Positions 1 through 64,000 of a DNA stretch of 64,000 bases are shown piece by piece. The position numbers were made by a program, and so were the translations under genes. How positions within the stretch are numbered: the first letter of the stretch is position 1; the number at the start of each line of letters is the position of its first letter. The notes beneath the pieces are model-generated. The model saw nothing but the letters and a program-made list of their open reading frames with translations. It searched no databases and was not told the origin of the DNA. Source of the stretch: Podarcis melisellensis (taxonomy: Eukaryota); the NCBI GenBank assembly GCA_964234715.1, contig OZ174281.1. One strand, written 5' to 3'.

Positions 1-1646
1 GAAAATCATTGTAACACTAAAATAGTTAAGCTTAGCATTCCCTTTGCATTAGCAAACTATAAATCAACTGCATTTTTTTTTTGCCTTGCTCATTAGGCAG
101 AATTACACCCCATATGTATGTGAGTGAGTGAGAAAGAGAGAGAGAGAGAGTATTTTGAACAGAAGCTGTGAGGTCTATTGAAATAAAATGTTTGGGCATC
201 AAACATGCACTTATAAATTTATGCCAGACTGCATACAATATATATGTGAAATACTTACTGATTGATGGACATCTCAAGCTGTGGAAGTTTACAGTGCTTA
301 CTCATAAGTAGAGCAGACTGTATCAGCATGAATAAAAGGCATAGTTTATTTTTCTCTCTCAACAGTTTTTCCAGTTGAATGGGTCAGAGATGTGGTGGCC
401 ATAGCTTTGCCTACATTTCTTATCGAAACCTACTCACTCCCATGTTGAAGCATCATTGTATAGTTTAGGCAGAATTAACAATTTTTGCTTTACATTCACA
501 TGTTGGTAGCAAGCCACTTCGTTATGTTGTGCAACGTGATCGTATCACAGCATAGGATGCATTTAGCTTTATCTCTCTAGAAAAATAGCAGGAAGTTGCT
601 GGGCAGTTTATGTGCACAAGCAAGAACATGCCTTCTAGAGTTTCATCATGGATTTTGTTTTCTAAATACCTGTTAAGACTCTGTGGGGGAGAATAGTTAT
701 AGTTTTACATTCAAGTGATTTAATTCCAGAAAATTCAGTTGCATCTATTTTCTGTTAAATATTTTTATATGATAGCTCTCGTTTCCCCCCCCTCTCAGCT
801 TCCTTTCAATATTCTCAGCTGAGACATGAATATTAAGGATGAAAGGCACTGAACTCAGATTTTCTTATGTGATGATTTTGGAGGATGTGGACACCTTAGA
901 ACTCAATCTTGTTTCACTGCTTGAAAACTCTGTCTTCCTGTCAGGCTATCTAGTCAACTGGGATAATATGACATTTAAAATTGCATCACAACAGTTGTTT
1001 AAAACCTGGACATTTTAAGTGGTGGCCCACTGAGATCATCTTTCTAGGAATGAAAATCCCCAAAGCTGGTTAAAGTGAATTTAGCTTTCATACTTGATCA
1101 AATAAAAGCCGATTTAGACTGCTGGGAGACATTAGTGGTCAATCTTTGTAGGAAGTTCCGTATCATTAGCATGAAAATTCTTCCTCATCTCATTTATATT
1201 TTAAGGGGCCTTCCTGTCTCAATTTCACAGCATTATTTTACAGAAACCTGTTGACCTTAAAGAAATCCCTTTGTGGAACTGCCTCTCCCATTTCACTCTC
1301 CAGTAGCTCTGACTCCTTGCTTGATTGGGAGTTTAACAATCTCAGTCCCCACATCGTATCATAGAACCTTTTCTTCTAGCATTTCTTTGACAATGAGTTC
1401 CTCAAACTGCAATGGTTCATACATACAGTTCTGACCCATTATAAAGGTCAATGCCCTTGTATAGTTGGCTCTAGGGCAGGGATGAAGAACATGTGGTCCC
1501 CTGCCCCAAAATTGTCCTATGACTTTGTTTTTGTTCTCTGAATCTAATGTCAACCATGCCGGCACGGCATACTCAGAAATGTTGTTATACATGGTACGTT
1601 ACCTGATTCCCATTTTCCAGCAGAGAGAATTCTCGTTGCAGGTGGT

Positions 1647-1732
1647 AAGTCAGAAGCCATTCCACATGGTCATGTCTAGTAGAACCTTTGTTTAGAAGGT
1701 TAGACGTGACCATGTGGAATGGCTTCTGACTT
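1647..1732. repeat. 86-nt near-perfect inverted repeat (32-bp stem)
   Basis: Arms 1647-1678 and 1701-1732, 31/32 complementary. Confidence 0.9.
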
Positions 1733-3313
1733 CTGATTTAGCAAAAAGACCATTGGGTGCAATGGAACTCCATGTCCCAAAATTTTGTTGACTCCTGTGG
1801 GAAAGGTGAGCACAAGAGCAGTTTCCTCTCCTGTAGTTTCCAGCAGCTCATATTCAGTAGCATACTGCCCTCAACCTTGGTGGCAGAGCATAGCTATCAT
1901 GGTAAGTACCCACTAATAGCCTTTATCTCCATGAATTAATCTCTTTTTACCCCTTATTCTTTTTCTGCACTTCTGAACATACAGTATATCTGCAAGTTCT
2001 TCAATATTTTGATTGCCAAACATCTTTATCCAGCTTGTTGGTTTTTTGGGGGTTTTTTTTTTGCATGTATTGAGTTTATCCTGAAGGCCCATAAAATGCT
2101 GGTTTCATAATCTTCATCTAGTTTTAAGAAATCTTTGATACTAGGGACACTAATCACTTGTTTTATAACTGTCTCGTACCTGTCATTGCCTGCTCAAGAA
2201 GTAATTTATTTTATTTCTAATTAAGAAGAAATATGACTAGCATCTTCCTTTGTTATTAATGCTAAAAATTGCATCTCTGCAGAAATGTAAAAGACATCTG
2301 CTGGGAATTAAAAATAACTTTTTAAGTTCTATACATTAATACACATCCAGAGATTAAGAAGCTACTCTGATATTCCAATATGGTGAGAGATCTTTGTATA
2401 AAGAGGATCAATAGTTTTTCATTTTAGCCAAGGGTTGACACCTTATTAAGTATTTAACAGTTACGTCACAAACAACAAAGACTACAGATCGTTGTATGGA
2501 AGACAAAAGTTTACAAAATTATTGTTTGCTATTAGAAGTTATGAAGTTCCAGTTTACATTTTGAGTCATTGCAACATTAGGTGTTTTCTTACTTATTTTC
2601 ATTTCCAGATTTAGGGCACTGGTTTGTTTTGTATTTGCATGAATTAGCATTTCTGGTTTTCAGTGACCTTTGAGAGGAATAAGTTCTAAATATACTAAGG
2701 TACTTCACTGAGAAAGATGTTGTCCTGCTTTTGTAAAGAAAAATTACAGCTGCATCTCCTTCAGCTTGCTTCTGGAGAATAATATATAGTGAAAGCTCCT
2801 ACTAGCTTCCAGGAGGGACTTGCTTCTGTTCTTTATTGTCACTCTTTAAAAAGTAATTGATTGAAAATGCATGTTAGGGTGTGAGGCTATCAAGTGAACA
2901 GAATGGGCTTACTGGTACAGGCACAAAATATTGGAGTAGAAGAGATTCGAAAGGCTGATTGCTATGGCTGTTCTTCTTTTAGGATTTATTGCGGCCGCAG
3001 CCAGATTTAGCAAAATACGTTTACCCATCTGGCAGCCTAGAATTGTCTCGTCAGCTGAAGCTAATGGACTTAGTGATGGATGCCTTTTGTTTGCGCTGCC
3101 TGACTTTTGAGTGAAAGGAGACAAAAGAAGCTCCACTGGCTTCACTGTACTGTGTGATAAGCTCGTGACCAAAGGCTGCTGCACTATGTTCTCTGTGAAA
3201 CGGGATGGGGGGAGAGCAAATATTAATTGACAACTTAAGTGTTTTGGATCTAAGAATGCTGAAGCTGTACTGAATATACCGAATTCTAGCAGGCTTTGTA
3301 AGCAAGAACCTAC

Positions 3314-3332
3314 ATGGAAAGACTGTACTGTG
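3314..3332 (+). other. Candidate PTK2 alternative exon 3' end (MERLYC plus phase-1 donor)
   Basis: ATG GAA AGA CTG TAC TGT G|GTAAGT: consensus donor, with phase compatible with exon 55248; lies in a locally CpG-richer block without recognisable repeats (about 2900-3340). Confidence 0.35.
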
Positions 3333-6300
3333 GTAAGTATTATGTAAGACGATTCTGTTTCGCCAGTTTAATGTGTGCATTGGATGCAGTTGCTGCTATG
3401 CCCTGATTCTTAATATTTTTAGTCTTTTGTTGTATGTTACCTGAAAACCCATTTGTATCAATTAGGTTAATAGCTAGGACCTTTGTGATTATTCTGTATT
3501 TTGTCTCCCAAGATGGGTGTTCATGTAGCTAAATTACATGCACTGAAAATCCATCTAGTCCATTTTCAATGAGCAAACATGTCCCCTCCCCCATTTTTCA
3601 TTACAGAATAAAAATATATCTGGAACAAAATTAAACTTTGTTAGTTTGATTGGGATGCTGCAAGATCCTTTCTTGGTATGCGGGATGGTTAAACATGGGT
3701 GTGTTGACATGGTAACTGACAGCTCTGTGTATGTATCTGTGCATTATAGTATACCTGATCAAGAGCACGTTGACAAAGTATGATCATAAGAAATAACAAG
3801 TAGCCGATTGATTTTCCTAATACATAAAGCTGTGTGGTACTGAAACATTTTGTTTCCTCAGTCAGCTCAGTTTTATCAAAGAATGTCAAAAGAGCTAGTT
3901 TAAATTTGTTCACATTCTTATTTTGTATTGTAAACCAATTATCTTCACTGATTTAAAGATATTGAGCATATAGCAATTTCTAAGTGGCATTGAGTTTTCG
4001 TAAAAGTAGTGAGACAATTGTGACTATAAATCAATTGTGGAGCAGCTTTTTTTCCCATTACTCAAAACATTTGGTTGTCACACTAAAACAGGAGTAGCTA
4101 ACTTGTGGCCCTCTCATATGTTTGGCTGCCATCTTCTCTCACCAGCCCCAGCAGGAATAGCTAATGGTTAGGGATTGTGGAATTTGTAGTCTGGAAAAAG
4201 GTGGCTAGGCTAGGACTTAATCCTTGAGTTTAAAGTCCCACTTCCCTGGTAACTGGAAGAACATGCTCTACGTTGCTTAGATATAGATGTGTCTTTGTAT
4301 TAAAAGTTTAAGTGTTCATAATTTCCCATCTACCAGCATTTGCTGCATTAATCAAATGTGTTTATTGCCTTTGGATTAAAAATGCCCCAGAGGTGTATTT
4401 GATGAAGGCCTGCATAATTGGTGGCTCACCAGTCAGAATACAACACACCAGCCGTGTCTGGTGGTTGCTGTGTGCTTGAGAAGCCCTCAGCTCTTGCTGA
4501 CCTAGGCAAGGGGTGGTGTGTGTGTGGCCACGTGTTTTAGGTAAGGAAAATGTCATTGGTTCCTCCATTTCCCACAACATATATTTATTAGCTACCTTTC
4601 TTTGACCTCCAAGATATATTTGTACCAAATAATTGTACCAATATTTGATTGGTGATTAAAACTTGCCTCTTGCTGTTGGGAGAAAGTCGGTGTCATTATG
4701 CTGTTAATACGCATAAATTGATTGGTCTGCACAGTGCATTACGGGAAAGATACGCTTCAGCCATCATTTTAAATGTTGATTATGCTTTAATGGTTCTACG
4801 CTAAATATATTCATTTGACTCTTAATGGACACCCAAAACCATTCATGCTGAATGTGTTATTCTTATCAGTGCTCTGACAAAAAAAGCACACACTTAACAT
4901 TTCTAGATGTTTCACTGTAACTTCAGGAATCCCTGTAAGCAGATGGCTTATACAAACAGTGCACACTTCATTCATGCTACCTGGAATTCCTTTGTTAGAT
5001 TATAGTCTTTGTAGGCTGTAGACTTTGGAGTCCTTCTATGGAGTGGATTCTCCACCTTTCATGTGAAAAGTGGAACAGCTGATGTCTCTTGAAAAGCATC
5101 AGCAACCATTAGCCAGACTGTGAGGAGGACAAAGTATTTACCATATTAGTTCTTCAGATTGACATCTTTCATCATCCCTTGTCCTTATCTTCCTCTTTGG
5201 TCATTTTAAATGGCATGTTTTTTCTCTTCCAGTCTTATGAAGCCCCATACAGTAATTCTTTACCAGTAACTGGAGCAATAAAGAAATAAGTGGTCTTGGG
5301 AATATTTAGCTAGAGGTGGGTAAATCAGTGGACTAACATAGAAGAAGGATTTGCAGTTTCTCTCCTGAATGAATCCATTTTTTTTACAAGTTTATATTTT
5401 AACCTACAGAAGAAAACAATAGGATTATTGTATGATGTTTGGATACATGATGCTGATGAGTGCATCTATTAAATACACAGTTTATTACTTATTTCATTTG
5501 TACCCAGGCCTGTTGAACAAATCAGTCTTTGCCTGTCAGTAAAAGGAAAGCAAAAAGCAGGGCAGCATAACATCGAGTGGATGGGAGTTCCACAATCTGG
5601 GAGCAAGCTACTAAGAAGGTGCTCTCTTGTGTTCTCACTAAACATGCCTGTGAATGTGACAGGGCTGAGAGAAAGACTTCCCCAGAAGATCTTAAAGCCC
5701 GGGCTCCCATAGGAAGATACACATCCTGAGTTGCTTTGGGTTCATTAATGGAGGGGGTGAATTGCGACGAAAATGTGAATAGGAGGTGGGGGCAGTCCTA
5801 CTTGATATACCACTTGGTATTTGCTACAGTGGCTTGGAGGGTGTGGTTCTTGTTTTTGTTGTTGTTTTGAGCAAGTAGTATGTAAATTTTGTAAAATAAT
5901 AAAAAGAGAAACCAAAATAAAACCATCCATATTTGAATTGGCTTTGAAGCCGGAGGAGTTTTGTGTATGTGCTGTTAGTCGAACTGTCAGATTGAAAAAT
6001 GTTACAGGATCATTAAGACTCAGAATTGCGAGGGTTGACTAATAAGTGGAAGAATAAAGTATTTAAGAGACTGTACCAAATGCTGGCCTGGACTGAGAGA
6101 TGGCTTTTATCTGGTGGGCAGAATATTTAGAAAGTGTTCTTTTGAAGCAGATTACCCACCTGACTCGGTGTACTCTTACGATTAATTTAGTGCTGGTGAA
6201 TGAAGCTAGAGAGGCTACTTGGGAGTCAGTTCTTCTATGGTCCATTGAGTGTGAAGGAATGACCGCTGGGTGTGGAGCACACTTCTGCTCACAGACAGCC

Positions 6301-8074
6301 TTAGCTGTCTGACCGCGTGACCTTCGGGTGTGGAACATACTTCCACCCGCAGACAAACCACAGCTGTCTGAACATCATGCCCTCTCTAACCTTTGGCTTT
6401 CTCAGTGGTCTGCCATGCCCTGTCTGTGACCTTTGTCTCCTTCGTCATACATTGTGCAAGGGGAAAGTGACGCAGTGGAAACAGATGCCAAAATAACTTT
6501 GTACCACCCCTCGATCTCGGGATTGGAAGATGTGTAAAGGTCACAGTCCAAAATGTACCTGACTGGTTTTGCATATTGTGCTAATAAAAAGAGCCTCAGC
6601 AGAGCTGGCTGGCAGCTTGCTTGTGCACAGTTCACCTGCATTACCAACTCCTGCCTCATGCCTTCACTTCAGAGTGGGCCTGTCTGCTTCAGTTTTTGTC
6701 ATTAGCTTATAACATCCTGCTAAGAAGTGAAAACAGAGCTGACTTTTCTATCCAAGAGTTTGCCAAGAGTGTTTCCAATTGTCAAATCACTGTAGCCACT
6801 TCATGTCTTAGGTTTTTCCACTCAGACCTAGGTACTTCTATAAGAGGGATGTGATGGTAGGACTGCCCAGGAGCAAATAACATGCAATGTACCTCTCAGT
6901 CTGTTCTTTCTCAAAGAAAGGTAGGGATGTATTCTAGTTTGTTACAAGAGTGTAATTTCCCAGCACCACTCCACAACTGGAAGCCTGAGCAAAGGGTTAG
7001 GCACAGCTGATGGCTCGTCCAAAACATAATAAACTCTAATTATAAATATTAATTTAATTTCCATAAAGAATGAAAGAAATCTAAAGTTATACTGGGGGGA
7101 GGGGACAGATTCTCTAAGTAGTTCATAACACTTGTTATATCCTGACAATATTTTCAGTAACTTGCAGGTTAAAGAGAAGCATCTTTCTTCAGTTGGCATA
7201 CAGAGAACATGTGCTGTCCTAGCAACACATAAAACACATTAAGGAGAGTGGCAAAACTATTGGGAAAACCTACTCTTTGTCTCTGGAGATTCAGGAGAGG
7301 GATTGGGTGACAACAATAATGCCATCAGATAGGATTTTGACTGGGCCAGGTTTTGCATGGGTCACAGTGGCAAACACAATTTTACCTCCTGTAAATGTGA
7401 GTGTAAGTGAGTGTAATGTAAATGTAAATGTGAGAAGTGAGTGTACAATTGAGATCTTCTGTTCCCACTTGTCAGATTTCCCACATGGATTTGGTAAAGT
7501 GCAGCTCACATGCTTCCTGGCTTTTCAGATTATGTAGACAGGAATCTGGGCAGAAAGAGGGCATTATGAAGAGAACCAGTGTTGGATTACTGTTACAGCT
7601 GAGACCATACATGATTCAGTATTGAACATGATAGAAACAGCTAGAAACAATTGTAGTTCATTGAGGCCACCACTTGTTTTCTGTCAGCACATTGTGAATC
7701 TTAGCAGGTCTTGAAAAGAAAATAGTATGAGTCCTTTTCTGATTGGATGGTATAAACCTTAAATAAACTTAAACTGACGTATTCCACTGTTTTATTTGGC
7801 CGATTAAAGGGACCTCCCAATACTGTTTTGTAGCTTGTCAACCACAGTTGGTGTTTCTCATATGCAAGACAGAGCTGAGGTCTATCTGTTAGGCAAATCA
7901 TTGCTAGTTTAAGGAGTTGTGCAATGCAGAATTGACATAGAAATGTATGTTCTTTTTAAAAAGCCTTGCTCCATTAGTCAAAAGACATTCAGAGCCACTT
8001 AGTCTTAAAAAGTATTCTAAAAATACAAAACACAGTAATTTCGTCTAGATATAAGGCTGAACCATGGTTTAGAG

Positions 8075-8337
8075 CAGGGGTCGGCAAGGTTTACCTTGCC
8101 TGGGTCAGTTCACTCCAGTGGAGATCCCTCCGTGGGCCAGATTGCATGATTTCCAGTGTCTCTGCAGACGTGATTTTTGGCGCTGCAGAAACCAGTCCCT
8201 GTGTCACACTGTGGCGGTTTAGTGCAGCGCACGGGGACTCACCGAGCAGGTGGCTCGGTTCAGGTGCGGCTTGTGGGCTGGTTAAATGACCCCTGTGGGC
8301 TGCTTATGGTCCATGGGCCTTAGGTTGCTTACCCCTG
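8075..8337. mobile_element. hAT MITE
   Basis: TIRs CAGGGGTCGGCAA / TTGCTTACCCCTG; TSD GTTTAGAG / ATTTAGAG. Confidence 0.8.
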
Positions 8338-11313
8338 ATTTAGAGTGACATGCCTGAGCAGCAGTAAACCTTGAGTTTATACACTATCCCTCTCCTTTTC
8401 TTCTCTAGTACATCCACAAAGTTTGGAAACATTTCCTGGTTTGAATGAACTAGAGTTAAGCATTCCACTCAAACAGGGAACTCTGGTCAGTTAAACCACA
8501 GTTTGATCTGGGCTTGTTTCAATGAAGTATTGTTTTACTAACTACAGGGTAAATTCTGTTAAGAACAGAAATCTGCAGCTGCACTGGAAGAGGAGAGAGC
8601 AGAGGGAAATGCACAAGCAGAAGGCTAGCTAACTTAATACTAAACTATGGTTTTAGCATTGTGTCTGAACTTGGGACAATAAGCACCTTTATTTTTTAAA
8701 AAAATCTTCTATCAGTCCAATCAAGTTATATATCAATAGCAGCTCCAGAATTCAGACCTGATTAAGTACAGCTTGGGTACCACCACAAAACTCCTTTTCA
8801 CAAGTTAATACCCTCTTTTTATTGGACTTGCTTTGTTTTGATGCAGGAGTGTGCACATTTTAGCACTGTACATATTTTCCCTTTAAATATTTTTATGCTG
8901 ACCCCAGAGCACAGCACATCTAACATATGGTTATCCATTGCTGTTTGGGAGACTGTTTCTATTTTATTTTTGTTACATAAATAGAAAATAGTTTTAAATG
9001 TCAAAAAGAGGACAACTAGCACAAGAAAAAATGATAAAAAATACAATACAAGGGGAAAGTATACAATACAGTGGAACTACAAATACTTTGCATCACATAC
9101 CTTATGGGAGAAAGCACCTCAAAGCTAAAATTGTAAAATGTCATGCAAATATGAGATATACCAAGAATCATGGGTGATTTCTGTCCTGAACTGTTTCCAA
9201 AAATTGAGCTGTGAGAGTGGAGGGTAAAAATTGGAAGACTTCTTGAATGAATGAAATTGTGTACAAATCCTTTAAAATGACCAATCTGCCCTATTAAATG
9301 AGTGCAGGAGTGGTTATTGGGTATGGCTGTTACACAGGAACATAAGAAGCTGCCTTATCAAACTGGTCAGTCCAATGGTAGGATTTCAGGCTGGAGGTCT
9401 CTCTGAAGCCTAGAGATACCAGGAACTAAATCTGGGACATCCTGCATGCAAAGCAGATGCTCTAGAACAGAGCTATGACCCTTCCCCTTGTTGTGTAAGA
9501 ACACAAGAGCATGATTGCTTGGTCATCCCAATTTAGTCCAATCTGCTTCAGGCAGCCAGGCAGCCAGGCAGCCAGATGTTTCCGAAAGCTGTCAAGCACA
9601 GCATGAAGATAGCAGTGAAGACTAACATGTTTATTATGGGATGACCTTTTGTGGACTAGAATCAAATGCATGATGGGTTATCACATGTGTGGTTACATGT
9701 ACATATGTGTGTTGAGAGGAAAATGCTGTAGGGTCAAAGGAGTGTAGAAAATGCAGTCTGAGACTATTCACGCAGTGACCATATATAGCAGCAGTCCCTT
9801 GATTTGATCTCCTATTTGTAGTGAGATCAAAGCACATTGTATTTATTCAAATTAGGAATGCTGCAATTGAATTTATTGAAAAGTGATGGTAGTCAAATCT
9901 CATTGAGTAATCTACATTGCTATAGAGAATTTGTGATCTAATTAATGCAAGTTGTGAAGAAGTAACTGTGCAACATTGGTTTTGGTGGTGCCTACTTTTC
10001 CCTTTGTTCTTTGTTACAGTTCGTGGTTAGTGTGGATAGAACTTAACCATGAGCAGGACTTTGGAAAGCACCCTGTGCTATAGCAAAAGAAAAACGAAAA
10101 ACAAAATATGGAGAGGAGCATAGCAGCTGTGATGTATTCTCCGGGAGACCATGTATTCATGTAAGCCATAGTTTGGCTCAGTGTGACATGCAAACCAGGG
10201 CAGCATAGAATTGTTCATTTTGTAATGTCTGTGGCAAAATTTACTGTGAAACTGTGCATATCTTTAAAAAATAATGTCAGTATGCATTAGCTTTGGATAC
10301 ATTAGCTTCCTGCTTTGCCTATATCCATTGTGTGTATCTTGGGTGAGGAGGTATGATGTTCACATAGAAAGATTCCACCCCTTCCCATATTCTGAAGTAA
10401 ATCCTTTCCACTTGTGGGTGTTGTTGCTTACCAGTTATAGATAATTCTCTTACCCCCGCCCCCAAGTTCCTATAGGACTTTTTTCACAGAAGCATGTCAG
10501 GACATGAGCTGCCTTTCCTTTCTAATGTCTGTTCTGAAGATTGTCCAGGCTTACATGCTTTTTTCATAAGGGAATTTTCAAATAATGAAACAGAATTTTT
10601 GTAACACCCTTTACCTTTTTTTAAAAGAGAACTGGGTTAAAATTTTAGTGCTACAAATATCCCCAGATTATAATTCATTGATGTGACAGATCCAAGATAG
10701 CGCTCTGCTTAGCAAAAATAAATCCATGGGTGCATCCACCTATACTAGAATACTGTAAGGCTTCTGCTGTCTTAAGGAGGCTGTATATACCAATAACTGT
10801 TGTTTATGGAATCTATTGCCGGAGGCAATGTAAGGCTTTCCATTCCTGAAGTTTGTGTTGCTCTTTCCTGTCTGCTTTTTGTTTTCTCATATTCAAGGGC
10901 TTCTCTCATTACATCTGCCTGACTTGCTAGTGAGCAGATGGTTTAGTGAGCATTTTTCTTGGTGGAATTGTTACCCTTGAGCTTTTCTGTGTTCCCCCCT
11001 GAGTGTTGCCTAGTTTTGTAAGACAAAATCCTGTGGCACCCTTAAAGACAAACCAGTCTCTCCTAAATTCGTAATGAACTAGCTTAGCCCCAAACACTTG
11101 AAGTGGTGGTGTGGAAGTCAGAAAGGTGGAGTTTAATAATTTATCTTGTTATCTTTCTCTCTAGGCCTGTGTTTATGGTAGGTTTTTCCTTGGTACTAGT
11201 TTGACTGTATCTCCTCAATAAGTGGGAATATTGCATATATAGCTATAGCACCCTTCATTTGAGGATTACGGGCTGGTTTACAATATAAGGACACGATAAT
11301 ACATAACATAATA

Positions 11314-11562
11314 CAGTGGTACCTCTGGATGCGAACGGGATCCGTTCCGGAGCCCCGTTCGCATCCTGAAGCAAACGCAACCCGCATCTGTGCGTGTGGT
11401 CACGATTCGCCGCTTCCGCGCATGCGTGTGGCGTCATTTTGACCGTCTGCACATGTGCGAGCGGTGAAACCCGGAAGTAATGCACTCCATTACTTCTGGG
11501 TTGCCGCGGAGTGCAACTCGAAAATACTCATCCCGAAGCTACTTCAATCTGAGGTATGACTG
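11314..11562. mobile_element. Tc1/mariner (Tigger-like) MITE, family A
   Basis: TA|CAGTGGTACCTC ... GAGGTATGACTG|TA; homologous to 41557-41816 in the opposite orientation. Confidence 0.85.
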
Positions 11563-12089
11563 TAACAAAACAATACTGCCCCCCCCCGATAAATTTAATC
11601 ATTCATTTAGCCAAGTTTAATGATGATCAACCATGTGTGGCTTTCAGATTGTTGTAATACTGTTAGTATTTTAAACAGATGTCTTCATTTATTTTATTGT
11701 ACCTTATTTGTTAGAATATATAATTTTACTGTTTTAATGATTTAAATAAAATAAAAGACTTTTTAAAAATGAACCACATCTCTTGTCCCACCTACTTTTG
11801 GCATCCAGCCCCACCCATAAGAGACAACCCCGATTTTTCTGGCATCTATCTCCCCCCAAAATAAATGCACATATTTTGTCCTCTTTTTTTGCCTTGAGGA
11901 ATTTTTGGGGGAAGTCTATTAGAATTATGTCTACTTCTATAAATGTGCTGTAATATGCACTAAATTCTTTTTCATCCTATCTCCCAGAACTAGAGTCTAG
12001 CTAAAGTCCAAGGCTCTACAGGGAGGGTTGGGAAACAGATGGCCCTCCAGATGCCATAAATGATGATGATGAAGATGGTGGTGGTGGTG

Positions 12090-12400
12090 GTAGTTTATTA
12101 TTTGTACCCCACCCATCTGACTGGGTTGCTCCAGCCACTCTGGGCAGCTTCCAGCATATATGCAGTAAAAACATAATAAAACATTAAACCTTAAAAAACT
12201 TCTCTTTACAGGGTGGCATTCAGATGTCTTCTAAAGGTTATATAGTTACTCATCTTCTTGGCATCTGATGGGAGTGCTTTCCACAGGGTGGGCGCCATTA
12301 CCAAAAAGGCCTTTGGCCTGGTTCCCTATAGCTTCAATTCTCACCAGGAGGCCCTTGGTGCTGGATCTCAGTGTCCAGGCTGAACGATGGGGGTGGAGAC
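12090..12400 (-). mobile_element. L2-like LINE 3' fragment
   Basis: TTTATTATTTGTACCCCACCC...CCACTCTGGGCAGCT tail and AAAAAGGCC body similar to the 53990 element. Confidence 0.6.
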
Positions 12401-13304
12401 CCCATTTGAGTTTGGTGTCAAACTCAGCCAGCATGGCCAATGGTCAGGGATGATGGGAGTTACAGTTTGAAAGAACCTCCCTTCCCATGCTGTAAGGAGA
12501 ACTGCTTTTGAAACTGACAAATGGGTCAATTGTTCAAAGAAGCAAATGCATTCAAAAATGTTTTGGAGCCTTTTTGGCTCCTGGCTGCTTTTCTATTCAC
12601 TATAACTTAACTAACATGTTATATTGGTAAATATTGTGTAACGGCATTTTGAGAGTTGTTTTTATTTCTGGCTGCTATGTGGTTTTCAGCAATAACTGTA
12701 TATTCTTAGAGGCAGATCTCAGATTGTGTTTGAAATATGCTGTAGACTGAGCTGGGAAGCTTTCAGTTTTTGGTGTAATTATTTTACTTAATTGTTTTTC
12801 ATTAAAGTTTTATTAGTTTTTACAACATGAAACATTGATTATAAGCCTAACTAAATATATAACATTAGCATTTTCTTCTTGATATGTATTTCTCCATGCT
12901 TTCTAACCTTTGATAAATCCATGCCAGCTTTTAATGATGATCAAGCTCTTCTCTTATTGTGAATTGGAGAGAGGTTGGGGATTAGCAGCTGGAATTCCTG
13001 CTGCTAATGTACTTCAAAATTGGCCTTAAAAGTTGCAGAAAAGCTGGCTCAGGTTAGATAATCCACCAAACCATAGGTAGCAACTATATTTCCAATCACA
13101 ATTGCCGATTATGGCTCCCTAGCTAGTTGCATGCATGGTTTGTCAGTTCAGACATCATAGGGTAGACTAGTGATGGGAATAGACTTTTGAAATTGAAATA
13201 TGACCATTTCCAACTTATGTAGCTCAAGAGAATGGCATTGTAAATTAGAAACATTGCACCAAATGTTATTTACACTAATATATATATATTTTTAATTATT
13301 GCAG

Positions 13305-13331
13305 ATATTTCCAGACTTTCTTTTTCAGCAG
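13305..13331 (+). other. Candidate 27-nt microexon or recursive splice site
   Basis: tttttaattattgcag|ATATTTCCAGACTTTCTTTTTCAGCAG|gtaagg; strong donor; open in phase 1 (DISRLSFSA). Confidence 0.35.
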
Positions 13332-13550
13332 GTAAGGTATTGTTTTAATAATAAATGTTGCCTTTTATAATGATATAATTCTAAAATATGGCCAAGTAAG
13401 ATGCCTGTAATTTTTTGTATTGCTTGGTGATCATTAATGTATTTTGTAAGCTATATAGTTATGGGCTCAAGAAGTCAGAATTGTTGTATACAGAGGTGTG
13501 TAAAAGTCCATAGGGATTTGCTGCTCTGTTTTCAATACAGTTGTGAAAAT

Positions 13551-13924
13551 AAGGTAAAAGACCCCTGGACGGTTAAGTCCAATCAAATGCAACTATGGGG
13601 TGCAGCGCTCATCTTGCTTCAGGCTGAGGGAGCCAGTGTTTGCCCATAGACAGCTTTCCAGGTCATGTGGCCAGCATGACTACACCACTGCTGGCACAAC
13701 GGAACACATGACAGAAGCCAGAGCGCATGGAAATGCTGTTTACTTTCCCACCATAGCAGTACCTATTTATCTACTTGCGCTGGTGTGCTTTACAACTGCT
13801 AGGTTGGCAGAATCTGCGACAGAGCAACAGGAGCTCACCCTGTTGCGCAGATTCGAACCGCCAACCTTCCGATCAGAAAGCCCAAGAGGCTCAGTGGTTT
13901 AGGCCACAGCGCCACCCGCATCCC
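13551..13924 (-). mobile_element. Sauria SINE (full length)
   Basis: tRNA-like head with B box (reverse complement of TTCGAACC), ACCTT tail, TSD GTGAAAATAAG. Confidence 0.88.
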
Positions 13925-16532
13925 GGTGAAAATAAGAAGAGGTGTTGATGAGTCAGGATTTTAGGGTAAGGCTTGTAGGAATAAACTACCTTTTGGTACT
14001 TATTTTTAAAGTAAGACATTCAGTGTGGTGAGTATGGAGATGGTATGGAGTATAGAGGGCTAGCTAAGAGGCATCCCATCCCAACCTTCCTAATTTATTT
14101 ATCTATATTTTTCAGTAGACTTGTATCTATTAAATCACACACACAAAAACCTGATCCATGCATTTATTTATTTGCTGCCACCACCACAAATGACTAGATT
14201 GTCAGTGGACTCTGACTTTTAGACTAATGGCTGGTGGTTTCCTCAGTCTATCTGTGAAAGCCATCATTTCTTTAGTAGGTGCATTTTGTATTTGGAAAGC
14301 TGAACTGAAAACTTTGAGTTTATGTGGGAAATACAGAAGGCTACATGAAAGGCAGTGTGACCTTCCGCAAACAGAGTGCCCTGTGTTTATATAAAATAAA
14401 GAACAAAGTTTTTATTATTACTGAACCACGGACTGTTACTTACTAACAATCTCTGAAGTCCTAATGAAACCATAGCCTTTTCAGGAACTGTGACCCTAAA
14501 CACCCCTCAGTAGAATGCAACGACAATTTTAGCTGTCTGCCATACTATTTATGCTGCTTACAGGACAATCTTTAAGGAGGTTCTTGCCTCTTAGTGCTGC
14601 AATATGTGATCTTGTGTTTTTGTTCAGGTGACTTTTTTTTACTTCTGCTTATCCCTTCCTCACAACTACTTGGAACAGAATTTTGTTTTTCGTATGCAGA
14701 ATAGGCATCAAGGCAAATTGAAGATTTGAAAAGCAACACTTTAAAACAAGAACAACAACAGAATATACCTGATAGCACTTTTTTAGCACTATGCAGTAAC
14801 TGTCTGGAATCGTCTTCGACTCTTTTGTATGTCTGTCTTTTCTGTGCTGAACATTTCCATTACAATGCATCTCTACTCTGTGGGGAAGCATTGTAGCAGT
14901 GGACTTTTCCAGTGCTGCTTGGACATAGTGTGCAGCTAACAATCGGATTAAATATAGATTCTGTTGTTCTTGTTGTTGCTGGAAGATAAAGGTCATTGTG
15001 AACATTTCCTTTCCTCTTTGATTTCATAGTTAAACCTTTTTGTGGGGATGATTAAGTGTGTGCTGTTGAATGCATTACTTGATTAGGTAGTTTGTTAAAC
15101 CATCACATAAGGGAGTTATCCTACATTTCTCTAATTTCTATCATAGCTTTGAAGTCTTTGCCACTTACTTTGCTCTTGCTTTTTTAATTGAGGCCAAGAA
15201 TATGAGACTTGAGGATTTGAGAGTGCAAATCACTGGAGGCGTCTGAGGGCAACTTGTTAAATTTTTATCACTTTAGAGCTGGATTGAAGGCTGCACTCCA
15301 GCACTTTATTTGTATGTAAAGTCCTCTAGGCCAGACATCTTGCAGCATGTACATAAATAAATGTTTTAATTGATTTTTTTAAATAAAAAAATTGAACATC
15401 TATCTCAGTTTCTGTAGATATGGTTGATGTTTGAGATATGGTAGATAAATTCATTAAATCCCATGGTTGACTTTGCTTCCCTCATCATCTCTGTGTTTTT
15501 CCTATTTTCCCCATTTCCCACCATTATTAAATTGTTTTGTGCAGTATTAAGAGAGAGGTTGAAGTATTAAGGTTTCTGATTTCAATTGAATAAATATCAA
15601 TGCTACTAGTACTTCAATATTTGTATGGATCATTGATATATGAAATATTGGGAAATTAAATTTAATTGGTAAATTAAAAAAGTAGTAAAATTAAAAGGTA
15701 GGTGTCAAATAGATATGATGCAGATGTAGCGTAGCATTGTTGCCATTTTAGCAATGAGAACCTGAATGAATCTACCTGGCTGTGCTGTACTGTTCAATGC
15801 AAAGGGATCAGTGCACAAGTTGATAGACTGGAAGTCTGAGAAATGCATTTTCTTTGCATGGTGTTTTTTTTTGGTAAGACTTGAAAATAAGCATCTAATT
15901 CTACTTTAGCAAGTTCAGAAATTGTTATATAGAACTTATGCACCTTGCACTGCTCTCTTTCTCTAAGCCACCAGCATTATATATGTGTGGAATTTCTGTT
16001 TCCCCCATTCATCCTGTTGTAATTTACTCTTCTGATTCCCTCCCTCAACAGTAGATGACCTATAGTATTATATCCTGTGGTTGCCTGGCAACCTCAGAGT
16101 ATGCACTTATGACCATAGACTTACAAGAGTAGACTGACACACAGTGCCCAGATTCAGAGTTGACTTGGAATTTTAATTTGATGCATGTATCTTCTTTTGC
16201 CTTTTGAAAAGCAAATCTATGGAGGCAAAGGCTTCTGTGTTGTACGTTCAGTTGAGTGCTAGATTTGGGGTGGGAAGAATTCTGAAGCGTCAATTTAAAT
16301 ATAATTACTTTTACAGCAGCCTTTCAGTCAGAGTTCTGGTTTGCTAGCCAAAACAGAAAGTGTTCCTATACAGGTGAGGGTCAGTGTACTATATTCTACT
16401 ACAGTGTTTATAACCTTTGAGGGTCACACTGCATTTTTATAAAAGAGAAATTCAGGTGGGTGGATTGCAGAAATGATTGCAGTAGTACAGATGAAAGTGT
16501 TTTATTTTTGCTTTAACCCACCACTACCTCAT

Positions 16533-16885
16533 GGGATGTGGGTGGCGCTGGGGTTTAAATCACAGAGCCTAGGACTTGCCGATCAGAAGGTCAGCGGTTC
16601 GAATCCCTGCGATGGGGCGAGCTCGCGTTGCTTGGTCCCTGCTCCTGCCAACCTAGCAGTTCAAAAGAACGTCAAAGTGCAAATAGATAAATGGGTACCA
16701 TTCCGACAGGAAGGTAAACAGCGTTTTTGTGCGCTGCTCTGGTTTGCCAGAAGCGGCTTAGTCATGCTGGCCACATGACCCGGAAGCTGTATGCCGGCTC
16801 CCTCGGCCAATAAAGCGAGATGAGCGCCGCAACCCCAAAGTCGGCCACGACTGGACCTAATGGTCAGGGGTTCCTTTACCTTTAC
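16533..16885 (+). mobile_element. Sauria SINE (full length), abutting the assembly gap
   Basis: GGGATGTGGGTGGCGCTG...GGTTCGAATCC...CCTTTACCTTTA. Confidence 0.9.
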
Positions 16886-16888
16886 CAC

Positions 16889-17064
16889 NNNNNNNNNNNN
16901 NNNNNNNNNNNNNNNNNNNNNNNNNNNNNNNNNNNNNNNNNNNNNNNNNNNNNNNNNNNNNNNNNNNNNNNNNNNNNNNNNNNNNNNNNNNNNNNNNNNN
17001 NNNNNNNNNNNNNNNNNNNNNNNNNNNNNNNNNNNNNNNNNNNNNNNNNNNNNNNNNNNNNNNN
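16889..17064. other. Assembly gap (176 N)
   Basis: Run of N. Confidence 0.99.
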
Positions 17065-18061
17065 GGCTGGATAATAACAATGGATAACATTTCAGGGTTG
17101 CCGTAAAGCAGCTTGCTCTTAGCCACACCTCTTGCCGCCCTGCAGTATGGCCACAATAGTGATTGGCTACTGTAAAGGGAGCTTAAGGATGCAAAAATAT
17201 TATTTGCATGCTTAATTTTGCTGACAACCTATCAGCTGGCTGTCGCTTTGTTTATTGATGACTGGTCAGGTATAGTTGTTAGACTGTTGGACCAGGACTG
17301 TTGAGACCCAGCTTCAGAATGCTGCACTGAGCCCCTTGGTGAAAAGCTGGAATATAAGTGTAATAAATACTGATTTTACAGTCATAAATTTTAAAATTGA
17401 TCTGATAATTTTCTGAAAGTATGTATTTTTGATAACTGGCATTTCTATTTTATTTTTCCTTGTGCCATCTCCATCATTCCTTTTAAATCATATGAGTAGG
17501 TTATGGGCCTGCATGTAGGTCCACTTCTGTCCATTATTATTTTTTACTGAACATCATCTAGGTTTTTAGGCACTTCTAAATATTGTACATTTGTTTTCCT
17601 TCTGTTTTGAAATAAACCATGCAAAGTCATCTGCATTTAATTCATGGGTCCTTTTTTTTAAAGGAGGAAAAAGGTAATTTCTGTATGTGGCTTTCATCTT
17701 CTGGAAGAACATCAACATTTAGTTTAAAAGAGAATTAACTTACCAATTTTGAGGGAGATTTTTGTCTGGTAGACAGAGCTAGCCAAGCTGAACACTTGCA
17801 TGGACATCTGTTTGCAATCTTGTGCTTGTGAAAAGTGCCTTAGGGATATTCACTGATAACAAGCAGTTAATGGCAGGGTGCTATGTTTCATCCTGATTAT
17901 TGGTTTTTGGCACCATGCTAGGGGGCATTAGTTGGTTGCTGATGTTTACAGGCAAGAATACCATCTACTAGATAACACTTTGTAAATGCTGCTAAGATCT
18001 GACCATGGTTGATGTGACACTACAACTCAGAATACAACAGTCAGGAAAGCCATAATACTAA

Positions 18062-18329
18062 TAAAGGTAAAGGTAAAGGGACCCTTGACCATTAGGTCCA
18101 GTTGTGACCGACTCTGGGGTTGCGGCGCTCATCTTGCTTTATTGGCCGAGGGAGCCGGCATCCAGCTTCCAGGTCATGTGGCCAGCATGACTAAGCCGCT
18201 TCTGGTGAACCAGAGCAGCGCACGAACCCCTGTTTACCTTCCCACCGGAGCAGTACCTATTTATCTACTTGCGCTTTGACATGCTTTTGAACTGTTAGGT
18301 TGGCAGGAGCAGGGACCGAGCAACGGGAG
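18062..18329 (-). mobile_element. Sauria SINE (5'-truncated)
   Basis: AAAGGTAAAGGTAAAGGGACCC tail and body homologous to the other copies; head missing. Confidence 0.88.
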
Positions 18330-21300
18330 TAGCTCTCTTTTAAAAACCACCACCACCAACAACAACACCACACAAACCTTTGATAGTTTTATGGTGTGCA
18401 TTACAAATCTAGACTTTCCATTATTTTATTATTCAATTTGCTGCTTTTTAGAGCATAAATTGTATTTATTTTTAAAAAGGTTTTCTATGCATTGCATGTA
18501 CATTATCTAGTTGTATAGACTTTAAACTTGCTCTTATCTGAGGCCCTTTTTTGTGTGCCCCCTCCATGAGAAGTCTGGCAGGTAGCAACGTGAGAATGGG
18601 CGTTTTCTGCAGTGGCTTCCCATTTGTGGAATGCTCTCCCCAGGGAGGCTCAACCTAAAACATGTTGCTTTAAAAAAAAGGAGGAGGAGGAGAAGGAGAA
18701 GAAGGCATCACCATGCCCCAGGAAAGTGTTGCAGCTATTTGAAAATGATCCAAAATGACTTCTGATGATAATTGCAAAGGTTACCATCAGTTTGGCTCTT
18801 TTTTTTTTGAAGTGTTGCAAGATTCATTAAATGATATTCATTGCAGCATCCTAGACCAGGACAGTCACCACAGTTGTCATTTGAGCTCAGGTGAACCTTT
18901 GTGTGGCTAGGGCAGCCACTAGGCAAGAAGTTGCCTGGATTTCCCATGGCTGCTTCAGAGGCTCCTTCTGCGGGCAAGCAGGAGAATACGGAGTATGGCT
19001 GCCTGTGGAATAAGATGACTGTTTTGGTGTCTGTTCCCAGTCTGATTAGCACAGAATTGCCTATAAGAGAACCGCAAGGGGTTGTGGTTATTCTGGATGT
19101 CAACCATTTTTGGCAGGGAACCTGAAATGTTGCGGTAAACTGTAGCTTTTCTCTAGCACTCTGCTGGCTTTTTGTTCGTTTTATATTATTGTTCCAGCAA
19201 GAATAGGTGTGGAAATATTAGTACACACTGTTAAAATGTCTCTATCTGACAAAACATGCATATCTGAATTAAATTTGTGATATCCAACAGCAAATTGTGA
19301 ACTTTTCTTCCCCTTTGAAAGTTCTCTTATCCTTTTACGCTTACTAAGAAATAGGTTTCATTAAAGACACTGGGGCTTGCTTCTGAGTAAACTTGTGAAC
19401 TACTGCTAGTAAATGGACTAAAACAGGTATGTTTACATGATTTTTAATCCAACATATCAGCAGTGATGCAGTGACTATTTAGTTCACTGCTGACCTCTCT
19501 TTATTCTCCATTTTAAGCCAGCTTCACACAGCAACTGAGGGAAAAGATTCCTGTGGGAGAAAATGGAATTTATGATCATAATACCATAAACTTAGGTGCA
19601 GGGAATCTGCCAGATGCACCTGCTACAAGTCTTAATTGTGTGTAATTAAAAATAAATCAGATTGAATATGTTGTTCTTTTTAAAAAAAGAAATAGTGGTG
19701 AAAAGGTAAAGTTTTCTGCCCTTTTCTAAGGAAGCCTCTTAATTTATACTTTTGTCTGATTTCCTGCAACCATCACAAGGCTCTGTTATAGAAGCTTTTG
19801 CTCTGATGGGTTTTGTGAGTCCTCAAATTTCTGCTCTTAGAGATTTAATGAGGGAGAGGTGGGTGGATGCTATACCATCTGTTAATGATTCTGCCTGGTG
19901 AACATATTTTACCTCGGGGCCTGGTTACTGACAAGAGGCCAGAACCCAGAATGGCTCTGTAAAGTAATCAGTTGTCTACTGTCTACCTCAATTCTGCTGG
20001 GCATATTCAGTAACTGTGAGCTTGTGAGACACCAGCTGTTGTCATCCACTTTTAAAGGGTTTATGAGGTCCCCCTATTAAAACAGTTGCAAAATGCTTCT
20101 CAAGTTTCATTTGAGAACCCAATTTGTCTTTGAAAGTCCAAAATACAGAGCATAGTAATTTAGTCATTTACCTGTGCTAAGAATGGATCATGGTTTGTGA
20201 CCTGTGAGGATTTGACTTGTGCATTGTGCTGCACAGAACAAACATGATTAATCTGCTTGCCATGATTCAGTTAAACAGTGCTGGTGTCACGAAAAGAGAG
20301 AAAATGAAGGCGAGGCTCTCTGCTGTTATCGGGATTCGCCTCATACGTAGTCTTTAATAAAAACTGGGCACCAATTTTTATTTTTTCCTCTCTTCTCCAA
20401 GCAGAAATTGCACAGAACCTGTTTTTCATGTCTCCAGTCCTAATACAGTATTCCTTTTGTGGATCACAGTCAGTAAGTATATGTCTGTGGTTTTGAAGAT
20501 GTGCTGAACTTTTAACAGTGAATTAAGTATTTAACCATTCACTGTTAAATACTTCATTCTGGTGATCCACAAGTTAGAATCATGAGTAGCTTAACTTTTC
20601 AAGTGTCATTATGCATTTCCTTCTAAAGCATTAATCTTTCATTAATGGATAGGCAAACTGTGGTGAAAGGATGATGGACTTTTTCAGTCAGGATGAAGTA
20701 GGAAAAACACAGTGGTAGGCTTAATCACATTTGAAAATGTGAAATGGAATTCCTGCTGTATTTTTTTTTTTAAGGATCAGTATGGGATAACTCGGTAGCA
20801 AAATCTAGAAGTGTGTAAAATTCAGACACTCTGGGATGGTTTCAGACTGTCGAAAAAGGTTTAAAAGGGGCGAAGGCAGTAAAGATGACCTTTTGCTCCA
20901 AAGGCAAAGCTCAACATGGGAGACTACCTTTTTGTGCAAATTGTGGGTAAGAAGCCGAGGCTGTAAAAGCTTGCCTTTTGCAAGATCAGCTAGCTTTGGC
21001 AGCACTGTGGATACGAGGGAAATGCGATGAAGTGATGTAAAGAATGGCAAGAGAGAGGCCAGCTGCAGGGTGCTTTAGTAATGGTGGCTTAGAAGGCAGA
21101 GATACCTTCACAGAGGAAGGAGGAGAGATCAAGGAATGCAGGGAATAACTGTAGCATTGCTCAGACTGTAGTTTCACAATCTGTTTTGAGACAGGATGGC
21201 TGCAATTCAGAATAGCAGTAGACCTGTAACCTTACTACCTTAGTTAGGTTTAGTGCTGGAATACAAGGTTGTGGGGGCATGGAATTGGGGCATGAATTGA

Positions 21301-21413
21301 GGGACCCTCAATACTTTTGTAATACCCACCCTTCTCAAAAGTGAGATTTTATTCCAGGTGGGCCTTCGATAGCTCCAGAGAACAGAAATGTGTTTGCATT
21401 ATGAACAGCTTTA

Positions 21414-21655
21414 CAGTGGTACCTCGGGTTACATATGCTTCAGGTTACATACGCTTCAGGTTACACACTCCACTAAGCCAGAAATAGTGCTTCAGGTTAA
21501 GAACTTTGCTTCAGGATAAGAACAGAAATCATGCTCCAGCGGTGCAGCGGCAGCAGGAGGCCCCATTAGCTAAAGTGGTGCTTCAGGTTAAGAACAGTTT
21601 CAGGTTAAGTACAGACCTCCGGAACGAATTAAGTACTTAACCCGAGGTACCACTG
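21414..21655. mobile_element. Tc1/mariner (Tigger-like) MITE, family B
   Basis: TA|CAGTGGTACCTCGGGTTA ... TAACCCGAGGTACCACTG|TA; internal (GC)TTCAGGTTA repeats. Confidence 0.88.
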
Positions 21656-21819
21656 TACTGCCATTAACTCTCTTTTTTGAATGGGACATGTTCATAGTTT
21701 TGCAGAGAACAAGTGCTTCAGATTATTAAGTTAGTGTTTTCCTGACATGCTTCTATACATATCCTCCGACAGGCACAACTTAACTTTCAACCCTCAAAAG
21801 AATTCCCAAGTCATCCTTT

Positions 21820-21950
21820 CTCAACCTTGGGTGCCCATATGTTGTTAAACTACAACTCCTATCATGCTTGATCACTAGTTCTGCCAGCCAGGGATTATGG
21901 GGGTTGTAGTCCAACAGCATCTGGGGACCCAATGTTGAGAAAGGCTCTGC
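21820..21950. mobile_element. Old short hAT-like repeat (ACTACAACTC...GGGGTTGTAGTCC family); similar relics near 4090, 12420, 26980, 30690, 33625, 38450, 38620, 40450, 53140, 56520, 59990
   Basis: Recurrent degenerate palindromic motif of about 120 bp. Confidence 0.55.
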
Positions 21951-22742
21951 TAAGGTGTTTAGAACCATAAACATGTATCTTAATACAATACAAAATTCTT
22001 ATAGTCACTCAAAATATAACTTCAAAACAAATATTAACAAATGATTAAAAGCTTGGTGAAATAATAATGTATTAGTCAACTCGAACCTATCTCACATAAA
22101 TTTTGTGAGGCTAGAGCAGTGTTTCCCAACCGGTGTTCCGCGGCACACTAGTGTGCCGCGGAGCCTTGCCTGGTGTGCCGTGGGAGGGAGGCGGGCGAGA
22201 GGCGGGGCGGCAGCGGCGAGGATCCGCGTCGAGCCGGGGGCGGCTCCGCGGTGGCGGTGCCGAGGTTTCTCTCTCCATTCTCCCCTCACACACACACACA
22301 GGAAATAACACAGGATCAGCTGACAGGACCCGGCCAATGGGGCGGCGGCGGGGCAGCGCGCGCAAAAGGGAGGAGCGCGAGACAGCGGACGAGGAGGAGG
22401 CCGGCATGTCCGGGCAGCAGCATGGAGCCTTGCATGTCCTTTCAGCCCCGCACCCACCGCAGACCCCTTCCTATGCCACTGGTAGCTAGGCGAGGCGGGG
22501 GGCACTGGGCGCCACACCTCGGCGCCTGCAGCGTGCCTGAGCCATGCGTCTGCGGGCGAACTGCCTGCAAGCTCCGCTCTGGCCTCTGCCCACCGCCTCA
22601 GCCTCCCTACAGCTGAGGGGGAGGCTGCAGCGAGGCTCCACGCAGCGTGCCCTGCCATGGCTCGCCCCCATGGCACTCGCCCCTGGCTGCAGGACGCGCG
22701 CGCCGCCCCGGGCCCCTGAGCGGCTAGCTGCGCCGCTGCGCT

Positions 22743-22832
22743 GAGCGCAAGGAATACGTCCTCTCCGAGTTCGGCGTCGTCTTCGTGGGCAGCGCAAACC
22801 GCATCTCCAGCTTCGGGTGGAACTTTGGCCAG
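22743..22832 (+). pseudogene. Captured transglutaminase (TGM3/TGM2-family) exon fragment with native splice donor
   Basis: Translates ERKEYVLSEFGVVFVGSANRISSFGWNFGQ|gtaggg, matching the transglutaminase core-domain motif ER.EYV....G.I..GS...I....WNFGQ, which ends at an exon junction. In-frame stop upstream at 22725; no in-frame ATG. Confidence 0.88.
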
Positions 22833-23205
22833 GTAGGGGGAAGCCTTTGGGCGGGGGGGGGTGGAGACCGGGGTGGGGAGGGGTTAGGAGAGACGCTACC
22901 GGCGCTGTCCAGAAATGCCCAGAGCAACTGGAGCTCAGCTACGCGCACACATGCGCCCTCCAAATCCCGTTTCCCACCCCTTTCTCAAAAGAAGAGAGAA
23001 AAAATGGGTCCTGGGTGTGAAACCAAAGGACCTTTCCAGCTCCTCCTCAATTCTAGGTGTGGATGGCAATGCCTCGTGTCTCCTCCCCCGCGACCAGAGC
23101 ACACTTCCTAGGCTGGTTGGACGGTCCCTGGGGGTCTTCGGGTTGCCATATTTTGAAGAGCAAAAAACAGGACACATTTGTCGACTTCTGCTTTTAGCTA
23201 TGGAT

Positions 23206-23353
23206 CAGTGGCCTAGCGTGGGGGGTGCAGGGGGGGCCCGGCCACACCGGGCGCAACATCTGGGGGTTAGTGTTAGGGGGCGCAAATCCACGGGTTAGGG
23301 GGCGCAAATTACTTGCATTGCCCCGGGTGCTGACAACCCACGCTACGCCACTG
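23206..23353. mobile_element. Small TIR element nested in, or captured by, the Pack-hAT
   Basis: Ends CAGTGGCCTAGCGTGGG / CCCACGCTACGCCACTG (16/17 inverted match); internal direct repeat GTTAGGGGGCGCAAAT x2; no TSD seen. Confidence 0.65.
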
Positions 23354-24011
23354 CGGCCCTGAACGAGCAGGAGAAGGAGCTCAAGTGACGCTGCGCGCTG
23401 ACGTCACGGGGCTGTAATGGTGGTGTGCCTCGATATTTTTTTCATCAAACAAGTGTGCCTTTGCCCAAAAAAGGTTGGGAAACACTGGGCTAGAGTGCAA
23501 GAGTACCATGTGTGCCCCCTTGGATTCCTCTGGGGGAAAGCCTGGGATGCCAAAGTGATAAGTGAGTTTTCTGAGCAGGCATTAATATTACGTCGCAAGC
23601 TTTTGTTTTTTTTATTTTAAATCAATTGAGTGATTGTTGCTTACCATAAAATACAATAACTGGTGGAATGTGGTAATGATGCTTAACATATAGTGTGTGT
23701 CGAATGGATAGAGCATGTCACAAATAATTTTGGTAATCCTTACAACTGTTCTGTAACATAGCTTAATATTATCCCCATCTTGCAGTGGGAGTGAGGTACT
23801 GAGGCTTGGAGAATAGTCGCTTGTCTAAGGGCCACCTAGGGAGTGTTGGGGAACATGGAGGGTAACTGGATGGAGTGAAGGAAGGAGAAGCAGCAAGAAT
23901 GGAATCCATATGAGTAACTTCATGTGGTGCTCTGGATTAGGAAAATTGATCAATGCTTCTCTGAAGTCTGCTCATAAAGGAAAAAGAAATGATTGCAGCC
24001 ACAGAGGAGTA

Positions 24012-24376
24012 AAGGTAAAGGTAAAGGTACCCCTGCCCGTACGGGCCAGTCTTGACAGACTCTGGGGTTGTGCGCCCATCTCACTTAAGAGGCCAGGGGC
24101 CAGCGCTGTCCGGAGACACTTCCGGGTCACGTGGCCAGCGTGACAAAGCTGCATCTGGCGAGCCAGAGCCGCACACGGAAACGCCGTTTACCTTCCCGCT
24201 GGTAAGCGGTCCCTATTTATCTACTTGCACCCGGAGGTGCTTTCGAACTGCTAGGTTGGCAGGCGCTGGGACCGAGCAGCGGGAGCGCACCCCGCCGCAG
24301 GGATTCGAACCGCCGACCTTTCAATCGGCAAGTCCTAGGCGCTGAGGCTTTAACCCACAGCGCCACCTGCGTCCCC
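24012..24376 (-). mobile_element. Sauria SINE, young subfamily
   Basis: CpG-rich, TSD CCACAGAGGAGTA; same subfamily as 42809-43164. Confidence 0.92.
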
Positions 24377-27300
24377 CCACAGAGGAGTAGATCTGCTTTA
24401 TTTATCTTTCATGCAAGTTATTTAAGGAAGCATGTGGTGTCTTAGTTCAGTTTTTTTCTTCACCTTTTCTATAAACCAAAAAGTGAGACACTTTGACTTC
24501 ATTTGATTAAGGAGAAACTTATTCCGTAGCTTTGGGATTTTGTATTGCTATCAGTGACAGTATAGCTGGTGCCAAAGTCTAGATAAAAACCTTACCTTAA
24601 AAGAAATGTCTGAGCCCCTTTTTCTTGACCCCAGTCCAGCACCCTTTCCAGCCACTTCCTTCATTCTTAATGAATTGTACATGTCATGCTGTAGTGGGTC
24701 GTGGTCAATATTTGTTTAAATAGTTTTTATTTACTTATATATATTTTTAGGTCTTATTTTGTGTTTCATTTGTGTATTCCTTATTTATTGTAAGCTGCCG
24801 AGAGAACTTCATTACAAATGTTATACATACATAAATAAATGAATGCTGTAAATTGAAGATTTTATATTTCAGTGAACCACATATATAGTAGGGAGAGCCT
24901 TGTAATTAAATTCTTTTCAAGGTGCAAGAAGCATTCTGTTTACCAGTTGCATTTTTTTTAGTATATGGATTCCATCTGTGTTTCTTTCTAGATATTTGGT
25001 CTTCCCTGTAGTATTCATGGTTGTCAAAAAGTGGCCTTTTGGAGCTTCATAGAGAGGTGAGAGTTCAGAAGAAGAGAGAGAGACTTCCATGACATCCCCC
25101 CTTCCTATTCTACCCTGAATGTATGAAGGAACTTCAGGATATCACTTGCTGCTGGAGTGCAGGAAAAATGGTTCTTTCTCAGAGCTGCTTCTGGAATTAA
25201 GGGTATTAGCTTTCCAGAGGTCTGATAATCTGTGCTGAAGGGGGAGTATAAAAAACAGCTCTCAGTTAAAACGTGTGAGAGGAAAGATTCAGTTCAAAAA
25301 GTGAGACACTAACCTTGATGTTTGGCTTGTATGAAGCCAAAGCATAAGATGGCAATTGCATCTTCGTTGGAATGTAACTTACTCAGGTCAGACATAACAT
25401 TCAACTGTAGCTTAGTGTTATGAAGATGAACATGGGTGAGCTACAGGTTTGTGTTCTCCGTTCTCGTTCACATATGGGGGAGGATGTTTTAAAGCTTCTG
25501 GATGTGGTTTCAGACAAACCACCGTCTTCCATTTCCGCTGAGTGGATGGAACACTGGTTTGTTCAAATCCCAATTGGTTTAATCAAACCAGGATATTACA
25601 CCACATTTTGGTTCTAGAGGCTCATAATTGTGTAAAAGAAAACATTTCAATATGTCCAGCTTTCCCTACCTGACACGCTTTTAACTAATATTATGGATAA
25701 ATATATGAAACTGCCTTATACTGACTGAATCACTGGCCAGTCTCGTCCAGTACTGTCTACTCTGGCTGGCAAAAGTTGTCCAAGGTATATGTTGTTTTCT
25801 CATTCTTTTGCATCTGGCCGTCTTATAGATGCCTTATATTTTGTGTAGTAGTAGAAACTACTGTGCCTATACTGCTGCACTTGTTCTGTTCTTGAAAATT
25901 GATGCTGAGAGGATTTTTGTTCATTCTTCATCCTACTTTCCTGCCCTGACTATATGCATAAGGAGATGTCATTTTATGTTGGGGACTCTTTAGGCTTTGA
26001 AGGAGCTTTGGTCATTATGCCTGAGCAGTGGGGCAGAACTAATAGTTCAATTGTGCTCTAATTTTTATTTTGAACTGTATTGGAACCCAGTTTTCTAAGT
26101 TCTTTTCAAAAGGGCTGAACAGAGCTTGTTGTAGACATGTCCAACTGTTCTTGTTGTGAAACTAGTAGCAGTGAGGTGCACCGAGAACAATGTGTGCATG
26201 CTTCCCATGTATTTGCTGCAGGTGTTAACTTGGTGTCTGTTGCAAGGAATGCCTCCTTTTGCTTCCGTGTGGATTGCTCTCACAGGCAAGCATGGGAGCA
26301 GGACCTCAGACACATATCATAAATTAGGTGTTGGCAGGTTAGAATAATGAGTATGATCCTTCATGTAACCTCTTCCCAAACTGCTGAGGACTTTAAAGAT
26401 CATGACTAGTGCTTTGAAATTAAACCCAGAAATGCACTGACAAACCAGTGCAATATGTTACAACCCCAACCCACCTCCAGACATCAGTTCAACATTTCAA
26501 ACAGCCTTCTGGAGCAAGTAGGTGAAAAAGAGGAGTAGAGTTGTATGTCATCCACATGCTGATGACATTATTGTTAAATTTTGGGGTGGTGTGGTGTTTC
26601 TAGCTGAGATGTGACTGAGAAGCTATTTTAATAGCTCACCGTATTGCTGCTCTATATCACAGGTGACTGCTTAATAAACTGTAACATTATAACTATTCCC
26701 TCTTTTTAAAAAAGAAAGAAAGAATAAAACTTCATGAAAATTAACTTGGATACTGAATGCTAGCCTCATTTAACAAGAATGAAATAAGAAGAAACACACA
26801 GAAACTCAAATCCCACTCTTGGTTCAGGAGAACACATGTAAGTGGAACAGCTACCAAATAAGAATGTTAGCAAAAACTGAATTTATTAGGGCAATTAGAC
26901 CAATCAACATGTCACAAAACATCATACAAGCTTTTGAGTTTTCTGGAAATCTTCACCAGACTATATCAGGTATAGCCAGTGTGGGGCCCTCCACATGTTG
27001 TTGGTCTACAGTTCTCATCCTCTCTGACTACTGGCATGCTGGTTGAGTCTGAGGGGATTTGGAATCCAACAACATATGGATGGGACAGTTGTTGTCGTTT
27101 ATAAACTGTGTTGAAAAATAAAAAGTAACTACCAAACACAAAGCACTGTCTTCCAAGACAGATGCATGTACAGATGTCAAGCCTTGCATGCAGTTATCTC
27201 CTGGATGGGACAGTGTTGGCTATCTTGGGGCTGGATGGCAAACAGAACTGGGAAAGGGGGATTGGCACACTGTTTTGTGGCATTTTGGTTGGCCTAATAA

Positions 27301-28589
27301 GGATGTTGGAATTTACCTAATAGTCCTACATGGCCCTCTTTCAGTTTAATCGGGATGGGGCAACAGAAACAATCCCACCACCTCTGATTTTAGCATGTTA
27401 AGAATTGCCGTCAAAGTAGAATACTCCACATTTACACGTGTTCAAGGCACGCATGACTGTGGCTGTGTGCATTGCCGCGAGCCCGGAAGTGGCAAGGAAA
27501 GGGGCAAAAACAGGCCCCAAAGGGCATGAAAATGGCAGAAAAACAGCATCTAGCAATCCCCCAAGCCTTTGCAACTGCAATCCCAGGAGCCCTTGCACTG
27601 ACATTTGAGGCCTGTGGAGAGTTGGAGTTTGATGGAGGAGGTTTGGAGGGTGTTTGCAGACTTTTTCTATGGTGTTCCCAATATACAAATTTACTTAAAT
27701 GTGTGGTTCCTTGGAATGTAACCCCTGCATCAATGGGGAGCTGCCTGTAGCTGACATCTCCATTTCAGTTATGCAGAGCACAGTTTACAACCACATCCAA
27801 CGTAGTGGCACAGGCAGCCATTTTTGCAATGCTGGCTATGAGCTTGACTATGACTTGCAACAATATTGGCTTAGCAATGGAATTGGTCTTGCTTACTTGT
27901 ACAGTACTTAAATGGAAGCCGATATGCAATACACAAAACAGTATTCTTCGGGGCTAAAGGAGTAATTAAATAATAAAACAGAACACCTGTGTATCTCACA
28001 ACCTGCTTCATGTTAAATAGAAAGCATTTTCACATTCTGGGAGGGACTCATGAGCCCAGGCACATTGTGGGAGAATGCATTTGGCTAGTAAACAAAGCTG
28101 TTTAAATCCAGCAGTTGCTAAAACACTTTCTTGGTATGTGTGTCACTGTGTGAGTGGAAGAGGCAAAATGTATATACCACGTTCTGTGTTGTTTGCTGCA
28201 ATGTGTGTATGTATAAATAGCCAGTTTATCATTGATATTCTGTGTGCCTGTGTGTGCTGAAGGAAACAGAATCTGTTTTCAGTTAACCTTTTGTGGTTGG
28301 AGTATAATATGCACAGAACACCCGTATGTATTGACCTTTGCTGAATGCTAGCTTCAAGACATTTTAAACAATGGCCATACTTGGTGTATAATTTGGGTCA
28401 CCTTTTTTCTTTCATTGTGTGTACGTGTGTCTGTGTTTTGAGGTACCTTTTCCATTTTTCTAGTAATCCTTTCTTGCAGATAAATTTTGAGAATATTTCA
28501 GAACACTTTACAGTACTTAGAAAGTATGAAGTTTGTAATTGGGTTGTCTTTAAATGAAAGATGATTAGAGGTTACATCTCATTGTTTAG

Positions 28590-29300
28590 TGCAGCCCCCT
28601 CCCTCCCCCTCCCCCAATTATTCTTGTTTCATCAGAATAGTTATTTAAAATCAAATATCAGTGTTGGTAGGTACGATGCCAGAGGCATGGATTTAAACTA
28701 AACTGGTTGCAGGAGCGGATCTACAGCTATGACCTGGGTCAGGCTTGATTTGCAGCTTAGTCAGTTTTAGAATCCGCTGTCAGTTTTGTAAACAGGAGTC
28801 TGCTGGCTGAACTGAACAGAAGGGTGAGATTAGCATATTAATAAGGTTGTTGCTAATCGCCTCTCCTCCCTCCCCTCCCCTCTCCCTCCCTTCCTCCTCC
28901 GCCTCTCCTGAATGAATCTAGGAATACAGACGCACACAGTCACATTGCTGGCTGGTTGCATTCTGTTTGGTAGCTTGTCCAGGGAAAAGGATGATCTGTG
29001 CTTTAAATTGTTGAGGCATGCGAAGACTCCGAAACTGAAATGCATTCTTCACGCTGTCGGAATATATTACTAGAGCAGCACTAAGGAATGGGGTGGTGTG
29101 GAGGTGGGTCTTTTCTTGCTTCTACCTTTGCAGCCAAACCTGAAAGACGCTAAATGTGAGGAGGGTTAGTAGTTGATTTTTCCTGCTTGTGACTACGCTC
29201 AAGCGGCTGGCTTCCCAGCCCCCCTGCGGGAGCAAATACTACTGGAGACCTGAATTGGAACATTGTATGCTGGAGCCTGGCGTGATCTCTATACGATTGT
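28590..29300 (+). promoter_or_regulatory. Candidate alternative promoter/5' leader for the PTK2 extended isoform
   Basis: No repeats recognised. Has CT-rich Sp/KLF/MAZ-type tracts (28595-28615, 28861-28908) and modestly more CpG than its flanks, and lies directly upstream of the 29305-29407 coding segment. Confidence 0.4.
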
Positions 29301-29304
29301 GTGT

Positions 29305-29407
29305 ATGTTGTTCTTGGAACTGGCAGGGCAACAGGCCCCGAAACAAGCAGGTGTCATCTATATGGAGAAAAGCGGCTGTAGTCCATTCCCAATATGCTGG
29401 GCTAAAG
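29305..29407 (+). CDS. PTK2: PTK2 alternative upstream coding exon (N-terminal extension MLFLELAGQQAPKQAGVIYMEKSGCSPFPICWAK); 5' boundary of the exon undefined
   Basis: Ends in AAAG|gtacac (phase 1). Splicing to 55248 reads K-E-Y-D-R-Y-L-A-S-S-K-T-M, in frame with FAK. Resembles my recollection of a mammalian FAK isoform N-terminus (MLELAGQEALKPAGAIYMEKSGCSPFPVCWAKEYDRYLASSKIM). Confidence 0.8.
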
Positions 29408-32400
29408 GTACACCAAACTTCAATGTTATATATTTTCTGACTTTTGATTCATGCATCAAAATAAAAGGGGAAATAAGTTGGTTGGGAGAGAAGGACTGGC
29501 ATGAAACTGAAAACACAGTGGCTGTATTCTGGCCATGTAATTTTTATGTGGAAGCAGTCAGCTGTGGTGTTTTACCTGACAACCATAAACATTTTACCCT
29601 CTAAAGGCAGGGAAACAAATGGTATGAGCATTATTGGTTTTGAATAGTCAGTACTTTTCAGTTTTGATGATCTATTTGAAATGGAGAATTCATCTACCTC
29701 AGTTGCCTGCATGTGTTTTTTTTTATTATTATTTAAATCTTTTATCAAATGTTATTCATTATTTTTCAGGATAGATTCTACAAATTACTAATTTCAGTGG
29801 CCAAAACAGGGTGGAAATTTGATGAGTGTGAACAGGATAGAATTTTTATGCAGAACTACTGCATTGGTTACCTTTTTAAAAGCTGTGGTAAACGTGACAG
29901 GGAAGTGCTTTATAGCTGGCACAATCAGACAGGATCTGACTTGAAATTCAGGTTGAGCAATAAACCAGTTCCAAGTATAGAACTCTCCCTACGGGGTGTA
30001 TTTTTAGTGGGTTTTAAAGGCAGCAACATTTTTTGCACCCTTGCCCTTTAGTGCACTGTCATGTAAGGTCTGGGTGCCTGTACTGTACATTTTAAGGTAA
30101 AATTACAAAGGACAAAGTAGCCCTCCCCCCACAAAAAGGTTTAATTTTGTAATGAAAAGTAGTGCAAGATGACCTCTTTCTTTATGGTGGTAGTGATTCA
30201 CCTGAACAGGTCACCTATAGTATCCAGCTGGGCTATGAGCCAACCATTACCCTGCTCCCTGCCAAAGTATTGCAATGCTCAGTTCAGTACATGACCGGAG
30301 GCAGTTCGTGACCGCTACTCTGTGAAGGAAGGTTTTTAATCTGCTGTCACATTATGAGTTGTCAGCTGTGCCATAGCTTATGGTGGAGCACTGAGTCTGG
30401 TTTTAACCTCTGACATCTCCTGTCCAAGATTCTTGGATGGCAGATCTGAGAGACAGCTATCTGAGAACTTGGTTTTCCATTGCCAGTCAGTGTGTCTTAC
30501 TTACCCCCCTTTTCCTCAAAGGAGTTGCATATATTCTCCTTTCCCCCCTCCCCTTGACCTCACAAGGGTGTTGTGAATAATGATTATTATGAGAGATTTG
30601 AATCCAGGCCTCCTGAGTCCTATACCGCACTTGCTCTTATGGGTACCAGATTGTTTTATTATATCAGGGGTAGCCATCCTCCTCTGGTTGTTGGGGATTC
30701 CCATCAGCCTCAGCCAGCATGGTCAGTGTTTATGCAAGTTTGGAGCCCAACGACAGGTGGAGGGTGCCATGTTGGCTTAGATGAACCACTGATTGGACAG
30801 TATATATGGCAGCTTCTTAGATAACTATCTCCAAATTAGTTGTGAAACCTTCTTCCCAGTGAAATATAAGTCCAGAATTCTTGAATAGTTTCCTCTGGAT
30901 ATGTGCAATGTATTTCCTAGGAATTTTCTTTAGAATTCTCCTGCTATGTGCACCTTCATCTTGGTGAGCTGTAAATGTAAAGTAAAGCACAGCATTTCTG
31001 TTACTTTTGGATCCCAACTCAATATTTCCTGTTTTATGAAGGGCATATTTGCTAAGTTAAATAAGGCAATGGCAACTTCCAATTTTGAAGGCACAAATGC
31101 ACTGAATGCTGTTCGCTTATATAAAATTAATGCTACATGTATTTTTGATGAGATTTCTTAAAAATAGTTTCACATAAAGGATACAGTTGGAGCCTTGTGT
31201 CAGGCTTACATTAGAATGTGGGCTATTCAGTTAGATTACAGAGGAGTTAGTCCCTTAGTTGCTTTTATATTCCTCATCTGTTGAATAAAACTCAAGGGTA
31301 AAGATGCTGCTCTTCATGTCTGTTATGTCTAGTTTAATATCAAACCTCCTAAATTTTATCAGTACTGGATACTTCAGGGATAATATCCAGGAAGCCATAG
31401 GATACTTGCAGAGTTACATAACTCTCATAGGCACTTTGCAAGTTATAGAAATCAGATACCCTGAAGCCAGAGTGCATTGATGGACCTAGACACTGTTTAG
31501 GATAAGAAGAATATCGATAAGTAGTCCTATTCTTTACTATCATTGTGATCTCATTTCAGAGTAACTTTATAACTGTTACTCAGCTTTATAATTGAAACAG
31601 TGGACATGGTTAACTTCAAGCCATTTTGTCCAGCTGTTGCTGGACAATGTATGTGTTGGGGAGGGGGACGGGATGACATACACACATACAAGCTCTCTGT
31701 TTGAACTCTCCATGTGTCTTACCCATCCTTTAATTGATGCACTGTTCAGCTGACATCCAGTTACTCCTTACTATCCACTATCCATGTTTGTGGATCTAGA
31801 CATACCTTATGACTCCGTACACCTGCTGACGTCTTATAAGTAAGAAGAAAATTAGATTTTCTACTTCAGTGTGCATGGAAGTATTTATTGGGCAATTTTT
31901 ACCTCTTTACAATATGTTGGGCAGGGATCTACGTTTTTTGATTGCTATTGCTAGTCAAACAAAAATTTATGGCCACCAGCTTGTTTCCAGTTGGCTGGAG
32001 GCAAGCACTTTTGCCCAACAGCCAAGAATTCCCCCTAAACTTACTGGAGGGGAAGGTAGATAAGAAGCATTCCAGATTCGGTTTGACCCCCCCCCCTTCT
32101 GTTACCTGAGGGAAAGATAGGTGGTGAAAATTGCAGGCTTTAGGCAGTGCACAGTGCTGGGGCTCTGAGCTCTAACATTGAGCAGCGGTTGAAAAGGTTT
32201 CCTTTCCCCAGTTGTCTCACAAGCAGAAAAGACTGGGCAAGGAGAGTGAAAGTTTCAGCAATTGCTGGGTAATGGGGCTCAGAGCTTTCCTCTGAACCTT
32301 TGACCTGGGGAGAGGGTGGGAATTAATCCAGGATGAGCCTGAGTCACTTCTCTGCTTCAAAGTAGGAAGAAGGTCTGTTGCTCATTACTCCCACCAGTGG

Positions 32401-32779
32401 GCAATTGCACACTTGTCATGGAGAGCACAGCAAGTATTTGGAGACATGTAACTGGAGGTTTGGAAGGGTGGTACCAGAACTGGGGGAGCTCAGCTGATGT
32501 GTTAGAGGTTGCTCTTCTGGCCTAGAGCTGTTAGTTTCTCAATTCCTCTTCATGAGAACTGGTGCAGTGTACCTCCTTGCTTGCATATATTTCCTCAGGG
32601 TCATTCTTGCTGCCTTGTTCCTGTGGCTAGACTCCAGTTCCCCACCTTTGAAAGTAGAAATGTGTCCTTGGCCTTTAAATGGTTAAGGTTGAATTCACAG
32701 TAGTTCATGGTCTTCTTTATTTTTTTCTGAGGCAGTAATTCTGCCTCTCACTTCCCTTCCATCCAAAATGTAGACAAGT

Positions 32780-33575
32780 GAACATAAGAACTGGAACAGA
32801 TCAAAGGCTCCTCTACTCCATCATTGTGTTGACCAAACAGATGCCTTTGGAAAGTCCACCAGCAAGACATGAGGGCAAGAGCGCTTACCCACTTACGTTC
32901 CCTTGTGGTATTAGTCATCATGACTAGCATCCATTCCTAGCCTTATGCTTCATGAATTTGTCCAAATGCCTTTTAAAGCTGTCCCAAGTTTGTGGCCATT
33001 ACTGCATCTTGTAGAAGTACCGTATTTTTTGCTCCATAAGACTCACTTTTTCCCTCCTAAAAAGTAAGGGGAAATGTGTGTGCGTCTTATGGAGCGAATG
33101 CAGGCTGCGCAGCTATCCCAGAAGCCAGAACAGCAAGAGGGATTGCTACTTTCACTGCGCAGCGATCCCTCTTGCTGTTCTGGCTTCTGAGATTCAGAAT
33201 ATTTTTTTTCTTGTTTCCTCCTCCAAAAACTAGGTGCGTCTTGTGGTCTGGTGCATCTTATAGAGCGAAAAATACGGTAAATTCCAGTGTTTAACTGTAC
33301 ATTGTGTGAAGAAGTGTTTCCTTTGGGCTGTCCTGAAGCATGTAGTTTCACTGAAGCATGTAGTTTCATTAAGTTACTGTGAATTGTGTTTTATGAGTGA
33401 GGGGGGTGGGGAGAACCTCCCCTGAAACACTTACTCCATACCATTTCTAGCATGTTTCCTGCCTCTTTTTCAAACTAAAAAGCACCAAATGCTATAACCT
33501 TTCTGCATAGGGGAACCGCTCAGACCCTAGATAATTTTTGTTTCCCTTTTCTGAATCTTTCCTAACTTTACAATA
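32780..33575 (-). mobile_element. Old CR1-like LINE 3' fragment interrupted by a MITE
   Basis: AACATAAGAA tail and degenerate CR1-like body flanking 33020-33277; boundaries approximate. Confidence 0.55.
33020..33277. mobile_element. Tc2/pogo-like MITE inserted into an old CR1 fragment
   Basis: TA|CCGTATTTTTTGCTCCATAAGA ... TCTTATAGAGCGAAAAATACGG|TA; internal 29-bp hairpin. Confidence 0.85.
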
Positions 33576-33750
33576 GAGGTGTATTGATGAAGGGATATTT
33601 TTAAATTTCTGGTAACTTACAGAGCAGTGGTGGCCAAAGAGATGCCTTGTAGATGGATGCTTCTGGACTGCAACTCACATCATTCCTGGCCATTGGCTAT
33701 GCTGGCTGTGTCTGATGGGAGTTGGATTTGGATGTGGGTAAGAAACGACT

Positions 33751-34196
33751 GTTGTTGTTGTTTAGTCGTTTAGTTGTGTCCGATTCTTTGTGACCCCATG
33801 GACCAGAGCAAGCCAGGCACTCCTGTCTTCCCCTGCCTCCCGCAGTTTGGTCAAACTCATGCTGGTAGCTTCGAGAACACTGTCCAACCATCTCATCCTC
33901 TGTTGTCCCCTTCTCCTTGTGCCCTCCATCTTTCCCAGCATCAGGGTCTTTTCCAGGGAGTCTTCTCTTCTCATGAGGTGGCCAAAGTCTTGGAGCCTCA
34001 GCTTTAGGATCTGTCCTTCCAGTGAGCACTCAGGGCTGATTTCAATCAGAATGGATAGGTTTGATCTTCTTGCAGTCCGTGGGACTCTCAAGAGTCTCCT
34101 CCAGCACCAGAATTCAAAGGCATCCATTCTTTGGCGATCAGCCTTCTTTATAGTCCAGTTCTCACTTCCATACATCACTACTGGGAAAACCATAGC
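33751..34196 (-). mobile_element. Bov-B (RTE) LINE 3' fragment
   Basis: ORF ...MYGSENWTIKKADRQRMDAFEFWCWRRLLRVP...HGVTKNRTQLND; (CAA)n tail; TSD AGAAACGACT. Confidence 0.93.
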
Positions 34197-34365
34197 TAGA
34201 AACGACTAGCTTGGAGTAAAACCTGCAAATAATCCCTTACTGGTTTATTATGGCATAAACTGACTTAGACAACAATATACTTCAGCAAATAAATATATTG
34301 CATTGAGCACATATTGCATTCCAAGCACATATCAACACAGGAGAAAAATAACTATTTTAAAGGTG

Positions 34366-34368
<3 letters not shown>

Positions 34369-34402
<34 letters not shown>
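34369..34402. repeat. (TG)n microsatellite
   Basis: Direct reading. Confidence 0.95.
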
Positions 34403-34405
<3 letters not shown>

Positions 34406-37400
34406 ATCATTTCTCAAATAGTCTGTTTTCAGTGTTCCCCAGAGAGAAGATGCAGTGAGAGTTTCTTATTTGCAATTGAATAGCGACTAGTCTTTATCTG
34501 ATAAATATGCATGCAGTGCTTGTGGGCTTAACCTTAGGGAACAAAACTGGATCTGGCCAGCTCCGATAATAGAGATTGTTAAATAGCTGCATATGGAAGC
34601 AAGGTAGTAAAACAATAACAAATTTGAATAATAACATTCTTAACTGTTGTAAAATTAAGTATGCTATTAACCATCTCCTGTCACTACGAGCCACAGACCA
34701 TACAGTTATGTGTGTCAGCTACTGCCTAAGAAACATTGTTTGAAAATCTGCTTATCTTTATCTTCCTCATGTTGACAGTGGCATTTCTTCTTCTTGAAAA
34801 GAACCCTGTGCAAAAGAACCCTGTGTGAATTCAGGGACTCTGTACAATTCTTCTCACTTTCTCTCTTGCTTTTAAAAACGGAAAAGCTACTATCTTCTCA
34901 GTAACCTGATTGTAATTAGTACTCTGGGGCTTATGTGGCTGGTACATTGTTGCTATAATCGGCTAAGCAATCCTTCCTTTTCTGTACAAAATAACCATAA
35001 CAGTGTTGCCAAATTCAACTTTTTCACACCAGTATAGCCTCATGCAACTTTACACTAAAGCAGCCTTTTTCTGTTGAGAGCTGCTCTGGAATCAAGACAC
35101 CTTTCTGATTTACTTATTGTGTTCAGAGTAGAGTGCCTTATATTAGTTCCTGATGGTGGTTATAACTGACTTGGACCTGTGAAAGACGCAGGTTCAAATA
35201 CTTGATAAGAGATGAAGTTGCTAAGTGTCTCTCAGCATGCTAGCTTCTTTTAAATCTCACTTTTCACTTATGTAAAATGGAATCACTTATACAGCTATTT
35301 CAGGGATAAGAGAGAACTATTGTAATCTACTTTTGAAAAGTGCTATAGAAATCATCCTGAAGAGATGATCCCACGTAAGAGATGACCTGAAAGTCTTTTG
35401 AGATGTTTGTGAGTGTAGTGTTTTATTACATTACATGCTTGCATATCTGAAAACCCAAGAAAGTGTTTTCATACATAATCTGAGCAGCAGCTAAAGCTTT
35501 CTGTTGACCTTTTCATGTCTGGAATAAATGAATGGACTTCTACCTACAAACCACATTTATATACAAGAATGCTTGTGGAATTACTTTATAATGGAAATAT
35601 TTCAGTCAAATCTGAATAGATTTAGGAGGGATTTAATGGGTAGCCTTAAATAGGGGTTTACCTTTCCAATAAACTGCTTTCTGCATTGCTTTTGGAAACC
35701 AGGGTGAGCTCTTTTTGACTACTTGGAGAGGTGAAGCTCCCTCGAGGGAATTTTTAATGTGATGCCAGGCTGGTTTGCTGTGATGATACGAACCAACTAA
35801 AATATAAATAATTTATGGTCATTCAATGTTTTATCTTCATAGCTCAAGAGTAAATTGGAAAACATGATGGCAAAAGCTGTTGCAGAGAATGTAGCAGTAA
35901 AAATTAACCAAATTTAACCAATACTGGTTAAAATATGTTTTGGGTTTTTTTTAATGAACAATCATTTAGTTCTCAGACTTGAAGGTAATACATTCTTTCA
36001 AAATAAGAATATTTTAAACTAAGTGCATCATTCTTCCCACTGTTATTTTGGCACCTGCCGCTTCCATTAAAATAAGTAAATGCTTCAATGTGGTTCTGAT
36101 GCTCTAATTTACACAATCATTATCCTGGAGTGACAGCCCCATAATTCACTCCTGATCTGTTTATGTATTCAAGGGGTCGATCAACAGTTGGATTTCAGAA
36201 AAGTTGACCAGTGCCATAACCAATCTTCCTAGCACCATTAATGAGTTTTCACTCATTAATCTGGTTTTCTGGTGCTATCCTGATATTTTGGACTACAGCT
36301 TTTATCAGCTCTGGCCAGGATTTCTTATGCATACTTAAAAGATTTGTATATTTTCATGTTCAGGGGCTGAACATGCTTCACCATGTTAGGCTGTATACAA
36401 GGGGCCAATGAGAAACTGCATGGGTGCCATTCTGTCTGAGCTGCTGTCACACTAAGTTTTTGAGCAAGCAAACATTTGATAATTGAACCTAATTTGGAAT
36501 ACCTATCAATATTAACTATTAACTGACAAGTTCTAGGTAGTCCTAATGCGGAACAAGAGCCCCTCATTGGTTTGGAATTATAATAGTAGTGGATGTCTTA
36601 TATGTGTAGATGCTGAGCATTTAAATGGACAGGGTCCCCCTTCTTTTGGGAGAACCCCCGTGGTTTAGGAAGAGCTTGCTTTTAAAGGAATTGAGCTCTA
36701 GTTCCTCAGAATAAATGGGAAAACTTACTGGATTTGTATGTGCATTTGAAAGAAGCAATGGGCAGAGTAGAGGTGCAGGACTAGGGAATATCAATCACTG
36801 GAAACAGGAATGGGCTTGCACACATGCACATACCTTGGACAAGTGAAAAAGACAGCCTTGCAAGTTTAAACACAGGCTGAAAAGTAAGAGTCTATAACAA
36901 GCTGTTCAGTATCTAAGCAAGATAAGCTAGGAAAGTAATATTCTCTATTTTAATACAGCGGAAGCACAGCAGGGGAAGCTTGGAAGAATAAAAGCTGTTA
37001 TGAACTTCTTTTTTGCCATGAACCAATATATTTGTTGTTGGAAGATTAGTACAAAATTCCTGTAAACTAATACTGATGATCACAGCCCCGCAGTAAAGCA
37101 GAAAAAGGGTGAAGTGCATCAAGAAATTGTACGGATTTGGGAAGTGGGGGAAGGCCAAAAAAAGTGGCTATTCTGGAGGAGACTGACCAACTAATATGTT
37201 AAAAAAGCAAGCAGAAAGCTTTCTGAGGCCAGCTAGATTCCTAGCAAAATGAGAGGGGAACAGATGGAAGAAAAATAGTGTGACATGGAAGGCCTACAGC
37301 TTTATAACAGTCTTAAGATAGATAGCAAGAGATATTTTGCAAGTGGAATAAGATTAGCCTAATTAGGTGGCAGACAAAAATAGAGAGAGAATATTTCAAA

Positions 37401-40400
37401 ATAATGTTAGGCTTAAAAGCATTATTTGAAATCATGACTGTTCATTTTAACTTGTGATGAATGTAAGAAAGTGATGTAACGAAACTGTAGAATTACAATA
37501 TAAAAATTGCAAAAATTGCTGTTTCTTTTATATTCAGTTGCGTGAGTTTTCTCCACTCTGTTCATGCAAATCAGTTTCTGTTCTAATGTTTAGACAACTA
37601 ATGTCTTTAAAAAGCAAAAGTGCACTTTTTCATGTAATCTTTTCTAATGAACAGAATCCATGAAGCCAGCTGGATGTGCTGTGCTGCTTGTATTGGTGGG
37701 ATTAATGTGATCAGAATAAGCGGTTTTCACAGAGTTACATTTGCCTCCGTCTGCTCATCTAATTTCTTCCATTTGTCGAAGTCTTGTTGTTATACTGTAG
37801 TGGGAAACAATCTATCTTTATCTCTTAGTATTGTGCCTACTTGCATCTAGTCTATGTGCCTCATTTGTCTTCAGCTTTATAGAATCATTTGGTTGAAAGG
37901 GACTTTTTCAAAGGCCATTAAATTTGTTCATCTCTGGAAGGCAGGGCAATCTATGAACTATCCCCTGCCTATCAATCCACATAGTTTGGACATCAATTTC
38001 GGGTCCTAAGCAAAGACTGCTTGTGGGCAAACCCCTGTGCAGAGTAGTTGGCACTAAATGAAAGCAAGTGAGTTGCTTCCAGGTACAATATGGACAAGAT
38101 TTCATAAGAGTACAAGATTGATAGGAATACAGAGGAATGATGTACTGTAAAATATCAGCACACTTTCTACCCCAAAACATTTTTTCCTTCAGTTTGTTGC
38201 TTGCACCCATCATGAAGTCCAATCATCAGTGCTCTTGGGTTAATACAAAAGGCAACCCAATTTTCACTTAAAAGGTGTTAAGCTATGGAATATTTCAACA
38301 ATTACATCTACAGAGGTAGCAGCAGAAAATATGTAAGTTTTTCTTTACCTTGAGCTGTTTTAATGCTTTGCAACCAGTAAACCTCAGTGGCAGTGATAGT
38401 GAACCTTTTGCTTCCCCAGTACAGTACTTTCTGGATAATAGTTCCCTTTGTCCCTGACCATTGGGTATGCTGGCTAGGGCTGATGGGATTCCAACCAAAA
38501 CTGGAGGTCCTCCCAAGTTTCCTATCCCTGTTTTAAAGTGAAGTGAGTAACCAATAGCTTGGACTTGTCAGTGAATCATTCAGCTTGACAGCCCAGTGTT
38601 GTGGGAACTGCGAGGGACTGTGGCCGTTGCCACAGCTTCATAGATTACAACACTCATCAGCCCTGATCATTGGTCTTGGTGGCTGGGGCTGATGGGATTT
38701 GGAGTTCAACTCCTTTGGGAGGTCACCACACTTGGAACAGCTGTACTAGTGCAATGCTTGCTTCTAGAGTTGAAAATATTGACTCTTAGTGTTATAAAAG
38801 AATACTTTAAAATATTTGTTATTGTTCAGAAGTTATTGACCTAACTTCAGGTTTCAGGCACAGATATTCAGGATAAATATAAAATAAAGTTTTTGCATGT
38901 CCAGACTTCTTTGCTTGTTGTATGGGAGTATTTAGAAAAAGTTGGATGGCCCTCAGTGTCACTATTGTCCATTTGACCTTTCTCAAGGATAGTTTGGTAT
39001 CTTTAGGGTAGGGGCTGAATTAGACACTTTAGCATCTGAGGACCACCTTAGCTTCTGTTATAACTCATGAAAAGCTTGAGGCAGATATTGAAGTCCCCAC
39101 CCCCCAAAAAAACCACCCCTTGGTATTTTAAGCTTACTCAGGTGTTAGCTATTTGCATGCTGTTTTTTGTTTTTGTTTTTAATTGTTTAATTATTGATTT
39201 ATTATTCTTTGAATATTCACCACCTTGAGTGCTTGGTTTAGAAATGTGTCAGGCAGAATGGGAAAGATTTCAATAAATCTGGTATAGAGCGAGTTGTTTT
39301 AAGTACCTGTGAACTTATAAAAATAGATTTCATAACTGCTTTGTATATTTTTCTTCTTGGGCCTAAAATAATAACCAGTTGACAGAACAAACGAATAGAA
39401 TTGTTATATTAAAACTGGAGATTAATGGCAGAAAGCATAATGGGCAAAATCCTTTCAGTTCCGTCTTGGTTTACACAGCATTTGTTAAACTCTAGAGGTA
39501 GCTACTTATATAAATGGATTACACATTTTGAAATAAATCTCAAGGCCATCAGAGGCCCATCTGAGTTTATCATATAGCATTATGACCAAGCGACATTTTA
39601 TTTTCACAATATTCTCCAGTTGTTACTCAATTAAAGCTCTTGTCTAAGGACATCCCCAGTAGTTGTTTAAACTTATCAATGGCATATAAAATAAGCTTTG
39701 TGAGCATCTGCTGTCCTTAAAACAACAACAAAATTTCTCATTCCTTGTGCACCAAATTATAGGCTACAGTTCTTATGAGACCTAAGCAACAGTTTTGTCC
39801 AAACTAAAAGTTAATGCCATGTGCCTGCTCAGGAACTGTAAATTCAGGATTAAATTACCTTTTCCAACCTTCCTCCATTTTTAGTTGGAGTTTTTTTCTT
39901 TATGAGAGGCTGTTTTTCTCAGATTTGGTGATAGAGACCCTGTATACTAACACAAAGTGCAATCCATAAAGTACTCAAAAATACCCACAGAAATTAATGG
40001 GAACTGTGTAAAATAAATGCTGTTCAAAAATCATGTATGAAAAATACAACCCTGTGGACTGCCTTTGCACTTGCTGCCATGCCACTTAAGTAATATACAC
40101 AGGCTTGCACACACTTTGTTCACATTCCACAGTAGCCGTGCCCTGCCAGTTCAAGAAGGGCATTGCTTGTGTATTTGGTACATGCTGTTGGGACCAGCTA
40201 CTTGGGTGGAATTCTGTCTGTGGTTTCAGACTAACATGGGAACAATTGTAGAGGTAGCCATGCCAACAAGGGAACATGAAAGTTCTTCCTTTCCCATGTG
40301 GCTGCATCTTTGAATTGTTTTAGGATTTACTGCTTTTTAGTTCTATCTGATGGTCAGCCACCCCATCTTAATTATTGGATACGAACAATACTGTAAGTGA

Positions 40401-41556
40401 AGCTTGTGTGGTTGAATTATACAGTATTTTAATCATTGGTTAGATCAGGGATAGGCAACATGGTGCCCTCAATTTCCACCATGGGCTTCAACTTCCATCA
40501 TCCCTGATCATTGGTTAGGATGTGTGCATCTGGAAGGCACCCACGTTGGCTATTCCAGGGCTAGATAACTTTGTGTACGAATTACATGTTCTTCATTTAT
40601 GTATGACTTGACATTCTCTTTTATGGCAAAAGCTATTATGAAATTCCTGAAAACCATTTCTGACTTGTAAAGAAAAAAACCACATATGTATAAAGATAGC
40701 CAGAGCAAAATATTGAACTCCACAATGCTTCTCTGCTTCTAAGCAATTATAAATTATGTAGTGTGAAAGGCATGTTGACTGTATGACCAGAGGTTTTGGT
40801 TGATCTTCCTAGAAACACGTAAAGTTTCTCTTTAGCTAGTCATATATTCTACTAACTTGCAGTTTCTGCAAGAGATAAATAAATTATGAAACTGGGAATG
40901 TTATTTTAAAAAGGTCAGCCTTCTATTTTTCCCTTTTAGTGATTTAAATTAATTCAACCATTAATCCCTTCTTCTCATACACGTGGATGCCATCTAGGTG
41001 AATAATGTGTGAGGACTATTGAAATTGTTGATTCCCAAATGTTATTTTCCATTATTGATAGCATAAGTCCACTTGTTTAGATGTTGAAGGATGATGAAGC
41101 AGAAAAGGAGACAAATAGAATGGCTTGGGGTTTACATACTTCAGGGAGAACTTTCTCTCTTACACTCTCTTATTACCTTTAAGTGGTTCTCAATGGTTCT
41201 CAAAGGGTGTGCGCACCACACTGGTATGGCAGGAGGGGTGGCAAGTCTGGCAGGTGGGAAGATTCAAGGACAATCAAAGAAGCATTTAAGCATTTCAGTG
41301 CAGTATAGTATAATATAAAGATAATTTTTATTTGCAGATTATGGATAGATATCTTTTCAAAATGAGAGCAAGAGAATGAAGTGATATTGAGGACAATCCT
41401 GGTTGTGATCCAGAATTGCACTTCTTCTACAGTTCTTCATGTCGTAACATTCACAGGGATTTTCAGCTCTGATAAATATGAAAGATCAGAAAAGAGAGTC
41501 TTCTTTGTGTTGATGAGGAGGTGAATGTTTGTTTGTCTCAAATTAAACCTAATATA

Positions 41557-41816
41557 CAGTCATACCTCGGGTTGAATATGCATCATGTTGAGCGCGTTTG
41601 AGTTGCGCTCTGCGGCAACTCGGAAGTAACAGAGCATGTTACTTCCGGGTTTCGCCACTCGCGCATGAGCAGACGCTCAAAATGATGTCACCCGCGTGCG
41701 CAGAAGCGGCGAAAAGCAACGCATTCATGCGCAGACGTGCTGTCGCTAGTTATGTTTGCTTCTGGATGCAAACAGAGCTGCGGAACGGATCCCGTTCATA
41801 TCCAGAGGTACCACTG
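41557..41816. mobile_element. Tc1/mariner (Tigger-like) MITE, family A, inverted copy
   Basis: TA|CAGTCATACCTC ... GAGGTACCACTG|TA. Confidence 0.85.
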
Positions 41817-42808
41817 TAAATGACATTACCCAGCAAAAGCAAGCTCACACCTCTCATAGTTTGTATACATAAGGTACATATGTAAGAGGCTCATTTATAA
41901 TTGTATTTGGGGAATTGTTAATGTTCTTACACAGCTGCATTGCTTTATACTTTCTGGATGTGTGTATTATAAAGTACCGGTAGCTGTGTTCTGTGTTTAT
42001 AAATCAAGCACTGCTTGGAGTTGTTTCCAATGTATTTCTTATCAATAAAAAATTCAGTGTGGCACAAGCAAATTTTTATTCTCAAAGCGTAGTCCAAAGA
42101 AAAAGTTTGACAAACACTTCCTTATGACATGCAGAGTGGGTGTTTTTAGTGGCTGTTTTGCTTGAAGGTCTTGCGTGTAGGTTAAATTTCAATTAGTCTG
42201 GTTGGAAGGTGTTGGACAATTGCAATAGTAGGTTTTAAATAGCATGTTTTACTTTTCTCATCTTGGTTATGTTGAGTGTGAAAACTGTTGTGTGCCCTGA
42301 GCCATAGGCAGGGTGGTATGAGCTAGATATCCAAAATAATTTTTACTTAACTTGAGCGAAACTAGTATGCTATGTGCTTGCCCAGCAAGCAGATTGTTTA
42401 ATCCTGATCTATTGGGCGAGTGCAAACCATAGTTGGCTGGTTTTGATGAAATGGCACTCTGTGATACTGAATGACTTTCATTCATTCAGCTTTTATATAC
42501 TTCCCCTCATCAAGTCTGGATTTCATTGTTGTTCAGGATATAAAGTTAAGGCAAAAAAACAAAACAGTGACAGAACAATAGATGCAATATTTTTGTGGCC
42601 CTTTAACAAAACATAATGTGAGGAAAGGTATATGCCTAGAACTTGCTTGATTTGGATATTGTGGTGCAGAATGAACAAATATGTGGCCAGCGAGCAGTAC
42701 CTAGCAATTAATACAAGCAATTGCTGAACAGCCCTCCTTAGATCTCATTTCCCCATGACACATGCGGAATATTCATCTTTTTAGCACGTCACTATGCTTA
42801 TATTTGAA

Positions 42809-43164
42809 GGGACGCGGGTGGCGCTGTGGGTAAAACCTCAGCACCTAGGACTTGCTGATCGCATGGTCAGCGGTTCGAATCCCCGTGGCGGGGTGCGCTC
42901 CCATCATTCGGTCCCAGCGGCTGCCAACCTAGCAGTTCGAAAGCACCCCCGGGTGCAAGTAGATAAATAGGGACCGCTTACCAGCGGGAAGGTAAACGGC
43001 GTTCCGTGTGCTGCGCTGGCTCGCCAGATGCAGCTTGTCACGCTGGCCACGTGACCCGGAAGTGTCTGCGGACAGCGCTGGCTCCCGGCCTATAGAGTGA
43101 GATGAGCGCACAACCCTAGAGTCTGTCAAGACTGGCCCGTACGGGCAGAGGTATCTTTACCTTT
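42809..43164 (+). mobile_element. Sauria SINE, young subfamily
   Basis: GGGACGCGGGTGGCGCTGTGGGT head, B box GGTTCGAATCC, flanking repeat TATGCTTATATT. Confidence 0.92.
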
Positions 43165-43653
43165 ATGCTTATATTCATCTCAGGTATGGAAAAGATAGCT
43201 GTTTGAAGCAGATCTGTTTTGCGTGTGAGCATACATAGTCTGAATACTGAACTGTAGTGTCTTAGATACTTGCCAGTATTTATTAACATTATTTATCTCC
43301 TTTATTATATCTGTTTGTTTGGTGCAAGTGCAAGATTGCCATCCCTAATGATGAAGTTCTAACATTTGACTTAAAATGTATCATTTTAAGAAGCATTCCT
43401 GCTGGGTGTTTTCCTTCTCTATTATATTACGTTGTGTGAGTATGTGAAAAAGTGTGCTAACGACCAGTGAGGCTCTCCCAATTTTATTCAAGAGTTGGAA
43501 AATGGCAGGCAACCTTGCACTTCCCTTTAGTGAATGGAGACAGCTGGGGTCTCTGCCTGAAATCAGTGCGTGGGAATTCAAGGTGGTTACTGTAACGGTT
43601 GACTTTTCAGAATGAGGACAGGATTTGAATGATTTCCAGAGGGGTAGCTGGGT

Positions 43654-43743
43654 AATAGCTGTCAACGTTTCCCTTTTCTTGCGAGGAATCCTATTCAGAA
43701 TAAGGGAATTTCCCTTTAAAAAAGGGGAACGTTGACAGCTATG
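43654..43743. mobile_element. 90-bp hAT-type MITE
   Basis: 23-bp inverted arms ATAGCTGTCAACGTTTCCCTTTT / AAAAGGGGAACGTTGACAGCTAT (1 mismatch); perfect 8-bp TSD AGCTGGGT. Confidence 0.8.
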
Positions 43744-43813
43744 AGCTGGGTTAGTCTGTTGCAACAAAAGCCCCTGGCACCTTTAACACTAGCACATGTC
43801 TTATGGTATAAGC

Positions 43814-44285
43814 CAGAGGTTTTCAACCTTTTTGAGTCCACGGCTCACTTGACCAACTACATTCTTTCTGCAGCACTCCTTTGGGGCTCAGGAGCCCAGT
43901 TTTATCACCACCTGCCTGCAGAGCTGTCAGCCTCTCACCCTTTTGTGAACACACTCCCTTGTGGAGTGTTCTCTCAGCCTCCTCTCTCCTCTTCTTGGGA
44001 GTCCTCTTAGCAGCCACTGCCACAGCTCTTGGTCTCTGATCACCCCACATCAAAGAGGGTGCCTCCTCCCTGGCCAACCCCCGAGGCACCATTCACCTGG
44101 GCTGAGGAGCTTGTGGTCAGGGCTGCTGCAACAAACAGCAGTGCAAGCCTTTGGGAGGCAGAGACGTGAAAGGGCATCAAGGGGGAAGGAAGGAAAGAGG
44201 GACAGAGGACAGTGTTGCCTGTGGCACCCCTGGCCATCATCCAAGGCACCCCAGGGTGCCACAGCACACTAATTGAAAACCGCTG
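43814..44285. mobile_element. Non-autonomous hAT element (older, Charlie-like)
   Basis: TIRs CAGAGGTTTTCAA / TTGAAAACCGCTG; TSD GTATAAGC / GCATAAGC. Confidence 0.75.
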
Positions 44286-44312
44286 GCATAAGCTTTCAGG
44301 TATTCCCTCACC

Positions 44313-44619
44313 TCCATTCTTAAGGAAATCAGCCCTGAGTGCTCGCTGGAAGGACAGATCGTGAAGCTGAGGCTCCAATAGTTTGGCCACCTCATGTGAA
44401 GAGAAGACTCCCTGGAAAAGACCCTGATGTTGGGAAAAATTGAGGGCACAAGGAGAAGGGGAGACTACAGAGGGCAAGATGGTTGGATAGTGTTCACGAA
44501 GCTACCAGCATGAGTTTGACCAAACTGCGGGAGGCAGTGGAAGACAGAAGTGCCTGGCGTGCTCTGGTCCATGGGGTCACGAAGAGTCGGACACGACTAA
44601 ACGACTAAACAACAACAAC
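44313..44619 (+). mobile_element. Bov-B (RTE) LINE 3' fragment
   Basis: Homologous to 33751-34196; GACTAAACAACAACAAC tail; TSD ATTCCCTCACC. Confidence 0.92.
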
Positions 44620-46095
44620 ATTCCCTCACCATGGTCTGCCTCTACTTGTTTGGTGAATAATTTATTATTGGTGAACCCTAGAGTGCAATGTTCTGAACAC
44701 TGAGGAGAGAAGAGAGCGCATGTCCTATATAACATTATAAAAAATGGTCTGAGTGCATTTGTAATGGGGAGCATTTGAAAAGGATTGGGTTGAGCAGGGG
44801 AGGGGGGAGGGACTATTAAATAATGAGATTCCAGAGATCCTGACACTAGAGTTAAGTCCTGACCTGAAAAACACAGTAGGATCTCTTCTTCCCTATATAT
44901 AGCTCCATAAAACCTGCTAGTCAGGCCAAGTCATCACTGTAAACACAGTTGTTAGATGGTTTATTTTGAGCTTTTTAACTCTAAATAACAGTGCATGGAA
45001 ATGCCTTTTTTATTTTAAGGACAGCCTTTTAGCTTGTGTTGTGTGCGTGTGTTTGAAAGCTCTGGAGTACATTCAGTAACATTAGCTGATTAATCTTTTT
45101 AGCACTGTGTTAGCTGGGGCTTTCAGGACTTCATCGTGGTTTAGAAACACAGGTTTCTGATTCCTAGTGTAGTGCCATTACTTGATTTTTCAGTTTTAGG
45201 GAGCCATAGTGCATATATGTACAATAGTGCTGCTTTGGATTTTCCAGTGTCCTCTTAAAATTATCAGTGGGTTTTTTGGTATCTATTTGCATTTATATGG
45301 GTTTTTGGGAGGCTTTCAATCATAGTTGGCATTACTCATGTGTTGATGATGGACCATCATTTTAACTCATTCTTAGGTTATTTGTTTGAAATATTGTATT
45401 ATGAGGCTATTACAGGGCACTTTCTGAGAAAGTCAAGACTGAGCAACTTTTAGGGAAGGATTCTGAAATCTTCTTTGTTTTTGTCTTGTTGCAGTAGCAT
45501 TGTAGAAATGCATTTCTTTAGAAGCATGAATTGATCGTTCGTTTCTGAGTTACACCTCCTTCCATTGCCATACCAGTGATTTTTTTTTAGTACTTTAAAA
45601 AATCAAGGAGTGTTCAAGTAAAATGTGTTGAGATTCAAGGAGAACTAGGTTGCTGTTGTCTGCTCCCAAATTTCATGGTTTGTGACAGATTGTGTAAGAG
45701 GGGACACCACTGTGATAGGAAATCCAGACTGTCTTAATTGATTGCTAACAATGAATTAAAGGCATAGAAGCCTTCTCTGAGTTAGGAATTAGCATGCCTG
45801 TGGGTAACTTATGTAGACTGTGGTCTGTTACAGCTAGCTCATTTCAGAATCATTCACTCTTATCTTAGTGGTTCTTTTCAGAAACTATTAGTCATAGTTT
45901 TCCCTTTGTTGTCTCCTAACTCACTATTTGGAAATGACCCCATAGACCTGTGGGGACTGTGTTCATTAATGACAATACTTTAGTCATACATTTCTGATCA
46001 GAGGGGAAAGGCCAATGTTCATTGTCCTCCTAGTTGGAAGCACTGTGTGGGATGCTTGGTGAAGCTAGATCTTTGCGAAGTAATATAGCATGATT

Positions 46096-46935
46096 GTAGA
46101 ATCACAGAATTGGAAAGTTGGAAGAGATTTTGAGGGTCCTCTTGCCCAACCCCTGCAATGCAGGAATCTCAGCTAAGTCATCCATGGCAGTTTGCTATCA
46201 AACATCTGCTTAAAAACTTCCAATTCAAGGAGAATCCACCCCACCACCCAAGTGAGTCCATTCCATTGCCAAACAGCTCTCACTGTCAGAAAGTTCTTCT
46301 TGATCTTGAGTTGGAATCTCCCTTCTTGAAACTTGAATCCATTGGTTTAGGTCCTACCCTCTGGAGCAGGAGAAAACAAGCTTGCTCCATTTCCCATGTG
46401 AGCCCTCCTTTTCCCATGTGAGCCCTTTAGATATTTGAAGATGGCTATCATCTCTCCTCTTTTTCAGGCTAAACACACCCAACTCCTTCAACCGTTCCTT
46501 ATAAGGCTTGGTTTCCAGACCCTTGATCATCTTGGTTTCCCTCCTCTGTACATGTTCCAGCTTGTCAATATCCTTCTTAAATTGTGGTGCCCAGAACTGA
46601 ACACAGTACTCCAGGTGTGGTTTAACCAAAGCAGAATAGAGCAGGACTATTACTTCCCTTAAGCAGGACACCATACTTCTATTGTTGAAGCCTAGAATAG
46701 CATTAGAGTTTTTTGCTGCTGCATCACACTGTTCTCTCATGTTGAGCTTGTGGTCCTCCAAGACCCCTACATTCTTTTTACATGTACTACGGACAAATCA
46801 AACGTCCCTCTTATATTTATGCAGCTGGTGCTTTCTGACGAAGCATAGAAACCTGTCCCTATTGAGTTTCATAGTGTTATTTTGGGGCCAGTTTTTCAAT
46901 CTGTTAAGGTCATCTTAGATCCCAATTCTGTCTTC
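46096..46935 (-). mobile_element. CR1 LINE 3' fragment
   Basis: ORF2 C-terminus LYSALVKPHLEYCVQFWAPQFKKDIDKLEHVQRR; ATTCT-type tail. Confidence 0.92.
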
Positions 46936-47459
46936 TGCCTATCTCTTGAAAACAGCTTGCTTTTGAAAATGTTGTATAGATTAACTGGAAGGTTTTTTCT
47001 GTTTGTTATTTGTAAGACATGGTATATTGAAAGCATTTACCTACTGACCCTTTGTGTTTTCTGTTCAAATAGGGGTTGCTCTTTGATATCTCTGAAGAAT
47101 TCAGTATTTTAAAAAAGTGAACAAAAGGGGGGGGGAGAGGAAATGTTGCATTTTTTTGTACCATGTTCATCTCCATGGACTATTTTTAAAGTGTGTGGTG
47201 TATGGTTCTAATGTCAGTTTCTCCATAACAGTGTGTGTGTGTGTGTTCTTAATGTGTCTTGTCTTGCCCATGTAGGTAAATATACGAATGTGAAATATCT
47301 ACAAATTGTGTGACTCTCACCCAGTGCATATGTCACAGCCAAAACCTGTTTGCTGTAATTCCTAGTCGTACTTCCTAGTTTTCGGCATTAATATCTTATT
47401 TTCATTAATACCTGAATTGGACAAGCAACTGGTTATTAGAAATCATGAAATGAAGGAAA

Positions 47460-47655
47460 GGGCTCTAGCACAGAGCTAAAGCATCTACATTGCCTACAGA
47501 AGCACCCAGGTTCAGTTTCTGCTTTTTCTAGGCATGGTTGGTTACTACCACTGCCTGAAACTTTTGGAGAGCTGCTTTCCTATCAGGGTTGACCATACTC
47601 AGCTAGATGGACCAGTGGTCTGATTCAGTATAAGGCAGTTGCCTATGTTTCTAAG
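47460..47655 (+). mobile_element. Old tRNA-derived SINE with CR1-like tail (related copy at about 9338-9487, minus strand)
   Basis: Degenerate tRNA-like head (CCCAGGTTCAGTT) and GTATAAGGCAGTTGCCTATGTT tail. Confidence 0.5.
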
Positions 47656-48637
47656 TAATCAGATTGGGAGAAAGGAGTATGTGAAGTTGATGCATAGCTC
47701 CAATCGACCAAATCATAGGCTGGCCGCAACCAGACCACTAAAAACTGCCATTTTATTTCTTAATTAAAGTAAGCAAGCTGAGCAGCTGAATGGAGATTTA
47801 GAACTCAGAATCTGGATGCAGGTTTAAGTGCTAGGAAACCACTGTGCCAGTGGTAATGCTTCAAACTTGGCAGAGTTTTTCCTGTACCGAGTGACAGTGT
47901 ATTTTTCTGCTGCTTACTGACGTTGCATGCATGCGTGATTATCAGTGAAGATCTAAGATTATAAATAGGTTAAATTGAAGTACAAGCCTCTATTTTAAGT
48001 GTCTGGTGTGTGTTTGGATTTAAAAAGGCATTTTTACCAAGTTACATCAGCAATCTGTTTGCTGTCTTTCAGAGAATGTCTTCAAATATGTGTATGAAAA
48101 AGTAGTGTTACTTTAATCCCCCAATTTTTGTTTTCTGTAGCTATAGTTTGATTTTTCTTCCAGTTCTCAAAGGTTTAAAATTTCTTTTCAAATATTAATT
48201 ATAAGCTGTTAAGATTTCAGCTTGTTTTTTTAAAACTTGAAAATGTAGTGAAGTTTTTAACAAAGGGGATCAACAATAACAGTCTTCACTTACAAGGTTT
48301 CTAAGGGCTATGACCTTTTTTCTTTTGCATGCAGAGAAGCAGTTCTTAAAATGAACATGCATATTTATTCCTGCAGTTCCTAAAGCCACTTGGAAATAGA
48401 TGTGACAAATAGGCACCGGTGGTAATAATTTGTATCCTTATTTATTAAGCTATCGCTTTTGTCAGTTTGCATGCTGTCTAATTGATGGCCACTTTCTGCC
48501 TCTGCAAGGGCCTTGATAACGCACAAATGATATTTTTTGTCATCCTGACATGGCAAGGCAAGAAAATTGGTTGGATATAGATAGCCAGTGTAAGTAGGGG
48601 AATGAAAAATTCAGTAACTAGTATTGTATGTGCTGTC

Positions 48638-48760
48638 CATTTAAAGCACTACTCTCAAGAATCCTGGAAAATGTAGTTTAACCCCACAGAGCTAAAAATT
48701 TCCCCCACCAACAAATTACAGTTCCCAGGATTCTTTTGTTGGGAAAATGTGCTTTAAATG
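48638..48760. repeat. Old palindromic MITE relic
   Basis: Arms CATTTAAAGCAC / GTGCTTTAAATG and AAGAATCCTGG / CCAGGATTCTT. Confidence 0.55.
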
Positions 48761-49138
48761 TATATTGTGTTTGTAGCCTCTGAGGCAGGAAACACCCATT
48801 TCCTGTGTTGCAAGATCCTACAGATGGGAATGTCCACCAAAAATATTGTGTGACATCATGACTTGATGGGAATTTTGACTTGTTTGGATGCTAGAACCTG
48901 TGTGCCTGCAGTTTCACCATCCTATCCCCACCAGTTTCCATCCACATAAATCAGTACAATATTTTTGTAAAGTTTTATGTTTCTCATGGTGTGTTCCTTT
49001 GTAATGACTACATAGCAGCATATATTAGTTCAAATAAAAATGAAATTACCGTAAATGAAAGTCTCAAGTGCATCACATTGGGGCACACAAACTTGTTTAT
49101 TACTTTTCAAAAGTTCTCTGTACTGAACCCCCAAATTA

Positions 49139-50013
49139 CCGTATTTTTCGCACCATAGGGCGCACCGGACCATAGGGCGCACCCAGTTTTTTGGGGGGGA
49201 AATAAAGGGGAAAAAATTATTTTCCCCCCAGGTGCGGGGCTGGGGCGGGGGAAGCTCGAGCTTCCCCCGACCCCAGCCCCCAAACAGGCAGCTCTCTGCA
49301 AGCCGTGGGAGCACTCCCGCTGCTTGCGGAGAGGTCCGCGAAGCCTGGGCGCGCTGAGCTCAGCGTGCGTAGGCTTCGGCATGCTGGCAACTCTCCGCAA
49401 GCAGCGGGAGCGCTCCCGCTGCTTGCGGAGAGGTCCGCGAAGCCTGGGTGCGCTGAGCTCAGTGCGCGCAGGCTTCGGCATGCTGGCAACTCTCCGCAAG
49501 CAGTGGGGGCGCTCCCGCTGTTTGCGGAGAGGTCCGCGAAGTCTGGGCGCGCTGAGCTCAGCGCGCGCAGGCTTTGGCATGCAGGCAAGTCTCCGCAAGC
49601 AGCAGGAGCCCAGCACTGGGCTCCCGCTGCTTGCGGAGAGGTCCGCGAAGCCTGGGTGCGCTGAGCTCAGTGCGCGCAGGCTTCGGCATGCTGGCAACTC
49701 TCCGCAAGCAGCGGGAGCATTCCCGCTGCTTGCGGAGAGGTCCGCGAAGCCTGGGCGCGCTGAGCTCAGCGCGCGCAGGCTTTGGCATGCAGGCAAGTCT
49801 CCGCAAGCAGCAGGAGCCCAGCACTGGGCTCCCGCTGCTTGCGGAGAGGTGTGCGAAGCCTGGAGAGCGTGAGGGGTCAGTGCGCACCGACCCCTCTCAC
49901 TCTCCAGGCTTCAGCGAAAGCCTGCATTCGCACCATAGGACGCACACACATTTCCCCTTCATTTTTGGAGGGGAAAAAGTGCGTCCTATGGTGCGAAAAA
50001 TACGAAAATACGG
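49139..50013. mobile_element. Tc2/pogo-like non-autonomous element with internal tandem array
   Basis: TA|CCGTATTTTTCGCACCATAGG ... CCTATGGTGCGAAAAATACG(AAAATACG)G|TA; subterminal sequence shared with 33020-33277 in the opposite orientation. Confidence 0.88.
49314..49862. repeat. GC-rich minisatellite of palindromic 99/109-bp units (5 full + 1 partial)
   Basis: Unit starts at 49314, 49413, 49512, 49621, 49720 and 49829. Confidence 0.92.
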
Positions 50014-50578
50014 TATATGTTTAAAACTTTTCTGGATTTAGACAAGCCATTTGATTTTAGACATTGCTGTGCATGAACACACATCTCTTCTTATCAAGCC
50101 ATAATTCGCCTCTCTGGATCACAGCCACTGCTGGTAGGTTGAACACAGGGTGGTGCTTATAATGGTGCTTTGTCTATCAGAACAGAAATAGGCTATCACA
50201 ACATGAGATGCATAGAAGGCGGTATGAAGATGTAAATCAAAAGAAAACCTGAATCACTTTTAGATGGATGGCTTATAAGAAATGGTAAAGAAACTGTTAA
50301 ATCAGAAGTGCTTAATCCTTTAACAGAGGAGGAGGATTAGAAGCAAATATCACCTGAAAATAGAAATTGGTGCCAACTCTTTGGGGAGCAGCTAGAATAG
50401 CTCTGTAGATGATATGAGATGATGGGGGAAACTAGGTTAACCTCAGTAAAAAAGAATTGTCCATGCTTTGCCTGTGAGATTCCTCTGCAGTTGGAGGTAT
50501 GCTGGTTGATTGTCAATTTGAGGAGTTATGTGTTAGCTATCTGTGAAATCATTAGTACATGTTTATACATGGATCTAG

Positions 50579-50843
50579 TCAGCGGGTGGCACTGTGGTCT
50601 AAACCACTGAGTGGCTTGACCTTGCTGATTGGAAGGTCGGTGGTTTGAATCCGCGAGTTGGGGTGAGCTCCTGTTGCTTTGTCCGAGTTTTCTGCCAACC
50701 TAGCAGTTCGAAAGCACACCAGTGTAAGTAGATAATGACCCGGAAGCTGTACGCCGGCTCCCTTGGCCAATAAAGCGAGATGAGTGCCGCAACCTCAGAG
50801 TCGGTCATGACTGGACCTAATGGTCAGGGGTCCCCTTACCTTT
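50579..50843 (+). mobile_element. Sauria SINE with internal deletion
   Basis: Head and tail present; central part deleted at GTAGATAA|TGACCCGG. Confidence 0.85.
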
Positions 50844-50962
50844 ATAAAAGAAAGATTAATAATATTTGAAGGATGTTTGGTGGGGATGGAATTTCCATGC
50901 GGCAGCTAGAAAAAGTTAGAAGAGCCATGACTGAAGTTCTAATATAAATAAATAAAAATAAC

Positions 50963-51335
50963 GTAAAGGTAAAGGACCCCTGACAGCTAAGTCCAGTTGC
51001 GAACGACTCGGGGGTTGTGGCGCTCATCTCGTTTTACTGGCCGAAGGAGCCGACGTTTGTCTGCAGACAGTTTTTCTGGGTCATGTGTCTAGCATGACTA
51101 AGCCACTTTTGGTGCAACGGAACACCGAAACCAGAGCAGCGCATGGAAACGCCATTTACCCTCCCACCGGAGCGGTACCTATTTATCTACTTGCACTTTG
51201 ATGTGCTTTCGAACTGCTAGGTTGGCAGGAGCTGGACAGCGCAACGGGAGCTCACCCCATCGCGGGGATTCGAACCACCTACCTTCCAATCGGCAAGCCC
51301 TAGGCTCATTGGTTTAGACCACAACGCCACCCACA
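50963..51335 (-). mobile_element. Sauria SINE (near full length)
   Basis: GTAAAGGTAAAGGACCCC tail; reverse B box GATTCGAACC. Confidence 0.88.
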
Positions 51336-52092
51336 ATGCCACCCACCCACTTAATATCAGTTAATTGCCCAGAAGGTTGATTCTGGTTTTGAAAGGAAAG
51401 AACCAAGTGCGGGGGAGGGAATCCTAACCCAATTTTTCATATCAGATACAAGCACAGGATCAATATCTTTGATTTTCTGCTGGATATTTCAGTCTCAAAA
51501 CTCTAACCATTTCTAAGAAAGAGTATTATATTTTACTTGCATGCTCACCTAACACGAACAGATAATTTATTTATTATATTTTTATTTAAAAATTAATGTT
51601 TCCCACATTATCTTGATCTAGTAAGGGGAGTTTGAAGGTAGGCTATCAGAGGAATCTCCCCTAAACTCACACAACTGAATTTTGATATTTTTGCTGTGCT
51701 AGCATACTGTGTTGCATTACCCTGGCTAGTATCAACAGCAAGAGACCGTCCCAGTTTTAAGGTTTAGATCAGACACCTGAGATGGTACTGTGAGATGGTA
51801 CTGTAAATCGCTTGGAGGTTTTGGTGATTAAGCAGTATATAAATTCTGTTAAGTAAGAATACTGACTTCAGTACTGGGAGGAAGTGGTACATAATGGCAT
51901 GAGGTGGGTGTAGTTGTTAATGCCCTGGACAAGCAGGTGAGTGGCAAGTTGTTTTCCTGGTACAATATGTTTCTTTAGTGATTTCTTATATGACTTCTAT
52001 TAAAATTATATATACCAGGGTATTTGGTGACTGCATTCTCTAGGAGAGACTGTCCTTGAAGTTGCTAAAATACCTATGTGGCTTCACTACAC

Positions 52093-52555
52093 TTTAAGAA
52101 GGATATTGACAAGCTGGAACATGTGCAGAGAAGAACGACCAAGATGATAAAGGGTCTGGAAACCAAGCATTTATGAGGAACGGTTGAGGGAGCTGGGAAA
52201 AGAGGAGACTGCGTGTAGATATGATAGCCATCTTCAAATATCTAGAAGGCTGTCTCATGGAAGATGGAGCAAACTTGTTTTCTCCTGCTTCAGAGGGTGG
52301 GACCCAAACCAACAGATTCAAATTACAAGAAAGGAGATTGCAGCTAAACACCAGGAAGAATTTTCTGACAGCAAGAACTGTTCAACAGCGGACCAGACTC
52401 CCTTGGAATGTGGTGGACTCTTTTTCCTCGGAGGTTTTTAAGCAGAAGTTGGATGGTCCTCTGTCAAGGATCCTTCACTGAGATTCCTGCTTTACAGGGG
52501 GTTGGACTAGGTGAACCTTGGGATCCCTCCCAGGTCTACAATTCTATTATTCTAT
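52093..52555 (+). mobile_element. CR1 LINE 3' fragment
   Basis: FKKDIDKLEHVQRRTTKMIKGLE then MIAIFKYLEGC...; tail ATTCTATTATTCTATG. Confidence 0.9.
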
Positions 52556-52568
52556 GTTGTTTTGGACT

Positions 52569-52694
52569 GCTGTTGTTTAGTCGTTTAGTCGTGTCCGACC
52601 CTTCGTGACCCCATGGACCTGAGCACGCCAGGCACTCCTATTTTCTACTGCCTCCTGCACTTTGGTCAAACTCATGCTGGTAGCTTCGAGAACA
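52569..52694 (-). mobile_element. Bov-B LINE short 3' fragment
   Basis: Same 3' end; TSD TGGACT. Confidence 0.85.
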
Positions 52695-53989
52695 TGGACT
52701 AGCATCTCCTTTTGACATAAGACAGGCACCCACTATTTGTAGCTTCCAGAAACAATTAAGATGTTTTTGTTTTGAGAGGCTTTCCCAACCGGCTGGGGAG
52801 GAAATTGTTTTTATTTTGTATTATATGCCTTGAGTGTTTATATTTGTATTTTTTAAAAAATCATCTTTGGTTAGTTTTAAAATTGTTTTGAAGCCTATTT
52901 TTAGGTATTTTATTTCATTATTGCCTTGAAATTTATGTGAAAGGTGATTAATAAATTGACAAAACCACAATAAAACTAGGGATATGGTATTTCTAACCCC
53001 CTCCCCCATCCCTTCCTGCTTGTGTTATCTGAAAATATGGCACAATAAATATTGGCAATATTTAATTTCACAACCGTGAAGATGGGGCAAATTGCTTCCT
53101 TGTACTGCATACACCTCATGTTGTAACACACTGTTTCTTCAGTCTTGGGTCCCCAAGTGTGGCCGACAACTTGCATAATCCTCAGCCTGCTTAGACAATG
53201 GTCAGGGAAGATGGACATTGCAGTCCAACAATATTTGGGGACCCACGGTTGAAGAAGCATCCTCTTTGCTTCTACTTGGAGCAGCTAGACTTTGTCGTAG
53301 TAGAAACATGACATGCTTGTGTTCACTCTTTCTTAGAAGTAGTTATTTCCCAAATGTGTTGTAGCACACTTGTATACCTTATTGCAGGGAAAAGACAGGG
53401 ATGAGCTATATGCAAATCACAGGACTGCTTAGTTTGTTATGGCCCAAAACTAGATGGCTCAAAGTTTCTGCAGTGCTCTCTTACCTCCTGTCCTGGTGGC
53501 TTAGCAAGAAAATTTTGCCTTAACAATGCATTGCATTTTAGCAAGCACTTTCACCAAATGTGACTCATGGAAAGGGCGCAAGCAGAAGAAGGCAAAGGTT
53601 GTATATTTGGATGAGCATATCCTGTCTTAATTATGCTTGAAGTGGCACCACTGAGAACATTTAGAGTTGATATGAATTAGGCCTTAGTAATGATCATTGC
53701 CTTCCACTTCTGAATTCACTTTGGGGTTTACAGCTGCTGTTCCAACATTTCCTGGAAGGCTGTAAAATGTGATACTCGTGTAATATAGCCCTGCATGGGC
53801 TATTAATCTAGTGTATTACATTGGATGTAGCTTTTAGGCAAAGAGTTCTGCAAGCGTACTTAGACCTTCACTGCAGTAAAGGTGACTGTGGAAAGACTAC
53901 TTTAGAAATATGCTGATGCTAGAAAGTTAGAGCTAGTTTTTCAAACAGGATTTTGACTAAGGGAGAAGGAAATAATGCAAATAAGTGAT

Positions 53990-54557
53990 GAATAATAATA
54001 ATAATAAATTTTATTTATATCCCGCCCTCCCCAGCCGAAGCCGGACTCAGGGCGGCTAACAACAATAAAATAGTACAACATTGTAAAATTAATTCAAATC
54101 AAATTGATGGCAACCATTAGGCTAAAGTTCTGTGAAGATTGCCAAAGGAGGGAGTCAGGCTGTGCCCTGACCAAAGGCCTGGTGGAACAGCAGTCTTGCA
54201 GGCCCTGCGGAAAGATGTCAAGTCCTCTTGTGACAGAGCGTTCCACCAGATTGGAGCCACAGCTGAAAAAGCCCTGGCTCTGGTTGAGGCCAGCCTAACC
54301 TCTCTGTGGCCTGGGACCTTCAGGATGTTTTTGTTTGAAGACCATAAGTTCCTCCGTGGGACATACCAGGAGAGGCGGTCCCGTATGTACGAGGGTCCTA
54401 GGCAGTATAGGGTTAAAACCAGCACCTTAAACTTGATCCTGTACCCCACCGGGAGCCAGTGCAGCTGGTATAGCACCGGGTGAATGTGATCTCGCAGCAA
54501 GGACCCTGTAAGGAGTCTCACCGCGGCATTCTGCACCTGCTGGAGTTTCTGGGTCAC
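53990..54557 (-). mobile_element. L2 LINE 3' fragment
   Basis: QKLQQVQNAAVRLLTG...HIHPVLYQLHWLPVGYRIKFKVLVLT; (AAT)n tail. Confidence 0.88.
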
Positions 54558-55250
54558 TTTTGCATACCTAGTTTAATGTTTGAACAGCAGAGCAGTGTCT
54601 ATAGGATCTTGGTGCTCTTAAGTTCTACAAACTAGATTGCATTTGATTATTTACCCCTGCTCTAACAAATGGCCTTAAAAGCCCAAAAACTGATTATGAT
54701 GTGCCAATTTTCCATTGCAGGGGTGGGACACAAAGAAGAATAAACTTCCTACTAGAAAGGGGCAGAGCTGCTTTACTATTTTGTGCTGTTTATTCCTGTG
54801 CTCTGTAGCTCCCATTTCTCAAACAGTTGAACGCTCAAAGAAAACTTATATAGACTCATAAAATGGTAGAATTGGAAGGGATCTCGAAGGTCATCAACTC
54901 CCTGGAATCCTGACCACAGCTGTCCCTGGGTGGGCTTGAACCACCAACCTTCTGGTTAACAGCCAGACACACTTTGTGGGGCCAGTTTCCTTTTGGAGGC
55001 GATAGGAAGATGATTTTTTTATGCTAGAGTGATCTATAAATACAAGTGATCTAAAAAATTTACTGTACAGGGTGATAAATGTTTTTGAATGGAAATTTCC
55101 CCCTCTATACATTTGAATAGATTATTTTTAATGGTTTGTGTCTTTTGGAGGCGCTTTTCCTTAGGAAAATGAACACCAATTATAGAATTTGTTTATGTAT
55201 CGCTTATAAAGTCTGAAATGTTATTTTTTTCCTTCCTCCCATTTCAGAAT

Positions 55251-55265
55251 ATGACAGATACCTAG
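55251..55265 (+). other. Short uORF (ATG ACA GAT ACC TAG, MTDT*) in the PTK2 leader
   Basis: Read directly; out of frame with the main ATG; stop ends 14 nt before 55280; A at -3. Confidence 0.75.
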
Positions 55266-55279
55266 CATCTAGCAAAACC

Positions 55280-55474
55280 ATGGCAGCAGCTTACCTAGAC
55301 CCAAACTTGAATCACACGCCAAGCTCAAGCACAAAGACGCACCTCAGTTCTGGGATGGAGCGTTCTCCTGGGACAATGGAACGAGTCCTAAAGGTTTTCC
55401 ATTATTTTGAAAGTAACAGTGAGCCGACAACATGGGCCAGTATTATACGTCACGGGGATGCTACAGATGTTTGG
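55280..55474 (+). CDS. PTK2: PTK2/FAK first canonical coding exon, codons 1-65 (whole exon 55248-55474, including 32 nt upstream of the ATG)
   Basis: Translates MAAAYLDPNLNHTPSSSTKTHLSSGMERSPGTMERVLKVFHYFESNSEPTTWASIIRHGDATDVW, the FAK N-terminus and start of the FERM F1 lobe. Acceptor ttttttccttcctcccatttcag|55248; donor 55474|gtaagc (phase 0); ATG in AAAACCATGG Kozak context. Confidence 0.98.
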
Positions 55475-58400
55475 GTAAGCTGATTTAACATTTTGAAGTT
55501 CTTTAGAGATGGTTTTTTGAAGGTCATTCTCAGAATGTGAAGCAAATAACTTGAGGCTGAGGGACACAGATGTTGAAGTGTTTACTTGAAGGTCTTTATT
55601 CAGCACATGCTGTGAGTCATTCCAGGCAAAGCTTTGATTTCTAAAATTTTCTTGAGGAATGTGTCTACTCAGAAGTAAATCCTGTTGAATTCAATGTGGG
55701 TTACTGCCAGGTAAGTGGGGTTAGGTTTGAAGCTTTAGCTGACCTATTTAATGCCTTTGCTCAATTTTTTTTTATCCCCATGAACCACATTACAGCTATT
55801 CATATTTATTTGCACCTGCAATCTTTTTGTTTTAAGCTACTGACATGATTAAATAATATTTAAAAAGAATATTTTTCTTGGTTAAACAAGCTAACCAAGA
55901 CTTTATGGTATGTCATGGTATGCTAATTTTGGTATGGTGTGCCAATTTTTATTTTAGTTGTCTGCAGACAAATACGTTATTTTTCACAAAAACTAAAGTA
56001 TTGCTCTTGGGCTAACTTAAAAGAAAATAAGATGGAACAGAAAAAACTTCAAACCCAGGTAGTAGCATTTTACATTTCAAATGACCTTTTGTCTCAGAAT
56101 TTTAAATATTCCATGCTGCAATAGGAAGGGATTTACATAGTTCAGATGTAATGCTTTTTTCGTCTTGAAGGAATTCACTTAGAAAATGCTGTGTGTTTGC
56201 AATATGAGCTTGAAAGATACATTTTTCAACCTTGCTTTTAAATCTGAGACTTACAGCTCCAAGAGAACCTAAGCAAATGAGGCACTTACTTAATTTTGAT
56301 TTCTGAAATTATTGTGGCCCATCCTGTGAGCTTGTTTTAGATACTTGAAGCTCTTTTACAGGTAATCAGCTCGTAATTATTGCCATAACAGGCAAGGCAT
56401 CCCAGGGGAGTACTAAAGCTTCTGTTTCTTACACTACTAGGTATTTTGCTTGCATCACACAAAGATTATGCCTACTTCTCATTGAGGTGCTCAAACTGTG
56501 TCTGGGCTGCACCACTTCAGACTACTAATATGACAGAATGTTCCTACATACCCACTTCAGATTGCTGTACCACTCCCTATAGCCGCAGTCAGCATGGTTG
56601 GAAATGTTCAGCAGCATCTGGATAGTCATAAGTCAGCTATCCTGGCCTGGAGCAAACTGTAGTTTGGCCTAGCAATATGTTTGAAAAGGAGACAGTGGCT
56701 TGTTTGCCCCCAAACAAACCCTGAGCTGTAAGCCGAGAACAAAACCAAGGTTTATTTGAAGAGAAGCAAACCACAGTCCTGGACATCTAGACATAATGCT
56801 AAGCCAAACCATTGCATAACTCCCAGCAGCATGACAGTAGCAGGAGTGGGGGAGGAGCAAAGCACCTGCAATTTTAGCCCCATGCATTAAACTGTGCTTT
56901 AAGGTGCCATGCAAACCAGGCCACCAAGGAGTGGGCCTATGTTTAATAAGGCAATAATGGGTGGCAGGATTGCCCTAAAGCTTTAAAAATATATATATGA
57001 AAGGGGGTATTTTTCTGAATTAAGCAAAACTAGCAACCAAATCCCCCATTTAGACCTGACTTTAGCACTCCTTTTGATTGGAAGTGGTAATGATCATGGA
57101 ATTCAATATAGAAGATCACTAGCAATGCTACTGACTGCGGCATGCCCTTTCTGTGCCCACAAAGAAGGAATGGTACCGAAAAAAATTGGGACATAGCATT
57201 ACCAGAACATGTAACCCAACATAGGCAAGTCATTGAGGGTAAAATGAAATGAGACAGTTTTGATGATACTTGGTTCCCCTTCATTATTTATATCAATAAA
57301 TCTCATAAGGTCACCAGCATGCCAAACAGCAGTGGAAGGCTACCTTCGGAAATGAGAATGATGACGGTAGAACTCTTCTAATGCTCCTGTGTTTTAGTCA
57401 CCAGATAAATTGTTCTTTTCATTTTGTTCTTTTGTTTTGGGTTTATATATACATTTTGTGGTATTAAGTGGAATTTTCTAAGGTACCTCCACAAACATTC
57501 CAAAAAGGTTTTTTAAAAGAATGAGAAAAAGAATGGGGAAGTGGCTTCGGGAATTGATGTAACTTACTGTTGACACATGTTCTTTAGGTGATAGCTACCA
57601 TATAGCAGTCTCACTCTCAGACAGACTCTTAGACTGCTGACGGATATGAATTATTCTTTCTGCTCTCGCTATTTTGAGCTAACTGCTGGTTAATAGCTAT
57701 GCAATTGTTTACATGATCACTTGAAATAAAGTAAATGAAACAGGTGCCCTAGGAGGCTTCTTAAACTTTTAGACTATGATCCTTTGATCACATCAGTTAC
57801 TTAACGCAGCATGTAATTTTAACCCCCAGTTGGGTTTATCTTAAAAATTCTAGCTTGAAAGATTACTTTGTTTCCTTCATTAGTTGTTTGTAAACCTCGC
57901 CAGTGTGAGTGGTTTTTGTTTTTATTATTTTTAAATTGACTTGTTCGGTAATAATCCACGCTAGTTTTCCCACCCTCCCCCCTTTTTTTAATTAAAAAAA
58001 TGGTTGTCCATTTGCAATTCTTAAGTTACATCTGCTATAAATAAAATTTATTATTATTATTATTATTTTCTTTCTTTTTTCATTGTTAACAAAACTGTCC
58101 TACTTGGCGAGGTTTCTGAAAAGAAGTCTGTATGTTATGTGGACATTTTTTGTGCCAAGTTCAGAAAGCACAGAAAAAATGAATGAATTGCATTCCATGG
58201 CTGCTTCTATTCATACATCGATTGGGGGAGGGAGACTTGGAAGTGTGCCCATAGTGGGACTGTCAGGCTCACACTTAGCTATGCATAAATAGATCTTTAG
58301 GGTTCAATGCCTGAAATTTGTGCTGACCCACATAGCTCTAGTTATGGCCAACTGTGTTTTGCAGCATTAGGAAAACTTGCACTTAAACAACACTATCTGG

Positions 58401-59294
58401 CAGCAATAACTTCTTCTGTGTTTACCATATTGTGCTCAAGGTTTTCAGGCTAGAAGAAATGCTGTGTGGAATTGATAGACCTACAAATATAAGCACTGCA
58501 GTTCAGGTTCTTAGTTCAGTGGCACACTAGTCTCGCTGGTTGTCTCCTGAGTGTAGAGCTAGACTGTGATGGGAATTAGATAAACAAAGATTTCACCACC
58601 ATCTTAATGTATCCAGTGAAAGGCAAACAGAAGGCATGGTTCTGTTCAGTATGAAAATCTGAAGCAGCTGTTACTGTTCAGTAGTGACCGTTCTTTCACC
58701 GTGGTGATTCATGTTGCCTCTCAATAACTTTTAAAATGTATTATTTATTCACATTTACAACACTTATATGCTTTATACCATTAAGTTTTCTGGGCTGCTT
58801 ACCACACATGCATGCATGCACACACACACACACAATTCAAATACAGGATAAAAGCAAAAGCAACGCAGATATAACAAGAAAACAATACTGACTGCAACTT
58901 AAGGTTAAAACACAGGTATAAAAGCTGGGAGAAACATATTACACCTCTAGCTAATATTTCATTACCCATAAACAATTTTATTAAGGAATAACTCGTAATA
59001 AACACAAATGTTTGCTATGCTATTATTTGATCTTATGTAGAAAATGTGAATTCTTAAAATTTATGCTCAGGAGGCTATTATCCTTACATTTATATCCCCT
59101 TTTCTTCTGTCCTGAAACCCAAGGCAGCATGCAAGTGGTTCGTAGGCGATCACCCATCCAGGCACTGTCTGAACACAGGCCTGCTTCTGTTCAGCAAGGT
59201 GGTGTCCTCATGTGCCTTCTGACCATATCATGCTCATTCAAGAAAGAATTTTAAGAAAAAACAAACAAATCATTGCATTCTTTCTCTTTTTTAG

Positions 59295-59461
59295 GGCATA
59301 ATCCAGAAGATAGTAGATAGTCACAAAGTAAAAAATGTAGCCTGTTACGGTTTACGGCTCAGTCACCTGCAGTCAGAGGAAGTTCATTGGCTTCATCCAG
59401 ACATGGGAGTGTCCAACGTGAGGGAGAAATTTGAACTATCCCACGCGCCGGAGGAATGGAA
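59295..59461 (+). CDS. PTK2: PTK2/FAK second canonical coding exon (167 nt, FERM domain)
   Basis: Acceptor tttctcttttttag|; translates GIIQKIVDSHKVKNVACYGLRLSHLQSEEVHWLHPDMGVSNVREKFELSHAPEEW(K); donor aa|gtaagg (phase 2); in frame with the previous exon. Not in the supplied ORF track. Confidence 0.98.
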
Positions 59462-59945
59462 GTAAGGCAAAAACCTAGAAGCGTTCCCACTCGTTAAATG
59501 CATGATACTTTGAAAACTATGTTGTGTACTGCTCCATAGTTCCATAGAGGTGGAAGACAGCAGTTAAATTAACAAGCAGATATGTTTTTGTTTAGGGAAT
59601 GAGAAAGTAAACGATGCAGTGAAATCAGATATTTCGGTGGAAACCCATTCCAGTTGCAGGGGGCAGGAGGGAGACCTGCTAGGTACAGGAAGCAAAATAA
59701 AAAATAATACAAACATGAAAAATGTAAACACAGGAAGAGTAGAACAGTGGCTGGCTGGCTGAAATGAAGCCTGTCCCAGATGGCTTATCTGCTGTCCTAG
59801 CAGTCTGAGGTGAGGAAGGATGGAATTGTTTCTTTGCTGTGCATTGATCCTGCTGACTAGGAAAGGAGGAAAAGCTATAAAAGACAGTTCAGAAGCTGGA
59901 TGTTGGGGGAAACAGTTACCAAGTATGGGAAAAAAGAGTGGTGAG

Positions 59946-60051
59946 AGGCCCTAGAGACAGACATGTAGGGTCTACTTCCCTAGCTAACAGGACCAGTGGT
60001 CAGGGATGATGGGAGTTATAGTCCCAAAACATCTGGAGGGCCAAGTTTGCC

Positions 60052-60090
<39 letters not shown>

Positions 60091-60219
60091 TTATTATTTA
60101 TTATTTATTATTTAGGCCCTAGAGACAGACATGTAGGGTCTACTTCCCTAGCTAACAGGACCAGTGGTCAGGGATGATGGGAGTTATAGTCCCAAAACAT
60201 CTGGAGGGCCAAGTTTGCC

Positions 60220-60252
<33 letters not shown>

Positions 60253-60265
60253 TTATTATTTATTT
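59946..60265. repeat. Tandem duplication (period 168 bp) including an (AAT)n microsatellite
   Basis: Copies start at 59946 and 60114; unique part identical; (AAT)13 versus (AAT)11. Confidence 0.92.
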
Positions 60266-60708
60266 GTGGGGAGGTGCAGGGGTCGGGGATGCTGAAAATC
60301 CGCTGCAAAGAACAGTGTTGCTAGACTGGTTCAGAGTAAAACAGTGTTGCTAGACTGGTTCAGACTGGTTTTGCTTGTCCCTGTAAACACTTGACCAACA
60401 GGGCAAGTTGCGAAACATTTATGAATGTTCTGGAACTGCATCCACACATTCAGTGTGGAATGTTTGGCAATTAAGACTTCTGTAACCTCATTTCCTTCTT
60501 TCTCTGGGACTTCTTAGCAGGTTGACAGGCATGGGACAATTGTGGAAACTATCATTCCTGTTAGAAGCACTGCTGAGTTACTGTGGGTCCTTGAGCAAGA
60601 TGACTCTCTAAATTATTGTGGCGGAGTTGCAGGGAACTCTTTTGTGTGTTCTCCCTACTTGTGTCAGGCAGAGCCTACTCTGCTCCAGCTTCTCTAGGTC
60701 CTCATTAA

Positions 60709-61055
60709 AAAGGTAAAGGGGACCCCTGACTATTAGGTCCAGTCGTGACCGACTCTGGGGTTGCGGCGCTCATCTCGCTTTATTGGCCGAGGGAGCCGGC
60801 GTACAGCTTCCGGGTCATGTGGCCAGCATGACTAAGCCGCTCCTGGTGAACCAGAGCAGCGCACGGAAACACCGTTTACCTTCCCGCCGGAACCTATTTA
60901 TTTACTTGCACTTTGACGTGCTTTCAAATTGCTAGGTGGGCAGGAGCTGGGACCGAGCAACGGGAGCTCACCCCATCGCAGGGATTCAAACCGCCGACCT
61001 TCTGATCGGCAAGTCCTAGGCTCTGTGGTTTAACCCACAGCGCCACCCACATCCC
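60709..61055 (-). mobile_element. Sauria SINE (full length)
   Basis: TSD CTAGGTCCTCATTAA (60694-60708, 61058-61072). Confidence 0.92.
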
Positions 61056-62889
61056 ACCTAGGTCCTCATTAAGTTACAGCAAATATGGCAGTACTGGTTT
61101 TTTCTAGGCTCTGTAACGTACCTCGTTTGGTGTCTGGCCCTTCTGATGATACTCACGTCACTGCTAGTTTGCAAAAGTAGTGACTCTTCTCATGTAATGA
61201 GTGACTCACCCATTAAGACTTCTTGCTACAAGCAAGGAGCTGCCATTCACTAGAAAAATGCCTTCTGATTTTTACAGTGTGATTTGGCTCTCTGTGGCTT
61301 GCATTCAGTTTGACAGCCTATAAACATTTTTTTTCTGGTAATGCTGAGTGCATTGCAACAAATCAAGTGCAACATGGGTATGAACTATCTTGGAACAGAC
61401 TTGCTTGTCTTAACCCTTCACATTAAATTAAAAGGTTTTTAAAATTTTGAGTGAATAAAATGTAGCATTTATTTTTTCACATTAACATTTCTATTTCAGT
61501 GTTCTGTAGTGAGCATGTGATTCTTTTTTCACCAAGTAAATTATCATAAAATCATACAAAATTATACCTTTGACATTTTTTTAAAGTATACTTATATTCA
61601 GTGTGACTGTAATTTATGCTGGAAAAATTAGTTCTGAAACGTAAAAGTGCCAGTTTCATTTATAGTATTCACGGGTACTCTCATGTCTTAATGCATTGCA
61701 GAACAAAGATAATAACCTTTAAAAGCAAAGTTAGATAATTGTTCTGATGTTTAGGTGATCAGGTCATATAAAATCCCTCATGAAAGCATCATGAGTTGGT
61801 ATAAATTATTCATCATCTTTCCAGAGTGTAATTTCATGCTTTATCAAAGATGTGCAGCCTGCCTTGCTCTCTTAATCTGTGGAGGTTTGTTGGGAATAAT
61901 GAAACCACTGCTGTCATATTTTTTTAATACATGAAACACAGCATTTAGTATCGGATGACAGTGCTTGTAAAAATATTTAGATTAGTGGGGTAGAAGAAGA
62001 ATTCTGGAAGAGGGCTTGAATCTAATAGCTTTCTACTGTGTAATAATATATAAATGAGGATTCTCCTTAAATAGCTTTAACTTAAAAAAAATAATGTAAA
62101 AAGGAGGCTTCTGTCAGTGCGAATGAGAAGATGTGACAACTTAATTCTGGTATTCATATTTGTGACACCTTTTCCAGAGCTTTTCTATAGTAAAAGAGCC
62201 AGAGATGGAAGAATCAAGCGGTGGTTAACAGAGAACTAGATCTGCACCAGACCAATGAAATGTGCACGTCACTCTTGCAGCTGCTTTCTGTTCATGTTCT
62301 TCATTTATGGCTGCTCCAGTATTTAGCACTTAGACAACATGCTGCCGAGAGCATCTGTGTTCTGCTCTACTGCTGGTGCTGACAACATGTAAACCCCACA
62401 ATTTGGGCTTCTGATTCTTGGGACTCGCTCAGTGTCCTCATTTTGAGAAGTGCAGTAATGGAATATGAATGAATATGGGTGTTTTTTTTTTAAAAAAGGA
62501 TAGGATAAAAATCAAATTAGTAATAATGATGATGATTAATAAAAGTAGTAATGTTTTAGTCTAAGAGACTGATTTCTGAATTCTATCCCAGGGACTTCTG
62601 GGGCTTCTCTAAAGTTTATCAGGAATTTTTCAGTGAGAAAGATCAGTAATACCAGAAACCTTGTCTGCCATTGTTATCAGTGAGTAGCTGCAAGGGAGTT
62701 TTGTATGACTTCTGTGCTGCATTCACCATCTACAAGAGACATTGGCCAAAAAACCTGGTGAACACTCTGCATGGATTGGAGAGTTCTAGGATACAGTGAC
62801 CTTGACAATGTGCAGGGCATCCTTGGCAGACAAGTCAATATAGAAACGGTTCCCTGAAGATACAGAGTTTGCAAACTATTGGCCTAGAA

Positions 62890-63140
62890 CAGGGGTCAGG
62901 AAACTTTTTCAGCAGGGGGCCGATCCACTGTCCCTTAGACCTTGTGGGGGGCCGGACTATTTTTGACCAAAAAAAATTGAACGAATTCCTATGCCCCACA
63001 AAGAACCCAGAGATGCATTTTAAATAAAAGGACACATTCTACTCATGTAAAAACACGCTGATTCCCGGACCGTCAGTGGGCCGGATTTAGAAGGCGATTG
63101 GGCCGGATCCGGCCCCCGGGCCTTACTTTGCCTACCCATG
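62890..63140. mobile_element. hAT MITE
   Basis: Ends CAGGGGTCAGGAAA / TTTGCCTACCCATG; TSD GCCTAGAA / GTCTAGAA. Confidence 0.8.
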
Positions 63141-63276
63141 GTCTAGAAGCTCAGTCAGCCATCCTGTCAAAACGAATACGTTTTTTGCTTTCTGGGAAGT
63201 TGCCTGAAAAACCCATTCAGCTCATCTTGACAGAACAGCTGACAGACAATTGACATGAACAACATTAAGCAAAGTA

Positions 63277-63502
63277 CAGTGGTACCTCGGGTTAAGTACT
63301 TAATTCGTTCTGGAGATCCGTACTTAACCTGAAACTGTTCTTAACCTGAAGCACCACTTTAGCTAATGGGGCCTCCTGCTGCTGCCACGCCACCAGAGCA
63401 CGATTTCTGTTCTCATCCTGAAGCAAAGTTCTTAACCTGAAGCACTATTTCTGGATTAGCGGAGTCTGTAACCTGAAGCGTATGTAACCCAAGGTACCAC
63501 TG
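63277..63502. mobile_element. Tc1/mariner (Tigger-like) MITE, family B, inverted copy
   Basis: Reverse-complement homologue of 21414-21655; TA TSD. Confidence 0.88.
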
Positions 63503-64000
63503 TATGGTTCTGTAGAATGAGGATGATGAGGACCAAAATTAGCTCATTGCCAGGAGTCTGTCTTAGGTTGCTCTTATACATCCTGCTGCAAGAAGTCTCA
63601 GAGCAGCATTAGAGGACTGCTCCCCTTGAGTGTGGCACCTCTTTTTAACTTCAGTGGACCGTTGCAGATGTGGATCATGTCTCAGTTGCACTTATCACAG
63701 CCTGAAACTGCACTACCAGCATGGCATTTAAATTGAAATGAAAACATAATGCAAAATGCTGTCTCCATGCTTAGGTGCTGAACAGCAGCATATGATAACA
63801 TTTTTCTTCCAAAAAAAAAAAAAGCGTTGAAACTATTATTTTTAGTGGAATGGTTCCTTTTTTAAAAAAATGTTGCCAAATAAGCACAAAGGATGCTAGT
63901 GAAATTGGTGTTATTGCTCCCTGACTGTTCGTTGTAATAACATTTTCTTATTTAGCAAAACTTTATTATGCTCAAGATTTGCTTGCATGGTGTATTAGGC

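Follow-up and report, generated by a model that had tools for sequence, protein, structure and literature searches.

A 1371-bp unit (22117-23487) in the 64-kb window, by which we mean the whole stretch of DNA analysed here, raises the question of whether a transposon collected host DNA from several places or took it up in one piece and then carried it along. The initial annotation had described the unit as a young non-autonomous hAT transposon whose interior was a mosaic of captured host DNA. We consider it likely that the unit belongs to a Pack-type subfamily, present in multiple copies, of an abundant non-autonomous hAT family of wall lizards, either Podarcis or a closely related lacertid, and its transglutaminase (TGM) cargo aligns with a single donor locus as one block.

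The boundaries of the unit are sharply defined. Both terminal inverted repeats (TIRs) are perfect over 15 bp, and a perfect 8-bp target site duplication (TSD) adjoins them on either side.

22109-22116, unstranded: left TSD copy GGCTAGAG; two copies in the window, each touching a TIR
22117-22131, plus strand: left TIR CAGTGTTTCCCAACC, perfect; its sole partner in the window, the exact reverse complement, lies at 23473-23487 on the minus strand
23488-23495, unstranded: right TSD copy GGCTAGAG, directly abutting the right TIR

With up to two mismatches allowed, CAGTGTTTCCCAACC has these two matches only in the 64-kb window, compared with 0.18 expected. The TIRs and the TSD thus stand as the initial annotation had given them. 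Elements of the hAT superfamily have short TIRs (about 10-25 bp) that start with CAG or TAG and make an 8-bp target duplication, and the 15-bp CAGTGTTTCCCAACC and the 8-bp GGCTAGAG agree with both features. Relative to the hAT target consensus nTnnnnAn, the duplication has A at position 7 and G instead of T at position 2, a comparison based on this single site. The motif GTGTGCC or its complement GGCACAC recurs near both ends (22142, 22151, 22173, 23423, and 23453); these five occurrences lie within ~70 bp of the element ends, compared with 15 in the whole 64 kb. They are subterminal repeats and, by comparison with Ac/Ds-like elements, putative transposase binding sites. Together with the 8-bp duplication and the 15-bp CAG-type ends, they are structural marks that identify the unit as a non-autonomous hAT element.

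The composition of the unit differs from that of its surroundings, with a GC content of 64% and a CpG observed/expected ratio of 0.75 inside the element versus 40-43% and 0.26-0.45 in the flanks, in keeping with the CpG-rich interior reported earlier. A Pfam search of the four long reading frames of the element found no family; the frames are therefore driven by GC content and are not genes, and the earlier statement that a transposase is lacking agrees with this result. Neither further copies of the element nor its TIR nor the small MITE described below were found elsewhere within the 64-kb window. Literature searches returned no paper for the TIR string and none on hAT capture in Podarcis.

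To separate the backbone of the transposon family from the sequence peculiar to this copy, we used sequencing depth. Contigs of three related organisms (A, which is probably the source species, B, and C) and raw reads of organism B were aligned on 21617-23987. The depth of the single-copy flanks was 72-86 in organism A (run X15), 6-12 in organism B (run X2), 11.6-12.7 in organism C (run X7), and ~0.3-1.3 in the raw reads of organism B (run X24). The copy numbers given below are ratios of contig word depth, supplemented by raw reads at ~1x, and should not be considered as strict copy numbers. In the raw reads, with both directions summed, the depth was about 2650, 1670, 450, and 1160 across 22097-22416, and 134, 74, 214, and 69 across 22417-22736. 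It was 22-31 in 22737-23136, about 1200 in 23137-23216, and 4200-4900 in 23217-23376, and then 3000 followed by 1300 across 23377-23536. The abundant form of the backbone diverges from the present copy beyond ~22422, and 2042 raw reads carry a different but consistent sequence before 23385. This depth profile and the alternative joints indicate that both ends of the unit are arms shared by a family that numbers thousands of copies.

22117-22422, plus strand: left arm of the backbone; raw-read depth 450-2650; GGCACAC/GTGTGCC at 22142, 22151, and 22173; contains a promoter-like CCAAT/GC-box stretch
23385-23487, plus strand: right arm of the backbone; depth 1300-3000; contains the CRE-like palindrome TGACGTCA (23399-23406), GTGTGCC at 23423 and 23453, and the right TIR (23473-23487)

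The sequence particular to the present copy is 22423-23384. Two pieces that had been counted as cargo consequently belong elsewhere: the promoter-like piece is backbone sequence at ~1000-3000 copies, and the CRE palindrome, which is indeed present, is likewise backbone at ~1000-3000 copies. The left arm of the present copy also contains an 81-nt segment (22264-22344) that is missing from most family copies, as the joint from 22263 to 22345 occurs in ~690 raw reads. In organism C, a contig continues with GCAACAGCAGCAGCAGCAACT after 22422, where the present copy (22412-22428) reads GGGCAGCAGCATGG. This continuation suggests a canonical backbone in which an ATG (22406) leads into a CAG/CAA repeat, which would fit a backbone that itself descended from a captured first exon. 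In organism B, ~25-40 copies have backbone position 22186 linked through a single T to MITE position 23207 (contig depth 439 in run X2; 25 raw reads in run X24), and this joint was not seen in organisms A and C. It represents a second backbone subfamily of organism B with a nested MITE, in which the two multiplied together.

The cargo contains a recognizable piece of a transglutaminase gene. The peptide encoded by 22740-22829 matches residues 149-178 of human TGM3 (E 1e-7). When the 31-residue exon peptide (22740-22832) was compared with 1.84 billion representative proteins, the best full-length match was a gecko TGM E-like protein, the relatives of which are squamate "protein-glutamine gamma-glutamyltransferase E-like" proteins with several paralogues. 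The TGM E-like protein P0025 of Podarcis muralis is identical to the exon peptide at 31 of 31 residues. Its gene in the P. muralis assembly GCA_964188315.1 was taken as the donor locus (L001), and the donor was read in P. muralis alone, possibly a species other than that of the window. BLASTN of the element and its flanks against L001 produced one collinear match (22739-23354 to L001 6004-6588), and the rest of the element was without a match. In a MAFFT alignment of 22746-23353 (608 bp) with L001, 552 of 574 positions were identical (96.2%). The 31/31 peptide match and the 96% identity of the intron suggest Podarcis or a very closely related lacertid as the source of the window. The captured block consists of four adjoining parts.

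22742-22832, plus strand: captured part of the TGM3-like exon, in frame; 91 of 119 nt, encoding AERKEYVLSEFGVVFVGSANRISSFGWNFGQ; 86 of 87 nt identical to L001:6011-6097
22833-23139, plus strand: captured intron, unique sequence, with a GT splice donor at 22833; collinear with L001:6098-6403, 287 of 304 nt identical
23140-23205, plus strand: 5' end of a repeat, TE-X (~1200x), resident in the parental TGM intron; 65 of 66 nt identical to L001:6404-6469
23206-23353, plus strand: complete 148-bp MITE with TIR CAGTGGCCTAGCGTGGG (~4000-4900x), nested in TE-X; random loose ends at 23206 and 23353

The parental exon spans L001 5979-6097 (119 nt, from the AG acceptor to the GT donor), and the captured block starts ~28 nt into it, at window position 22742, where a CGC microhomology is possible. 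Beyond the exon, the captured intron sequence totals 521 nt. About 100 contigs have random sequence before 23140, which is therefore the natural end of TE-X. The small MITE is identical to its parental counterpart at 114 of 117 positions, with an additional 28-nt length difference in a tandem repeat. In the parent, it is flanked by CTATGGAT on both sides as a perfect 8-bp TSD, and the MITE in the donor intron is a regular hAT-type insertion. The element retains the left CTATGGAT copy only. The capture ends to the base at the right terminus of the MITE (23353), and the second CTATGGAT and the remaining TE-X are absent; the chance of a random breakpoint falling on the MITE terminus is about 1/600.

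Since the donor intron contains the TE end and the MITE with identical order and spacing, the exon, intron, TE end, and MITE are one block, not four. The initial annotation was right about the transglutaminase exon and the intron-like sequence behind it, the TE-like end near 23140, and the small element with TIRs. Its reading of the TE end and the MITE as separate captures does not hold, as both already resided in the donor intron. We also rejected the broader interpretation of many captured pieces, because 22742-23353 is collinear with L001 as one block that explains four of the five interior pieces. A donor elsewhere was expected and exists in the TGM3-like locus, but a mosaic drawn from several unlinked loci is not supported.

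The unit also compares closely with the definition of Pack-TIRs in animals. Applied to 22742-23353 against the P. muralis parent, the parental comparison gave 96.2% identity and lengths of ~612 vs 580 nt (L001:6007-6586), within the limits of at least 90% identity and a length ratio of 80-120%. The alignment runs collinearly with the gene from the exon through the GT donor and 521 nt of intron, so that the cargo is not a retrocopy, and TE ends surround a non-TE interior, with the arms at 450-3000x and 22737-23136 at ~25x. The Pack-TIR pipeline discards any parental copy that has a transposon in its 100-bp flanks (Tan et al. 2021, Nat Commun 12:4280, PMC8277862), and here the right edge of the parental block is a MITE terminus inside another TE. 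Rather than defining the elements biologically, this filter serves a conservative pipeline as a control for segmental duplication, which in the present case is ruled out by the TSD together with the existence of an element-free site in organism C.

Between the arms and the TGM block lie two stretches that the donor locus does not account for.

22423-22741, plus strand: GC-rich filler, 319 bp, part of a larger subfamily than the TGM-bearing one (~70-210x in organism B); without a match in the TGM locus
23354-23384, plus strand: 31-nt stretch between the captured block and the right arm; homology to the parent stops at 23353

A Pfam search of the filler found no family, and a comparison with L001 found no match. 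For its part 22447-22551, contigs with 88% identity occur at single-copy depth in organisms A, B, and C and could represent an older donor. Both stretches are possibly further captures. The filler is ~3x as abundant as the TGM part in organism B, indicating that the TGM capture occurred in an element already carrying the filler, i.e., by serial acquisition.

The chimera is not confined to the present locus. The breakpoint between the filler and the TGM part (~22742) is crossed by contigs in all three organisms. In organism A, the contig spans 22596-22822 at a depth of 1089 (~13x single copy), and the neighbouring contigs have depths of 1763 and 1819 (~21-25x). The corresponding contigs span 22463-22772 at a depth of 259 (~25x) in organism B and 22423-22772 at a depth of 97 (~8x) in organism C. 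Each of these breakpoint-crossing contigs differs from the present copy by 2-10 letters. The depth of the junction contigs indicates that the chimera itself multiplied, to ~8-30 copies per genome across three related species. When the 127-aa frame spanning the TGM part served as a protein query to retrieve further copies from assembled contigs, there was no hit. The presence of the chimera in organisms A, B, and C implies that the capture predates their split. The family majority differs from the P. muralis gene by 3.3% in substitutions and the flanks of organism A differ from those of organism C by 2.4%, which agrees with a capture before the split. The multicopy chimeric junction in three related species supports a non-autonomous hAT-type family that was mobile recently and whose cargo moved with the element. 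In this respect, the initial annotation of a young, recently active hAT family that carries captured host gene DNA has gained support, with a TGM3-like donor at 96% identity over 608 bp.

The individual insertion can be followed at its junctions and at the orthologous site. Contigs of organism A at single-copy depth (records 2 and 8) cross both junctions without a mismatch and reach 22 nt into the element; among the contigs listed, none spans the whole element. Four letters, at 22566, 22796, 22906, and 23054, set the present copy apart from every other copy, and the three of them that have a counterpart in the donor are also unlike the donor. CpG to TpG/CpA accounts for three of the four private changes. 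With about 4-5 private substitutions, the present copy is young but not brand new. A relative without the element, which had been anticipated, was found in organism C, where a contig (record 18; 1121 nt, depth 12.7) runs from 21904-22113 straight to 23488-23985. By coordinates, this joint holds GGCTA of the left duplication and the full right GGCTAGAG, i.e., 13 of 16 letters, which is five more than a never-occupied site would keep. A neighbouring contig of organism C overlaps record 18 by the expected 30 letters, and the counts of letters and gaps add up. For these reasons, and going by coordinates, we consider a footprint left by excision more probable than a site that was never occupied.

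Explanations that dispense with a transposing chimera have to account for the depth of the filler-TGM junction. An ordinary hAT-N copy at this site might have been filled in place with TGM DNA by transposition-independent gap repair, and most animal Pack-TIRs are single-copy and are proposed to arise in this way (Tan et al. 2021, PMC8277862). However, the junction is present at ~8-25x in three species, including the one without the element at the orthologous site. The TGM donor gene was also not found within the 64-kb window, which gives no sign of a close cis donor, and we therefore attach hardly any probability to a capture in place. The high depth of the TGM part could alternatively reflect a tandemly expanded TGM3-like family or a segmental duplication instead of transposition, and several TGM E-like paralogues do exist in squamates. 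This interpretation is very improbable, because the multicopy contigs cross the non-genic breakpoint at ~22742 into filler that is absent from the TGM locus, and because TIRs and a TSD bound the unit, which organism C lacks at the orthologous position.

The assembly itself deserves the same scrutiny. The insertion may be real and its assembled interior wrong, if the interior of a Pack variant was placed between the junctions of another family member. The ~20 near-identical relatives and the thousands of backbone copies would favor such an error, as would the independent contigs that enter each end by 22 nt without a listed one spanning the element. Nevertheless, the private substitutions at 22566, 22796, 22906, and 23054 fit an individual locus and not a collapsed consensus, and we consider a wrong interior improbable, if somewhat less so than the two explanations above. 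A copy of a multicopy Pack-type subfamily remains our preferred reading of the unit.

Such a subfamily probably originated as follows. The backbone, of which thousands of copies exist, is GC-rich inside and carries GTGTGCC subterminal repeats next to its 15-bp TIRs. In one backbone lineage, other DNA took the place of the middle: first the GC-rich filler, and later one 608-bp stretch derived from a TGM3-like gene. Of a 119-nt exon of that gene, this block comprises the final 91 nt; these are followed by the splice donor and by 521 nt of intron in which two transposon fragments were already resident. Template switching during double-strand-break repair in the element is the most likely route of capture. 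On its right side, the block stops at the very base where a hAT-type MITE of the donor intron terminates, and from this we infer that a transposase-made DNA end at the donor MITE may have taken part, whether at the time of capture or through a deletion that later started from the terminus. Transposase supplied in trans by an autonomous hAT would then have moved the chimera by cut-and-paste, spreading it to ~18-25 copies in the species of the window, ~25-30 in the second, and ~8 in the third. The present copy landed 32 kb upstream of the first coding exon of PTK2 and made the GGCTAGAG duplication.

A bolder version of this scenario, in which hAT transposase is active now or was active very recently in wall lizards and the capture was transposase-assisted, is tentative and in our judgement rather unlikely. 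It rests on the fragment edge at the hAT MITE terminus and on the 13/16-letter footprint in the sister species. If it were true, intronic MITEs would mark where vertebrate Pack-hAT elements pick up exons, and wall lizards would offer a live exon-shuffling system in an amniote.

DNA transposons that carry gene fragments and keep jumping are common in plants. The lizard element resembles the Pack-MULEs of rice and other plants, which are TIR elements with gene fragments that are frequently GC-rich and often stem from more than one acquisition, and which multiply with their cargo. However, Pack-MULEs belong to the Mutator superfamily, have a 9-10-bp TSD and long TIRs, and occur in plants, whereas the lizard element has an 8-bp TSD and 15-bp CAG-type TIRs and resides in a vertebrate. 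Alternative or aberrant transposition of Ac/Ds in maize generates composite insertions and flanking deletions that start at an element terminus. The rearrangement boundary of these events lies exactly at a hAT terminus, as at 23353, but in the lizard element the coincidence of the boundary alone is observed, with no sign of paired ends.

Among animals, the largest survey identified 370 Pack-TIRs in 100 genomes, 208 of them on hAT elements (Tan et al. 2021, PMC8277862). Multicopy status applied to just four of these, of which Xenopus tropicalis has three and alligator one; the multicopy example shown had three transposition events, and the text mentions no lizard. Multicopy Pack-TIRs take GC-rich DNA and lie far from their parents (PMC8277862), and the lizard element resembles the multicopy animal Pack-hAT elements in its GC-rich cargo, its unlinked parent, and its amplification by repeated transposition. 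Similar to Pack-hAT-N8_XT of X. tropicalis (PMC8277862), it has hAT ends on both sides, an intron-bearing gene fragment, and an identifiable parent. Unlike the animal Pack-TIRs of that study (PMC8277862), it is present in ~8-30 copies per genome, a depth estimate, in three species, and its captured block includes transposons and ends at a transposon terminus. Animal Pack-type elements are almost always single, immobile copies, and a multicopy gene-carrying hAT is rare in vertebrates, although its kind is already known. What stands out here is the copy number, the spread over several young species, and the capture boundary at a transposon terminus. The family thereby provides a natural vertebrate system in which to study the mechanism of capture and the possible origin of new exons or promoters from captured DNA. 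Its assets are interspecific differences in copy number, one species in which the insertion is lacking or has been excised, and a donor suited to base-by-base alignment.

The position of the present copy relative to PTK2 is relevant in this regard. The first coding exon of PTK2/FAK1 lies at 55280-55462 on the plus strand (MAAAYLDPNLNH...; MAAAYLDPNLNHTPSSS...RHGDATDV) and matches FAK1 structures (E 3e-14). The element is 32 kb upstream of this exon, with the TGM exon and its splice donor in the direction of PTK2, and it may plausibly lie inside PTK2, as initially annotated, in a 5'-UTR intron. The splice donor and the CpG-rich, promoter-like backbone of the present copy lie in sense upstream of the PTK2 coding sequence.

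The neighbourhood of the insertion contains several other repeats. A GC-rich island at 24013-24378 was considered as a second cargo element and rejected, as it belongs to a tRNA-derived SINE with its own target duplication. This SINE (23999-24390, reverse orientation, ~500 bp downstream of the element) has a (GTAAAG)n tail at 24013 and the direct repeat CACAGAGGAGTA on both sides. A run of 176 N at 16889-17064 is an assembly gap or a masked stretch. The stretch 21617-21660 is the end of an extremely abundant repeat, with a word depth of ~8.5 million in run X15 compared to ~80 for single copy, and hundreds of contigs run from 21657-21660 into unrelated AT-rich sequence. Finally, a hairpin-like element of 130 bp occupies 21815-21944; its two 56-nt arms show 80% complementarity, and its raw-read depth of ~2250 marks it as highly repeated. 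It is a separate MITE, ~170 bp upstream of the hAT insertion.

What the first reader, a model, noticed from the sequence alone, without database searches (positions are those of the whole stretch)
22740..22890. Transglutaminase (TGM3-like) exon fragment captured with its splice donor
Seen: 30 uninterrupted codons ERKEYVLSEFGVVFVGSANRISSFGWNFGQ, followed by GTAGGG and G-rich intron-like sequence. Known: WNFGQ is a hallmark motif of the transglutaminase core domain and ends an exon; VFVGS.NRI...GWNFGQ best fits epidermal TGM3 as I recall it. A retained exon-intron junction indicates DNA-level capture rather than retroposition. The in-frame TAG at 22725 and the absence of an ATG mean it is not translated as it stands. 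The ORF track shows only the last half.
Basis: partly seen in the sequence, partly recalled or inferred. Interest (0 to 1): 0.8.

Follow-up and report, generated by a model that had tools for sequence, protein, structure and literature searches.

The report
Transposon-captured transglutaminase exon piece in lizard
A small cut-and-paste (hAT-type) transposon in a wall-lizard-like genome picked up the end of one exon plus about 520 bases of intron from a skin-type transglutaminase (TGM3-like) gene and spread it to an estimated 13-37 copies, one of which sits upstream of the PTK2 coding exons; it is a clean but ordinary case of gene-fragment capture, with no sign of function.

Summary

**What the stretch is.** Window 22743-22832 reads ERKEYVLSEFGVVFVGSANRISSFGWNFGQ and is followed by GTAGGG. 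The best solved-structure match is human TGM3 (E 7e-8). The stretch is 31/31 identical to the Podarcis muralis TGM3-like protein.

**Extent of the match.** At DNA level, window 22739-23354 matches that gene at 96.6%. It covers the last 94 of the 119 bases of the exon plus about 520 bases of the downstream intron. This is a DNA-level copy, not a retrocopy.

**Not a gene here.** No other TGM exon lies in the 64 kb.

**The carrier.** The piece sits inside a 1371-base non-autonomous hAT-type element (22117-23487). The element has perfect 15-base terminal inverted repeats and a perfect 8-base target duplication. It lies about 32 kb upstream of the PTK2 start-codon exon.

**Copy number.** Contig depths suggest that the cargo is present about 13-22 times in one species and about 23-37 times in a related one.

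**Right breakpoint.** It falls 1 base past the end of a small MITE resident in the TGM3 intron. This suggests that transposase cleavage took part.

**Function.** Exon and intron have diverged alike, there is an in-frame stop upstream, and no expression was seen. It is most likely a neutral passenger.

**Class.** It belongs to the known Pack-TIR (Pack-hAT) kind. The scan has unchecked notes of other Pack-hAT candidates in this genome with different cargos. None of them mentions TGM3.

The parts
22109..22116 (.). Left copy of the 8-base target-site duplication, GGCTAGAG
   Evidence: Identical to 23488-23495 and directly abuts the TIR.
22117..23487 (+). Non-autonomous hAT-type element (1371 bases) carrying captured host DNA (Pack-hAT)
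   Evidence: Perfect 15-base TIRs and an 8-base TSD. GC is 56% in surroundings of about 40%. No Pfam domain in its ORFs. Junction contigs 21917-22138 and 23466-24032 lie at single-copy depth with 0 differences.
22117..22131 (+). Left terminal inverted repeat, CAGTGTTTCCCAACC (starts CAGTG, which fits the hAT YARNG rule)
   Evidence: Exact reverse complement of 23473-23487. These are the only two matches in 64 kb, against 0.18 expected even with 2 mismatches allowed. GTGTGCC-type subterminal repeats follow (D6, D7, I6-I8).
22132..22410 (+). Left arm or backbone of the transposon family (high copy)
   Evidence: Summed contig depth is 22,000-481,000 against about 85 for single-copy flanks in run X1.
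22411..22738 (.). Cargo piece 1: GC-rich, CpG-rich DNA of unknown origin
   Evidence: GC 0.69-0.75, CpG o/e 0.57-0.95. Main contig depth is 1763 against about 85, so about 21 copies. No match in the TGM3 locus. No Pfam hit.
22739..22832 (+). Captured 3' 94 bases of the 119-base TGM3-like exon (aa 147-177 of P0035). The first 25 bases and the acceptor are missing.
   Evidence: 92/94 identical to L004 8004-8097, and both differences are silent. 31/31 aa identical to P. muralis P0035. PDB best hit is TGM3 at E 7e-8.
22833..23354 (+). Captured part of the intron downstream of that exon, beginning with the GT donor
   Evidence: Collinear with L004 8098-8588. There are 18 mismatches in 487 aligned bases plus small indels and a local duplication inside 23265-23309 (repeat units 23272-23287 and 23294-23309).
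23198..23205 (.). Left target duplication (CTATGGAT) of the small MITE, carried over from the TGM3 intron
   Evidence: In L004 the MITE is flanked on both sides by CTATGGAT. In the window only the left copy, plus the first C of the right copy, is present.
23206..23353 (.). 148-base hAT-like MITE resident in the TGM3 intron and captured along with it. Its right end marks the right breakpoint of the captured piece.
   Evidence: 17-base TIRs CAGTGGCCTAGCGTGGG / CCCACGCTACGCCACTG (I2). Very high depth, up to 4.5 million summed. Homology to TGM3 stops 1 base after its terminus.
23355..23472 (+). Right arm of the transposon family
   Evidence: No homology to the TGM3 locus. Depth is comparable to the left terminus. 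Holds GTGTGCC subterminal repeats (D6/I8).
23473..23487 (-). Right terminal inverted repeat
23488..23495 (.). Right copy of the target-site duplication, GGCTAGAG
55280..55471 (+). Context: PTK2 (FAK) start-codon exon (MAAAYLDPNLNHTP...HGDATDV). The exon end is approximate.
   Evidence: Motif scan of the six-frame translation. The next exon (..EVHWLH..) lies near 59300-59420.

Best explanation
The 30-codon stretch is a piece of a lacertid TGM3-like gene. It comprises the last 94 bases of the gene's 119-base exon 4 equivalent plus about 520 bases of the following intron, which includes a small MITE that lives in that intron.

This piece was copied as genomic DNA into the interior of a non-autonomous hAT-type transposon, next to a second, GC-rich cargo piece of unknown origin. 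The composite Pack-hAT element was then mobilised by a hAT transposase supplied in trans and multiplied to an estimated 13-37 copies in at least two related lizard species. The copy in this window inserted about 32 kb upstream of the PTK2 start-codon exon, in the same orientation, and made an 8-base target duplication.

The fragment is a non-coding passenger. It lacks the exon's 5' end and acceptor, has an in-frame stop just upstream, and has drifted at the same rate in its exon and intron parts.

Shown: the identity of the parent, the extent and breakpoints of the captured piece, the TE boundaries, and the absence of other TGM exons. Shown indirectly, by contig depth only: the multicopy state.

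Inferred: capture happened during repair or replication of the transposon (gap filling with template switching). Transposase cleavage at the intronic MITE's end defined the right breakpoint, either by run-off copying of a cleaved donor or by a later adjacent deletion.
For: Exon identity: (31/31 to P. muralis P0035).

Exon plus intron collinearity: window 22739-23354 matches L004 8004-8588 with 561/581 aligned bases identical.

Exon structure of the parent, and the conserved GQ|GT boundary.

5' truncation of the exon by 25 bases.

TE boundaries: perfect 15-base TIRs, a perfect 8-base TSD, subterminal repeats, no coding capacity.

No other TGM exon in the window.

Multicopy: in run X1 the cargo contigs have depth 1089-1819 against 73-88 for single-copy flank and junction contigs. 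In run X5 (another species) the figures are 159-262 against 5-10. The cargo contigs differ from the window at only 1-2 positions per 200-300 bases.

Neutral decay: 2/94 exon against 18/487 intron mismatches, 11 of the 20 in CpG context. Three of the differences (22796, 22906, 23054) are private to this copy, because the family contigs carry the parental base.

Right breakpoint 1 base past the MITE terminus.

Kind already described in animals: PMC8277862.
Against: - Copy number rests on contig k-mer depth, which the tool itself warns is not a copy number. No second full copy was read.
- The species of the window is coded, so the parent locus used (P. muralis) may be the orthologue rather than the actual donor. 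Some of the 3.4% divergence may therefore be species divergence.
- The origin of cargo piece 1 is unknown, so microhomology at the left junction cannot be judged. At most CGC, 22739-22741, is shared.
- The MITE-terminus coincidence is a post-hoc observation (roughly 0.4% by chance) from one element.
- Expression was examined in only about 12% of one RNA run, from the other species.
Confidence: 0.9

Rival explanations
1. It is a genuine exon of a functional or nested transglutaminase gene with long introns.
For: The open frame, the perfect donor and 100% amino-acid identity to a real TGM3-like protein.
Against: No other TGM exon in 64 kb on either strand. The exon lacks its first 25 bases and its acceptor, and a stop sits 15 bases upstream. 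It lies inside TIR/TSD boundaries. An intact 688-aa parent gene lies at a different locus (L004), with no transposon arms of this family in it. The window itself holds PTK2 exons.
Confidence: 0.01
2. It is a retrocopy or processed-pseudogene fragment of TGM3 mRNA.
For: None beyond the exon match.
Against: The sequence after GQ is the intron, about 520 bases at 96% identity, and not the next exon (FQDGILD.. in the gecko protein P0003).
Confidence: 0.01
3. It is a TE-independent duplication or an assembly chimera. TGM3 DNA landed by chance between two MITE ends, or was mis-joined during assembly.
For: The best DNA run (X1) may be the sample the window was assembled from, so its junction contigs are not independent (note).
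Against: Contigs spanning cargo 1 into the TGM exon (22463-22772, 22596-22822, 22423-22860) and the intron into the MITE (22907-23235, 22845-23238) occur in runs of another species and other studies, at multicopy depth. The matching TIRs and perfect TSD show that the whole 1371 bases moved as one unit.
Confidence: 0.03
4. The captured piece has been put to use in one of two ways. Its GT donor, with the CpG-rich cargo upstream, may serve as an alternative first exon or cassette of PTK2. Alternatively, the 13-37 copies may yield small RNAs that act on the TGM3-like parent.
For: It has the same orientation as PTK2 and an intact consensus donor CAG|GTAGGG. Its CpG o/e is up to 0.99. Tan et al. report that many animal Pack-TIRs are transcribed as chimeras with neighbours (PMC8277862).
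Against: RNA run X23 gives about 0-1 reads of depth over 22512-23117 while the high-copy ends are covered. No loose ends at 22832 are listed. The 'RNA?' run X15 has the same terminus-to-cargo depth ratio (about 270) as the run X1 (whose kind is listed as '?'), so it is probably low-coverage DNA. Exon and intron have decayed alike.
Confidence: 0.08

Closest known systems
Pack-TIR / Pack-hAT elements of metazoans (Tan et al. 2021, Nat Commun 12:4280, PMC8277862)
   Same: A non-autonomous TIR transposon with host-derived DNA between its arms. hAT is the commonest carrier (208 of 370). The multicopy cases are interchromosomal and GC-rich. Gap-filling or template-switch origin is proposed.
   Different: The text of that paper mentions no lizard. 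Here the cargo is a mosaic of at least two pieces, it includes an exon-intron junction, and one breakpoint coincides with the terminus of a second hAT-like MITE inside the donor intron.
Pack-MULEs / Pack-TYPE transposons of plants (PMC5861414, PMC8903248)
   Same: Capture of gene fragments, often GC-rich 5' parts with introns, followed by amplification. Most are non-coding passengers.
   Different: Different superfamily (Mutator or CACTA, with 9-base or 3-base TSDs) and kingdom. Copy numbers per genome are far larger in plants.
Helitron gene capture in vespertilionid bats (PMC4224331)
   Same: DNA-level capture and amplification of promoter and exon fragments, introns included, in a vertebrate.
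   Different: Rolling-circle elements have no TIRs or TSDs. Capture is by read-through of the terminus, not by repair.
Vertebrate transglutaminase 3 (human TGM3, PDB 1L9M, 8OXV)
   Same: The fragment aligns to residues 150-179 with 21/30 identical. The exon boundary after WNFGQ is the same.
   Different: Only 31 of about 690 residues are present, with no catalytic Cys/His/Asp. It is not a protein-coding member.

Membership tests
hAT-superfamily non-autonomous transposon | Terminal inverted repeats of about 10-25 bases beginning YARNG | tested here: met
   15/15 complementary CAGTGTTTCCCAACC at 22117 and 23487. The YARNG rule is from my own knowledge of the superfamily.
hAT-superfamily non-autonomous transposon | 8-base target-site duplication | tested here: met
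   GGCTAGAG on both sides, 8/8.
hAT-superfamily non-autonomous transposon | An autonomous partner with a hAT (DDE, BED-zinc-finger, hATC) transposase and matching ends | not testable with these tools
   No eukaryotic genome search was available. There is no transposase ORF in the element or elsewhere in the window with these TIRs.
Pack-TIR (transduplicating TIR element) | Internal segment derived from a host gene whose parental copy lies elsewhere | tested here: met
   22739-23354 matches the P. muralis TGM3-like locus L004 8004-8588 at 96.6%. That locus has no arms of this transposon.
Pack-TIR (transduplicating TIR element) | Captured segment lies wholly between the transposon arms and moves with them (multiple copies or TSD) | tested here: met
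   A perfect TSD surrounds the whole unit. Cargo contigs are at 13-22 times (X1) and 23-37 times (X5) single-copy depth. The depth evidence is indirect.
Transglutaminase (Transglut_N / Transglut_core / Transglut_C protein) | Catalytic core with the Cys-His-Asp triad (GQCW..., HVW.., D) | tested here: not met
   No such motifs in any frame of the window. Pfam finds no domain in the 30 aa. No other exon by tblastn.
Processed pseudogene / retrocopy | Absence of introns; exon-exon junctions | tested here: not met
   The intron is retained.

The most novel reading that the evidence does not exclude
The right end of the captured piece lies 1 base beyond the terminus of a hAT-like MITE resident in the donor intron. 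That extra base could be the 1-base flank that hAT cleavage leaves on an excised end, a point I recall from Hermes biochemistry.

This would mean that capture in this family is not random template switching. It would be seeded by transposase cuts at resident MITEs in genes. Either a repair polymerase ran off a cleaved donor, or an abortive excision deleted the adjacent DNA.

The scan's unchecked notes list several other Pack-hAT candidates in the same genome. If those are real, a currently or recently active hAT family in wall lizards may be shuffling exon-plus-donor modules at a rate unusual for amniotes, by a mechanism that could be read directly from breakpoints.
Probability: 0.2. Interest if true: 0.6.

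Novelty: new member of a known kind. Interest (0 to 1): 0.4.

Why it matters
This is a nucleotide-resolved example of gene-fragment capture by a cut-and-paste transposon in an amniote. The parent gene, both breakpoints and later amplification are all identified.

Multicopy Pack-TIRs are reported as rare in animals. A squamate case, possibly one of several in this genome, adds a lineage in which exon shuffling by DNA transposons can be studied.

For annotation it matters in a plain way. The ORF must not be called a transglutaminase gene or exon, and its copies elsewhere in the genome will produce the same false signal.

The intact splice donor, placed in sense orientation upstream of the PTK2 coding exons, is a possible but unsupported source of chimeric transcripts.

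Tried and rejected
1. Motif scan for further TGM hallmarks (GQCW, HVWNE, LDATPQ and others) in six frames. Only WNFGQ was found.
2. Pfam on the 30 aa and on seven element ORFs. No hits.
3. Two word searches (search for homologous proteins) with the read-through ORF, 22728-23108 and 22728-22892, meant to fetch other copies from public contigs. Both found nothing. Other copies were therefore never read directly.
4. Comparison with the Gekko kuhli TGM3 locus and two Logan contigs. Only the exon aligns (84-86%), with no intron homology, so they are too distant to test capture. MAFFT's suggestion that 22706-22738 is a degenerate 5' exon part was dropped once the P. muralis locus showed a sharp breakpoint at 22739.
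5. A self-BLAST of the element against the window found no second copy and no similarity between 23206-23353 and the neighbouring SINE-like repeats. The joints 21657->23206 seen in contigs therefore remain unexplained.
6. I looked for a target duplication around the captured piece itself, as if it had transposed into the carrier. GCCGCTG against GGCCCTG is not convincing.
7. Run X15, guessed to be RNA, covers the cargo unspliced. I rejected it as expression evidence because its depth ratios match DNA.
8. Scan-note searches by the words 'transglutaminase/TGM3' and by sequence returned nothing.
9. Whether the insertion is present at the PTK2 site in the second species could not be read from the truncated tables.

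Full report
**1. The observation.**
Window 22743-22832 on the + strand reads ERKEYVLSEFGVVFVGSANRISSFGWNFGQ without a stop. It is followed by GTAGGG and G-rich sequence. An in-frame TAG lies at 22725 and there is no ATG in between.

A phmmer search of the 30 residues against all PDB chains puts human TGM3 (residues 150-179, 21/30 identical) first at E 7e-8. Factor XIII A follows at 2.8e-4, then TGM2 at 5e-4. Pfam sees nothing in so short a piece. The exhaustive representative search returned 15 hits at E <= 1e-3. They include a Gekko kuhli TGM3-like protein and many short ORF calls from public contigs that read the same exon through its donor (...GQ|V...). The exon end after WNFGQ is therefore conserved across amniotes.

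**2. It is not a gene here.**
tblastn of the gecko protein, of a tandem TGM protein and of the Podarcis protein against the window finds only 22740-22832. Nothing else scores below E = 0.9 on either strand. A motif scan for the catalytic hallmarks finds none. The window instead carries the start-codon exon of PTK2/FAK (MAAAYLDPNLNHTP..., from 55280) and the next exon near 59300-59420, both on the + strand.

**3. The carrier.**
The fragment lies in a GC-rich island (56% against about 40%) that is bounded by perfect 15-base inverted repeats. CAGTGTTTCCCAACC sits at 22117-22131 and its reverse complement at 23473-23487. These are the only two matches in the window, and 0.18 are expected even with two mismatches allowed. 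A perfect 8-base direct repeat, GGCTAGAG, flanks the element at 22109-22116 and 23488-23495. GTGTGCC-type subterminal repeats are present in both arms. None of seven ORFs has a Pfam domain. A CAGTG start, an 8-base TSD and no coding capacity together define a non-autonomous hAT-type element of 1371 bases. The superfamily rule is from my own knowledge; the transposase partner could not be sought.

**4. The parent gene.**
A word search seeded with the gecko protein listed squamate TGM3-like proteins. Ranking them against the window peptide showed that Podarcis muralis 'protein-glutamine gamma-glutamyltransferase E-like' (P0035, 688 aa) is 31/31 identical. The next best is 29/31.

Its locus was fetched as L004, from GCA_964188315.1. 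It has the expected exon series. The relevant exon is L004 7979-8097, 119 bases, preceded by ...tttgcag and followed by GTA.

BLASTN shows window 22739-23354 collinear with L004 8004-8588. A global realignment gives 561/581 identical bases (96.6%), made up of 2 mismatches in the 94 exon bases and 18 in the 487 aligned intron bases. There are also small indels and a 28-base extra stretch in the window (23265-23292) that belongs to a local tandem duplication (units at 23272-23287 and 23294-23309).

The captured piece is therefore the last 94 of 119 exon bases plus about 520 bases of intron. The acceptor and the first 25 exon bases are absent. The rest of the TGM3 locus shares only interspersed repeats with the window. 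The locus contains no copy of the carrier's TIR.

**5. Breakpoints.**
On the left, the window reads ...gccgctg|CGCTGAGCGC and the parent reads ...caacga|CGCGGAGCGC. The donor of the sequence to the left (22411-22738) is unknown, so microhomology cannot be scored.

On the right, the TGM3 intron contains a 148-base hAT-like MITE with TIRs CAGTGGCCTAGCGTGGG/CCCACGCTACGCCACTG. In L004 it is flanked on both sides by CTATGGAT. The window carries the left CTATGGAT, the whole MITE (23206-23353) and one further base (C). It then switches to the carrier's right arm.

A random breakpoint would fall within a base of one of the two MITE ends in roughly 0.4% of cases in a 1.4-kb intron. That is my own rough, post-hoc estimate. 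I take it as a hint that transposase cleavage at that MITE end was involved. Either it gave a donor end at which copying ran off, or it produced a later adjacent deletion.

**6. Copy number and spread.**
The stretch 22000-23600 is held by runs of four coded organisms from 11 studies.

- In run X1 (organism A), the flank and junction contigs match the window with 0 differences and have depth 73-88. The cargo contigs have depths 1763 (22413-22625), 1089 (22596-22822) and 1819 (22854-23167), which is about 13-22 times single copy.
- In run X5 (organism B), the flanks differ from the window by 1-5%. Single-copy contigs have depth 5-10 and the cargo contigs 159-262, which is about 23-37 times single copy.
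- The arms are at thousands of copies and the small MITE at tens of thousands.
- Cargo contigs differ from the window by 1-2 bases per 200-300. At 22796, 22906 and 23054 they carry the parental base, so those changes are private to this copy. Two of the three are CpG transitions.

Depth is an indirect measure and no second copy was read. Two protein word searches meant to fetch other copies found nothing.

**7. Function.**
The exon part and the intron part have diverged alike, and 11 of the 20 differences are in CpG context. This is what neutral decay gives.

In the one raw RNA run laid (organism B, about 12% of the run read), depth over 22512-23117 is 0-1, while the high-copy ends are covered. 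No loose ends at the donor are listed. The small run guessed to be RNA (X15) covers the cargo unspliced. Its terminus-to-cargo depth ratio (about 270) equals that of run X1, whose kind is listed as '?', and unique flanks are absent, so it is most likely low-coverage DNA.

I therefore read the fragment as a passenger. Use of its donor in PTK2 transcripts, or small RNAs against the parent, remain untested possibilities of low prior.

**8. Comparison with what is known.**
Tan et al. (PMC8277862) catalogued 370 Pack-TIRs in 100 animal genomes, 208 of them on hAT elements. [quoted passage not shown] The present element meets the tested criteria of that class: TIRs, TSD, host-derived interior with a parent elsewhere, and amplification. 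It is a new member of a known kind.

That paper's text mentions no lizard. A search for Podarcis together with hAT/MITE found nothing relevant.

The scan's own unchecked notes list about eight Pack-hAT candidates in this genome, this window's own element among them, and the others carry different cargos. One of them is 1372 letters long and may be another copy. None of them mentions TGM3. I did not test those notes.

**9. Limits.**
- Organism names are coded. The window is from a lacertid close to P. muralis, but the species is not known. Part of the 3.4% divergence from L004 may therefore be between species.

Noticed in passing
window 22411-22738: A second cargo piece in the same element. It is very GC- and CpG-rich (GC about 0.7, CpG o/e up to 0.95), has a CCAAT/GC-box-like stretch just upstream (22330-22400), and shows about 21 times single-copy depth. 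It has no match in the TGM3 locus and no Pfam hit. Its parent is unknown; it is possibly a captured CpG-island promoter or first exon.
   Followed up: partly
window 21412-21657: A 246-base, extremely high-copy repeat (summed depth above 10 million). It is present in the window and in organism A but precisely absent at the orthologous site in organism B: one X5 contig bridges 21411 to 21656. It is a species-specific, SINE-like insertion.
   Followed up: partly
window 24010-24300 and beyond: A very high-copy repeat. Its continuation in other copies reads GGGGATTCGAACCGCCGACCTTTCGATCGG, the reverse complement of a tRNA-like T-arm, as in squamate Sauria-type SINEs (identification from memory). Related copies also lie at about 16750-16886, 18062-18202, 50735-51108 and 60709-61055, and in the TGM3 locus.
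   Followed up: partly
window 23206-23353: A 148-base MITE with 17-base TIRs and, in the TGM3 intron, a perfect CTATGGAT duplication. Its summed contig depth of up to 4.5 million suggests tens of thousands of copies, yet there is no second copy in this 64-kb window.
   Followed up: partly
window 22264-22344: In organism B (runs X5, X15 and the RNA run X23) a family variant skips these 81 bases of the left arm (joint 22263->22345). It is an indel variant of the transposon backbone.
   Followed up: no
window 21657 joined to 23206 and to 24009-24017: Many contigs join the end of the 21412-21657 repeat directly to sequence like 23206... or 24010... BLAST shows no similarity between these window segments, so the meaning of the joints is unexplained. 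They may be composite repeats elsewhere in the genome.
   Followed up: no
window 16889-17064: A run of 176 N (assembly gap or mask). It was left untouched.
   Followed up: no
window 55280-55471 and about 59300-59420: The PTK2/FAK start-codon exon and the following FERM-domain exon, both on the + strand. The transposon lies about 32 kb upstream in the same orientation. Whether that is within a 5'UTR intron or upstream of the promoter was not determined.
   Followed up: partly
same genome, other windows (scan notes s1-498151, s1-498154, s1-501564, s1-504995, s1-504997, s1-505010, s1-501839): Unchecked first-reader notes of further hAT elements carrying captured CpG-island, first-exon or donor fragments of other genes (DCLK2, UBE2G1, CDAN1, EIF3B-like, SIX5). 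If real, capture is recurrent in this genome.
   Followed up: no
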